From: Cetorhinus maximus | Lineage: Eukaryota | Direction of reading: 5' to 3' | DNA length: 64,000 nucleotides | Assembly: GCF_964194155.1 (NCBI RefSeq) | Contig: NC_135879.1 | Span: 137,268,001 to 137,332,000, forward strand | Part shown: piece after piece, positions 1 to 64,000 of the stretch | How positions within the stretch are numbered: position 1 is the stretch's first letter | Layout of the letters: every line of letters starts with the position of its first letter | The notes under the pieces: generated by a model | What the model was told of the DNA's origin: nothing | The model's input: the letters and a program-made list of their open reading frames with translations, nothing else | Databases searched by the model: none | Made by a program: the position numbers and the translations under genes

Positions 1-240
1 GTCATGGACAGTTGCGTGTGTGGCAGACAGGTTGGTGAGGATGAGGTCAAGCATGTTTTTCCCTCTTGTTGGTTCCCTCACTACCTGCCTCAGACACAGT
101 CTAGCAGCTAGTCCTTTAGGACTCGGTCAGCGGTGGTGCTACCGAGCCACTCTTGGTGATGGACATTGAAGCCACCCACCCAGGGTACATTCTATGCCCT
201 TGCCACCCTCAGTGCTTCCTCCAAGTGGTGTTCGACACGT
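1..240 (-). mobile_element. LINE fragment (CR1/L2-group), AP-endonuclease domain
   Basis: Minus-strand translation reads HHLEEALRVAR..WVGGFNVHHQEWLGSTT..RQVVREPTRGKNMLDLILTN, a decayed form of the APE motifs GDFN / PTR / LDL. Truncated by the window edge. Confidence 0.8.
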
Positions 241-679
241 AATAAACACTATAATGATAACCCTTAGGGTCATGTCAACAAACAGCTACCAAAATTGCAT
301 ACAGCACTTTTTTTAAACTCAGGGTCGCAGCTGCCAGTTTTTTTTCAAAATTTATAGGGCAGGGATTTAATAGCTTGACAGCTCCACAGACCTTATCCAC
401 CTTTTGCAAACATTTACATTTATTCTTAAAAGTCATAAGTCACACACTGTGATAAGGAACCAGCTGCAGTGAAAACGAGGCATATTTGTACTCAGTACTG
501 AGTTTAAATAACCCTGCTAGGTTTAGGATCCCCCAACATGTGAGTCACATCCCCCTCCCTTTCCCCTAACAGTGAAGATAGGATCTGTTGGAAATGGGGT
601 CGGACTTCTCGATCCAGGGTCTCTCCGTCAATTTGGATAAGACACACAATCCCCACGACTCTGTGAAAATCTGGGCCTT

Positions 680-1544
680 AATATCAGTGAAGCAGTCTGA
701 GAAATGTTCATGGGGCCAAGTGAAGTATTGGAGAGGTAGAAGTGGATCTCTACAACATATATATTTGGATGTTGACCCTGTGTTTACATCCATGTCAGTT
801 GCGGACAGCATGTAGGTGAGGAAGAAGAAGGATCCAGGATAAATTGTTCTGGAGCTTTGGAGATGATTCAAGTGAGAAAGATAAACCATTAATGGCTTGC
901 TAAAGAACAAGTAGTAACAGAACCCCATGAGGGCAGATCCCCAGATTTACACAACAAATGAGTAGCTATAGCAACGGATGGCATGGTTGACTGTGTTGAA
1001 CTTCATTCAAAGATGCAGGAATACAAAGAATAAAACACATCATAGTTGCAGTTACATGGACTGTCATTCCTGACCTTAGCTAAAGTGCATTGATTTAAAC
1101 AGGGACACTTGGGATAGGTCGCCATGGGGCTGAGAGGTTCGGATATTTTGTCAAAGACCTTTACAGAGGAAAAGGATGTTTGAGATGAGTGGTAAGGAGT
1201 TTGGTGAGGAGGGAGAAGGAGCAAATGACACAGCATAAATCAGTTGTGGAGGGTAAGGAATGAGATAGAAGAGAAACTCTAGAGTGATGGGAAGTCATAG
1301 GGCACTTTGGGCTGAAGGTCATTGGGAACAGGAAGGGCAGTGGCAGCAGAGTGGCAGATTCATATGGTCTAAATCATGTAGATGAAGGAATCTCTGAGCT
1401 CCTTAGACTTGATGTTGGAGGTGAGGGTAGAGGAGATATTTAGAGGAGCTTGAAGAAGCAGCTCATTGGAGATAAGAGAAGCTTAAGATTGTCCTTTCCC
1501 TCAAGAAAAAATAGAGGATTTGATTGAGGATAAGCAGGCACAAA
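680..1544 (-). mobile_element. Old L2-type LINE fragment (RT region)
   Basis: Minus-strand peptides TLAKVRNDSPCNC (cf. TALxKVTNDILCDCD) and PGSFFFLTYML...FSDCFTDIK (cf. GSILGPLLFLIYML...LSDCLSDI). Heavily decayed. Confidence 0.6.
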
Positions 1545-1729
1545 GGCCTGGATTTTCATGCCTCCATCAGTGTTGAAACAGATGTGGGCCGAAGAAAAGA
1601 ACAGTGGACAAGGATGTTGAAGTCCTGCCCCCATTTCCAGCTCTGTGTATTTTCTTCTGTGTGGGAAAGCAAATGGGGCATGTTATGCATTCGAGTTCAG
1701 AGAGAAACTGGAGGAGCTATTATCTGTGG

Positions 1730-2530
1730 AGGAAAACATTTTCAGACTGCATTTTCTTTGTTCCTGCTGCTGCAGTGAAGGGTTTCAGTAATACATCCTT
1801 AGCAAAGAGTCATGAGCTCTGTTGCTGGGTGGACCGAAGGTGGGGAAACTTTATTCACAGTTATCACAAGCTGTTATTAGTTTGTTTAAGTCACCTGGAC
1901 ATCACTAATCAAAATGCTGGCCTTACAACCAGGGAGGGGGAGGGAATAGTGCTGGATTACACCTTTCCCAAGGAAGCAGGCTCCCAGGTGCAGAGGGAAA
2001 CAAATAGGCTTTGTCAGGACAGCCAACTCGTCCCAGGTGTAAGGAGTATTCGAATGAAATGGCCATCAGGGCACCCACTGACAGGCCTCAGAGATTTATA
2101 AATCAGAAAGCGTTCCACTCCATCAACATTCAGGTGGTGTGCAACCATAAGAAGATATTTCTGCACATGTGCGCTCATTCCCAGGAAGTTGTCATGATGC
2201 CTTCATCCCGCGAGAGTTGTGCCTGTCTCAACTATTCCACCCATTTTCCAGGTGTGTGGCTGGCTACTCAGGGACAAGGCCTGCCCTTTGAAGAGGTGAC
2301 TCCCCACTCCCCTGAGAACCCCACAGATGGGGCCCAATGTCATTATAATGTGAGCAATATCCAGAATGGGATCATCATTGGGCAGTCAATTGGGCTGTTG
2401 AAGATGTGCTTTTGGTGCTTTGACTACTCCAGAGGAGCTCTGCAATATTCACCTGCCAGATCTCCAGGATAGTGGTTGTATACTGCATCCTATGCAACAT
2501 GGCACAGCGAAGGGGGTTCACCTTGACTGG
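1730..2530 (+). pseudogene. HARBI1-like Harbinger DDE transposase, frameshifted
   Basis: AIRAPTDRPQRFINQKAFHSINIQVVCNH (cf. FxNRKGFHSxNVQxVCD), GQSIGLLKMCFWCFDYSRGALQYSP, VVYCILCNMAQRRG. Confidence 0.85.
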
Positions 2531-2929
2531 GCAGATGTCAAGTAGGGGCCTGAGACTTTGTAGGATGAGGAGGAAGAGGAGAGAGAAGCATGGCCAGGGG
2601 AATCAGAGGGTCAGCCATCAGAAGCAGAGGGTGGCAAGGGAAGGATTAGTGAACGTCATGCCCTGGGGTTCCATGAAAGGTGCCATTGTCACCACGGGCC
2701 TCTTGATACTGAGGTGATTCACCTGAGCAACCAGGAGGGGCTCGAAACCTGAGCCTTCAAGTGATGACATCAATGCCTGAGAGATGTACCACAGTCTACA
2801 GTCTCAATCAGAAGCAGCAAGAACCTAATAGTGTCTTTGAAGGTGTACCATCAGCCTGCCTTGCTAAATGAACGAATATTGACAATCATTAGAGCAGATA
2901 GTATATTTATTTACAGTGTCTATTAAAAT

Positions 2930-4544
2930 TTACAATTGCTGCTCACGACACTCGTCTTCCTACTGGACCTCCTCAGCCCTGTGTAGGCTTTCAGGCAGCC
3001 TAGAGGGAGTCAGCAACTGGGATGAAGCTGCCCAGTCATCATTGTGCCAACAGCACATGTTCCATGTTGGGTCTGCAGCTTCTCATGTACTCCATGGACA
3101 CCGACACTCATGTTATAAACGGACTGAGTGAGCCTTGCATCCTGCACAGAATCTCACAATACTTATGTATGCACTCCAGGTGCTGCCATATGTGGCTCGC
3201 CATGAGGTTGGCCATTCTCTCCTCAGAGGAGCTCATGCACTCGAGCCCCCGAGACATGAGTCCTGTGCCATGGGCTTCTCCACTCACAGACAGTGAGCAT
3301 GCATTGCTTCCGGGAACTCTGTCATATGTCCACACATTTGCTGTAGTTGTTCTAAGCACTGAGCCCCAAACGGTGACTTGTCAGGCCCTTCCACAGTGCT
3401 TGCTGGAGCACCACTGTGACTGCCAACCCCCTCCAGGGTGATCTGTCCATGGATACTTCTGACTCTGACATCTCCTCCTGCACTCAGGTGTTATGTATCT
3501 CACCCAGTGGCCCTGATTCTAATTGCATGTAAGAACTCACTGATGTGCAAGTGCCTGAGGTGGGGAATGGTGAAGTTGCACCCTCAGATACCCCTTCCTC
3601 CTCCAGGGGTCCGAGAGGATGACCTGGCTCATGGCTCACGGGCCACTGGGACCTGTGTGAGACACAATATGTGATAATAAGAGTTAACCTTTGATATCCG
3701 AATGGCTATATAACTATGCCACCATCCACACCACCCATGTGCTCAGCATTTGGAGTTGCAATGCCCACCCCAAGGCAGCCCTCTGTGCATATCCCTTCCG
3801 CTGACCCCCAATCCACATTGTCCCCTTGTTGCCATCATGCAAAGCATATCCTTTCCCCTCCCCCAGCGCTTAACACCATCACCCCCATCAATGAAAACAT
3901 GCTGTTTTTCAATTGCCCACGACCAATCGCACCTAGATTGGGAGACATTCTACCACCGATGCTTCGGTTACAGAGCACAAACAGTATCTCCAAAGCACCC
4001 TCTAACTCACTCCATATTGCCCTTAGCTGTGGTGTCTCACCACTGGTCTGGCTCATCTCCCTGACATTATGTTCCCCCTTTTCCTATGAGGACAAGCTGA
4101 AGAGGTGTGAAGCACATTGATGAGCAGCATATGCCCATGCATGAGCATAATGTGACTTGAACTAACAGTGGTCAAACACATTTTACAACATGAGTGGTCT
4201 TCCTTCTGATTGTCTCAGGACATGGCTGGTCCATGTGTGGCCCGCCTATACTGGCATGCCACTTAGAGACAGCTAATGGCCATCTCTGCTCTACAGAAGG
4301 ATCCATTTACCTTGCCAGACTGCAGAAGGTTATGGAAGTGCTACAGCATTACATCCAGCTGTACCTGTGTTCACCCGAGGTGGTCACAATTGATGCGATC
4401 TCCAATTGGTGCTGGCTTTGTGAAGGTTGAGCAGAGATTTCAGCCCATTGGGTGCAGGATGTCCCTCTTGCCTCTCACTGACTCCACCAGGAGCTCCTGG
4501 TCCTGGTCACTGAATGGAGATGCACTCGATGCCTGGCTCCCCAT
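2930..4544 (-). pseudogene. Harbinger Myb/SANT-like DNA-binding protein gene (spliced, decayed)
   Basis: Exon 1 (4544-4311) reads MGSQASSASPFSDQDQELLVESVRGKRDILHP...HFHNLLQSGK then gtaaat. Exon 2 from about 4083 reads EKGEHNVREMSQTSGETPQLR. Confidence 0.75.
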
Positions 4545-5460
4545 TGAGTACTCCTCTGGGAAACTCTGGCACGGCAACAAGCAAAGCACATGTGTCATTA
4601 TGCATGCTCACCTCGTGTGAAAAATCACAATCCACGGATCCAGTTGGATAATGGGGCAACACAAGTGAGTAGGGTGCTGACAGCTATTACTGGGCTAGCT
4701 GTGTGCAGGGTGGGTGTCATTGCTGAGGCTGTCTGCGTACCAGCATGGCAAGAGGGAATAATGAGTAGCCTTGACCCGGCAGTCCAATGGACCATAAGTT
4801 ACGCAAGAGCATGAAAATGGTGTGAAATACCAGGTGGCTTGATAGGCCAGGGCTTGGCACATTTGTTTCATGCCTTCAGTAGCTGCTGAGATTAGAGGTC
4901 TTACAGCTGAAGGCTGCATGCAGACAGGAGACCCTAAACTGTACTACTGATCACAATTGTTGTAGGGTGCAGACACTTGAGAAGAGAGCAGAGAGAAGAA
5001 CAATGCTGTGTTTGGCAGCCACATGAAAAATGGAGGCAGCCAGCATGGAATTTTCAGCTTTCTTGGTAGGCTCATGCTGGGCCAACTTTACCACAGCTAC
5101 AAACCTGTTGACCATCATATACTGTCAGAGAAAATTTCACTAATCTCAGGACAAGGGTCAGAAATGAGGTCACTGGGTTAGTACTGGGTCAGCTGTCTCC
5201 ACATCAGTCTCACCTCCCAGCAATGGTGTCAGAAGTGGGCCTTTATATTGGGGGCAAAAAGCAATTTTCCGTCCTCTGCATCAGGACCCATTTCTGGCTC
5301 CACAAAGCCTTCAGTCAGCAAGCCTGTCTCCACCATGGACCTGACTCCCTGCCAGAAAAATAGGGTGGGTGGACACCTCTACAGCAGGGAGACCGGGCCA
5401 CAGGGTCAGCGAAATTCCTGACTCCCGATACCCACCTCAGTGATGAAAATCTGACCCAAA

Positions 5461-5900
5461 ATGTCTGACATGACTGAGTTAGTTTTGAAGTCAAGTGGCT
5501 AAATTAGTCAAACAGCAATCTATGCTTAAGATTGTAGCCATCAAACTTAAAGGACTAAAGGTGAGTATCATGTGCGTTTAGGCAAGAGTGGAAGACTGTA
5601 AGTGAATTGGTGAGAATGAGAGTATTAATCATAGAAGAGCAGGAACAGCTAAGCAAGTCAACAGACGTACAAATTTTATGAGGGCAAGATGGAGCTGGAG
5701 TTTGACAATGAATTTGTGAGAAAGCTAGGTGAGAGCTTTCGGGAACAAAGAGTAAGAGTAATGGGATTCCAGAAAAACAGGAACGTGTGGAACGTCTGCA
5801 AATTTGACAGCTCCCATGAGGCAGTACAGACAATGGGTACAGCTATGGGTAGATATTTTGTATCGGTAGACAATTCTGCTTCAATAATACTTCACAAATC
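5461..5900 (-). mobile_element. L2-type LINE fragment, probable continuation of 680-1544
   Basis: Minus-strand RKLSPSFLTNSLSNSS and VDLLSCS resemble the L2 endonuclease-RT linker. Same strand, and it directly abuts the Harbinger TIR. Confidence 0.5.
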
Positions 5901-5914
5901 CATGATATCAATCT

Positions 5915-6175
5915 TGAAGGACAAGGGCAGCAGATGCATGGAAACACCATTGACTAAACGTTCTCCTGATTTTGACATTGCCATTCCTTCATTGCCACTG
6001 AATAAAATATCCTGGAACTCGCTACCTAACAGCATTGTGAGAGAATCTTCACATCAAGAAGAAAGCTCACCATCAACTTCTTAAGAAAATGATGATGTCA
6101 AGGGATAGACAATAAATGCTGTCCTTGCCTATGACACTCACATTCCATTACACATCCCATTAATAAATAAAAAAG
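5915..6175 (+). mobile_element. 3' end of CR1/L2-group LINE
   Basis: gcagcagatgcatgg...atcctggaactc..cctaacagcattgtg...caataaatgctg...cacatcccat plus an A-rich tail. Homologous to the reverse complements of 21232-21600 and 54790-55000. Confidence 0.7.
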
Positions 6176-7569
6176 AGAGTTAGGCCAGTAAGACAGAGAT
6201 CTTGGGAGCAGAGTTGGAGAATTTCAGTTTATGCTGATTGATAATTCCTACCTGATCATAGGCAATAAATTATAAAATAGCATGAGTAACAGATAAAAAC
6301 CTACTAACTACCTAGCCAGTAGACAGCCTTCAAAAATGCTTCCTTTCCCCAGCCACTTTATGCAGGAATCTGTTATAAATTAATTATTTTTACAAGACTG
6401 TAGGACAGACAGAAATTAATCAGCCTCTGAACAAAACGCAATTGAGTTTATAAATTCTTGGGAAGTATTTTTTTAAATGTCACATTTGCTTCTTTTCATG
6501 ATTATTCTTGAAATATAAAATAAATAACTGTGGGGATTGGATCTCTCAAACAAAAAAGAAAAGACGTTTCTCCTGAGAACCTTTTAGATGTAGAGATACA
6601 CGAGAACTGATTACAGCATCTGTTCACTTTGTTTCCGAAGCTAATTAATTTTATATCGGTGGGATTCAGTTTATCCTTTTCACCATATGCTTTGAGATCA
6701 CCTAACTGGAGGGAAGATCATGAAGCATCTTTGGACCCTGCATGAAGTCAAAGCAATTTTAAGGCATTTATTTGCAACAAATTAACTATTAATAAAATAT
6801 AATGAATTGAAATGTTTTAACCATTTTTGCTTTTTGGAATCAACAATGATTTGATAACAATGTAGCCACAACTAACCATAAAATGTATCACTCTGTAGTC
6901 AAGCTGAACAAAAGAGAGTGGCTTTTGACCAAGATCTAATCATATTGTATGTTCAAAGCATGCATTGTTGTAGTCAGATTCTGCCAGATGTTGCTGTAAA
7001 AATAAAGTGTTAACGACATGCACCATTATAAAAGCACAAATTAGCCAGCAAGTTTAGGATAGTAAGAGATATGATGTGAGTTGCAAATCTCCAGAGGATT
7101 GCTGGTCAATTTTCATTGCTTCACCATTTGCTTCATATGAACAGTATCTCACCTTTAGTCTCCCTGTTATTTTTAGGGATTTTCTGGAATTTGCACATTA
7201 GTTACCCATTAAACCCACCTCAGAAAGTAATTAAAAACTTAAGTTTTTTTTAAACAATATGAACATTGTTAATGCAGTGCCAATTAACATCTCTGGCTCA
7301 TAAGTGGAACTATTTATACCACAGTCTCATTTCTGTAAGTTGTCAAATGTTGTCAGAGATTTTAAAAAAGTAACAGTTTAATTTTTTCTTACTTTTCCTC
7401 TCGACCCCTTTTTTGTCTCATGCTATTAGACAAATCTTTCTTTCCCTCATTTTATTTTTCTTTCTGCACCAGATTTGACCCCAATCCACATTTCTTCTCT
7501 GTAATTCCTCTCTTTCTTTCTCAATTCTTAAATTTAATTGGTTAAGGAGGATTAGAGAGAAGAATGCTG

Positions 7570-10020
7570 ATTGTTGGTCAGCAAGTCAACTCTGATTGAT
7601 CAAGTTGTCACCATGGAGAACGCAGCAGGGAATTATTTTCCCTCACATTTTATTTAATTTTTTAAAAGGCGCAATGTCTGGACATGCTCATTCTGCCGGC
7701 AGAGGACTGGTCCCTGCATATAAATATATGTAATAGGATGACCAAGTGTCCCTTATTTCATGGGAGTATCTTATATCTGAATCCATTGTCCCGTGTCCCG
7801 GGCTACATGGTTGAGTATTGTTAGTGCTTTGCCTGTGGCAAACAGCTAAAGGGATGTGCTGTTCAGTATGATCCACCAATTGTTAGGATGTATGGCCTAT
7901 ATACCTGGCATCGCACTGACACTGAAATTCATATATCACATTACTCATTTGTGTGTGAGGCAAAATGTCTTTTTGAATTAACGGCAGCACTCTGTTGGTG
8001 GAAAATACCAGTTGTGTTGTTGCTACATAGGAGCAGTGTAAAACAGTTAGTTTTACCTGTTGCTCAAACTTTTCAGATATCTTACCCTTCCAGTGTAATT
8101 TGAGATAGACTGGGCACTTTTCAGGTCCGAAAGTGACGGCCTCAGGTCCATTCATGAGTATGTGCGACACACAGTGAGCAATAATTTGATTGGGGTAGCC
8201 ATTATCCTGCAGGATAGCTTTGATATGCCCTATTTCGCTGTCAAGCTTGCATGGTGAGCAAATCACTTGAGCTCTGTTTACAAGATTGCCAATAAGGACA
8301 ATCTTGTAGTGTGTGGAGCTGTAGGAATCCTGATGAATATACTGACCAGTGAAATTAGGCTTGCGGTAGACAGGAGTAGAAAACCCGTTAGTAGATTTCT
8401 CAACTAGCATGTCGTGGAAAGGGAGGTTGTTAGACTGCTCTATTTCAAAAGTGAATTTGAGAGTGGGATTGAGTGCATTAAGGTGTGTAAGGAAATTCTT
8501 ACATGCAGCTGCAGATTCAAATATAGTAAACATCATCTACATATCAGAAATATGCAAGGTGGAGGAAGTTAGGGGTCATTCCATTGAAAACACGTTTCTC
8601 ATGGAAAACAACAAAAATGTTAGTGAGAGCTGGGCCTAGAGGGAATCCCATGGTAACACCATTTATTTAGGCATACATGGGGTCATAAAGCTGTGCTCAA
8701 CTGCGTGAATTGCTAAGTTCATAAGTTCAATGTATACAGGCTTAGAACATGGTAGCACATCTAGATCACCATATTATTGTGACATGGCACAAATATCCAT
8801 GGCTTTCTTGATCTGCACCTTAGTGAATATGCTCACAATTTTGAATGAACACATATTCACAGCATTGCTATTGATATGCAACTCCTGTATGTTCTTCACA
8901 AGGGTGTAGGAATCCTTCACTGTGTATGTGGAAAACTCACTCAGAACTGATTGCAGCAACTCACTCAACTATTTAGCCAATTCATGTTATAAGATATCTA
9001 TCTTTTCCAGTCATAGATAAGAGAGGGTATAATGGGATATCATTTTTATGTGCCTTGAGCATCCATACATACATGGACTTACAATAGTGAACATGAAGAT
9101 GAATCCTATTATATATGCCACAAGGCAGCTCATTATCTTATACAAGTTTAGCAAGCATTTTTGTAACTTGCTTTCGAGCGGGGCTGTACAAGCTTGCACG
9201 GTGAGCAAATCGCTGGAGACCTGTTTACAAGATTGCTGACAAGGCCAATTTTGTAGTGTGTGGAGCTGTATGAAGTCCAGTGCTTGATGACAGGCCCAAT
9301 GGACACAACTTTGGACGCGTCTTTAAGAACGGTGTGCATTTTGTCAATATAGTGGCGCTTGTTAAGGATGAATATTCCAGTCCCTTTGTCAGGCTTGCAA
9401 ATATGTCTAGGTTTATCTTGGGGCCTTTGCAATGCCACCAAACATAAACATAAACAGCAAAGGTAGGAGAGAACTACATAGTCAACTATTGAATGTTGCG
9501 GAGAGGTCAAAAAGGGCAAGGAGAGAAGACCTATTCCAAACCCACTTCAAAATATCGACAGACTGGACATTGGCGGGAACAGAGTGGAAAATATTGTACC
9601 ATGATTAGCAGGTTGGCAGGTTGCTACTGTCCTGTTCCCAGTGAAAAGCCAGGCTGTGAGTTGCTCGTCATGATTATAGGGCATTCTGATTCTGAGTCGG
9701 AGCCAAAGTTGTGCTTCACTTTGTGCCACTTTGTGCTTCATGAATTTGATGGAAAGATCAATTCATAATGGTTCAAAATCTACAGGTCCAATGAGACTTC
9801 AGGCAATATGTTCATTACCTAAACTCTGTCTTTATATATCACAACTCTTCTACATAGATATGACAGAGGCAACTTACCTTCACCAGCGCCTCTTCACTGA
9901 TGCAGTGAGAGTTGTGCCATCTGCTCTCTCTACAGTCAGCAGTAATACTGACAAAGCTCAACATAGTTCAACTAGCATTAACCTTCAAGATCGGCAGGTC
10001 ATAATGGTACAAAACTAACA
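7570..10020 (-). mobile_element. Penelope-like retroelement (RT + GIY-YIG), decayed
   Basis: ICKPDKGTGIFILNKRHY (PLE DKG motif); LKFTFEIEQSNNLPFHDM..VYRKPNFTGQY..LQDNGYP (RT thumb); NVIYEFQCQCDARYIGHTS (GIY-YIG). Confidence 0.9.
7883..8536 (-). pseudogene. Penelope RT C-terminus / GIY-YIG endonuclease ORF remnant (217 aa)
   Basis: ORF track peptide contains VYRKP, NGYP and VIY..C.C...YIG motifs. Flanked by stops and frameshifts. Confidence 0.85.
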
Positions 10021-10189
10021 GCTATCACAAGGGGGTAAATTTTCACGTTACACTATGCTGAGAAATGGAGCAGACCCGTTATATGCAACCTGCTCATTAC
10101 ATGCAACTTGCCCATTATACAGAACCCACTTGTTATATACACGACTCATTATATACATGAGTTATTATATACAAGATGCTGATTATAGA

Positions 10190-10835
10190 CATGCCTCTGG
10201 TTATATACATCCTGTACTTCATATACACCCCACCCTTTATATACAAACTTCACTTTATTTACATACTGCACTTAATATACACTCCGCCCATTATATACAA
10301 ACTACACTTTATATACAAACTGCACTTTAACACACTGCACTTTATATACACACTGCACTTTGTATACAAACTGCATTTTAAATACACACTGCACTTTATA
10401 TACACATTGCACTTTATATACACTCCACGCTTTATATACACACTGCACTTTATATACATACTGCACTTTATATATACTGCACCCTTTAAATACAAATTGC
10501 ACTTTATATGCAAACTGCACTTTAAATACACACTAAACTTTATATACACGTTTCACTTCATAAACTCTCCACCCTTTATATACAAATTGCACTTTATATA
10601 CTTACTGCACTTTATATACACTCCACCCTTTATATACACACTGCACTTTAAATACACAGCACTTTACATACACATTGCAATTTATATATACGCCACCCTT
10701 TATATACAAACTGCACTTTATATACACACTGCACTTTATATACATACTGCACTTTGTATATACTGCACCCTTTAAATACAAACTGAACTTTACATACACT
10801 CCAACCTTTACATACACACTGCACTTTATATATGC
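10190..10835. repeat. 18-bp minisatellite, consensus TATATACACACTGCACTT
   Basis: Roughly 30-35 imperfect tandem units. The same unit resumes at 12443-12700 and appears briefly at 28495-28540. Confidence 0.95.
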
Positions 10836-12442
10836 TGTAAAGAACCTATTTTTATTTTTCTTGGACTGTGGCTTTAAAAACTACAATGGCTGCAGCTGAA
10901 AGGCATGGGACAGAATTTTGCCCTTGGCAGGGGTGCTCGTGGAGGGCGGGCGGGGACGGTTGGGAAGCCGCCCACCACTCGCGATCAGCTCCTCACCATG
11001 ATTTCACGCGGGCGGGCCAGTTAAGGTCTGCCCTCTGTGGATCGCGAGTGGCAGCACTGAGCGCTGCCTGGGCGGGCGGGGGGAAGGGGGAGAGTGGGTC
11101 TAGCGCGCAGTTCACGCATGCGCGAGAAAGAGCACTTCAATCTCTGAGGCACGGAACTGCCTGAGGGAGATTGAAGCACTGTGTAAATAAAAATGAAAAG
11201 AATAAAAATGTAATAAAACATGTCCCTTCATGTGACCCTGTCACATGAGCTGGGACACATTTTTAATTCAAAAATACAGTTTTATTTAATGTTTATTTGC
11301 TTTAGGAAACCTCACCCCGCTCGTGGATGAGGTTTCCTAATAAATGGAAAGGCTGCTTGGCGTTTTTGCCTGCCTGCCAACCGTAAGGTTGGATGGGCAG
11401 TGTAAATTTAAATTTAATTAGCTTGTTCATGGCCTTTATAGGCCTTTTAATTATCAGCAGGTGTGCAGCTGACTCCAGCGCGTACCTGCCGAACAAAATA
11501 TCACAAGACTGAACGATGGTTTCGGGCATGCATCCTGATGTCATCACGCATCATTATATGTTCAGGCATGTCGGGCGCGTACCTGTATGCAAAATATAAT
11601 ACTCTGCCCATGTTCACTGGAATAGGATGAGGAATATCTAGAATGCTGCTGTCCGGGAACAGAGTATGCCATAAAAGAACAAGATGGTGCCGGAAAGGAG
11701 TCCTGGACTAAGGGGAGCTGCTTGATGACAGCATTTTGATTGGCTCTTGACCAGGTGACCAGGGTTTTGTGTGGTAACAGTGCAGGCAGTACAGCCCCTA
11801 GCCTGCAAAGAGGGAAGACCTAAAACCTCTGTAAGGTGCCAGTGATTCTGTCATAGTAGCTAGCTAGCTATTCCTCACATCCCTGTAACCTGCTTTTTCT
11901 GAAAAACCCCGTCAAGAGAAAAAGGGGAAAAATCACCAGTAGAGACACTGAAAAGCAAGTTTTTCAACCAGCGAACCACAGACTGAAAGTGCTGGGAGAC
12001 GACCTCGTGTCATCAACAATAAACTGCAAGGAATTTGGAAGACATCAACCAACACATCTAATCCTGTACTTTGGATTGGTGCTATTGAACTGTTTCACCT
12101 CACCTTTAAAATCCATGTTTTGTGTGTCTTACATGTGTGTGTCTGTGTGTGTGTGTGTGTTTGTGTATAGAGGTTTCAGAAGCGGTAGAGTTTAGGTTAT
12201 AGAGTTAGAAATTAGCAGTTCATATTTCTTTCTTTTGCCTCTTGTTAAAGACAATTTGTTCAATAAACAGTTATTTACTTATTAAGTTTACAAACCTGGT
12301 GCTCATATTCTGTTAACCAAAATTAAACAGTTAGGGAGAATTAGGGCAGTTTGGTGGTTCGGTCAAACTTTTCACATTTGTTGCGGCTCGGGGAACAGTG
12401 GGGCTTGGTATTACAGTGCACTATCCCCAGTGAGTCACAACA
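10836..12442 (+). mobile_element. Solo LTR (Gypsy-type) inserted in the minisatellite
   Basis: Begins TGTAA and ends CACAACA, with an internal (GT)n tract and AATAAA near 12262. Flanks are ATGC / ACAC and the minisatellite resumes immediately after. Confidence 0.65.
10908..11609. mobile_element. Harbinger-derived MITE (~700 bp)
   Basis: TIRs GGACAGAATTTT and ATACTCTGCCC, ATG on both sides. Internally similar to the copies at 17920, 30452, 44203, 47838 and 56415. Confidence 0.85.
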
Positions 12443-12700
12443 ACACACTGCACTTTATATATGCTCCAAGCTTCATATACACACCGCACTTTATATACAC
12501 ACTGCACATCTTTATAAAAACCCTGCCCTCCATATTCACTCCACCCTTTATATAAGCTCTTCCCCTTAAGAAAATATACACCCTGTCCATTAGAAACACC
12601 CTGTCCTTTGTATATAATCCTGCGCTTTATATGCATCCTACTCTTTATATACACCCCACCATTTATATACACCCTACCCTTTATAAATGCCCTACCCATT
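12443..12700. repeat. 18-bp minisatellite, continuation
   Basis: acacactgcactttatatat units, more degenerate than the left block. Confidence 0.85.
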
Positions 12701-12829
12701 TATCCAGTCTCTCCTTTGTTCATAAGATGGAGTTTCTCTTCTTAAGGATGACAATGCCATTCATCAATGCTGGAAAGAACATTTTGAACAACTCCTCAAA
12801 CATGGTTATCCCTCATTGTCCTGGGGAAT

Positions 12830-13196
12830 ACTCATGGTAGAATCATGAACGAACCACCATCAATGGGAGAGCTGCAACAAGCAATCAAATGAGTGAAGAA
12901 ACAATAAAGCCAGCGTCCCCAAAGATATTCTAGCTGAGGTCTTCAAGGCTGGCGGACCTTTGCCCACATCAAGATTCCATGCACTCATCCCACAGATTTG
13001 TGAGGAAAAAGAATTCCTCCCCCACCTCCCACTTCAGAAATGTGCTAATTGTAAACAATTTTCAAGAAGGTAGATAAATCATGCTGTGGAAACTATTGAG
13101 GTATTTCCCTCTTGTCCATAGCAGGAAAATTCCTGACATGAACTCTCCTGAATCACCCACTTCTTGTAGCGGAGGAAATCCTCCCAGGGACACAGT
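12830..13196 (+). mobile_element. RTE-clade LINE, RT segment 1
   Basis: PPSMGELQQAIK..NKAS..DILAEVFKAGG and CGNY*GISLLSIAGK..VAEEILP are RTE RT N-terminal motifs. Confidence 0.8.
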
Positions 13197-13443
13197 GGGT
13201 GGAATCATCCCAGGGTTGCACTAAGTGTGGTAGCGGGCGGGAAAATCTATGTTTTACCCACCGGCTACAATGGCGGCTTCTCACGCTGTATTGTCCCAGT
13301 CCTGCAGCATTAATTATACATTGCCAGGAAACACGCCGTTTCGATGGTGGACGAGCCCTCATTCACCTGCTATGCCATCACCTTGCTGCTTCCTCACACC
13401 GGGCAACATACACCTCTCAGTGCTTCCAGCCCAGGGCTGCTGC

Positions 13444-15178
13444 ATGGAAGACACAGTCCCCAAAGGCAAGAAGACTGCAGCCCCTCCACCCTGGTTTAAT
13501 GATGCACGCCTTGAGCACCTTTTGGAGGCAGTGGAGGCCCACCGTGATGTCTTGTACTCTGGCTCTGGCTGTAGGAGGGGAAGCAACATAAAAAATCCAA
13601 CATGAGAGTTGGTGGCAGCGATGGTCAGCACCAATGACCTGCAAAAGAAGACAGCCACCCAGTGCTACAACAGGATGAATGGTCTCATCCATTCCGCCAG
13701 GATAAGTCACGCTTCTCATTATTCTCAACTCACACGCTCACAAACCCATCACACATCCACAGGGATCTCACACCTCAAGGACAACACCACTAACTCCCAC
13801 ACACACCCTCACATCTCCATCAGGCTCATATCTTCCGGAGCTCGCATCCTTCTCCTGTCCATGGCTCCGCTCACCACACAAAGATTCCACACAGTGCCAT
13901 GTGTCCTGCTCACACTCTCTCCATCTGCTTTCATGCAGGAGAAGCTGGCTCACAACAGTGAGGAGAGACCCCAAACTGGGGGTGGAGTGGCCCACATTAG
14001 GCCCCTCACTCACTTTGAGGAGTGTGCTATCGCACTGACTGGTGAGGATGTGGACCATGCCTGCGGTGAGGTGGGCGGCGAACACCCTCTTGAGGATCCT
14101 GCACATCATCCCGCTCTCAACACAAATGTGAGTGTCTCTCTCCAGGTTTTGACTCTGCTGCCATGCACTAATTATCTCTACTTTGGTTCACAGAGAGCTC
14201 TGCTAAACTAACGACACCCTCAGCCAGTCAGTCCCTCAGCTCCATCCAGATCCTCACTCCAGCCAAGAGGACTCTTCCTCCATTGAAGAGCTGGAAATAA
14301 GCAGCCTGGAAGACCTGTCACAGCGCTTACCCACACCCTGCACCAGTGCAGAGAGATACACCTTGGTGGGAACTAGATCTAGAGCAGACTTGGTTCACAA
14401 TCTGGTGGTCATCACATGGGCACATGTCCACAGCAGGAGGAGGCAGGTTCAGCCGAGCTCCACAGTATTCACAGGACCGCTGGGGAAGAGGCATCAGTGA
14501 CTGAGTCATATGATGAACTTCTGGATTTGGCTATCCAACTCATTGTGGAGAGTCAGCAGAAGGCGGGGAACATCACACAGAGAGGGTGGAAGCCCTCAAC
14601 ATAGTGGCTCGTGAGTCGGAGGAGTGCATCCGCCTGCTCTCTGATGAAGTGGTGCCCACATGTGCCCGTATGGAGGTCCCCATGGGGAGGATGGCGGACA
14701 TCATGGAGACCCTGGTCCAGCAGAATGTGGAGATGTGTGCAGTCCTGCACCCCATCACTGGAGCCATGGGTGAGTTCCTGCAGTGGCAATGCGAGAGGGA
14801 AACGTGGCACCTCAACGTCCCTCCAGGTGCTCCTTCCCCTCAAGGAGTCAGGCCGGGCCCCTCGGGCACCTGGAGGGAGGAGGAGCGGCAGCTGGACACC
14901 CTGAGTCACCCACTCGGGAATCTCAGAGGCTCTCCGCTCCCTCAAAGTACTCTTTGCCTGAGAACCCCTCCACCTTCTCCTCTGTCACCACAGAGGGAGT
15001 AGCTGGCCCACAGGAGGACAGCCAAAGCAAGCCCCAAGGCCTCAGGTCTCCAGAGGACCCAGGCCAAAGGCATCAATGGCAACAGGGCCAACCATTGCAC
15101 AGGCTGACTCTACCCCTGCTGCAGATGTCAGGGCCGTAATTAGAATTCTAAGGCATTCAAAAGTTAAGAAATTCTGAT
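13444..15178 (+). pseudogene. Harbinger Myb/SANT-like gene, three exons, decayed
   Basis: Exon 1 MEDTVPKGKKTAAPPPWFNDARLEHLLEAVEAHRDVLY..TQCYNRMNGLIHSAR with mutated donor ataagt. Acceptor tttcatgcag then EKLAHNSEERPQTGGGV (13939). Exon 3 follows ttcacag (~14192) and includes MEVPMGRMADIMETLVQQ. Confidence 0.8.
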
Positions 15179-15579
15179 TACAGTTGGTTGTGTGGGCGAA
15201 CACATTTTGTCACTTTATAATCTGGAAATATATTCACTTTCACTGAATAATGTGTAATGTTGTCTTTCAGCTTCACTTACAGACTTCGCAAGTCCTCCCA
15301 CTGCATCCCCCCCACCAGCAGTTCACTGCACACAGCCAGTCCCTGAGTGATTCTGGAGAGAGGAGTGTGTGTGTGTGGTAGGGCCTTTCAGAGCCTCGTG
15401 CAACCACTCGTGCATGCCGAGCCTCTCCATAGCTCACTCATCTCACTGTCCTGAGCATTTCAAATGCTGCCTGCTGGGGTTCACCTTCAGTTGTCCATCT
15501 GAGCTGAGCTGCATCTCCGCCCACCCACTGATCACACTCCCATACAGCGCCTGATCTCACCCACCACGACTTTCATTTC

Positions 15580-16500
15580 ACTTTCACTTTAGCCAGCATG
15601 GTAGTAATACAGTTTTTCTTTTGCTCCCCCATCCATTCCTCTCCCCCAGTCACCCATTTCCTTTCTCCCATCACCTACCACCTCCCCTCTGTGACATACC
15701 AGCCACAACCCTTTTCCTTCAGGGATGCCCAGGTTAACGTGCATATTCCCTTCCTTCCCAAAAATCCCACCCCCATCCACGTTAACCTCCCTGACCTCCT
15801 TCCTAACCCCAGAGTTCATGTCTGCCTCTGAGACCCACCAATCACCTTCATCATCCCTTCTACTGATACCATTGAACCTTCACCCTCCCACCATACCACC
15901 TCTCTCTGCCCTCGGTCATTCTCACCATTCCCTTGTACCATGGCTACCCTCAGTTCATTCCCCACGAGACTGTCATGGACTCATCAGAGCCCTCCCACCT
16001 TCGCACGGTCACCTGGGCACGCCCCACTCTGTACTCCTTCCCTTCTTGGAACTTCTTCCTCCACCAGGACTCCCCCACCTTAGCCCACCCCCCCACCGGA
16101 CCCCCCCTCAACCCAGGACTCCCCCACCGACCTTAGTCCTTCCCCTTTCCTGACTCCTTCAGACACCCTTACTTCCTCCCCCACCCTTACTTCTCCCTCC
16201 ACTCTTACTCCTTCTCCTCTCTACACTCCTTCCCCCCTCCAAACTCCTTCCTTTACACCTTCACCCCCCCCCACACCTAATCCCCAGTTCCTATCTTCTT
16301 CCCGTAACCCCCTCCTCCACCCCCCCATAGCCCCTCCCCCGCAACCTCTCCCCAACACTGTTGTTCCCTCTCCCAACCTCAACTCCCCAATATCTTTGTT
16401 CCCCCCCTCCCTACCTGCTGTCACCTAACACCTCTTCCTCTCCTGCCTCCGGTCATCTTCCTCTCCCAAACGCAGGTGGACCTTCCTCTCCATCCCCTCA
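15580..16500. repeat. C/T-rich low-complexity tract within Harbinger B
   Basis: Long pyrimidine- and C-rich runs. Similar tracts occur at 3720-3900 and 62730-63240 in other Harbinger copies. Confidence 0.8.
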
Positions 16501-16995
16501 ATCATCATCAGCTGTGAGCAAACCCTGAATGGTGACTTTCCACCTTCCATAAGCAGCTTTGCGTTTGAGCCATGCCCATGAGAATCCATCTAGCATGGAG
16601 GATGTTCCTCCAGGGCCCGTTGCTTTCGGGCTCCAGCATCATCTGCTCCTTGGATGTCCGCGATGTGAGCAAGGCCCTGGTGGTATGTCCCAACTTCTGC
16701 ATGTCACACTTGTCAAGACGTGTTCTACACCAGCGTGTTTTCCTGCCGATATCGGCAGACGATCCAGTGTAGGGGATGATTCTGGCGGGCTGGCCTTAAA
16801 CTGATATGCAGATGTATTACAATGAGGTTTTTGATGTCCGATGGTAGGAAAAGAGGTTCACCATTGATGGGCAGAGTGGATGATTGCAAACTGATTTCAT
16901 GACGTTGTGAAACCGATTTTTGGCCTTCTCGCCATATTGTCCGCTCACACCGCTGAACACGCCCGATACCAGCGGGCAGGGAAATTCCTCCCAGC

Positions 16996-17455
16996 ATGTC
17001 TTTAACCTTCCAGAGAAACTTTTGACAGGGCTTTAGTCAAGGGGAAAATCCAAACAAAATGTTGAGAACAACACCAGAAACTCTCCATTGCATTCAGTGA
17101 CCTGACCAAAGCATTTGACTCATTAAATTGCTTGTCTCTGGGGATTGTGCTCCAACACCAACAATTTGGATGTCCAAAAAACTTCATCACAATTCTACAA
17201 TTGCTTTATTGTGATATGACTGCAACTGCCTTGAGTGAGAGATCTGAAACAGTTCCCTTCAAAATCTGGACCAGTGTCAAGCAAGACTTTCTGATAGCAC
17301 ATGTACTATTTACAATCTACCTGACCATGGCTATTCACCTCATCAACTGCCCTTGGGTATCAGTATTAAAAACAATCTAGATAGAAAACTCTTTAACCTT
17401 GGTTGCCCCTGTGCCAAAACTAAGCTGACCACAGAGCTACAGCTTACCAATGACT
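16996..17455 (+). mobile_element. RTE-clade LINE, RT segment 2
   Basis: IAFSDLTKAFDSLN, FGCPKNFITILQLLYCDM, TSVKQDFLIAHVLFTIYL, then ELQLTND (decayed ELQYADD). Confidence 0.85.
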
Positions 17456-18977
17456 TGTCACGAGGCTATGCTCCTTATTTTTGGAAAATATGATTTTTCA
17501 ACTTTTCACATCCCAAGGTGAGGGTGATAAACAAACAAGTCACCTCAGGGGAATGTGAAGAAAGAGCTATTTCCTATAATCAAGATACCCATCAAAACTT
17601 GTAACTGTCTAAGGGAGAGACATTAAAAATGAAATGTACTGGATATTGAAATTATGGCTGCCACAAACAGACTCACCCAAAACCTCTTGGAAATGCACAA
17701 TGTGTGAAGTGTTTCAAGGCAAGGCTGCCCAGCCATATTGCAGCTGGTTTCAGGAAAGCCTGCAGTAGAGGAAAGAGGCTGAAGGCTGCTTTCTCTCCCT
17801 CTCTCCCTTTTGGAATAAGAGTGTCACCTGATCTGAGATGCCAATGGTACCAGAAACCTACCAATGAACCGAGATCTCATAATAATTGTAACATCTTCCA
17901 CATATGACCGCATCCAAGAGCGGGGGGTGGGGCCCACTCACCGATGCGTAAAATGACACAGGGTGACATCTGGTGGGCGTCCCGACGTCACTCCGCATCA
18001 TTTAGATTCTCAGGTCGGCAGGCGCGCATCTGTCTTGGCCGCTCGCCAGCCAACCTGTCAACGGCCTATTAAGGCCATTAAAAAAGTAATTAAAATCATT
18101 AATAGACCTGCCCGTCCAACCTTAAGGTTGGCGGGCAGGCCGGGAGCCCTAGCGGGCTTCTGAAAAAACATGAAACCACGAGCGGGTTGAGGTTTCATGA
18201 GAGATTTTAAGAATTCAGAATATTTTAAAATAAAAGTTATGGGCATGTCCCAACTCATGTGACAGTGTCACATGAGGGGACATGGCAGCAAAATCTTTTT
18301 CTCATCTTTATTTAATGTTTGAAACATGTGACGATCTCCCTGAGGCAGCACTTTGCCTCAAGGAGATCTGTGTGCTCTTTTGCGCACATGCGCAAAAGAG
18401 TGCACTCCCAGCTTAGGGAATCCCCCCGCCCCACTTCCGCACAGGGAGCACATTGCACTCCCTGGCAGACATCACACTGGGTGGGCCTTAATTGGCCTGC
18501 CCATGTAAAATGGTGGCGCAGCCCCGACCAGAGGCACCGATCGGGAACTTGCCCGCCCATGCCTGCTCCCACACATCCCCCCAATGGGGGGAAAATGTTG
18601 CCCCAGCTAACCTAAATTGGCCACCACACTTAAAATCTACACCTCAAGGATGATTAAAGGGCAGTTAACCATATTCTTTTATTTTTTCTTTTATATTTTC
18701 TTATTTGACTCTAACTCCCCTTATTTCTGAATAGCGTGTGTGTGTGGGGTGTGTGTGTGAAATGATTGTAGGAGGGCTGAATGTTTGATGTTGCATTTTT
18801 ATTATTTTTCTCAAGAAAACTTTGTTTGGTTGTCTCCTTATTGCTCACAGCTTAAATAGTTAAATACGTTCTGATTTGGAAAGGACATATCGTTGCGAAA
18901 AAGAAACTTAAACCTTTGTTGTGACCAACAGAGGTTGAATAGAGAACTAATTCACTCCTTCTCACCTGGTTGTAAGA
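17456..18977 (+). repeat. 5' LTR of the Gmr1-like element (contains a MITE)
   Basis: Colinear with 26332-27322 except for the MITE at about 17920-18603. Confidence 0.85.
17920..18603. mobile_element. Harbinger MITE, left end missing
   Basis: Right TIR GAAAATGTTGCCC followed by CAG. Absent from the 3' LTR, which reads aagaaacagctaac. Confidence 0.85.
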
Positions 18978-18980
18978 AAA

Positions 18981-19000
18981 TTGGAGGCTTGCGTCTGGAA
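18981..19000 (+). promoter_or_regulatory. Primer-binding site, tRNA-Pro-like
   Basis: TTGGAGGCTTGCGTCTGGAA directly after the 5' LTR resembles the canonical Pro PBS TGGGGGCTCGTCCGGGAT. Confidence 0.6.
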
Positions 19001-19119
19001 TTGTTCCCACAGACTGATGAAAGAATTGGAGTGGGAAAAGTGAATTGTTCCTTCAAAAGCAATTTTAAAAACTGCAAATGGTTTTCTTGGGTCTGCAATA
19101 CTAAAGTGTTAAAACGTCC

Positions 19120-20800
19120 CCGTTGGATGTCAATGCTTTTATGGGACAGGGTGATATAACTGCCGAGAAGTTAAGGGCACTGTCCTTTGAAAAATTAAAA
19201 GGTGCAGTTAGAGGTGGAGTTCTGCTCGAGAGCCAGAAAAACGGGTATTTTAAAACGGGCGGTGGAACATCTCGAGGTGGAAATTGAGGACACTGAAGCA
19301 GATAAATTAGCGGCAGAGAAATTAAGATTGTAGCAGTGGAAATTGGCCCTGGTGTTTGAGCAAAGGGAAAAGAGAGACAGAGGCAGGCATGGGAGAAAGA
19401 GAGAGAAAGACAGGAATGGAAGGAGGAGAGAGAAATCCAGGAAAGGGAAAGAGAAAAAGAAAGGGAGTTTAAATAAAACAGCTCGAGCTGAGCAGGAAGG
19501 ATGCCACTGTGCCGACTGAAGCCACCCCTCATGAGGGAACCACCACTAGCTCAGATTTAAGGGCTGAGGTATTCAAGTTTGCCTAGTTAATCCTTACGTT
19601 TGATGACGAAGAGGTGGACGTCTTCTTTATCTCCTTTGAAAGGTTAACACAGCAGTTTAAGTGGCCAGACCAACACTGGTCCCTGCTGTTGCTGAGTAAG
19701 CTGACAGGAAAGTTCATGAGATTAACTCCCTCTTGCCTGAAAAAAGTGCAATTAGCTATGAGGCAACAAAATGGGCTATTTTAAGTGTGTACCAGTTAGT
19801 GCCAGAGGCGTACAGATGGAAATTCCGTACCCTCAGGAAGTGGCCTAGCCCAGAGGTATCTGGAATTTGAATAGCTTAAGCAGCTCGCTTTTGACTGGTA
19901 GTTATGGGCACTTAAAATTGAGGCCACCTAGGAATACTTTTTTGAGATAATTCTCCTTGGGGAGCTAAGCCCTCCATAACCCTCTGGATAAGAACTCACA
20001 TAAAGAAACAGGAGCCAGACAGGCATCAACCCGGACTGATGATTGTGAGCTTGTCCACAAAGCCTCATCCCAAAGGAAACCTTTCTCTCACCCCGAACCA
20101 ACTGAGAATGATAGGTGGGAGAGCAATAGGAAACTGAGCATCCTTGGGGGAGAAGGGACAGCTGAAAACACAGGAGGTCCTCCTCAGGCCAGAAAGGATG
20201 GTGCTGAGAAGAGGGGTAAGGCTAAGAAGCCGGTGTGTTTGAACCGCCACAAGGCAGAACACCTCCGTGCTGATTTCTGTAGGTTACAGGAAGAACCGAT
20301 GGGATTTGTTGGGGTATCCAGACCCCATGCAGAAAATGGGAGTCAAATAAAGAGCTAAGCAAACCAGGATATGGCCTTGGCTGGCAGCAAATCCCTGTCG
20401 ACGCATTACGGTGAGTGCAGAGTTTTTAAAAATCCTTGAGAGTTACAAGGATTTTGTATCCGAAGGAAGAGTGGCCACATTTTCCCAGAGCAAGGCGGGT
20501 AAGACTATAGTGATACTGAGGGACACAGGGCCCAGCCAAACTAAACAGCTGGAAAAAGGTATGACCTTTCAACCAGAGAGCGCAGTAAGTGCCAAGGTGT
20601 TGGTAAAGGGTATTGAAGTAGGATTCATGCCCAAATCCTTATATCTGGTGCTCCTGGAGTGCAACCTTGCGTCAGGACAGGTGATAGCAGAGTCGTCCCC
20701 AGTTTCCCCGTAGATGGAGTCACCCTGCTCCTCACCAATGACATTGGCAAAATCAAAAGTGATAGCATCACCAGTAGTCTCAGAGAAACTCACCAAGGTC
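19120..20800 (+). pseudogene. Gypsy gag (SCAN-like, decayed CCHC knuckle) and protease
   Basis: FFISFERLTQQFKWPDQHWSLLLLSKLTGK and LVPEAYRWKFRTLRK (SCAN/capsid-like), KPVCLNRHKAEHLRADF (knuckle remnant), IVILRDTGPSQT (aspartic protease). Confidence 0.75.
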
Positions 20801-21099
20801 AGAGAGACAGAATAGCTGCAGGAGAAAGTGCCTTGCATTTTGCTGGACTATGTGGTAACCCAGTCTATGGCCAGACAAACTCTGTCAAAGGAGGCTGAAG
20901 TGGCACTGCAGACAGATGGCCCTATTGTCTGGTTATCTGAGGCTCTTTTTGAGAGTTTAGAGGTACCTAAGGAAGTAATAAACAGGTCATCTTTGGTTGC
21001 AGCTCAGCAAGCCAACCGATTGTTAAAAAGATTAGCTCAGGATGCCCAAACTGAAGCTGAGGCACAGGCAATTCCCCTAAATGCTACAGTAAAAATAAA

Positions 21100-22916
21100 G
21101 TGCTGATGCAGAAATGGAGAACCCTTCACAGGGCTTCACAGGAGTGAACAGTGATCCACCAGATAGTGATGCCATGAGGTACCATGGGAAATATGAAGCC
21201 TAGCTAATGAAATTATGATGGTTGGACATGTTTTTTAAAAATTCATTCACAGGATGTGGGCTTCACTGGCTGGGCCAGTGTTTATTGCCCATCCCTAGTT
21301 GCCCTTGAGAAGGTGATGGTGAGCTGCCTTCTTGAACTGCTGCAGCCCATGTGGTGTAAGTACACCCACAATGCTGTTAGGAAGGGAGTTCCAGGATTTT
21401 GACCCAGTGACAGTGAAGGAATAGCGATATATTTCCAAGTCAGGATGGTGAGTGACTTAGAGGGGATCTTCCAGTTGGTGGCATTCCCAACTATCTGCTG
21501 TCCTTCTGCTTTGTCCTTCTAGATGGTAGTGGTTGTAGGTTTGGAAGGTGTTGTCTAAGGAGCCTTGGTGAATTCCTGCAGTATATCTGGTAGATGGTAC
21601 ACACTGCTGCTACTGTGCGTCGGTGGTGGAGGGAGTGAATGTTTGTGGATGTGGTGCCATCAAGCGGGCTGTTTTGTCCTGGATAGTGTCAAGCTTCTTG
21701 AATGTTGTGGGAGCTGCACTCATCCAGGCAAGTGGAGATTATTCCATCACACTCCTGACTTGTGCCTTGTATTCAGGCTTTGGGGAATGAGGAGGTGAGT
21801 TACTCGCCACACGATTCCTAATCTCTGACCTGCTCTTGTAGCCACAGTATTTATATGGCTAGTCCAGTTCAATTTCTGGTCAATGGTAACCCCCAGGATG
21901 TTGATAGTGGGGGATTCAGTGATGGTAATGCCGTTGAACATCAAGTGGCGATTGTTGGATTCTCTCTTGTTGGAGATGGGAATACAAAAAATATAGTGTA
22001 CAAAAAACCCAAGCCTGCACCAGCCAGCACTTTTACTCATCACACACCACCAGGATGTGGTAAGGTTTTGCAGAACCTGCCAGAACTGCCAGGTTGTGAG
22101 AAAACCCCAGCCTGCAATAAAACCTGCAGCTATGATCCCCGTGCCAGCTTTTGGGGAACCATTCAGCAGGGTACTAGTGGACAGTGTGGGGCCCCTGCCC
22201 AAAAAAAAGGGGGTTACTGCTATATCCTTAACATCATGGACATGGCTATCTGTTTCCCAGAGGTCATTCCCCTGAAAATCAGATCTGCCAAAACAGTGGT
22301 GAGGGAATTAGTAACATTTTTTACCAAGTATTGACTGCCCACTGAGATTCAGCCGGATCACGGCTCAAGTTTCATGTCCTGAATATCCCAGGGAGTCATG
22401 GGTAACCTGGGCGTGACCCAGCTGAAGTCTTCATTGCATCACCCGCAGTTGCAGGGGGCACTATAATGGTCCCACCAGACCCTAAAAACAATGACCAGGG
22501 TACACTGGCATGAGTACCCCCATGACTGGAAAAAAGGACTAGGTTTTCTTCTATATGCTATCAGGGACTCGCCCAACAAGTCCACCGGTTTTACTCAATT
22601 TGAATTGGTTTACAGACACTAAGTTGAGAGGTCTCATGAAACTAATTAAGGGGACATTTTTAGAACAGAAGGAGGAAGTCTCCATGTTAGACTACGTAAC
22701 CGTGTTCTGTGAGCGACTCACAAGACCTTGTGTTGTGGCATAAGAACATTTAAAAATCTTCCAAGCAGCCATGAAGAAACAGGCAGGCAAACATACTAGG
22801 GCCCAAACTTTACAGCCAGGAGATTATATGCTAGTGTTCCCACCAATACTGAATGAACCCCTAAAAGCCCAGTGCAGTGGTCTGTACAGAGTAGCAAAGA
22901 AGCTTGGGGAGGTAAA
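21100..22916 (+). pseudogene. Gypsy integrase (interrupted by a LINE)
   Basis: VVRFCRTCQNCQVVRKP..IPVPAFGEPFSRVLVDSVGPLPK, EIQPDHGSSFMS, HHPQLQGAL, and a GPY/F-like GEVNYLIETP spanning the solo LTR. Confidence 0.85.
21230..21980 (-). mobile_element. CR1/L2-group LINE, 5'-truncated
   Basis: Minus-strand FNGITITESPTINILGVTIDQKLNWTSHINTVATRAGQRLGI. The 3' tail appears as a T-run at about 21230. Confidence 0.9.
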
Positions 22917-23300
22917 TGTAGTATAAGTGTCTGCTCATATAGGGTTAATGTGGGGCTGAGTACAGTACTGCCCACACAGTTATGTAAGAGAACAGATCAC
23001 CCACATCTGGGGGCCAGTCTAGTGTTAGACAGAGCTGTGTGTACCAGCAAGCATGGAGGCAGCTCCTAGTTTGAACCCTTTACTCTATAAGTACATACTA
23101 ATTAGGAGCATGCGTAGGCCACTCGGCCCATTGAGGCTGCTCCACCATTCAATAAGATCATGGCTAATCTGATTGCAACCTCAACTCCATATGTATATAT
23201 GTACATAGTTCTTGTAGTTAATAAATACATATTGTTAACCTATTTAGGACCACTTAGCCAGCATTAAGACCTATCAAATGACATCCAACACCCGACAACA
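22917..23300 (+). mobile_element. Solo LTR with perfect 5-bp TSD
   Basis: TGTAG...CAACA flanked by GTAAA at 22912-22916 and 23301-23305. AATAAA at about 23220. Contains a CR1 tail fragment at about 23092-23190. Confidence 0.85.
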
Positions 23301-23367
23301 GTAAACTATCTAATTGAAACCCCATACCACAGGAAGGCTGCCACCGAAGGATGCAAAAGCCTTGCCA

Positions 23368-24069
23368 ATGGAGACCATAGCAGGTAGACACAGCAGGCAG
23401 GACAGCAGGCTGGCAGGGCAGTCTGCTCCGGGTTTCTCAGACGAGTGCCTTGCAGTCCTCCTGGAGGAGGTGGCAGCGATGAGGGAAACTCTTTTCCCCA
23501 GGAACGGGAGGAGGAGGCCCTCTTACCTCACCAGAAATACCTGGGAGGAGGTGGCATCCAGGGTCACCTGCCACGACATGGTGAGGCGCACATGGGTCCA
23601 GTGCTGGAAGTACTTCAATGATCTCCTGCGATCAGTAAGGGCGAATACCGTGTTGGCATGGATCACTTTGCAAAGCAGTTAAGAGCCGCCTAACCCCCGT
23701 GGACCTCAGAGGTGTTAGAGTGTGAGTGCCAAATGTCAGTGAGGCAGGAACTGGTCAAGGGGGTGAGCTCTGGCTGCTTGGACTGAGTGCCTTGCAGCTC
23801 CAGGGTCACAAATGGGCTGCGCCCTGCCAGGTGTTCCTCAGGTGGGGTTGGCCAGGCTGCAATGGCGCTGCAGGTAGAGAGTGGACTAATCAATGCTCCT
23901 CTGTCATTTCAGGAGAAAACATCCCATAACAATGCTGAGAGGTTGTGGATTGACGGGGGACCCCTACACCTCCTCATCCCCTCACGATACGAGCTGGAGG
24001 CCCTGGAGCTGGAGAGTTGCAATACACCTCGGTCAAGCAGCCACAGTGTGGTTGGGGTGCCAGAGGGAG
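23368..24069 (+). pseudogene. Harbinger Myb/SANT-like gene, exons 1-2
   Basis: SAPGFSDECLAVLLEEVAAMRETLFPRNGRRRP..WEEVASRV..RRTWVQCWKYFNDLLRS; acceptor catttcag then EKTSHNNAERLWIDGG; donor ggtaag at about 24070. Confidence 0.85.
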
Positions 24070-24292
24070 GTAAGAGTGCAGTGCACTGAGGTGGACATGT
24101 ATCTCCTGAAACTTAATTGCAAAGGTATATAGTTTATGTTGTTGACCAAGGAACTGGTCCTGTCAGGGATCGAGCATGGAGCCTGCAGCCCTGACATGTA
24201 GTGGTGGTTCTTATTTAGCAGTCTAGCTGAAGGAGTGTTGGAATAAAGTGTCCCGGTGTCCCTGTCTCCCTGTAGGTTACCCAGGTCTGTGT

Positions 24293-24960
24293 CTATGCCC
24301 TCATGAGCCTCCTTTTCATGTGATAGCCCTTGTCACCCAGCAGCCATCCATCCAGCCGGGATGGAGCACTGAAGACCCCTGGCACCTGGGAGTGTCTCAG
24401 GATGTAAGTGTCATGGGAGCTGCCTGGGTACCTTGCACAGACTTGTAGAATCTGCATCCTGTGGTCACACACTATCTGCACGTTCATGGAGTGGAAGCCC
24501 TTCCTGTTGACAATGGCACCCTGCTGACCAACTGGTCCCTTGTTGGCCACACGTGTGCAGTTGATTGCACCCTGGACGTGGGGAACCCAACAATCACTGC
24601 GAAGCTTCTGGTTCGCTCTATCTGGCTGGTCTAATCCATATGGAAATGAATGAAAGTCAATGCACACCTGAACAGAGCGTTTGTCACCAGTTTGACCCAA
24701 CTATGGACAGCTGATTGGGACACTCCACACAGATCCCCCACTGACCCCTGGAAAGAGCCGGAGGCATAGAAATTGAGGGCCACTGTGTCCTTCAGAGCCA
24801 CTGGTATGGGGTGTCAACCCACACAGTCGGAGCTGATCTCAGGGCCGATCATCTGACAGATGGAGGTCATTGTCTCCCTTGAGAGATGGAGCCTCTTTCG
24901 GCACTGCACCTCAGACATATTGAGGTAGCTGCATTGCCGCCTGTAAACCCTAGCAGCAGG
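24293..24960 (-). pseudogene. HARBI1-like transposase fragment
   Basis: PHVQGAINCTRVA..VNRKGFHSMNVQIVCDH..VCARYPGSSHDTYIL..GWLLGDKGY. Confidence 0.92.
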
Positions 24961-25646
24961 ATAATGGTGTCTTTTTCAGCCCCTTCTGCCTTGGACTTCC
25001 CGTTGTCCCTGTGCCCCTCGTGCCTGCGCCTCTCCTCCCACAGGTTGCGCCTCTGGAAACTGCACTGGGACATCTGGCCTCCTCTCCCTTCTGCCCCTCC
25101 CTTCTTCCTCAGAGGAGGTGTGTCCAGTGGAGAGCACAATCCCCATTTCCAGGGTAAGGGAAGGCTGGCTGATACCTGAAAGGCCTCCCGTGGTGTGAAT
25201 GCTCTGCGTGTCTGGAAAGCAACAGTGAACTGAAGCCTCTACAACATGTGAATGAAGCTCTGAAGCAAAATGAAGCTGTCCTGTTCACAGAAGCAACCAG
25301 CAGCAAGTGATATCCTGCATTCCTCACTAATCACTTTGACAAGGCCACTTACCCCTCTTATCCCGCCCATGGATGAGGTTTTGCAAATTGTGGCCTGCCT
25401 GCCTGCTCGTTTTGCCCATGTGATGGCCTAAAAGCTATGTAAAGTCGGAGACAATTGGTGTCTCAAGGGCCTTAACTGGCAACTTAATTAATGGCGGGCG
25501 CACCTCCATTCCCATTGCGCGCCCACCTAGCGAAATATCATGAGAGTGTGCTTTGACGCCGGCATGCTCGGCCAACGTCAACGTGCTTTATTTAACGCTC
25601 GAGCGGTTTGGGCACGTGCCCGCCTGCCAAGCTAAAAATTCTGCCT

Positions 25647-26200
25647 CATGAGATTTTTAGGGATGTGTGGGGTCTACCTCAAGTTTTCCCCAAACTTCAG
25701 CACTGCAGCTGCCCCGCTGACCTACCAGAGAAGAAAGCAAAAGTAGTATAGACTGAGAAATGCTTGATAGCTTTTGAAAAGCCATTTTAATAAACAAGCC
25801 AGTACTAGCCGCTCCAGACTTTAACTAAGTATTTAAAATAGACATTGATGCTAGTGACCTTGGGGTTCAGGCTGTCTTCCTCCAGGAGGATGAATCAGGA
25901 ATAAAGACACCAATTGGGTACTTCTCAAAAAAAACTGAACAAACATCAGAAACAAGGTAGAAATGGAAACCTGAGGTTTATTACTAGCTCTCAAACTATT
26001 TGAGATATATGCCCAAAATGGATGCGGGTGGAGGGTACAGTCTATACCGATCACAACCCTGTGACCTTGATGGGGAAATTTGAAACTCAGAATGCAAGGT
26101 TATTTTGTTGGATTGGCTTCAGCAACCATATCACCTAAAAACTATCGACACTGCAGGGAAATTAAATGTGATTGCGGATGCCCTGTCCAGAACTTAGAGA
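25647..26200 (+). pseudogene. Gypsy RT C-terminus and RNase H
   Basis: RFLGMCG..PNFSTAAAPLT, PVLAAPDF, FKIDIDASDLG, YTDHNP, NVIADALSR. Confidence 0.85.
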
Positions 26201-26331
26201 CCCAATTAGAACTGATGTGATAATCCAGACCAAGGCTAAAAGGTGAATGTGTTTTTTCTTTGTTTTGTGTTATCTACCTTGTAATGAAATGAGAGTGCAT
26301 CTCATTTCATTTTCTTTTTGTGATAGGGAAG

Positions 26332-27322
26332 TGTCACGAGGTTATGCGCCTCCATTTTATGAATACATGATTTTCAACTTTCCATTGGCTAGAAATTTTG
26401 CAATTTGAAATGACACAGAACAAATTGCTTAAACATGCAAGCTCACATTCCATAGTGAAGGTGAGAAACAATCAAATCATCATCAGGGGAGTGTGAAGGG
26501 AGAGATATTACCTATAACCCAGACACCCATCAAAACTCATAATTGTCTAAGGAAGAGACAATGAAATTGCAAATACTGGATATTGAAACAATGATTGCGA
26601 CAGAAAAACTCATCCAAAACCTCTTGGAAATATACAATGGGTAAAGTATTTCAAGGCAAGGCTGCCCAGTCACTTGAGAGAGATTGTAAGTGACACCGAC
26701 GGTGTCAAGAAAGTCTTTAGCAGAGGAAACAGGCAGAAGGCTGCCCTTTCTCCCTATCTCTCTCTTTTAGAATAAGTGTGTCACCCGGTTCGAGAAGCCA
26801 ACTCTGCCAAAAATGTACCAGCAAACCGAGATCTCGTAATAATTGCAACATCTTCTACATCTGACAACATCTAAGAAACAGCTAACATAAATTGGCCACA
26901 GCGTTTAGCATCTACGCCTCAATGATAATCAAAGGACATTTAACCATATATTATTTTACCTTTCTGTTATGGGGCTCGAGCTCACCTTATTTCTGATACC
27001 TGTGTGTGTGTGTGTGTCTGTGTGTGTGTGTGCGCGCGCACGTGTGCATGTGTGCGCGCGTGGGCCCAAATGATTGCAGGAGGGCTGGATGCTGGATGTT
27101 GCATTTCTCATTGTTTTTCTCGGGCTTCGTGGTTAATAAACCTTTCTTGACTCAAGAAAACCTGTTTGATTGGCTCCTTACTGCTCACAGCTTAAATGGT
27201 TAAATACATTCTGATTTGGAAAAGCATATCCTTCTGAAAAAGAAACTTAAACCTTTGTTGTGACTTCCCGATGAGGTTGAATAGAGGGGAGCCAGTTCAA
27301 CCCTTCTCATCTGGTTGTGACA
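26332..27322 (+). repeat. 3' LTR of the Gmr1-like element
   Basis: TGTCAC...GTGACA, with (GT)n at 27001-27060 and AATAAA at about 27135. Confidence 0.9.
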
Positions 27323-28260
27323 GACCACAGTGCCGTTGCCCAGTCTGCACCAATCTGGTGCAATCTGCAAGCCACTCTCAATCTCTTCAACTCTGCATAC
27401 AAAAAACTTGGCCTGTCCTTGAATGTTGCTAAAACCAAGCCCGTGTACCAATCAACACCCAATCAGCCAAATATTCCACTTCCCACATATGTTGAAGGAG
27501 AGACTCTGGAATATGTTGAGAACTTCCCATTGCTTAGCAGCCACCTCTCTGAAAAGGTTACCATTGACAAGGAGATCCAACACTGCAACAGCTGTGCCAG
27601 CTCAGCCTTGTACAAATTATGGCAGTGACTGTTTGACAACAAAGACCTCTGCAAGTCAACAAAAGTCCTGGCGTACAGAGCAGTTGTCATTGCGTTCCTG
27701 TACTACAGTAAGACTTGGACTGTGTATCAGCAATGCATAAGAGCCCAAAAGAAATTCCATCAGCAATGCCCCCACCACATCCTCTGGAATTGATGGGAGG
27801 GCTGTCAAACAAACACTTGTGTCCTTACTTTCAGGCAATGGCCACTATTAGAGATGGCCAAAAGCTGCCTCCCACATCAGGTTCTGTTTTCACGTTATTA
27901 AAATTGCCAATGTTCCAGGAGAGGACAAAGAGAACACTTCAAAGGCACTCCTTGAAACATGGTGACATTGACCATAAAGAGTTTGTTAGCAGTCATTTAG
28001 AATGGTGGCAACTTGTCCGTCAAGCTGCCTCACGCTTTGAATCCCAATGTCTTAATGATGAGGCAGAGTGACAGCAGAGATGGAAACAAATAGAAGCAAA
28101 TCCTGCACTCCAGGTCCCACTACCCTGTAGGGCATCCAGTCCCATGTGTTCAAAGATCTGTGGGTTGAGAATCAGCCTGCCCAGTCACATGAAGACCCTT
28201 GGCAAAAACTTGCAACCTTGAGTAAATGCCATGCTTGAATCAAGGGGCATCCAAAGATGC
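27323..28260 (+). mobile_element. RTE-clade LINE, segment 3 (RT C-terminus and 3' end)
   Basis: LQATLNLFNSAYKKLGLSLNVAKTK..YVENFPLLSSHLS..IDKEIQH, plus a C-terminal C2H2-like remnant near 28140-28195. Confidence 0.85.
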
Positions 28261-28334
28261 CATATATATATGTCATACCTTTCATGTACACATTTCCCTT
28301 TATAAATATTGTGCAATTTACTTAGGAATAGATA

Positions 28335-28490
28335 AGATATACAGCACACAGAAATGGACTATTTGGCCCAAACAGCCCTGCTGGTGATTATGCTTCACTC
28401 GAGCCTCCTTACTTCTTTTCTCATCTAATTCTACTACCATAACAATCTATTCTCTTCTCCCTCAAATCCTTGTCTAGCTTCTCCTTAATA
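28335..28490 (-). mobile_element. CR1-type LINE 3' tail fragment
   Basis: acagcacacagaaatggactatttggccc..ccttgtctagcttctccttaa matches the reverse complement of CR1-type 3' ends. Confidence 0.55.
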
Positions 28491-29831
28491 GCAACTACGC
28501 TACACTTTATATACAACCTGTCACTTATATACACCCCAGCCCATGCTGAAGTCAATGTAAAGGGCAGACAGGGTGACAAGAGGCAGTCAGTTTGCTACTT
28601 TCCATCAGCACTGAACGTTCTCTGTGGGAAACAGCTTCACCATTCTCCCAGCAGAATCAAGCCACCAGCTGGGGGAACATTATGAGGTTTCCCCAGAGTC
28701 CCAGGCATTATAGAAATTTGAGTGGAGATCCTATAAATGCTTTGCTTCCACTGGACTGGCCACAAACTTCCTGTAGTGCTGCGCATGAAGAGAACACAGG
28801 GTTAACTTCTCAGAGAGGCCTGTATTGATGATTCAGAATGACCTGTATTTCCTGTTGTAGCGCCATTTGCAGGTTTTGGGCTAGCTGAGAGAATAAAAAG
28901 TGGGTGCTGGCAAAGAAAAAAGAGCTTAGTGCACACATTGAAGTCTGAGCCGAGGCACAAGAGCTTAAATTTTCAGAAAATTTCATAGCTTTGATGGTAT
29001 TTTAGACCATGAAGAAACAAGTTGGTAAATTTTCTTGCCTAAGCAGGAAATTCTCCAAACCTGGAAAATCAGATGGAAATTGTTTTTGTCTGGTGTATGT
29101 ATTTAAAATGATCCTTCTGCGTTCTCTTGCACTTTTTGAGCCTTCTTAGGTTCCATCTGCTGAGTTGTCACTAGTCTCATTTCCAAAAGGCATTGTGACC
29201 CAGCGGAGCAGCAGCTGTGGGTTCCCTGGGTTTATACTGATCTTGCACTCTAGTTAGGTTTGACTGAGATTTAGAAGGCATATTGGCTGTCAAGATCACC
29301 AGATCAACGTGAAAGTGAGGAGCTTGTAAACCTGAAGAAGCTGGGGAGCTTAAACAATAATTTCTACAGTTTGGAAGTACACTTGCTTCACACAGGGTCA
29401 GCCCACCAGAGGATTGTCAGACTGTGGTAATCTGAGGTGTGATACACCATTAAGTGAATGTGAGCAGATTGACCATGTGAGTGTGAGGCCCAATAGCTGT
29501 GTAGCGCAGGCCACCATGTTAATGTTAGTTTCGAGTAGGGTCTGGTTGGAGAAACACACATCATGTTAGTGCTCTGTTGTCTGTGTAAATAAATAGTATC
29601 TGCTTCATTTCATATTGATCTCTGCATTTGCAGTGTATTGTTATTGACTCACCTGCCGGTACGTAAGCGTGTAACCGGTTCACGAGAAAAAGAGCCCCAT
29701 AGGGCCAAAACACGACCAGTCGACGACACCAAGGAAAGCTGCAAAAACTCAACTGAAATGAATCAGCTGTGACTTGCAGGCCAATTGTAAATACAGCCTT
29801 CACAATAATTGTCGAGGTTATCACCCTCCAA

Positions 29832-30377
29832 TATGCCACAATTTGGCCATATCGAACTGTTTGATCAGACCACTGATGCCTGGTCACATATAGGAGAAGA
29901 GGCGGGCGACCCTCTTATTGACATGGCAGTAAAGCATACGGCCTAATTCATAGTCTAATGGCACCCAACTCCCCAGATTCCAAGAGTTTTGATGAGTTGG
30001 TGAATCTAGTGAAAAGCCACTTTCAGCTAAAACCCTTGGTAACAACGCAACATTTTAGATTCAATTTGAGGTATTGCGCCCCTGGAGAGACATTTGCTTG
30101 CTATATAGCAGCCTTAAAACAACTGACAGAGCACTGTGAGTTCGGGACGTTGATTAATGACATGTTAAGAGACCAATTAGTGTGTGGGATTAACAAAGGC
30201 GCCATTCAAAAAAGGTTGTTGTCAGAAACAAATTTAGATTTCAGCAAGGTGCTGGAGTTGATGCTCGCAATAGAAAGTGCAATCAGGGATTCAGAAGCAA
30301 TCCAAAGGGAGCATAAAATGGCACCATCCTTCACATCGGGAAGGAGGTCCCGGCTAGAAATGACATGGAAGCGCTAG
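29832..30377 (+). pseudogene. Gypsy gag
   Basis: MAPNSPDSKSFDELVNLVKSHF..FRFN..GETFACYIAALKQLTEHCEFG..MLRDQLVCGI..IQKRLLSE. Confidence 0.9.
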
Positions 30378-30451
30378 GCTCCATGGAAAGGCAGGAAACA
30401 GCCGCCATTTACATACCAGCAAAAAGCAATAATTTAATGGATAAAAACCAT

Positions 30452-31139
30452 GGGCAAATTTTACCCTTGATAGGCGGGCGGGCTCCACTGGCTCGGCGGC
30501 GGGCGGGCAGCTGATTGCCACCACCGAAATGGGCCCCGCCGCTATTTTAAGTGGGCGGGCCAATTAAAGGCTGCCCAGCGGGCCACCCAATGGGAAGTGC
30601 TATGTGCTTCCTGTGCGGGGGATTCCTCAACTGTCAGAGTGCGCTCTTTCGTGCATGCGCGTGAAAGAGCACACATCTCCCTGAAGCAAAGTGCTGCCTC
30701 AGGGAGATCGCTGAAAGGCTGGCAAATATAAAAAATAGAACAATAAAAAATTCGTTAACATGTCCCCCTCAGTTGAAAATGTCACACGAGATGGGACATG
30801 TTAATGAAATAAACAAAAACTTTATTATACGTTTTTAAAACTGATATCAAACCTCATCCTGCCACTGGATAAGGTTTGTAAAAAAATCATCTACCCGCCT
30901 GCCCGTTGGGCCCGTGCACCATGCCGAAGTTCGCACGGGTCGCTCAAAATCATCGACGATTGGCAAGCTAAGGACCTTAACGAGGCCTTTAATTAATGGC
31001 GGGCGCACGTTCCGTTGCATAGCGCGCCCGCCGACTGAAATATCACGATGTCGCGCGCTGACATCGGGACGTTCGCGCGACATTTTAAGTGCTGGCGTGT
31101 GAGCTCCGCCACCCGCATGCCAGCCAGAAGATCCTGCCC
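30452..31139. mobile_element. Harbinger MITE
   Basis: TIRs GGGCAAATTTT and AAGATCCTGCCC, flanks CAT/CAC. Confidence 0.85.
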
Positions 31140-31329
31140 CACATTATTAATGGCAGAATTGGAACTAGGCAGCCTACAACCTAGTGACAATTTAAAAGAA
31201 CCGTGTGTTTCTACTGTCATGCAATGGGATCATAATGCAATATTGTAAAGACAAATTGAGACAAAATTTCAAATAAAAAGGCAGAAGTCGTGAAATTTAT
31301 ATAATAGAGGAACCGGAAGAAACAGGGTC

Positions 31330-31670
31330 AGATATTTACTCATTACACACCTTAAAAATGGGTAAAACAGAGCCAATCTATGTGGCAGCAGAAGTCAACA
31401 GAAAACCCATCTGAATGGAAGTGGATACAGGCGCATCCATGATAGTCATGGGGGAACACACGTTTAAGTATCTGAATGGAGGAGGCCACTCACTAAAGCT
31501 GGAAAATTCAGACGCTAGATTAAAGACATATACTAGCGAAGACATGCAAGTAAAAGGTATATGCCAGTACAATATGGAAGCCAGTCTGCTAATCTTCCCC
31601 TAATGGTGATAGCAGGCAGAGGACCGAGTCTCCTCAGAAGAAACTGGGTAACAGAGATCAATTTTGAGAG
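31330..31670 (+). pseudogene. Gypsy aspartic protease
   Basis: MEVDTGASMIVMGE, LKTYT, PVQYGSQSANLPLMVIAGRGPSLLRRNW. Confidence 0.85.
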
Positions 31671-32050
31671 ATTACTGAGATCTAAACCAGAAGCAGGAAA
31701 TGTTGCTGTTTGGAAAAAGGAGTATATAAATATTGAACAAAAGGAATTCGTAGAGCTGATGCTTCAGGACAGAGTTCGAGTTGAAGTCAGTAGCCTCCAA
31801 AAAGAAAAAGGAAACCTGCTGAAGAACGTTCGCATATTGCAAGATTCTTCCAGATCCCAAATTGTACCACTAAAAAGATATGAGGAAGAATAGAAAGAAT
31901 TTTGCATATCTCTGGCTGAAATGAACAATAAATAAGCCGAGAAAGCACAATAATACTTAATTCTCCAGAAAACAACTAACAAGTATAAAAAAGAACTGGA
32001 AGAGCTGAAGAACCAGCTGTGTGGAAGCCTTAAAAATAGAGACTCCTGAG
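31670..32050 (+). pseudogene. Coiled-coil coding segment resembling UACA/RAI14-family host protein
   Basis: One frame reads KKEYINIEQKEFVE..EVSSLQKEKGNLLKNVRILQDSSRSQIVPLKRYEEE*KEFCISLAEMNNK*AEKAQ*YLILQKTTNKYKKELEELKNQL. It has a heptad pattern and is not retroelement-like. The UACA resemblance is from memory. Confidence 0.5.
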
Positions 32051-32397
32051 TTTTCAAAGGATAGATGAGGAAATGCTGGAAGACTCAACCACTGAGTTCA
32101 CTCAAGTTGAGTTCATACCTGAGCCTACTCTGGCCAACAGGGAAATTGAAAAGAAAGCCGAGATTAAAGTCAGCGCTGTCAAGAAGAAAACCGAGCAAAA
32201 GAAGACACGTAGGAAGAAAAAGCAAAGTTACTAACAAGGCACTGATTTTTTTTTTTTACACACAACGGGAAGCTGATCATTTCATGTTAAATTTAGCCTT
32301 GGCCAACATCCTGATTCTCAGAACCTGCCTTACAGTTGCAAGTTTCCTACTGAGGAGCCTAGTGGACAGATAACTCCTGACAGGGAGGCCTGAGACA

Positions 32398-34669
32398 AAC
32401 CACAAAATGGTACAGTTTAAGTTTGTAATGGACAAAGAAATAGACAAGTTACAAAAAAATGTTTTGGATTGGGGGAGAGTGGATTTTAGTAAAATAAGGC
32501 AGGATCTGGCCAAGGTAGACTGGGAACAGCTACTTGTGGGGAAATCTACAGAGGAGCAGTGGGGGGCGTTCACAAAGGAAATGGGGAGGGTACAGGCTCA
32601 ACATGTTCCCTCCAGGATGATAAGAAGGAGTAACAAGCCCAGAGAACCATGGATGACCAGAGACATTCAGGTTATGATGAGAAAGAAAAGAGAGGCTTTT
32701 AGCAAGTACAAGGGAAACAAATCAGCGGAGGCATTAGTGGAGTACAGAAAGTGCAGGGTGGAGTTTAAGAAAGGAATTAGGAGAGCGAAGAGGGGATATG
32801 AGAAAGCTCTGGCTGGTAAAAGTAGGGAAAACCCCAAGATATTCTATAAGTATATCAATGGGAAGAGGATAACCAGGGAAAGAGTAAGGCCCATAAGAGG
32901 CCAAAGGGGCAATCTATGGGTGGAGCCAGATGACATCGCTAGAGTGTTGAATGAATACTTCACATCCGTCTTCACCCAAGAGAATGAGGATGAATGTATT
33001 TAACTCTAGGAGAGAGACTGCGAGGTTCTTAAGCAACTTGAAATAGTGAGTGACAAGGTATTGGAGGTTTTAGCAGGCCTAAAAGTGGACAAATCTCCAG
33101 GTCCGGATGATTTGGGTCCCAGACTGCTGAGGGAGGCAAGGGAGGAGATCTCAGGGGCTCTGACCCAAATATTTAATTCCTCTCTGGCCACAGGGGAGGT
33201 GCCGGAGGACTGGAGAACAGCTAATATGGTTCCGCTATTTAAGAAGAGTTGTAGAGATAAGCCAGGGAACTACAGGCCAGTGAGTCCCATGTCAGTATTA
33301 GGGAAACTATTGGAGAAAATTCTTAAGGAGAGAACCTATCTCCACTTGGAGAGGCAAGGTTTGATCAGGGATAGTCAGCAAGGCTTTGTCAGAGGGAGGT
33401 CATGCCTAACAAATTTGATTGAATTTTTTGAGGAGGTGACCAAGTGTGTAGATGAGGGTAGTACATTTGATGTAGTTTATATGGATTTCGTCAAAGCCTT
33501 TGACAAGGCCCCACATGGGAGACTTATAAAGAAGGGAAATGCACATGGGATACAGGGTAATTTGATATGGTGGATTCAAAATTGGCTTAGCTTTAGGAGA
33601 CAGAGGATGATGACAGAAGGATGCTTTAGTGACTGGAAGCCAGTCTCCAGTGGCATACTACAGGGATCTGTGCTGGGTCCCCTATTATTTGTCATTTATA
33701 TAAATGACATAGATGACTATGTGGGGGGTAGGATTAGTAAATTTGTGGATGACACAAAGATTGCCCAGGTGGTTTACAGTGAGGTTGAGTGTCTTGGGCT
33801 ACAGGAAGATATAGACAGGATGGTCAAATGCCAGATAAGTGGCAGATGGAATTAAACCCTGAAAAGTGTGAGGTGATACACTTTGGAAGGAGTAATTTGA
33901 CAAGGAAGTATTCAATGAACGGCATGACACTAGGAAGTTCTGAGGAACAAAGGGACCTTGGCGTGTGAGTCCATAGATCTCTAAAGGCGGAGGGGCATGT
34001 TAGTGGGGTGGTGAAAAAGGCATATGGGACACTTGCCTTTATCAATCGAGGCATAGATTACAAAAGTGGGGAGGTGATGTTGGAGTTGTATAGAACCTTG
34101 GTGAAGCCACAGCTGGAGTACTGTGTGCAGTCCTCGTCGCCACTTTATACCAAGGATGTGATTGCACTGGAGGGCGTGCAGAGGAGATTCACCAGGATGT
34201 TGCCTGGGATAAAACTTTTAAGTTATGAAGAGAGGTTGGATAGACTTGGGTTGTTTTCTTTGGTGCAGAGAAGACTGAGGGGCGACCTGATCAAGGTGTA
34301 CAAGATTATGAGGGGCATGGACAAGGTGGATAGGGAGCAGCTGTTCCCCTTAGTTGAAGGGTCAGTCATGAGGGGACATAAGTTCAAAGTGAGGGGCAGG
34401 AGGTTTAGGGGGGATGTGAGGAAAACTTTTTAACCCAGTGGGTGGTGATGGTCTGGAATGCACTGCCTGCGAGGGTGGTGGAGGCGGGTTGCCTCACATC
34501 CTTTAAAAAGTACCTGGATGAGCACTTGGCACATCATAACATTCAAGGCTATGGGCCAAGTGCTGATAAATGGGATTAGGTAGGTAGGTCAGGTGTTTCT
34601 CACGTGTCGGTGCAGACTCGATGGGCTGAAGGGCCTCTTCTGCACTGTGTGATTCTGTGATTCTGTGAT
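32398..34669 (+). mobile_element. CR1 LINE, 5'-truncated, relatively well-preserved ORF2
   Basis: Near-contiguous ORFs 32407-33003, 33046-33855 and 34008-34433 (KSPGPD, NYRPVS, YMDFVKAFDK, QGSVLGPLLF, FVDDTK). 3' tail (ATTCTGTG)n at about 34645-34669. Confidence 0.95.
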
Positions 34670-36999
34670 CTGAAGTCGTAGAACTAAGACAGTCAACTTC
34701 TTTCCATAAACCTTCTGAAAGACTGAATTTAAATAATAAATAGTTGATATATTGTAAAATGTATTTTCAAGTAAAGGGGGAGGGATGTGGTAATCAGGGG
34801 GGTAATACTCCTTTAAGAGACTGTGAGCAGATTGACCACATTACTGTGCGACCCAATAGCTGTGTAGCGCAGGCTACAATGTTGATGTTAGTCTAGAGTA
34901 GGGTCTGGTTGGGGAAGCACACATCATGTTAATGCTCTGTTGTCTATGTAAATATGTGCTTCATTTCACATTGGTCTCTGCATCTGGAGTATATTGTAAT
35001 TGACTTGCCTGCCAACAGATTGGTTTGCGAGCAAAGTGACCCCTTAGTAAAGCATAACACAGACCCTCCCACCCACATTGCGTGGATGGCACCACAACAC
35101 ACTCACTCTGTTACATGAACATTGGGGGATTCCACTCCCTCAATATCCAAATAGCAGATCAGAGGCTCCTGTATGTCAACATTCAATATTCAGCAAGTTG
35201 CCGTGCTGCCTTCACCTTTAAGTATTTCAGCTGTCCATGACCTCTTCAGGAAAGAAGTGCAGATCCACAGATGGTCAAATTCAGGCAGATTTCATAATTC
35301 TCTTACAATCACAACTTACATTATTGAACATTCCCCAAATAATAAACAAACTTTGCTTCAAAATGCTCCATAAAAATAACAGTAAATTTTGCAGTTACAT
35401 GCATGACAACCAGGAATATGTTTCTCCTGTTTTGTTCTCTAGTTCTCTTCAAAAGATTGAAAGGGTTGATGTTAAATGTATTTATTCATGAGCACAAAGC
35501 CACTGGAGGGCAGTAATGGTTCTTATCTTATTAAAGTGATTGTTTTCACAGTTACATTCAGGAATAAATGACTGCATAGGAAGGAGCAGAGACAGCATCC
35601 ATCCTCTTCCCCCTCCCATACCTCACCCCATTACCACTGTGTTACTAAATATAACCCAACTTCGATCTTATTATTTGAATGCATAGTTAAATATAGTAAG
35701 TACATTGTTCTGGTTTTCTGCAGTTTTAGATTTCTTCCATCTTTACTCTTTGTTTCATTGTTCTCTATCTACATCAACACTGCTCTTTCATGTCCCTGGA
35801 TGTTAAAGCCAATTTATTTCCTCCCCTGCTATATCCAACTGTTGCATCCCCAAGGCGGCAATGCCACAGTAGTATTTTCTTTGACGGCAATCCCAGTGAG
35901 ACTGGTATTTCTTTACCACAGATCAAACTCAGGACAGACGCTCAATATTGTGATTTGCCATGCCCTTTTCTTCAGTCGTCATTTTCATAGCTTGCAAAGT
36001 GTTCTCCCACACATCCTCTAAATTGCATTTGGTATAACCCTGTTGCTCAGATTAAATGGGGTGAGGTATATCCTGTGAATAAATTTAAACTGTGCTGATT
36101 GAATAATGCAGGAAAGTCGGGAACAAGAAAAGGCCGTTTAGCTCATCAAAATTGCTTCATCCATGTATTTAACTGTGATGGTCTTTCGCACCCCACTACC
36201 ACCATCTGCTGATTCCCTCTTCTAAGGAACCCTGGCTTCAGATATCTGGAGTCGTTCTGGCGTATTTCAGTGAGTCACTGGAATCACTGGAAGCTAGGTC
36301 AGAATCTGGGCATAACAGATCGGGAACCTAGTGTTAAATTTATGGGATAGCCTGTTGAGGGCAGAGCTTGCCACTAACCTGAAACATTAACAACATAAGG
36401 GCGGGGCAGGGGAAGGGGCCACTGACCAGGACACCTAAACTCAGAGTTCCCGTACCTCAGACCATCAAATGGAATCCAACATAGGGTTAGCCAAGCATAT
36501 TGGTTGACCCTGGGCAGATCTGAGGGGAAAATTCAGGCCATGATGATGGATTGGAGCCTAGAGATTTGCCATCAAATGATCTTTGCTTAATTTTTAATAT
36601 AAACACCTTTTTTAAGAGGGTTGCAATCAGGCGACTAAACTTCCTTTATGGGGGTCAGATTCCAGTTCCCATTTGCCCGGGAATTTACATTACACAACTG
36701 GCCTTGCTTCAGTGGTAGGTGGCAAAGTGATGGAGGCATCCAACAATGATTCTGAATTAAGGAGCCTCCTCTGGCCCCACAAACCTTGTCCTAAAATATC
36801 TCTGGAATGCATTCATTTTTGAAATACAAAGCAGAGGAAAAAGAATTGGCGGCCCTGTGATGTTGCCCAAGGTCCTCCAGGGTTTTGAGTGTGGAGGGAT
36901 GGCGGGGGTGAGTTGGGTGGGACAGGACCTCAGCTTCCAACAGGTCCAGGCATTGTAATTATATGTTACAAAAGTGGAAATAGCCAAAAGGCACCCCCG

Positions 37000-38030
37000 C
37001 CTCATTTTACCTGCAGGAATTCCAGTCGAGCATCCATAGGATGCTACTCCTGAAAGAAGCAGGCATTTGGTTTTGTAGCTGTAAGGAAGGGGTTATTCTT
37101 GGAGCAACGCTCCTGACATTGACCAACATCTTTTTCCAGTGCATCCTGAACATATGTCTGGAGGGTCTCCTGCACCTCTGTGGATTCAGAACATGTCTCC
37201 TTTTTTCCACATCTTCCAACAAGATCTTGGCCTGAGCTTTTCAGTCATCGGGCGTGCTTGATCGGTGGGCCCGGGAGTAAACGGGGAATGGGCCACTGGC
37301 TGCAGTTGGCCCCCGCCCATGATTTCTTGCCAGCTGGCCAATTAAGAGTCAGCCAGTGTGAAATGCTCAGTGCTGCCAGGGTGAGGGCAGGAAGAGGGCG
37401 GGCGACAACGTAACCGAGGGTGCAGGTGAGCCCTTTGAGAGAGCTCCCTGAAGGCAGACAGCTGCCCCAGGGAGCTGCAGACCTTCACAGACTAAAGAAC
37501 ATGAAAAAATGCTGCAAAATATGTTCATGCAGCACAGTCAGGCACCTGAAAGCATCCCTCATAAAAAAACTAGTGCCCTGATATCTCTTTTTATTTTATT
37601 TCCCCTGGGAGATTTCATCCCGCCCTGAATCGAGGTTTGAACAAAAATGTGAATGCTGCCTGGGAGAGTGGCCCGTCTACCAATCGTAAATGTGGACAGG
37701 CTATGTAAAATCTCTGTTAATTGAAGTGATAATGGGCTTAATTGCCTACTTAATTGTTGGTGGGCACACCTCCGACTGCCGCACGGGCCTGCTGAGCGAG
37801 TGCACGATGACATCGGGACACTTGTCCAACGTCTGTTTGGGTTGGGTGTGCACCGTAAAATTCTAGCCCTCCGGTGCAATGTGTGAAACCCCTAGTGCAC
37901 TGTCTCTACTATGCTCTGCCTTGTTGAATATTCTGCAGTAAACTTTTCAAACGGTCCTAGCAGCTCCAGCAGTCAGTAAGCACCTTGATTTTAAGAGGTA
38001 CAGACTGGCTTTAAATGGTGTTAGTGTTTT
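37000..38030 (-). pseudogene. Old Harbinger Myb/SANT exon remnant split by a MITE
   Basis: EHSRDSALGVSHIAP (37925-37870) joins LLEDVEKRRHVLNPQRCRRPSRHMFRMHWKK (37225-37100). Confidence 0.6.
37229..37869. mobile_element. Harbinger MITE (related subfamily)
   Basis: Ends GGCCTGAGCTTTTC and GTAAAATTCTAGCCC. Shares internal motifs (ggccaattaag, tttcatcccgccc) with the other MITEs. Confidence 0.75.
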
Positions 38031-38369
38031 TATTAAGATTATAAACGCACTAATTACTCATGATGAATTGTGTAAAGACATTGGGGTTCAATTATTTAAA
38101 CTAGGCACATGAGAACATGCATACATGGATAGAAAGCTTGAAGACATCAGCAGCAGAGCTGTGTGTGCTGTGTTCTACTCACAGGCCAAAGTGAAACTAC
38201 GACTAGGTCACATGACACACTTCCTCTCTAGTGATGGCATGTTGCTATCCCTTAAAGGCAGATTACAACATCCCCCTTTCTTTTTAAAGATGCTTTCCCC
38301 CCTTCCAAAGAAATTTAACTATTTACAATGCATGTTCATGTTTAGTTGCTATTGCATAAGTGTATAGGA

Positions 38370-38662
38370 CTGCCATGACCTCGCACTAGTGACAATCCAT
38401 AGAATCAGCCAGACCTTATATGGCAGGTCAACCTCAGAAACTACTGCTATCACCTCAGTTCATGACCTAACATCAAAATATGCAGAATGTTCCGAAAAAT
38501 TCAAAAGAGCTGCAATGTTACGCTTATTGAAGAATGCAAGCCCGTCAATTGGTCTGGTACATATTACGCAACAAAAATGCCAGCAGCTTCAAGAAGAAAT
38601 GGTGAAAGGTTCTACATTGCAGAAACTGCAGAAAACCATCATCAAAGGATGGCCTGATTCAT
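38370..38662 (+). mobile_element. Gypsy pol fragment (protease end fused to pre-integrase region)
   Basis: DLALVTIHRI..VHDLTSKYAEC..LLKNASPSI then QQLQEEMVKGSTLQKLQKTIIKGWPDS. Inverted homologue of 39845-40082 plus 41973-42030. Confidence 0.7.
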
Positions 38663-40082
38663 GAGTCTCTAAAGCTTGTATGCCCAGATCTTGTAATGAA
38701 AACCTTGTCTGGAGGTTTCTTTAATTGCTCACAGTGATCCGTGGGATTGTCATTGTTGGATGCTGTTCCTAGTTGAATTTTGGATGTTGTCCTAGATGCA
38801 ACAGGACTGCATGGTGTGGAGGAGCTGGAATTGATCTGATTTGTCGACAGTTACGCCTCACTATTGCACCTTTGTGTGTAATGACTTCATAGGAACTTGG
38901 TTCAGAACAAATCCTTGTCACCTCAGCTGGTTGCCATGTACCTTCTGTGGGATCCTGGATGCAAATTTATTGTCTCAACTGTATACTTGGCAATTCTGAA
39001 CCCACATTTTTATTGTGCACATTGATCATCTTCTCTCGCAGTTTTAAAAGTTGCCCTCTAGTGTCTTGGAGTAGAATGGGTAAGAGTGGGTAAATTGGTG
39101 AGCAATGGTCTGCCAAACATGAGCTCTGCCAGTGATGAAATAGTTACACTTAAGGGTGTCACTGTCAGATCTAACATTGCAATGTGTAGATCTTACTTGG
39201 TCAATCTGTATTTGAGAATTAGGAATTTCACCGTATGAATCATACATTCAGCTAGGCCGTTAGATTTAGGTTAATGAGGAGAAGAAGTAGTGTGATCGAT
39301 ATTCCATTTCTCACACATATCTTGAAATGGCTTACCAACAATTTGCAGGCTGTTATCCATAATGATCTCTCAAGGCACACCAAGTAAACTGAAAATAACA
39401 CCTAGAGTATGTGCAACAGTTGTTCCTGATGTATTGTGCAATTGCTGAATGATGGGATACTTATTAAAATAATCGACAATGACAACAAAGTCAATGTCAT
39501 GGACATGAAAGGGGTCAGGTGTGTTTTTGGACCAAGGGTAGGTAGGAACTCAATGCTGAATCAGTGGTTCTTTGTGCTGACTTGGCATATGTTCTTGACA
39601 TGCCTCACATTTCTTGACGAAGACTTCAATGTCATTGTTCACACCCAGCCAATAGAATGTCTCTCTTGCAAGTCTTCATATCTGATCTATGCCCATCTTT
39701 GAATGATTAAGTTGTTGAAGAATATCAGGTCACAAAGATTCCAGTATGATGACCTGTCTGTCTTTAAAAATGATTCCCAGGAGATGCTTAGCTCATCCTA
39801 GTAAGGCCAAAAATGGGCTCACGTATTTGTGGACATGCAGAATTGAATCAGGCCATCCTTCAATGATGGTTTTCCACAGTTTCTGCAGTGTAGAAATTTT
39901 TGCTATTTCTTCTTGTAGCTGCCGCATTTGCGTTGCGTAATGTGACAATTGACAGACTTGCATTCTCCTACAAGCCTAACATTGCAGCACCTTTAAAACT
40001 GCCAATTTTGTCGAAACATTCTGCATATTTCAATGTTAGGTCATGAAATCAGGTGATAGGCATAATTTCTGAGGTGGAATCT

Positions 40083-41972
40083 TGTGATGACTGTCACTTT
40101 AAGATCAGTTCGACTGAGTAGGAGTCACATGATTTGTTCAACCAATGTGTAGCAAGCGTGGGAGAATAAATTCTAGGGAAGAAGTTTCCTAGGGAATGGT
40201 TGTATGAGGGGCTGGCTAGATACAAGCAGCCACAGATGCTCTCCTGTAAATAAAGTTTGTTTGTTTGGCTAAGAAGCCTCCCAGACCGTGTTTCAACATT
40301 TGGCGATGCAGAAAAGCTATCCTGGCACTGTCTCCCACCTGTATCTGTGAGTATCGTGTTTAATCGACAACTACGAATAGGAAATTATATTACTCGCCAA
40401 GATGCCTCTTTTTGGCCGGATAGACCCATTCGACGACTCTGCAGAGGAATGGGGTCAACATGTCGAGCACCTTGGCTTCTACTTTCAGGCGAATGAAATA
40501 AGGGATGAGGGGATGCACAAGGCGACCCTCCTGAGCGTTTGTAGAAGCCAGACTTACAGTCTGATCTGCAGCCTTACCGCTCCAAGCGCACCTGACTCCA
40601 AATCATTCAGTGAGTTAGTGGATCTACTTAAGGGTCATTTCCAACCAAAACCTTTAGTCATAATGCAATGTTTTAAGTTTAATTCGTGAGTGAGAGCCCT
40701 GGGGGAATTGATCGTGATGTACATGATCACATCATTGCAATTTTGGTACAACCCTAAATGATATGCTGTGGGATCGATTAGTCTGTGGGGTATGTAACAA
40801 TGCCTTACAAGGTTGGTTGTTAGCAGAAGTCGATATCGATTTCAAACGCGCGATGGAGATTGCGCTCGCTATGGAAAGCGCTGAGCTAGGTGCATTGGAA
40901 CTGCAGGGCGTGCAAATTGATGCCAAATCAGCCAGAGCCACTAGAAAAAGGAAGCAGTTCCAGTAAGCTACAGATCTAACAGATACAGCGGAGGCAGTAA
41001 GGCAGTGATTCCTAGCGTCCAATGTTATCGGTGTAGGAGTAGCCATGCTTCTGAATCTTGTCGACTTAAGGAGGCTGAGTGCTGTTATTGTGGAAAAAAA
41101 GGACACTTAAGGACACAGTGCAGGGCTAGGTTAAGTCTTGTGTTTCCAAGTTTGCAGAGGAGGGCAGCGTCAAGTCAGTGTAACCAGACGACAAGTCACG
41201 ATTCTCACAGTAGACCTAGGAGCGTAAATGTGTACATGAAAAACTTCAATAGTGGTCCTAGGTAGATTCCCGGAAGGGTAGTCTCTGAGAACAGAGCTCT
41301 TTCGTATCAAGTAAGGATAGAGGCATTGATCGTTGGGAAGTATGTTGACCACTTGATGGGTAGAGAGGCACTCCCGCAGTTATTGTTACCACCAAGCGTT
41401 GGCGAACTTCTGTGCACCAAAGATGCTGGTCGACCTGTAATAAACATCAAGGACATTCCTGTGGAAGTTAATGACAATGAATTGTCTGTACCAAAGGAGG
41501 TACCCGTTAGTACAGTTCCAGAAAATGTTGATCCGGTAGAAGCCTCACAACCTGTTGATGTATGCTGCTCAACCCGAATTTGAAAACCACCCCAAAGACT
41601 TCATTTATAACTGTGGGGTCTATTGTATGTATTGTGCAATTGAAGTACAGCCTAATGACATATGTAATTATGTCTAGAATTCAGAAAACTTTTGGTTCAA
41701 TTATATAAAGCAATTGCTAACTGAAAAGATGTACAAGAGTTAAGGGTAAGAGATGTGATATATGTCACTTTAAGATCAGTTTGACTGAGCAGGGGTCACA
41801 TGATTTGATCAGCCAATGTGTAGCTAGTGTGGGGGGAATAATTTCTAGGGGAGGATTTTCTTAGGAAATGCTTGTATGGGGGTGCTGGCTAGATACAAGC
41901 AGCCACAGAAGCTCTTGTGTAAATAAATTTAATTTTGTTTGACTAAGAAGCCTCCCAGACCGTATTTCAACA
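40083..41972 (+). mobile_element. 1.9-kb non-autonomous gag-only LTR element
   Basis: ~216-bp LTRs at 40083-40298 and 41754-41972 (TGTGA..TTCAACA). PBS-like TGGCGATG, PPT AAGGGTAAGAGA, degenerate TSD AATCT/GATTT. Confidence 0.9.
40402..41130 (+). pseudogene. Gypsy gag with zinc knuckles
   Basis: MPLFGRIDPFD..WGQHVEHLGFYFQANEI, MLWDRLVCGV, CYRCRSSHASESCRLKEAECCYCGKKGHLRTQC. Confidence 0.9.
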
Positions 41973-42139
41973 GATTTGCCATATGAGGTCTCACTGATTC
42001 TATGGATTGTCACTAGTGCGAGGTCACAGCATGCTGGTAAACATTTGCCAGGCCTTTAGTCTCCATGGTGTAGGACATCTGTAACACTCAGGAGGATTGA
42101 TTGTACTTGCACTCCAGGACTATAGATCCTGCACATGGA

Positions 42140-42528
42140 ATTAGTTCATTTTGGTAGGAAGAATAACAAAGAAGCATAGCATATAAACGATGAGAGATTG
42201 CAGAGCTCTGATATGCAGAGGGATCTGGGTGTCCAAGTGCATGAATTGCAAAAGGTTAGTATACAGGTACAGCAAGTAATGGAATAGAAGCTGTGTAGAA
42301 GCTAATAGAATGTTATTGTTTATTGCCAGGGGAACTGAATACAAATGTAGAGGGGTTATGCTTCAGTTATACAAGTCATTGGCGAGATCACATCTGGAGT
42401 ACTGTGTACAGTATTAATCTCCTTATTTAAAGAAGGATATAAATGCATTGGAAGCAGTTCAGAGAAGGTTTACTCGACTAACACCTGGAATGGGAAAATT
42501 GTCTTATGAGGCAAGGTTGGACAGGCCC
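42140..42528 (+). mobile_element. CR1 LINE RT C-terminal fragment
   Basis: VHFGRKN..QRDLGVQVH, HLEYCVQY*SPYLKKDINALEAVQRRFTRLTPGM. Confidence 0.85.
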
Positions 42529-43204
42529 TGGCAATTCATACGAACCATTGTACACTGAAAGTTTCACAGCAGTAGGTTTCGCCATGGCCTTCCACTTCAG
42601 TGAATGTATGTCTTTTGGAGTTTGCAGACTAGTATTTTGGGATTGCCCATGTAAATTTTGGCACATAATGAATGGTTGCCAACTTTCTTAGGGCAGATAA
42701 CTTGAATCTTGGCAAACACCTCGGACGGTTTGACGGTAGTTATGTTTCTCAAGAGATTGACGTGTGAAACTTGTGTTCGCCGCTCTCCGTCGTGTTTTGT
42801 ACATCATCGTCATCATTTTCTGGTTTTGGGATGTTTCAGACTGGACACTGGATGGTCATACGAACATACAAATTAGGAGCAGGAGTAGGCCACTAAGTCC
42901 CTTGAGCCTGCTCTACCATTCAATAAGATCATGATCATTCTTATTGCTTGAAGGTACCTATTGAGTACAGCCTGTAATATCCCTTAATGACATATTACAC
43001 ACTAGACACTTGTGATAATGGCTTCCCTGCTGATGTTCGGGCCTCATCAACATTAAGGGGAGAAATGGCTGAATGTAGAAATCCTTTAAAACAGCAGACA
43101 GCATAAATTGTTTTGCTGTCTGCCTTGCAGTCAACAGACATGGCTAATTGCCCATTGCCATCTCTGCGTCCGCCTAGACATCTTAACCAATCTCTTCAAT
43201 CAGT

Positions 43205-43475
43205 TTTAGTGATATTGGTTGAAGGATATTTATTGACCAAGACACTGAAAGCATACTCCTGCTCTTCTTAAAATAGTGGCATGGGGTATTTTTTACATCC
43301 ACCTGAGAGTTTAGATAGGACCTCAATTTAATGTCTCATCCAAAAGACGGCACCTCCGAGAGTACAGTGCTCAATCAGTACAGGAATGAAATGTCAGACT
43401 AGACTCTGCGCTCAGAACTCACATCCTTCTGACTCAGAGACAAGAGTGCCACTGCCAAGCCACGACTGATACCTG
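43205..43475 (-). mobile_element. Deu-domain SINE (SacSINE1/AmnSINE1-related)
   Basis: Reverse complement has a tRNA-like head (..gcactcttgtctctgagtcagaagg) and the core ggaggtgccgtcttttggatgagacattaaa..ctcaggtggatgtaaaaa. The Deu core was recognised from memory. Confidence 0.7.
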
Positions 43476-44202
43476 AGGTTTAAAAATGATAAATAGTCAG
43501 TGAAGTTGTGGGGGAGGGTGCTAAATTACAGGATCAACAAAGTGAAATAAATAGCCTTTCCTCAGTCCACATATTTATGCATTCACAACATTCAACCCAC
43601 ATGTCTTACTAATAAAGTTGCTGAATTAGTTCGTGCTTCAGCCTCAAGTCAATTAGTAGGCAGTTTAAGAGCAAATATTGCACGATCTGTGGAACTCAGC
43701 ATTCATTCTTTTTCTGTCTGTCACCACTTAATTGTTCATTTATTTTACTGTTTACCCCAAAGCGTTTTGCTTGTATTTTTCCAGCTAAAGTGAATTTTCT
43801 CATTAGGAAAATGAAAAGGCAAAGTCACATTTTTTTTTCTCTAATTGGATGAGTTCTGCACAGAATAAGAAAACTTTCTCGGTCATTTTCCTCAGTTGCC
43901 TTCTTTACCAACTCTGCACTTGTCACTGATGGGAGGCTCTTTCCATCACATTCTTCCTCCCTTCGATCACAGTCTGTTTTGTTGTGCGACAAACCAATTC
44001 CTTGGATGGCTCATTAGTTACTTCAGGAGTGGTTTAACTAGAAAACTTGACCTTTGTGCCAGCTTGCTCTCCCATTAACTTACAGCAAGTACATTTAAGT
44101 GTAAGCAGAAGTCACCTTCTGTCCAGTTGCCTATTAACCTTTGGGTTACCTCAAATTTAAGTCGTTTTTTCAACTATCCATTTTTTTTACAACAAACTCT
44201 AT

Positions 44203-44901
44203 GAGCTGAATTTTCCCCCCGTTAGGGGGGAAGTTGAAGGGCGGATGCGCACAGACGTGCTTCCGATCGGCGCCCCCGATCGGGGGTGCACCGCCATTTT
44301 ACGTGGGCCGGCCAATTAAGGCCCACCCGGCGTGACGTCCGCAAGGAAGCGCTATGTGCTCCCTGTGCGGGCAGGGGGGAATCCCAAAATCGAGAGTGCG
44401 CTCTTTCGTGCATGCGCACAAAAGAGTGCACTCATCTCCCTGAGGCTAAGTGCAGTCTCAGGGAGTTCGCCTGTAAATATAAAAAAGACAAAAATAGAAA
44501 AATTTTATAAATTTTCCCTTACATGTCTCCTGATGTGACACTGTCACTGAGTCAGGATATGTCCATAATTTTTACACAATCTTTATTGAAATTTTTTTAA
44601 AGCCTAGATGAAACCTCATCCCGCCCATGTTTTTTCTCCTTCCCGCCGGGGCTCCTGGCCTGCCCGCCAACCTTAAGGTTGGACGGGCAGGTCCTCTAAT
44701 TGCTTAATTGAACCTGTCAATGGCCTCGATTGGCCATTGACAGGTCGGCAGGCACGCAGCTGATTTTGCTGTGCTCCCGCCTTTCTGAAAAATTAAATTG
44801 GGTGCAGTGATGTTGGGAGTTCCCCCCGACATCACCACGCATCATTTTATGCGTCGGCGAGTGGGCCCTGCCCCCGCTCACCAACTCGTAAAATTCTGCC
44901 C
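44203..44901. mobile_element. Harbinger MITE, complete
   Basis: TIRs GAGCTGAATTTT and AAAATTCTGCCC, perfect TAT TSD. Confidence 0.9.
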
Positions 44902-46202
44902 TATGTTTCATCTGCCCTTGAAACACGATAGGGTCGACCTTGTTATATGATTTGCCTGCATCTCAGGTCCGAAACAAGAACAATAAAGTCTAATTTTGCA
45001 GCACATCTAACATCAGATGGCAGCAGAAGTATGTATGATGCCATATTGGTTGGGGTGCTTGTAACGTTGTCTCTCTGTTGGCCATCTGAAACAAATGCCG
45101 GCATCATTAAAATATGCTGAAAAGGGTGCTCCCACCTGAATCCGGACCCTTTGAGAAGTTGCTTCGAAGTGTCACCTTCTGAACCCACTTATCAAATCAT
45201 GGCGGGAACAAGCTAGGAAGCGGCCTTCACAATTGCTATTTAAAGGCACTCTCACTGCCATTAGGTTACATTTCTGGCTAGTCTTGCTTTTGCACCCATT
45301 CATTGAGTATTTTAGCTGGTGGGGACTTGGCTGCAAAATGCTTTACTATTTGCAGGGGCTTTGCCATAGAACTTCCAGAACTGGAACAGATGGAGCCAAT
45401 GCCACTCTCAAGGGGTTGAGCCTCAGCACTCCCGCTGTTCTGCATGGGAATAGAGTGCAGGGGTGCTTGGAGACTTCAAAACTCCTCTGCAGCTTTGGAC
45501 TGCAACCATCTTGATATGGGCAGCAGCAGTTTGGGCTGTCTGGCTGGCTGACAAGCAATAGCAGGGGCACTGATGGAGTGGCAGTGGTAGGAGGACAACT
45601 GCTGTTATCCTGAGAGCAGTACTCCTGAAAGGAGTGAGACCCTAAAAACCCCTTTGAGCACTGATGTCTGAGCTATGATAGCAAAGGTCTGAGCCTGCAT
45701 GGTACCAAGTTGGCTTGCACAGTGACAAGCTGAGATTTCATGATCATAGTCTGAGGTTCCGCTGCAGCACCCAACCATTGGCTGACTTCTGCTTGTGCTG
45801 CAATGGAAGCTGAGATATCAGCCACCAGACATTACATGATGGTTGGATTTGCAAATGTTCTCATGGAGTTGGCCATCACTTCCATACTGGAAAAGAAGGG
45901 GCCCCAACCCCTGTGCTGATCCCTGTGCCAATTTGGAGATGGAAGCTTCCATGCTCCTTGACAGTGACAACAGTCTGGCAGGCCTGACAATGCACCAAGC
46001 ATTTTGGGGTACAAACCCATTTTTTTTTTAATCTGTTGCCAGCAGTGCTTCCCTCTCCCTCTGGCCTGATTGCAGCCCACTCACCATGTGCAGATCTTGT
46101 TTCTATACTATCCTCTAAATTTTGTGCAGGGTTAATATCTGAGCTGGTGGCTGAGAGTGTTGGATTGAGTGACAGTGTTTCTTCCTTCTTTGTGTCTTGA
46201 TC

Positions 46203-46601
46203 TTTAAAAATTCTTGCATGTGGTATGGGTGTCACTGGCAATGCCAGAATTTGTTGCCCATCCCTAATTGCCCTTGAACTGTGTGGTTTGCCATGCCATT
46301 TCAGAGGGTAGTTAAGAGTCAACCACATTGCTGTGGGTCTGGAATCACATGTAGGCCAGACCAGATAAGGACAGCAGATTTCCATCCCTAAAGGACATTA
46401 GTGAACCTGATGGTTTTTACAACAATTGACAATGGTTTGATAGTCACCAGCACTGAGACTAGCTTTTCAATTCCAGGTTTTTACTTCAATTCAAATTCCA
46501 CCAGCTGCCATGGTGGGATTTGAACCCATGTCACCAGAGTGTTAGCCTGGGCCTCTAGATTACTAGTCCAGTGATATTACCACTACACTACCACCTTCTC
46601 C
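46203..46601 (-). mobile_element. tRNA-derived SINE, full length
   Basis: Reverse complement has A-box TAGTGTAGTGG and B-box GGTTCAAATCC. Its 3' tail (aagggcaattagggatgggcaacaaat..ccagtgacacccatac) matches the LINE 3' end at 21232-21310. Confidence 0.85.
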
Positions 46602-47144
46602 AGACCTAGTTCATCTATGCTTTCAGCCTCCCCTATCTCTGAATGTTTACAGGTGGCAGTTCTTGGGAATCTGAAAGCATAAAGGCACAAGAGATGGGTT
46701 GGGATGAGTTGAGTAAAAGGGGGAAAACAAGAAGTGCATGGTTAAACCATCTCAGATGATATAATCATAGCAGGTTGCAGGAAGAGGAGAAAGTGGGATG
46801 TGAGAAGGTACATTAGGCCGGAATATCTGGTCACCCTCAATGGTTTCAGCCAGGCCATTGGTCACAGCCTCAATAATGATGACTACAATTATTCCCTGCA
46901 CTGTCTCCTCCATGTGGGTCAGAACATGTGGCCATGCCTGCTTCCTGCCATTTTTCCTGCTACTGCTGCTGCCTATTTTGAGCCACCTTGCCTTGCAAAA
47001 AAAGGGGAAATGTGTCAGTTAGTGTGCTGTAATGTAATTATATATGGTTCTCACAGTTGAATATCTGGCAGTGTGTGCAAGCTGTCAGATATATGTGTCT
47101 GGCTTCCGGCAGGGTTAAATGTGTAAGGGTGAGGTCAAGCATAT

Positions 47145-48956
47145 TGTTACAGACAGAGGAGAGATAGTAGGATAGTCCCCCCTTTTCCCACTTCTCAATT
47201 GACCAAAAATAGATGTGTATTAAAAAAAGGGCTTTAACCACTTGAGTGCCGTGACTCTCAAGAACAGACAAAGGCAGCTTTTCTAATAAGTTTTTAAAAA
47301 ATAATAAATGTTTATTTCCCAGCACCAAATGTATTCACAATATTATCTACTCACACAGACACACACACATATACACACAAAAGAAAAGGTAGTGGCATGC
47401 ACTTAGATGGAAGCTTGAAATGTTGCAGGCCCGATGATTCCCTTTTAGTTCACTGAAGAAATGGAAGTTGGACACTTATGGTGACAAATTTGCAGTGACT
47501 TATTATCTGTAGCAGCAGGTTTCTAGCTTTGTTCTAGCTGGGGTGCTGTTGAGCCCCTGTAGCAAAGATCTGGTTTGATTCCACAATCAGTAGGGAAACA
47601 GCTACACCACTCCTCTGCCTGTTGGTGGGTTTGACAGGGTCCTTCCTTTGCTGGGCTGGATCTCCTTCCACCTGAGTCTCCCTGTGTCCCAGACTGACTG
47701 ACTGCCAGAGGTTATACTCAAAATGTATGTTACTAAATGTTCCTTATCTTAATCTGGTTTCTGTTAGACAACCATAGTATTTGTTTTCCCATTGTCCACA
47801 CAATAGGTCCCTGGTGACTTGAGTATTGACACACAATGGGCAGAGTTTTGCCATTGGCAAACAGGGGGCGGGGCCTGCTCGCCGACAGGTAAAATGACGC
47901 AGGATGACGTTGGGCGGAACCCCCGACATCATCCCGGCCCATTTAAATTTTTAGGAAGGCGGGCGCGCAGCAAAATCAGCTGCGGGCCCACCGACCTGTC
48001 AACGGCCAATTGAGGCCATTGACAGGATCATTGAAACAATTAAAGGACCTGCCCATCCAACCTTAAGGTTGGCGGGCAGGCCAGGAGCCCGGGCGGCAAA
48101 TAGATAAAACATGAAACCTCATCCACCGGCGGGATGAGGTACCATGTAGGGTTTTAATAAGTTCAATAAAGTTATTATGTAAATTATTAACATGTCCCAT
48201 TGTCACATGAAGGGGACATGTTAGGGAATTTTTTTTTCTATTTTTCATATATTTCAAAGTGTAAGCGATCTCCCTGAGGCAGCACTTAGCATGTGCAAAA
48301 GAGCGCACTCTCTCTTTTGGGGAATCCCACCCCCCCCTGCCCGCACAGGAAGCGCTTAGCACTTCCCGGTGGACGTCATGCTGGGTGGGCCTTAATTGGC
48401 CCGTCCACATAAAATGGCGGCGGGGCCCGCTTCTCCGGCGGGGATCGGCCCCCCGCCCGCCGGAGATTGGGTCGGGCCCGCCCCCCGACAGGCAGAAAAG
48501 CTTCAGCCACTTGCACCTTCTTGTGATTGAATGGGTTTCTCCTCACCATCATGCTGCGAATGTCCATTTACTAACCAAGAAAATGGTAGGACCAGTTTCT
48601 TAGGCAATATCAGCCTTCAAATCTACAGGAAAGATCTGTTGCATTTTAATGTATTCTCAATGGAATGTCCTAAAAAGTTGTTTGTGTTTGTCACAACCAC
48701 AAAAAAGGCATTTCCTCAAAGTATTCCATGAGCTCAGAATTTGTGTGTGTGTGTGTAGCCTCCTTTTAATATGTGAGTGGTTCAATTTAAAAATAATTCT
48801 CAAACAGAATAAAGGTTAGTTCATTACAAAATTGCTGCTGAAAGTTACCTAAGTAAAAGTGATGAAGTTATGAATTAAAATACAGATACAAATATTAAAA
48901 TGAAGATAAAGGAAAAAAATACTTAAAGGTGAGATTTTAAATCAGTCTCTGTGAGC
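47145..48956 (-). mobile_element. Probable solo LTR (reverse orientation) containing a MITE
   Basis: Starts TGTTAC, contains (CA)n and TTTATT, and interrupts the Myb/SANT remnant of copy E. The right end is uncertain. Confidence 0.45.
47838..48508. mobile_element. Harbinger MITE
   Basis: TIRs GGGCAGAGTTTT and AAAAGCTTCAGCC. Reverse-orientation homologue of 44203-44901. Confidence 0.88.
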
Positions 48957-50675
48957 TATTGTTGCAACCTGATTGCTGGCATTGACTGCTGGGACTACTT
49001 TCACCCACTGGCTTCTTAGTAGGTGCCTGGAGGGCATCCTGACAGCTGAGGGGAGAGGAACCCTCTCTTCCTGTCCTCCTCACACACCAAGGCCAAGAGT
49101 GCATGATCCTAAAAGCTTGGGCACACTCTCTGGCCTGTTCTGCCATTTCTGTAGCTTCCTCTTACTTTTCCACTCTTCTTTCGGCAATTCCAGCTCCTGT
49201 TGAAGCTAGAATAAAGCTTGCCTTTAAGAGGTACAATCTTGCTTTAAATGGTTTTAGCTTTGCATGAACTTGGGTCCCCTACTGAGGTGTGCAGTCACTT
49301 AGCGGTATGTGCAGCACCAGGCTGCAATCATTATAATTAGCAGACAGTATTACTTTGAATGGACTCGGGGGGGGTAATGGTGTATCACAATCACAATAGG
49401 GGCATTCAATTTAGCCCTCCTCATCTCCCGCAGTAGTGAACTTAACAAAAAAAAACATGCACATGGGACCAGGTAAATGTTGGATAATAATTCTTCCAAG
49501 TTTCGTTTAGCATCCTACCCACCAGTACATGGCTTGAAGTGATAGCAAAATGGAGAGACTTTCTGCTGTTTTCCTGAAGCACCAGTAGTGCCCCCTGCTC
49601 GCTCCAGTTGTAATACGCCTTTAAGGGATGGGAGCATGATTTCACTATAAAGGAAGTCTTTATATCCAGTGATCCAGTTTAGTTTCACTTTTGCTTTTAA
49701 GCAGACACACACACACCCACCAGAACAGCTCTACTGCTGGTACCTTTATGCCAATATATATCTGTTCTCATGTGCCTTGTCTTAATAAAGGGACCCACAA
49801 TGCATTGACACAATTCCTTATGAGCGATTGGTGCTTTTATATCATTATAAAAACGCAACAGTCCCAAGGTCTAGTGTATCTGGTGTGCATGTATTTTATT
49901 TTAATGAAGCCCATTGGAAAGTATTAACGCTGAGTGTGTGCACCAGGCACAGGGCACTCTGCTTCTGGTCATTTCCTGTGTGGCAAAATAAGACCTAGCA
50001 TTACTGAAGGAGAAATATTTGATAGGCTAACATTCTCCCTACATTTATTTGTAACTATTGTCAACAGAATTACTATGTCCAGATAAATGTAAATTGCTAA
50101 ATACCCCAAGGAAAACACCTAATAACATAAGCATCAATGCTAATTTTAAGTGCCTAGTTATATTGTTAAGTATGAGTGTGTAGATGTTTTGCATGTTCTT
50201 TTCAGCCATCAACCCTTGCAAGGTTTCTCCCACTAATTGAAAATGTCAGATATTGATTTGCTTCTGGAATTGTGCATGAACAAACAAACATCTGAGATGA
50301 AGTATATGGCAATGTATCTGTAAGGAAAAAGACTCCTGAGCTACGTGGATAGATTTCAATGGCTGAAAAGATTGGTATTTAAGAAACAAGTATTTTCATT
50401 ACTGAAATGTGCTCCGTGTGATAGCAAATCAGTCAAGAATGCTGAATGTCCAAAAAAAACTTGTACAATTGCAATTAAAATTCTGTAATCATGTTTTACA
50501 CATCAAAGCTACATCACTATGGTCATAAGTTATGAGTTAGTTCAGTTACACATGGCCGAACTAGCATATTATAAATAGCAATTTATACCCAAAATGCTAT
50601 TTTTATTTTTGGTTCACCTCCCTAACTTAATGAAAGCGGTGTTACAACAAATATGTTAAAAAGCAGAAGATATAA

Positions 50676-51180
50676 GGGCTGATTTTATCTCCCATTGAGA
50701 ACCCAGCAAGAACAGCAAGATGACAATTTTGTACTGGAGTCTTACTGGAGCAGAAGCAGATTTTCATTGCTGGACCTCATTTGAATGCTGTCAATTATTT
50801 ACGCGCTTGATTGGGGGGTGGCCAGCTGGTTTGGCTGGCGGGGCAAGGCAGGGGGTGTTGGGAAAACAAAGACCAGGTGGCCCAGAGTCTGCACGGCAGC
50901 ACCAAGAGAAATCTACCAACATTAAGGTGAGTCTGCTAGGAAGGGCTCTTCTGAGGGTCTTGTGACTGAGGGCATGTGGGAATTCAGGGAAGAGGATGTC
51001 AGAGCAGCAGGGGCCTATCCTTAACATGTTTGGACCCAGAGGAGCATAACTATTCGTCCTGCCTTAAGAAGGAAATATTTTTAACTTAAATTATTCAGAG
51101 CACCTCACTGGCTTCCCAAGAGCCGACTGGGATAACCAAATGTAGGCTTTTATTTTACCAGGTTCTCAAAAATCCTAGAT
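50676..51180. mobile_element. Old MITE-like element
   Basis: Begins GGGCTGATTTT like the other Harbinger TIRs and is a GC-rich island in AT-rich DNA. The right TIR is unclear. Confidence 0.35.
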
Positions 51181-52049
51181 TATTTCTGACTCATTCCTAC
51201 ATTATTTGGTTGTTTTGATCCCTGATTTACATAATCCCTTTATGATCCATGCTCCATGTAACTGATCATCTAGTATAATATAAAGTAGATTTTGTTTAAG
51301 AACATGAGCAAAGTGTACAAGGGATATTATTGAACAAGAAAACAAAACAAAGATTTTTGCAGAAAATGTATCACACAGGTGCTAACTGCAAAGCCAAAGA
51401 AGTTCCAGGAGAGCTGCACAGTTTAATGTGCCTAAGGGCTTGTAAGCAGCACAAGCACAAGATGTGATGAGCTCTTAGAAAACTCAAGAGATATTTACTG
51501 GCAGCAAGAGCTGTGCATTCTGTTGACAAGGGCTATATTAGGAAGAATTGCAATTACTTAAAATTGATTTTTTTTGGCTTAATCTTCATACTGTAAGAAA
51601 TAAAATTGCTTGATAGGTTAACAAGTTGTTAAAATAGCGAATCTGACAGGATAAACACTTGAGTCACCAACATAATTGAAACAAAAAAGCTTTGTAACAT
51701 TTCAACCTGTTGGATGTATTAGAAAAGACCTCTAATAGACAATTATCAAAAAGAAATTAAATTGACTGTACTGCAGTTGAAAACTTAGTTTTCCTTGCAA
51801 TATGTCGTCATTTTGTACATGTAGACAGTTAGAATTGATTATAGTATTTTCCTTGAACGCTGAAGCACTTTCCAATGATTTAATCTATCTTTTCCCTTTA
51901 TTCTCTTCTGAGGCACTGATTTTTGTCAGTTATGCCTTCATGGATTTGACATTACCGTTGTCTTTCTTCATGTGTCAGCCTTGATAATGAGTGTTGATGA
52001 ACTATTATGTGTATGTCTCACTTCAATTTTAAAATTCTCTTTTTTTAAC

Positions 52050-52402
52050 ATATCCATCCATGGCCTCACCCCTCCCAACCTCTGAAATATTTTCCAGCCC
52101 CACAACCCTCTCAGATATCTAATAATGCCTCTTGTCCATCCTCAATTTAAATCACTCCACCATTGGTGGCCATGCTTTGGTTGCCTAGGCACTAAGCTCT
52201 AGAATTCACTTCCTAAAGCTCTCTCCCTCTCTACCTCACTTTCCTCCTTTATGACACTCCTTACAACCTATCTGTTTGACCAACCTTTTGGTCACCTGAC
52301 CTAATATCTCCTAACGTGACTCGGTGCCATATTTTGTATTATAACGTACCATAGGATGTTTCTCTATGTTAACGTTGCTATATCACTATGAGCAGTTGTT
52401 GT
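52050..52402 (+). mobile_element. L2-type LINE 3' end
   Basis: catggcctcacccctccc..ccaccattggtggccatgc..acctatctgtttgaccaaccttttggtcac..gttgctata..gttgttgt resembles L2 3' ends. Confidence 0.7.
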
Positions 52403-52624
52403 AAAAGTACACTGTTGTTACTGGTGATTGTGGTGGCAGTGGCAACACAGCCTCACTTGAAGTCCATGAACTAGCAGCAATCAGTGGATTATGACCAGGA
52501 GCAAGAAACCCTGACCGAATCAGCCAACCCAGTGCACCCTGAAGATTAAAAATGACTTTTCCTGGCTTAGTATTGCACCAGGTGATGCATTTAACCAATA
52601 AGCCATGATTCAGGAAATATTAAC

Positions 52625-52840
52625 ACTCGAGACAGCATCAAGAGTTTAAAGAGTGAGCCTTAGAGGGAGCAGTGAGACAGTGGCAAGAGCTTAACGAACA
52701 AGCCTGAGAGACAGCAGTGAAACAGCAATGAAAGTTTAAAGGTCGAGCCTTAGAGGGAGCAATAAGACAGCGGTGAATATTTAAAGAGCCAGCCTGAGAG
52801 GGAGCAGTGAGACAGTGGCTAGAGTTTAAAGAGTGGACTT
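52625..52840 (+). repeat. ~44-bp tandem repeat at the CR1 5' end
   Basis: About 5 imperfect units of agagtttaaagag.gagccttagagggagcagtgagacagtgg. Confidence 0.8.
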
Positions 52841-53288
52841 AGGCGAATCTGTGGGTTCACAAAGAAATTTGAAGTTTGATGTAACAGAAAAGGTGAGTCA
52901 TTAGTTGATGAGTCAGGAGCTGGGAAATTAAAAACACTTGAAACGCAATTAGTTAAAACATAAAGATGGCTGGGCAAGTGATGTAGAGCATGAGGGACTG
53001 GTGGACACGAATGTCTTCCATGGCAACCACTTCTGCAGTTCGAGGAACTTCGGCTCAGAGTTGATGAGCTGGAGTCCAAGCTTAGGACAATGCGATGCAC
53101 CAGGGATGGGGAAAGTTACATGGGCAGTTTGTCCCAGGAGGCAGTCACATGCCTTAGGCTAGGCTCTGCAGTTTTGTTCTGTGGCCAGGGATAGGTTGGT
53201 GTGACTTTGAGTAGGCAGGTATGAGGATCAAGAATGAAGAAGTGAAGGCGACTCAGCCATTGCAACAGTCTAACAGGTTTGAGGCTCT

Positions 53289-53426
53289 GAAATAAAAACA
53301 GAAAATGCTGGAAAAACTCAGCAGGTCTAACAGCACCTGTGAAGAGAAAAAAAGAGTTTATATTTTTGAGTCCTTATGACTTTTTCAGAGCAGCATCCAG
53401 CATCTGCAGTATTTTGCTTTTATCTT
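53289..53426 (-). mobile_element. Short Penelope-terminal-repeat insertion with 14-bp TSD
   Basis: Flanked by AGGTTTGAGGCTCT and AGGTTTGAGGTTCT. Contains acagaaaatgctggaaaaactcagcagg and an inverted partial copy. Confidence 0.75.
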
Positions 53427-54310
53427 AGGTTTGAGGTTCTTGCAGCTTGTGTGGAGCAGGAGCTGTTGGGTGGATGTGCAAACTGACCATGGTACCATGA
53501 TGCAAGGAGCCATTCAAGTGAGGGGGAGCTAAAAGGATTGTAGTTGTAGCAGGGGACAGTATAGTTAATCGAAAGACACTCTTCTCTGCAGTCAAGAACA
53601 TGAGTTCTGAAGGCTGTGTTGCCTGCCTGGTGCAACGGTTCGGAGCATCTGCTTGGGGTTGGAGAGGAACCTGCAGTGGGAGGCAATGGATCCGGTTGTT
53701 GTGGTCCATGAGGGTACCAAAGACATGGATCGGACTGAAAAAGGGATACTTCTTGGGGATTATGAGCAGCTAGAGGTTAAATTAAAAAGCAAAACCACAA
53801 AGGTAATAATCTCTGGATTGCTACCTAAGCCATGCGCAAATTGGCATAGGGTAAATAAGATCAGAGAGTTGAATGCATGGCTCAAAGATTGGTGTGGGAG
53901 AAAAGAATTTTGATTCATGGGGCACTGACACCTGTATTTGGGAAAGAGAGAGCTGTCCTATTGGGACAGTCTTCACCTGAACTGCGCTGGGAGCAGCGTT
54001 CTGGCGACTAGCATATCTAGGACTGGCGGGGTGGAGGGATCATAGGAGGGTAGATTTGGTAAGTTAGAAAGAAAAGACAAGGCAACAGACCAGCATAGCA
54101 ATACAGGTTAGAATAGGCAGAGTATGTCAGGAAGGGACAGAGCATACAAACTTGTATCAGCAGATTATACTGGAGTTTGTAAGAATGGCAAAAAGGCAAA
54201 ATTGAAGGCTCTGTATCTGGATTCATGCAGCATCTGTAACAAAACAGCTGAATTAATAGCACAAATATAAATAAATAAGTATGAACTGATAGGTATTACA
54301 GCCACGGATT

Positions 54311-54787
54311 GGGGTGGGCTTTTACAAGCAAATGAGCGCTCCCTGCCTCATTAATTATGCATGCATGTTTCATGTTAAGTCTCATGGTGGGGCGGGCACT
54401 AAGTTGCCGCCCTGCCATCATGTCCGGGCATCATGTTTCAAAGGCACCCAGACAGGCTCTTATTAGTGTCGCCAGGTCCCTGGAAGAAGGATGAGCAGGA
54501 GAAGGCAACAATTCCAGCTCCCCACTTCAGCAATGCATCTTTGGAGCAGCTCTGGAAAGCTGTGCAGGAAAGGCGGGGTATCCTCTTCCCCAGGGATGGC
54601 TGCAGGAGGCTCACCCAACTAACCACACCAGCCTGGGAGAAGTTTGCCAGGGCGGTCAGCACCTGTAGAGTCCAGAGGAGGACCACCTTGCCTTGTAGTG
54701 TAAGAAACGGAGGAATGATCTCATCTGCACCGCTAGGGTTATTGAACCTTCCTCTGTCCCAACTCACATCATCACTCATTTTGTGTT
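54311..54787 (+). pseudogene. Harbinger copy D: left part and Myb/SANT exon 1
   Basis: PAPHFSNASLEQLWKAVQERRGILFPRDGCRRLTQLTTPAWEKFARAV. Confidence 0.8.
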
Positions 54788-55332
54788 TCAGTCATGGTTT
54801 GTGGGCATCGCTGGTAAGGCGAGTATTTCTGTTGCCCATTGCTAAATGCCCTTTAGAAGGTGGTGGGCTACTGCCTTATAAGATTGCTGCAGTCCATGTG
54901 GTGTGCTGTTAGCAAGGCAACTGCAGGATTTTGATGTAAAGGCACAGCCATGGGCAGAGAAGAGGGCAACTTGCAAGTGCTGCTGTTCCGATGCATCTGC
55001 TTCCCTTGCCTTTCCAGCTGGTAGAGTTTGCGGCATTGGAGGCTGCTGTTGAAGGACCCTTGGTGAGTTGCTGCAGTGCATCTTGTACATGGTACACACT
55101 GCTGCCAGTCTATGTCAGTAGTGGAGGGAGTGCATGTTGAGCGTGGTGGATGGGGTGTCGTTCAAGCAGCCTGCTTTGTCCTAAATGGTATCCAGCTTCC
55201 TGAGAGTTGTTGGAGCTGCACTCATCCAGGTGAGTGGAGAGTATTCCATCACATACCTCACTGGTTGGACTTTGGGGGGTCATGAGCTCAGTTATTAGCC
55301 GAAGAATTAGCAGCCTGCGACCTGCTGTTTTA
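54788..55332 (-). mobile_element. CR1/L2-group LINE 3' fragment
   Basis: Colinear with 21240-21840. Confidence 0.85.
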
Positions 55333-55357
55333 TCATATGTGCTCATAATCCATCTAT

Positions 55358-55540
55358 GGGAGGAATCATCTTAAGATTTGCATTAAGTGTGGTAGCAAGC
55401 AGGTAAAACTACATTTCACCAGTTGGCCACGATGGCGGATTTTTATGCCGTATCATCCCAAACCTGCCACATTATTTATGCATTCCCGGGAAATACACCC
55501 TCCCACCCATCACCTGGCCGCTTCATCACGCTGAGTGCCA
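55358..55540. mobile_element. Left end of a Harbinger B-family element
   Basis: GGGAGGAATCATC..gcattaagtgtggtagc is homologous to 13197-13400. The matching right end is probably 60493-60749. Confidence 0.75.
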
Positions 55541-56414
55541 TAAAACCATAAGACCATAAGGTGTAGGAGCAGAAGTAGGCCATTTGGCTCATCAAGTCTG
55601 CTCCGCCATTAAATGAGATTATGGCTATCTGATAATCCTCAACTCCATGTTCCTGCTATTTCCCCATGATGGCTTGATTGCCTTACTGATTAAAAATCTG
55701 TCTATCTCAGCCTTGAATATACTTAATGACCTAGCCTTTACAGCCCTCTGCTGTAAAGGATTCCACAGATTCACTGCCCTCTGAGAGAAGAAATTGCTCC
55801 TCATCTCTGTCTTAAGTGGGCGACCCCTTACTCTGAGATTATGCCCTCTAGTCCTAAAGGGAAATAACTTCTCAGCATCTACCCTGTCAAAGCCACCTAA
55901 GAATCTTATACGTTTCAATAAGTTCGCCATTCATTCTTCTAAACTCCAATGAGTACAGGCCAAATCTACTCAACCTCTCCTCATAAGAAAATCTCCCCAT
56001 ACCTGGGATCAACCTAGTGAACCCTCCCTGGACTGCCTCTGATGCCAGTATATCTTTCCTTAGATAAGGGGACCAAAACTGTTCACAGTATTCTAGGTGT
56101 GGTCTGACTACTGCCTTGTATAGTTTTAACAAGACTCCCCTATTTTTATACTCCATACCCTTTGAAATAAAGGCCAACAGTCCATTTGCCTTCCTTATTA
56201 CCTGCTGAATTTCTATGCTAGCTTTTTGTGATTCATGAGGACCCCCAAATCCCTCTGTGTTGCAGCTTTCTGCAGTCTTTTTCCATTTAAATAATATTCA
56301 GCTCCTCTATTCTTCCTGCCAAAGTGCATAACCTCACGTTTTCCCACATTATATTCCATCTGCCAAGTTTTTGCCCATTCACTTAACCTGTCTATATCCC
56401 TCTGCAGATTCTTT

Positions 56415-57078
56415 GGCCTTCCTGATTGGGCACAAAATCGAACATGATGACATCAAGCGAGGGTCCCAATGTCATCCCGCGCTCGTGCGATATTTCAGTC
56501 AGCGGGCGCACACAAAAGCCAGAAGGGTGCCTGCCAACAATTAAGAGGCCAATTAAGGAGATGAAAGATTCAGTTGTCCCCAATTTTTCATGGTCCGTCC
56601 AACCTTATGTTTGGCAAACGTGTGAATCGGCCAGACAGACTTTACATTTTTCACGAAACCTCATCCAAGGGCGGGATGAGGTTTCCATTATTAAACGAAA
56701 GAAAAAGAAAAATCTATGGACCGAATTTTTATCATATATATGTTTAGGAGATTGATTGTGATGCTTGGACATTTTTTTCCTGGTTTTAAAAACTTTATTT
56801 AATGCTTTTCAGGTCTTCAGCTCCCTAAGGCAGCTTTCTGCCTTCAGAGAGCTTTCTCTCAGTGCTCGCTCGCGCCCGCATTGACATCAGTGCCCACCCT
56901 CTTCCGGATCCTAGCCTGGCAGCGTTGATGTTTTCAGCATGTGTTTCATGCTATCTGTCCGGTAATTGGCCAGCCAGCATGAAATTGCGGTTGGGGGCTG
57001 ATAGCATTCGGTGGTCTGTCCCCCGGCCGACCCTAGACCTGCTGGTTGCGCCCGCCTGCCAAACTGAAAATTCTGCCC
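56415..57078. mobile_element. Harbinger MITE inside CR1 ORF2
   Basis: Right TIR GAAAATTCTGCCC and TTT on both flanks. The CR1 sequence is continuous across the insertion. Confidence 0.8.
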
Positions 57079-58971
57079 TTTGTGTCATTCTCACTTGCCT
57101 TACCACCTATTTTTGTATCATCCGCAAATTTGGCAATAGTACATTCACTTCCCTCATCCAATCATTAATATATATTGTAAATAACTGTGGCCCCAGCACT
57201 GATCCCTGCGGCTCTCCACTAGTTACAGGTTGCCATCCTGAAAATGTCCCCCTTTATCCCAACTCTCTGTCTTCTATTAGTTAGCCAATCTTCTATCCAT
57301 GCTAATATACTACCCCCAACACCATGAGCTCATATTATTAAGTAGCCTTATGCGTGGTACCTTATCAAATGCCTTTTGGAAATCCAAATATATTACATCT
57401 ACTGGTAAACCTTTATCTATCCTGCTTGTTACTTCCTCAAAGAATTCTAACAACTTTGTCAGGCATGATTTCCCCTTCACAAAGCCATGCTGACTCTGCT
57501 TGATTATATTATGTATTTCTAAATGCTCTGCTATTACATCCTTTATAATAGACTCCAACATTTTCCCAATGACATATGTTAAGCTAACTGGCCTATAGTC
57601 TTCTTCCCTTTTAGAATAATGGTGTTACATTGGCAGTTTTCAAATCATCTGGGACATTTCCAGAATCTAACAATTCTTGGAAGATTACTCACAGTTTTTC
57701 CACTATCTTTGTAGTGACTTCCTTTAATATCCTAGGATGCAACCCATCAGGTCCAGGGGACTTATCGGCCTTTAGCCCCATTAGTTTCCCTAGTACTTTT
57801 TCTCCAGTGATAGTTATTGTATTTATTTTCTCCTCACATTTTGCCCCTTCATTATTTAGTATTTTTGCTTTTAGTGTCTTCTACCATGAAGACTGATGCA
57901 AAGTGTTTATTCAACTCCTCTGCCATTTCCTGGTTCCCCATTATTATTTCCTCAGCCTCATTCTCTAAAGGGCCTATGTACACTTTGGTCTCTCTCTTCC
58001 TTTTTTTGTACTTAAGGAAGCTCTTATTGTCCATTTTTGTATTGCTTGCTAGTTTACCCTCAAAATATACTATCTCCTTCTTTATTAGTTTTTGGTCATC
58101 TTTTGTTGGTTTTTAAAACTTTCCCAATCCCCTGGCTTACCACTAAGCTTTGCCACTTTGTATGTTTTTTTTCTTTCAATTTGAGACTATCCTTAACTTC
58201 CTTGGTTAACCATGGTTGGTGTATCCCCTTCCTACAATCCTTCTTCCTCACTGTGATATATCTTTGTTGTGTGTCATGAACTATTTTCTTAAACGTCTGC
58301 CATTGTTCATCAACCGTCTTTTCTGCTAAGCTCCTTTCCCAATCCACTCCAGCCAACTGTGCCCTCATTCCTTTGTAATTACCCTGAATTAAGGTCAGCA
58401 CAGTTGTTTCCAACCCAAGTTTCTCACACTCAAACTGAATGCTAAATTCCACCATATTATGGTCACTGTTTCTTAGGGGATCTTTTTACTCTGAGATCAT
58501 TTATTAAACCTGCCTCATTACACATTACCAGATCCAAAATAGCCTTATCCCTGGTTAGATCCATAACATATTGTTCCAGGAAACTGTCCCAAACACACTG
58601 TATTAATTCTTGCTTGTGGCTACCTCTGCCAGTTTGATTTTCCCAATCTACATGAAAAGTAAAGTCTTCCATGATTAATATACTGCCTTTTTTACATGCC
58701 CTCATTATCTCCTGATTTATTCTCTGTCCTACAGTATAGCTACTGTTAAGGGCCTATAGACTACTCCCACCAGTGTCTTCTTCCTCTTCTTATTTCTTAC
58801 CTCCACCCATATGGATTCTACATCTTCCAGTCGAAGATCATTTCTTGCTATCGTACTTATTCCATCTTGTAGTAACAAAGCTACCCCACCACACTTTCCT
58901 TCCTGCCTGTCCTTTCGAAAAGTCACATATCCCTGATATTTAGTTCCCAGCTTTGACCTCCTTGTAACCAC

Positions 58972-59320
58972 GGCCAGGATTTTCCCCTCAGCGATTTGGG
59001 GGCAGGGCCCGGTCGCTGAGGGAAAAATGATGTGGGATGACGTGGGGAGGAATCCCTGACGTCATCCTGGGCCATTTAAATTTTTAGGAAGGCGGGCAGA
59101 CAGTGAAATCAGCTGTCCGCCCACCGACCTGTCAATGGCCAATTGAAGCCATTGACAGGCTAGTTAAAGTACTTAAAGACCTGCCCGGCCAACCTTAAGG
59201 CTGGCGGGCAGCCCAGGAGCCCCAGCGGGCTCCAGATTATTCATGAAGCTTCATCCGCTGGCGGGATGAAGTTTCATGTCCGTTTTGTACAAAATTAATA
59301 AAGTTTATGTGTTCTTTATG
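58972..59320. mobile_element. Harbinger MITE, right end deleted
   Basis: GGCCAGGATTTTCCC TIR, homologous to 47838-48180. Confidence 0.8.
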
Positions 59321-59451
59321 TGTTGCCTCCTAGCGCAAAGTGTCTAAATTAACTTTCCCCCTCCCTGATGTGGCGCAATATCTGCAGCTCAGACTCAAGC
59401 TCCTCAACTCAGTTCTGAAGTTCCTCGAGCTGCAAACACTCACTACGGATG

Positions 59452-59572
59452 CTATTATCTTGGATGTTATTGCTTTAGCTCTGAAGAAGATTCATACGGA
59501 CTTGAATTGTTAACTCGGTTTTTCTCTCCACAATGCTGTTAAACTTGCTGAGTTTTTCCAGCATTTTCTGTT
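59452..59572 (+). mobile_element. Short Penelope-terminal-repeat insertion with degenerate hammerhead motif
   Basis: Flanked by CTCACTACGGATG and CTCACTACAGACG. Contains CTGAAGAAGATTCATACGGACTTGAATTGTTAAC and ctgagtttttccagcattttctg. Confidence 0.7.
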
Positions 59573-60492
59573 CTCACTACAGACGTGTTCAGCAGCTCCC
59601 ACTTGTTGCAGCAGCAACACATCACCCGTCCTTCCATCACTATCGTATTTAATTAATTAATTAATTACTCCTGTATCCCTGCTCTTTACACTTGAAGAAT
59701 TCTCCACTCTTTAAACTTTATTGTAATTATTTTTTTTACACCAGTATCACTCTCATATTTAGCAAGCTATTTTTAAGAAAAAGAGAGAAAAAAGGAAGGA
59801 GACCTAGGCACAAACTAAGGACCGTACTTTTACTTTAAAGACTAAAAATGCTCACCAATTTTATTCATTAATCAGCTGCTTTCCCTGCACTCAAGTCACG
59901 TTGTGGTTCATGACATCACTCCACCGCTGGCCTCACTGCAGGTAGGCCTCTCGAATTGCGCCTTTTATCCTCTCCCACTCACCCCTCGCTCAAGGTATAC
60001 TATTTTGAGCTGGCCAATCAAGCTACTAGCTTCTTGTGACATCAGAGTTGCTTTTTTGCTTTTTTCCTCCTGCTGCTGCCTCACAGTAGCTGAAACAGTG
60101 AAACAATGCGCTTGTCAGCTCCCGGCTGTCTCCCGCAAATCCGCTCCGCTTCGACTCTCAGCAAGGTAGGCCTCACTTGAATCCCCGGTTTATATTTATA
60201 GGCACGCCTCAGCTCCCAACGGTCTCCCGTAGGTCTGCTCCGCTCCGACTCCCAGCCGCGCGCACACATCTCATTGTGCTTTGCAGTCCGAGGAGTGCAG
60301 CGGACATCCCTTCCTGATGTTCCCGAGCTTGCCTTTGCAGCTCCAGCAACTGTGACATAAAAAAATAATTACAATAAAGTGTAAAGAGCGGGGAATTCTG
60401 CAAGTGTAAAGAGCAGGGATACAAGAGTAACTAATTAATAAATTAAATTAAATATGATAGTGATGGCAGGACAGGTGATGTATTGTTGCTGC

Positions 60493-60749
60493 GCCAGAGG
60501 CTCATCATCTGACTCGGACTCTGCAAACTTCTGGCCTCCAGAAACTCCAGTGGGCTGGCCTGATAATGGTATGCAAATGTATTACAATGAGGTTCCTGAT
60601 GTCCGATGGCGGGCTGCGTTTCCAGCCATCGGCGGGCTGAGCGGACGATCCCAAACCGGTTTCACGCCGTCATGAAACCAATCACACCACATTGTCCGCT
60701 CAGGCCACTGAACACACCCGACACCAGCGGGCTCAGAAAACCGCAGCCT
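60493..60749. mobile_element. Right end of a Harbinger B-family element
   Basis: gggctggcct..atgca.atgtattacaatgaggtt..tgatgtccgatgg..accagcgggc is homologous to 16785-16990. Confidence 0.75.
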
Positions 60750-63654
60750 GTATGTCTTTATGCAGGAGAAGATGGCCCACAACAGAAGGGAGACAGAGAA
60801 GACGGGAGGCGGGATACCTGAGCTCAGGCCTCACTCAATTCAAGCAGCAGACTGCTGGGCTGGCAGGGGAGGAACTTGACTAGGTCTGTGCTGATGGTGA
60901 AGTCAGCATCCCCCAAGCATCTTGTGAGGAAGTATGCATAATCCTGAGAACCTCAGAAAATCAAGGTGATTTGACTGATTCAAAATCAAGATAATCCCAT
61001 TTATTGAGTGCAATGTTTGAGTCAGCCGCTCATTCTCTTTTCCCTCCATTCTAGGTGCCAGCAGGAAGAGGGTGAGACCAGCCCCTGCACTAGAAGTAAG
61101 CCCCAGCCCGCAGGACAGCGGAGTTGGGTGAGGACTACTTTACAATCATTACAGCGTTCACCTACCACCTCCACTAGCCCAGGTGCACACACTTCAGTGA
61201 GTCATGGATCTAGTTTAGGCTTAGGCTCACACTTTGCTGGTCACCTCACAAGACACATGTGCACAGCAAGAGGGGGTGGTGACAGTCAGGGTCTCTGGCA
61301 TCTGGAGGACTGCTGGAGAAGAGGCCTCTGCTAAGTTTGAGTCTGGAAGCAGCCATGGAAAAGATACTAGAGCATCAAAGAGACACAGGGGAACATCAGG
61401 CAGAGGTGTCAGAGGCCCTCAACAGATTCACACAAGAGAAGGAGGAGTCCGTCCACGTGCTCTCTCATGTGGATGTGAGAGCATGGAAGTCTCCATGAGG
61501 AGGATGGCAGATGCCATGGAGACCCTGCTCCAGCAGAACGCCTAGTTTCTGCTTGATATGCGCTTGGACCTGCACTCCACCCCTCTAGCCATGGGTAAGC
61601 GTCTGCAGTGGCTATGAGAGGAGGACAGGACATCACAACCTCCCTCCAGGTACCCTTTCTCAAGGAGTCAGGGAGGTCACCCTCGGGCACCCAAATGGAG
61701 GAGGTGTCAGGCAGACACTCTGGGATCACCCACCCAGGACACTCCAAGGGTTTCCCAATCTCCTTTGCCTGTAACCCCATCAGCTCCAGCTGCTCAGGTC
61801 GAGAAGTTTGCAGCTGCCCCTGAACAGGAGACCCAAAGCAGGTCAGGGCCCTCCAGGCCTCGGACCTCAATAGGATGCCTGCCAAAGGCATCACAGACGA
61901 CAGGGCATAGTAGTCATCAGGCTGCCTCCACCTCTACTGCGGATGTTGGGGAAGCACCTAGATGTAGCGGCAGAGTTAGGAAAATTAAGAAGTTTTGATT
62001 TAACACTGGTGGCATTGTACATAGTTTTGGCACTTCTAAACATATGCTAGCTTGCGCTGATTGGAAGTCTCCTGGACTCATTCTTCCTGCTAGTTGTTTA
62101 AATGGTGGTGTGCACTCCATGCCTACCAGGGGGGACCAAGGGTGGGTCTTCCTTCCCCTAATACATGACTGCACATGGAGACATCGCTATTGGATAAGGG
62201 TGATGACTGGCAAAAGAAAAAGACTACCCACTCACACAATTACGCTTGCCTCCAAAACTCTCAAGACTCTATGCAGAGACTTTGTCATAATGGAAAGACT
62301 AACCACATGATCCCATGTCAGGCAGGTCCATTCCCCAAGGAGGATGGAGGTTTGCAGTTGCGAGTTGATTGCCATTCACCAGCATGCCCCTTGTAGGCAT
62401 CCCCCTCCCTCCCTCTTTTCCTCCCTAACTCAGATTGTACAGCAGCTCAATACCTTGCTGGGATCTCATTGTAATGAGAACCCTCTGGGACAGACCTGCT
62501 GCCATGTGGCCTTCACTAGACGGTGAGGATTTTCAAATCAAAAAGCTCTCATACAGTCTCTACATGATTATTAGGGTTTCCCATTAGTTGTCCAGCTGTG
62601 CTGGCCTTCAGATCCACCCACCCGAGAAGACCCTCCCCCACCTCGATGTTTTGAAGTTGGACATCAAGGGCCTTGGTTTGAACTGCCTCTGTCTCAAGGC
62701 GGTGCATGTCTCATATCAGACTGTCTCCATCACTATTTACCCTTCTCCTGTCACCCGCCAATTTCCCCCGATCACCATCATCGACACCATTCCCCCCCCA
62801 CCCATTTCACCCTCAGCAACCACTGAGCCTCCCCCCATCATCCTGAACCCTATCACAGTCAACCTTGACATGCCTTCTCTCCTCACTGAGCCCACACCAA
62901 TCACCGTGTCTATGTCCACCCTGATCCTCCCAACTTCCGTAATCTGTGCAACCATTCTTATCCACCTCAATGACCCTCCTGATGAAAACTATACCCACCA
63001 TACCCAACCCTGACCCTACCACCCGACCACATCCCAGCTTGCCCTCTCACACTCACCACCCCCACCCTATCATCAGCACCCTCAAATCTCCCTGCAGGAT
63101 TCCAATGTTGGCTAAACCAACCCCTTCCTCTGAAACACTCTGGGCTCACTATCCCCCCCCACCTTCACCCTCATGCCTTACTTTCCCACTCCCTCCATCC
63201 CCTGCTCTTTGGCTCCTTCAAACACCTACTTTGTGTCTTAGCGCGCACCATTCCTCCGGTCAGCTCCAGTGGTGCAGGCAGCGCTGACTGTAAGATAAGC
63301 ACTCTAAAATTCTCCTTCGCCACCTATGTGCAGCCGGGTAATGGAATGGTGTAAATTCACGCTGGTGGGTCGGAAAATTTGATGGGGGTGCATGATTCCG
63401 GTCTGTTGGTATTTTAGTAAGCATGGATGGAATCCAAAATGGGTTCCCACGAAGCTTCAGTGGGAAAGCTGACCCGATATCAACCTGCCATGAATGTCAG
63501 GAGAGGAAGATCCTGACTTCATAGCCTGACATTGGGAAATTGATTATTTTACCTCCCGCCCATATCTTCTGTTCTACCACCACCCCGCCCCCCACCCCCC
63601 ACTCCCCACCCCCACCACAAATCCTAATGATGGCGGGAGGGGACGTTTCCACCG
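60750..63654 (+). mobile_element. Harbinger copy D right part: Myb/SANT exons 2-3, C-rich spacer, right end
   Basis: ttatgcag then EKMAHNRRETEKTGGG (60768); ESMEVSMRRMADAMETLLQQ; APRCSGRVRKIKKF*; TIR-like ACGTTTCCACC at about 63653. Confidence 0.75.
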
Positions 63655-64000
63655 TTTAAAGCAAATGCAATCCGTGTGCCTTTTTGCAGTAGGTATGCTC
63701 CCAGACCTTTCTGTGAGGCCTCGATCTCCAGGGTAGTTGTCTCCCTAGGATCGTATAATTGCAATGTCGATGTTTCTGATAATGACTGTTTCAGTGCTTT
63801 GAAGAGGTGTTGGAGGTCTTCGTGCCACAGGAAAGACACAACATTTCTCAATAATTCTCCGAGCAATAATGATTTTTGAGCAAATTTGGGAATGTATAGG
63901 AAAGAGACCTAGGCATCATTGAAGATCATCCCTATCTTAAGGAGCCAACATGGCTTTAATATCCTCCATTTTACTTGGCTGCCAGCACCAACTGATCTGC
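63655..64000 (-). mobile_element. Gypsy RT / RNase H fragment
   Basis: YIPKFAQK..LGELLRNVVSFLWHEDLQHLFKALKQSL..LQLYDPRETTTLEIEASQKGLGAYLLQKG. Confidence 0.85.

Follow-up and report, generated by a model that had tools for sequence, protein, structure and literature searches.

The window, a 64,000-nt stretch of the Cetorhinus maximus genome, contains at 29423-35059 an element that begins with TG, ends with CA and is flanked on both sides by CAGAC (Table 1). Its two LTRs are 86% and 85% identical in two ungapped blocks and 83% over 235 nt, and a degenerate primer-binding site follows the 5′ LTR. The two LTRs, perfect CAGAC duplication, gag and protease reported in a first-pass annotation are all present, the protease as a D-T-G motif with a weak Pfam match under the cut-off (E = 0.0074); the coiled-coil peptide quoted there, with its three stops, is also found. 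The copy is broken: besides the coiled-coil stops, it carries frameshifts and two later insertions. The single reading frame claimed to run from the protease into the coiled coil is not that of this copy, in which the D-T-G half and the coiled coil lie in different frames; the fusion frame is visible in other copies. As detailed below, the element is a decayed member of a family, hereafter W, that is non-autonomous, of Gypsy type and present in high copy number, with the order LTR, gag, protease, coiled coil, LTR.

Table 1 Features of the W element in the window
Feature	Position	Strand	Remark
5′ target-site duplication CAGAC	29418..29422	+	sequence repeated 3′ of the element
5′ LTR (3′ end approximate)	29423..29712	+	common to the pol-coding partners L161-L163
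gag, decayed, interrupted by a later insertion	29833..31380	+	family copies and partners ~80-85% identical as DNA
Secondary insertion, high-copy repeat with short imperfect inverted ends	~30451..31139	.	splits gag
Aspartic protease, partner-type part	31415..31616	+	D-T-G at 31424-31432; frameshifted in the window copy
Protease C-terminus and linker, family-P type	31617..31738	+	partner-like to P-like switch at ~31616
UACA exon piece A, coiled coil	31739..32012	+	three stops in the window copy; assigned by host-exon comparison
UACA exon piece B	32013..32102	+	abuts piece A across an internal deletion common to U and P
Non-UACA tail, basic C-terminus, stop	32103..32234	+	first part common to U and P
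Remnant of pol 3′ end	32341..32402	+	resumes at 34668 behind the LINE
Secondary insertion, 5′-truncated LINE with RT	32403..34667	+	
Polypurine tract	34773..34785	+	
3′ LTR	34786..35059	+	
3′ target-site duplication CAGAC	35060..35064	+	

The insertion that splits gag is a very high-copy repeat and has no match in any of 29 other W copies. The LINE, which we take to be of CR1 type, is a later insertion, because in 17 of the 29 other copies the sequences flanking it adjoin each other. It contains an RVT_1 match at 33010-33852 (E = 9e-22), and the claim that no RT, RNase H or integrase follows the coiled coil needs two corrections: an RT does lie downstream, but inside the LINE, and a short pol 3′ end is retained ahead of the polypurine tract. 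The 5′ flank of the element had no cover, at 88%, in three sequencing runs from two other organisms, and leaves the insertion undated. Elsewhere in the window lie a 217-aa frame at 7883-8536 (minus strand), presumably resembling a Penelope-type RT/GIY-YIG end, a 201-aa frame at 13606-14211 (plus strand), presumably resembling a Myb/SANT-like Harbinger-associated protein, and a short-period tandem repeat at 10161-10775 that produces a low-complexity open frame.

Positions 31500-32380, searched as DNA against the 4.0-Gb genome, returned 3221 candidates, of which 40 were scored; all 39 copies other than that of the window cross the protease/coiled-coil junction at 84-87%. The proposed protease/coiled-coil fusion is thus a property of many LTR-flanked copies and not a secondary insertion unique to this locus, and W has likely amplified to thousands of copies. 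Copies without interruptions measure ~2.9 kb, target-site duplications have at most one mismatch in 9 of 12 scorable cases, and the median LTR-LTR identity is 86% (17 copies). Contigs from two other organisms (three runs) also cover the junction, which single contigs cross in two of these runs; in run X22 there was no cover. A stop-free frame spanning protease and coiled coil survives in 2 of 30 copies (292 and 295 aa). Across 13 anchors placed from the gag start to the stop, the commonest spacing is divisible by three in 12 of 12 intervals, and D-T-G is retained in 16 of 27 copies; judging from these spacings and this retention, W likely encoded a single Gag-protease-coiled-coil protein.

Among 30 RNase H loci, several carry gag and protease DNA 79-85% identical to that of W. 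Three of them (L161-L163; 4.7-4.8 kb) have the same LTR as W, share its gag and protease and, taken together, match protease, RT, RNase H and integrase in Gypsy order (PR-RT-RH-IN). The match of W to these partners covers two stretches, 5′ LTR to protease and pol end to 3′ LTR; between them, ~0.8 kb stands in W where the partners have ~2.5 kb of RT-RNase H-integrase. An endogenous retrovirus would have env between pol and the 3′ LTR, but no env family match was obtained in L161-L163, in which pol extends nearly to the polypurine tract. The LTRs with TG...CA, short target-site duplication, primer-binding site and polypurine tract are hallmarks of Ty3/Gypsy elements, and the lineage is presumably Mag. 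With neither RT nor RNase H and without most of the integrase, with multiple independent insertions and with matching pol-coding partners, W is a non-autonomous Gypsy-type family, as had been proposed from the window alone; it also has host coding sequence in place of internal ORFs between two LTRs, one of the traits of LTR-mediated retrocopies.

When 1.84 billion proteins were searched with a profile built from 17 natural coiled-coil pieces, five matched. Only stingray UACA (E = 3.4e-13) does so over the full length of the coiled coil; the other four are two shark gene models that are repeat copies and match the genome at 100%, an unnamed contig protein and a weak match to a repeat. The host UACA gene is present in the genome: its open frame spans 911 codons and has 62% identity to stingray UACA, and three more exons lie downstream. 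The window peptide is 45% identical to this exon over 80 aa (72 bits), versus 27 bits for the ninein exon and a maximum of 28.5 bits among 200 shuffles, so that the similarity goes beyond chance and favours UACA; as DNA, piece A of the window and the host exon share 153 of 254 nt over 31759-32012. Judged by these scores, the coiled coil derives from the large UACA exon, in agreement with the origin suggested in the first-pass annotation; the assignment is the best among all proteins, and its pairwise part covers UACA and ninein rather than RAI14 or ANKRD24. Other searches added little: with the L006 coiled coil as query, a word-indexed search of longer proteins found no match among 1403 candidates, the later profile search being the one that gave UACA; PDB and Pfam held nothing meaningful for the coiled coil; and an ankyrin search of the genome was unhelpful. 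The weak repeat match of the profile search, a ladybird protein (P0005, E = 5.6e-05), was set aside, as it matches only 24 positions, all outside piece A. Two RefSeq proteins annotated as "uncharacterized" (P0002 and P0003) are copies of these repeats (L051, L052, L101) and not ordinary genes; P0002 matched only itself among proteins of similar length, with no gene models from other species.

UACA sequence resides in two further families, the older family U and a second one, P, whose copies were chosen by protein similarity. The 49 U loci, retrieved with UACA or P0003, all align to the host UACA exon at the DNA level, almost always inside positions 2362-3912 of the oriented locus; both ends are intra-exonic, internal deletions are nested, and up to 1.55 kb of the exon is carried. 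When 20 of these loci were taken with 10 kb, 15 showed LTR-like flanking repeats and none contained a W-type gag or protease inside the element; translated copies start with a truncated frame of another type, which we take to be gag-like (it has no Pfam match). U elements also carry pieces of two more host genes, ninein (12 of 14 elements examined) and TPR (14 of 14), the latter with at least five successive exons devoid of introns in 8 of 14. Because its splice joints are exact and introns are absent, the TPR cargo of U was captured from mRNA. The UACA piece lies within one exon and cannot by itself demonstrate such an origin, and the ninein piece is likewise confined to one exon; for both, we infer mRNA capture. 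The intron loss is seen for TPR in U and in the lineage G described below; W carries no TPR piece, none being found in either of the two copies checked. Family P (30 loci) has a gag and protease ~63% identical to those of W; its UACA piece is shorter, and several copies retain remnants of integrase. Ninein sequence was found in none of 29 W and 30 P copies.

The joints within the U cargo differ in how well they keep the reading frame. The UACA deletion joint does so in 40 of 43 copies, a further deletion in 22 of 25 and a third in 4 of 4, compared with 13 of 22 for the UACA-ninein capture joint and only 7 of 15 for ninein-TPR; the commonest lengths of deletions and capture joints alike preserve the frame. 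Short shared sequences are observed where the UACA deletion was joined, where ninein meets TPR and at the crossover in the protease, and may reflect switch points; the original UACA ends border sequence that matches none of the three donors. Two coiled-coil-like stretches of U (L088, L092, L094 and L095), ~50 aa before and ~30 aa after the UACA piece, match none of UACA, ninein or TPR and possibly come from a fourth and fifth donor; L081, L082 and L084 form a U subfamily with rearranged cargo, in which piece B and the tail precede piece A; and dispersed matches to ninein aa 1046-1163 at 59-65% (G000:C23:5732638, C3:177759823 and C3:176987310) possibly represent another capture.

For the TPR domain, the genome gave 1687 candidates; 150 were scored, and all 150 are above the cut-off. 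Among 29 loci with the TPR domain, 6 have UACA, 19 have gag or protease of a separate lineage, G, and 4 have neither. G (L207-L212, L172-L200) is a SCAN-gag LTR lineage whose protease is fused in frame to spliced TPR coiled-coil exons. One locus, L208, yields SCAN, weak zinc knuckle and TPR matches in a single 669-aa frame, and we take the stretch between zinc knuckle and TPR to be the protease. A host coiled coil thus lies behind the protease in W, P and G. The distance between G and U TPR sequences is much smaller than the summed distances of each to the host, and this proximity points to one shared capture. Seven TPR-domain matches (G000:C24, at four places, C215, C1272 and C1433) share one 120-codon open frame and have two scores in common, which suggests recent duplication of a carrier.

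The first-pass annotation had W itself capture the host mRNA. However, a single internal deletion joint in UACA and a single non-UACA tail are common to U, P and W (37 of the 49 U loci were used in this comparison, with two duplicates dropped and 80% cover required), and P and W have a one-codon deletion in common. W tracks its partner through most of the protease and becomes P-like at ~31616, the position at which loose ends also start in two other organisms (three runs). In a tree of 36 rows, host and U, then P, then W form a ladder, the branch to W being long (0.32) and the W copies star-like. These shared joints and this tree lead us to infer one capture into U followed by two hand-overs by template switching, and W likely obtained its UACA piece by recombination from other LTR families rather than straight from the host. 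Direct and independent capture of UACA mRNA by W is exceedingly improbable: W does align to the host exon unaided, but it shares with U and P derived features that the host is without, and it is closer to P (175 of 253 nt) than to the host exon.

Selection on the cargo was assessed throughout by pairwise comparisons of natural copies, those between U and P and between P and W excluding the host. Within families, the ratio of change at third to first and second positions of piece A is 0.96, 1.18 and 1.01, the equality expected for decay after insertion. Between families, the net ratio rises to 3.11 (1.65-5.87) for U-P and 2.98 (1.73-5.41) for P-W, with distances that are approximate, since the U and P copies are heterogeneous and were picked by protein similarity. 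The excess persists when A and T sites are analysed separately; at second-position G and C sites, which number 7 and 12, divergence is about equal to that of third positions. NG86 values for piece A are 0.10-0.16 (net, P-W) versus 0.5-0.6 within families, and no stop is common to more than 8 of 30 W copies. The protease is more strongly constrained (ratio 5.63). TPR between G and U has a ratio of 2.07 (1.12-4.11), with one locus entered twice among the 20 G rows, and piece B with the tail gave no significant signal (U-P 0.80, P-W 1.26). Third positions that evolve about three times faster between but not within families constitute statistical evidence that piece A was under purifying selection while the elements replicated.

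Taken together, we regard it as probable that W is an element lacking RT, RNase H and most of integrase and carrying, fused in frame behind its protease, a UACA coiled coil that was likely relayed by template switching, was maintained under constraint and likely served as an oligomerisation module. In the proposed scenario, the UACA, ninein and spliced TPR pieces now residing in U would have been captured from co-packaged mRNAs during reverse transcription; a shortened UACA piece would then have passed from U into P and on into W, meeting a different background of gag, protease and LTR at each step; W would have been copied in trans by pol-coding partners bearing the same LTR; and, as the statistics indicate, selection would have acted between families against amino-acid changes in piece A. 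These steps very probably hold jointly. The last step, in which the coiled coil would take over dimerisation from pol and aid protein assembly and the packaging of the element's own RNA, is tentative, and we give it slightly less than an even chance. It is favoured by the occurrence of unrelated coiled coils at the same place behind the protease and by a structural model of one long helix (residues 2-127, mean pLDDT 76, pTM 0.31). According to the available text of two studies (PMC11998509, PMC5899837), activation of the HIV-1 protease requires Gag-Pol dimerisation, in which RT is involved, and a leucine zipper beside the protease boosts its activity; that zipper, however, is N-terminal to the protease and reduced the particle yield, whereas the coiled coil of the elements lies behind the protease. 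Furthermore, no protease was found in U, in which the coiled coils sit behind a truncated gag, and a protease-specific role therefore cannot account for every carrier. A broader formulation, evenly poised between right and wrong in our estimate, would be that UACA, ninein and TPR supply an exchangeable host coiled-coil cassette, built from mRNA, passed by recombination among at least four families of differing LTRs and gags, standing in for pol and selected at the level of the element.

Other roles for the coiled coils have to be weighed against oligomerisation. UACA, ninein and TPR are located at the cytoskeleton, the centrosome and the nuclear pore, and all three are long coiled-coil scaffolds; the captured pieces might accordingly act as address labels that pair with their host counterparts, or the basic tail as a nuclear signal, and so bring particles to these sites. 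The K/R-rich C-terminus of W and the precedent of CopiaMBD, a host domain captured for targeting as far as the available text describes it (PMC6673714), are in keeping with such a role. Nevertheless, we consider it unlikely, given that the place behind the protease is occupied by UACA in W and P but by TPR in G and that the pieces shorten through nested deletions, both of which fit a generic property better than a single partner, and that the tail is without a selection signal. Still less probable is that the pieces are passengers, with selection only for an open frame or RNA stability and with A-rich coiled-coil mRNAs simply offering many template-switch matches. The short shared sequences at the deletion and ninein-TPR joints, the loss of ninein and TPR from W and P and the near neutrality of piece B and the tail would all be accommodated, but avoidance of stops alone can produce neither the three-fold third-position excess in piece A nor that in TPR between G and U.

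Selection could also have acted on the host, through a domesticated gag-protease-UACA gene that seeded the copies. The long branch to W, the star-like arrangement of its copies and the annotation of two repeat copies as RefSeq genes are compatible with such a gene. We hold it to be very improbable, because the LTRs, gag and protease of W are at within-family distance from the pol-coding partners, because the selection signal repeats in the U-P, P-W and G-U comparisons, and because none of the 30 W loci examined is intact and of low divergence. Oligomerisation remains our preferred role for the coiled coil.

The captured pieces appear to be beneficial to the transposons, as they are found in many copies, were transferred between lineages and retain their protein sequence. 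With donors, joints and intermediates all present in one genome, the shark families offer a legible case of the gain of an accessory domain by retroelements, and they make testable which protein a non-autonomous element must supply in cis. In addition, the repeats yield false gene models and will mislead anyone looking for shark UACA, ninein and TPR. Capture of host genes is familiar from retroviral oncogenes and from single retrocopies. The first-pass annotation considered capture by non-retroviral LTR elements to be rarely described in vertebrates; in fact, cases mediated by LTRs are documented for zebrafish, chicken, mouse and human in the available text of Tan et al. 2016 (PMC5131818), so that capture by itself is not new. 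Our literature search, which lay outside Repbase, Dfam and most subscription journals, where these families may be catalogued, found no account of them and no description of cargo amplification, relay between LTR lineages or selection on the cargo; as far as these searches extend, it is in these three respects that the shark elements are new relative to published captures.

Comparison with known systems, as described in the available text of each source, places the shark families among several partial analogs. In the retrocopies of Tan et al. 2016 (PMC5131818), as probably in W, pieces of host mRNA replace internal ORFs; short shared sequences, possibly comparable to those at the shark joints, lie at their joints, and some are multi-gene chimeras, as is U. 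However, they are recent, reside at individual loci and had their constraint measured against the parent gene, whereas the shark cargo is fixed in families of high copy number, passes from one LTR lineage to another and shows its constraint between families of elements. The maize Bs1 element (PMC13317346, PMC5131818) carries pieces of three host genes, just as U carries UACA, ninein and TPR, but it belongs to a plant and its pieces come from enzyme genes; the donors in the shark, a vertebrate, all encode coiled coils, and their pieces were relayed to further lineages. In the bdelloid LTR retrotransposons (PMC5408684), extra ORFs, some of them coiled-coil, are common to unrelated retroelements, yet these ORF3s are separate and downstream of pol, in contrast to the in-frame fusions with traceable donors that replace pol in the shark. 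Finally, CopiaMBD of arthropods (PMC6673714) resembles the shark families in that a host domain was taken up and retained by an LTR retrotransposon; its domain has a tested binding function, whereas the shark coiled coil replaces pol in non-autonomous elements, and its proposed role is a putative one.
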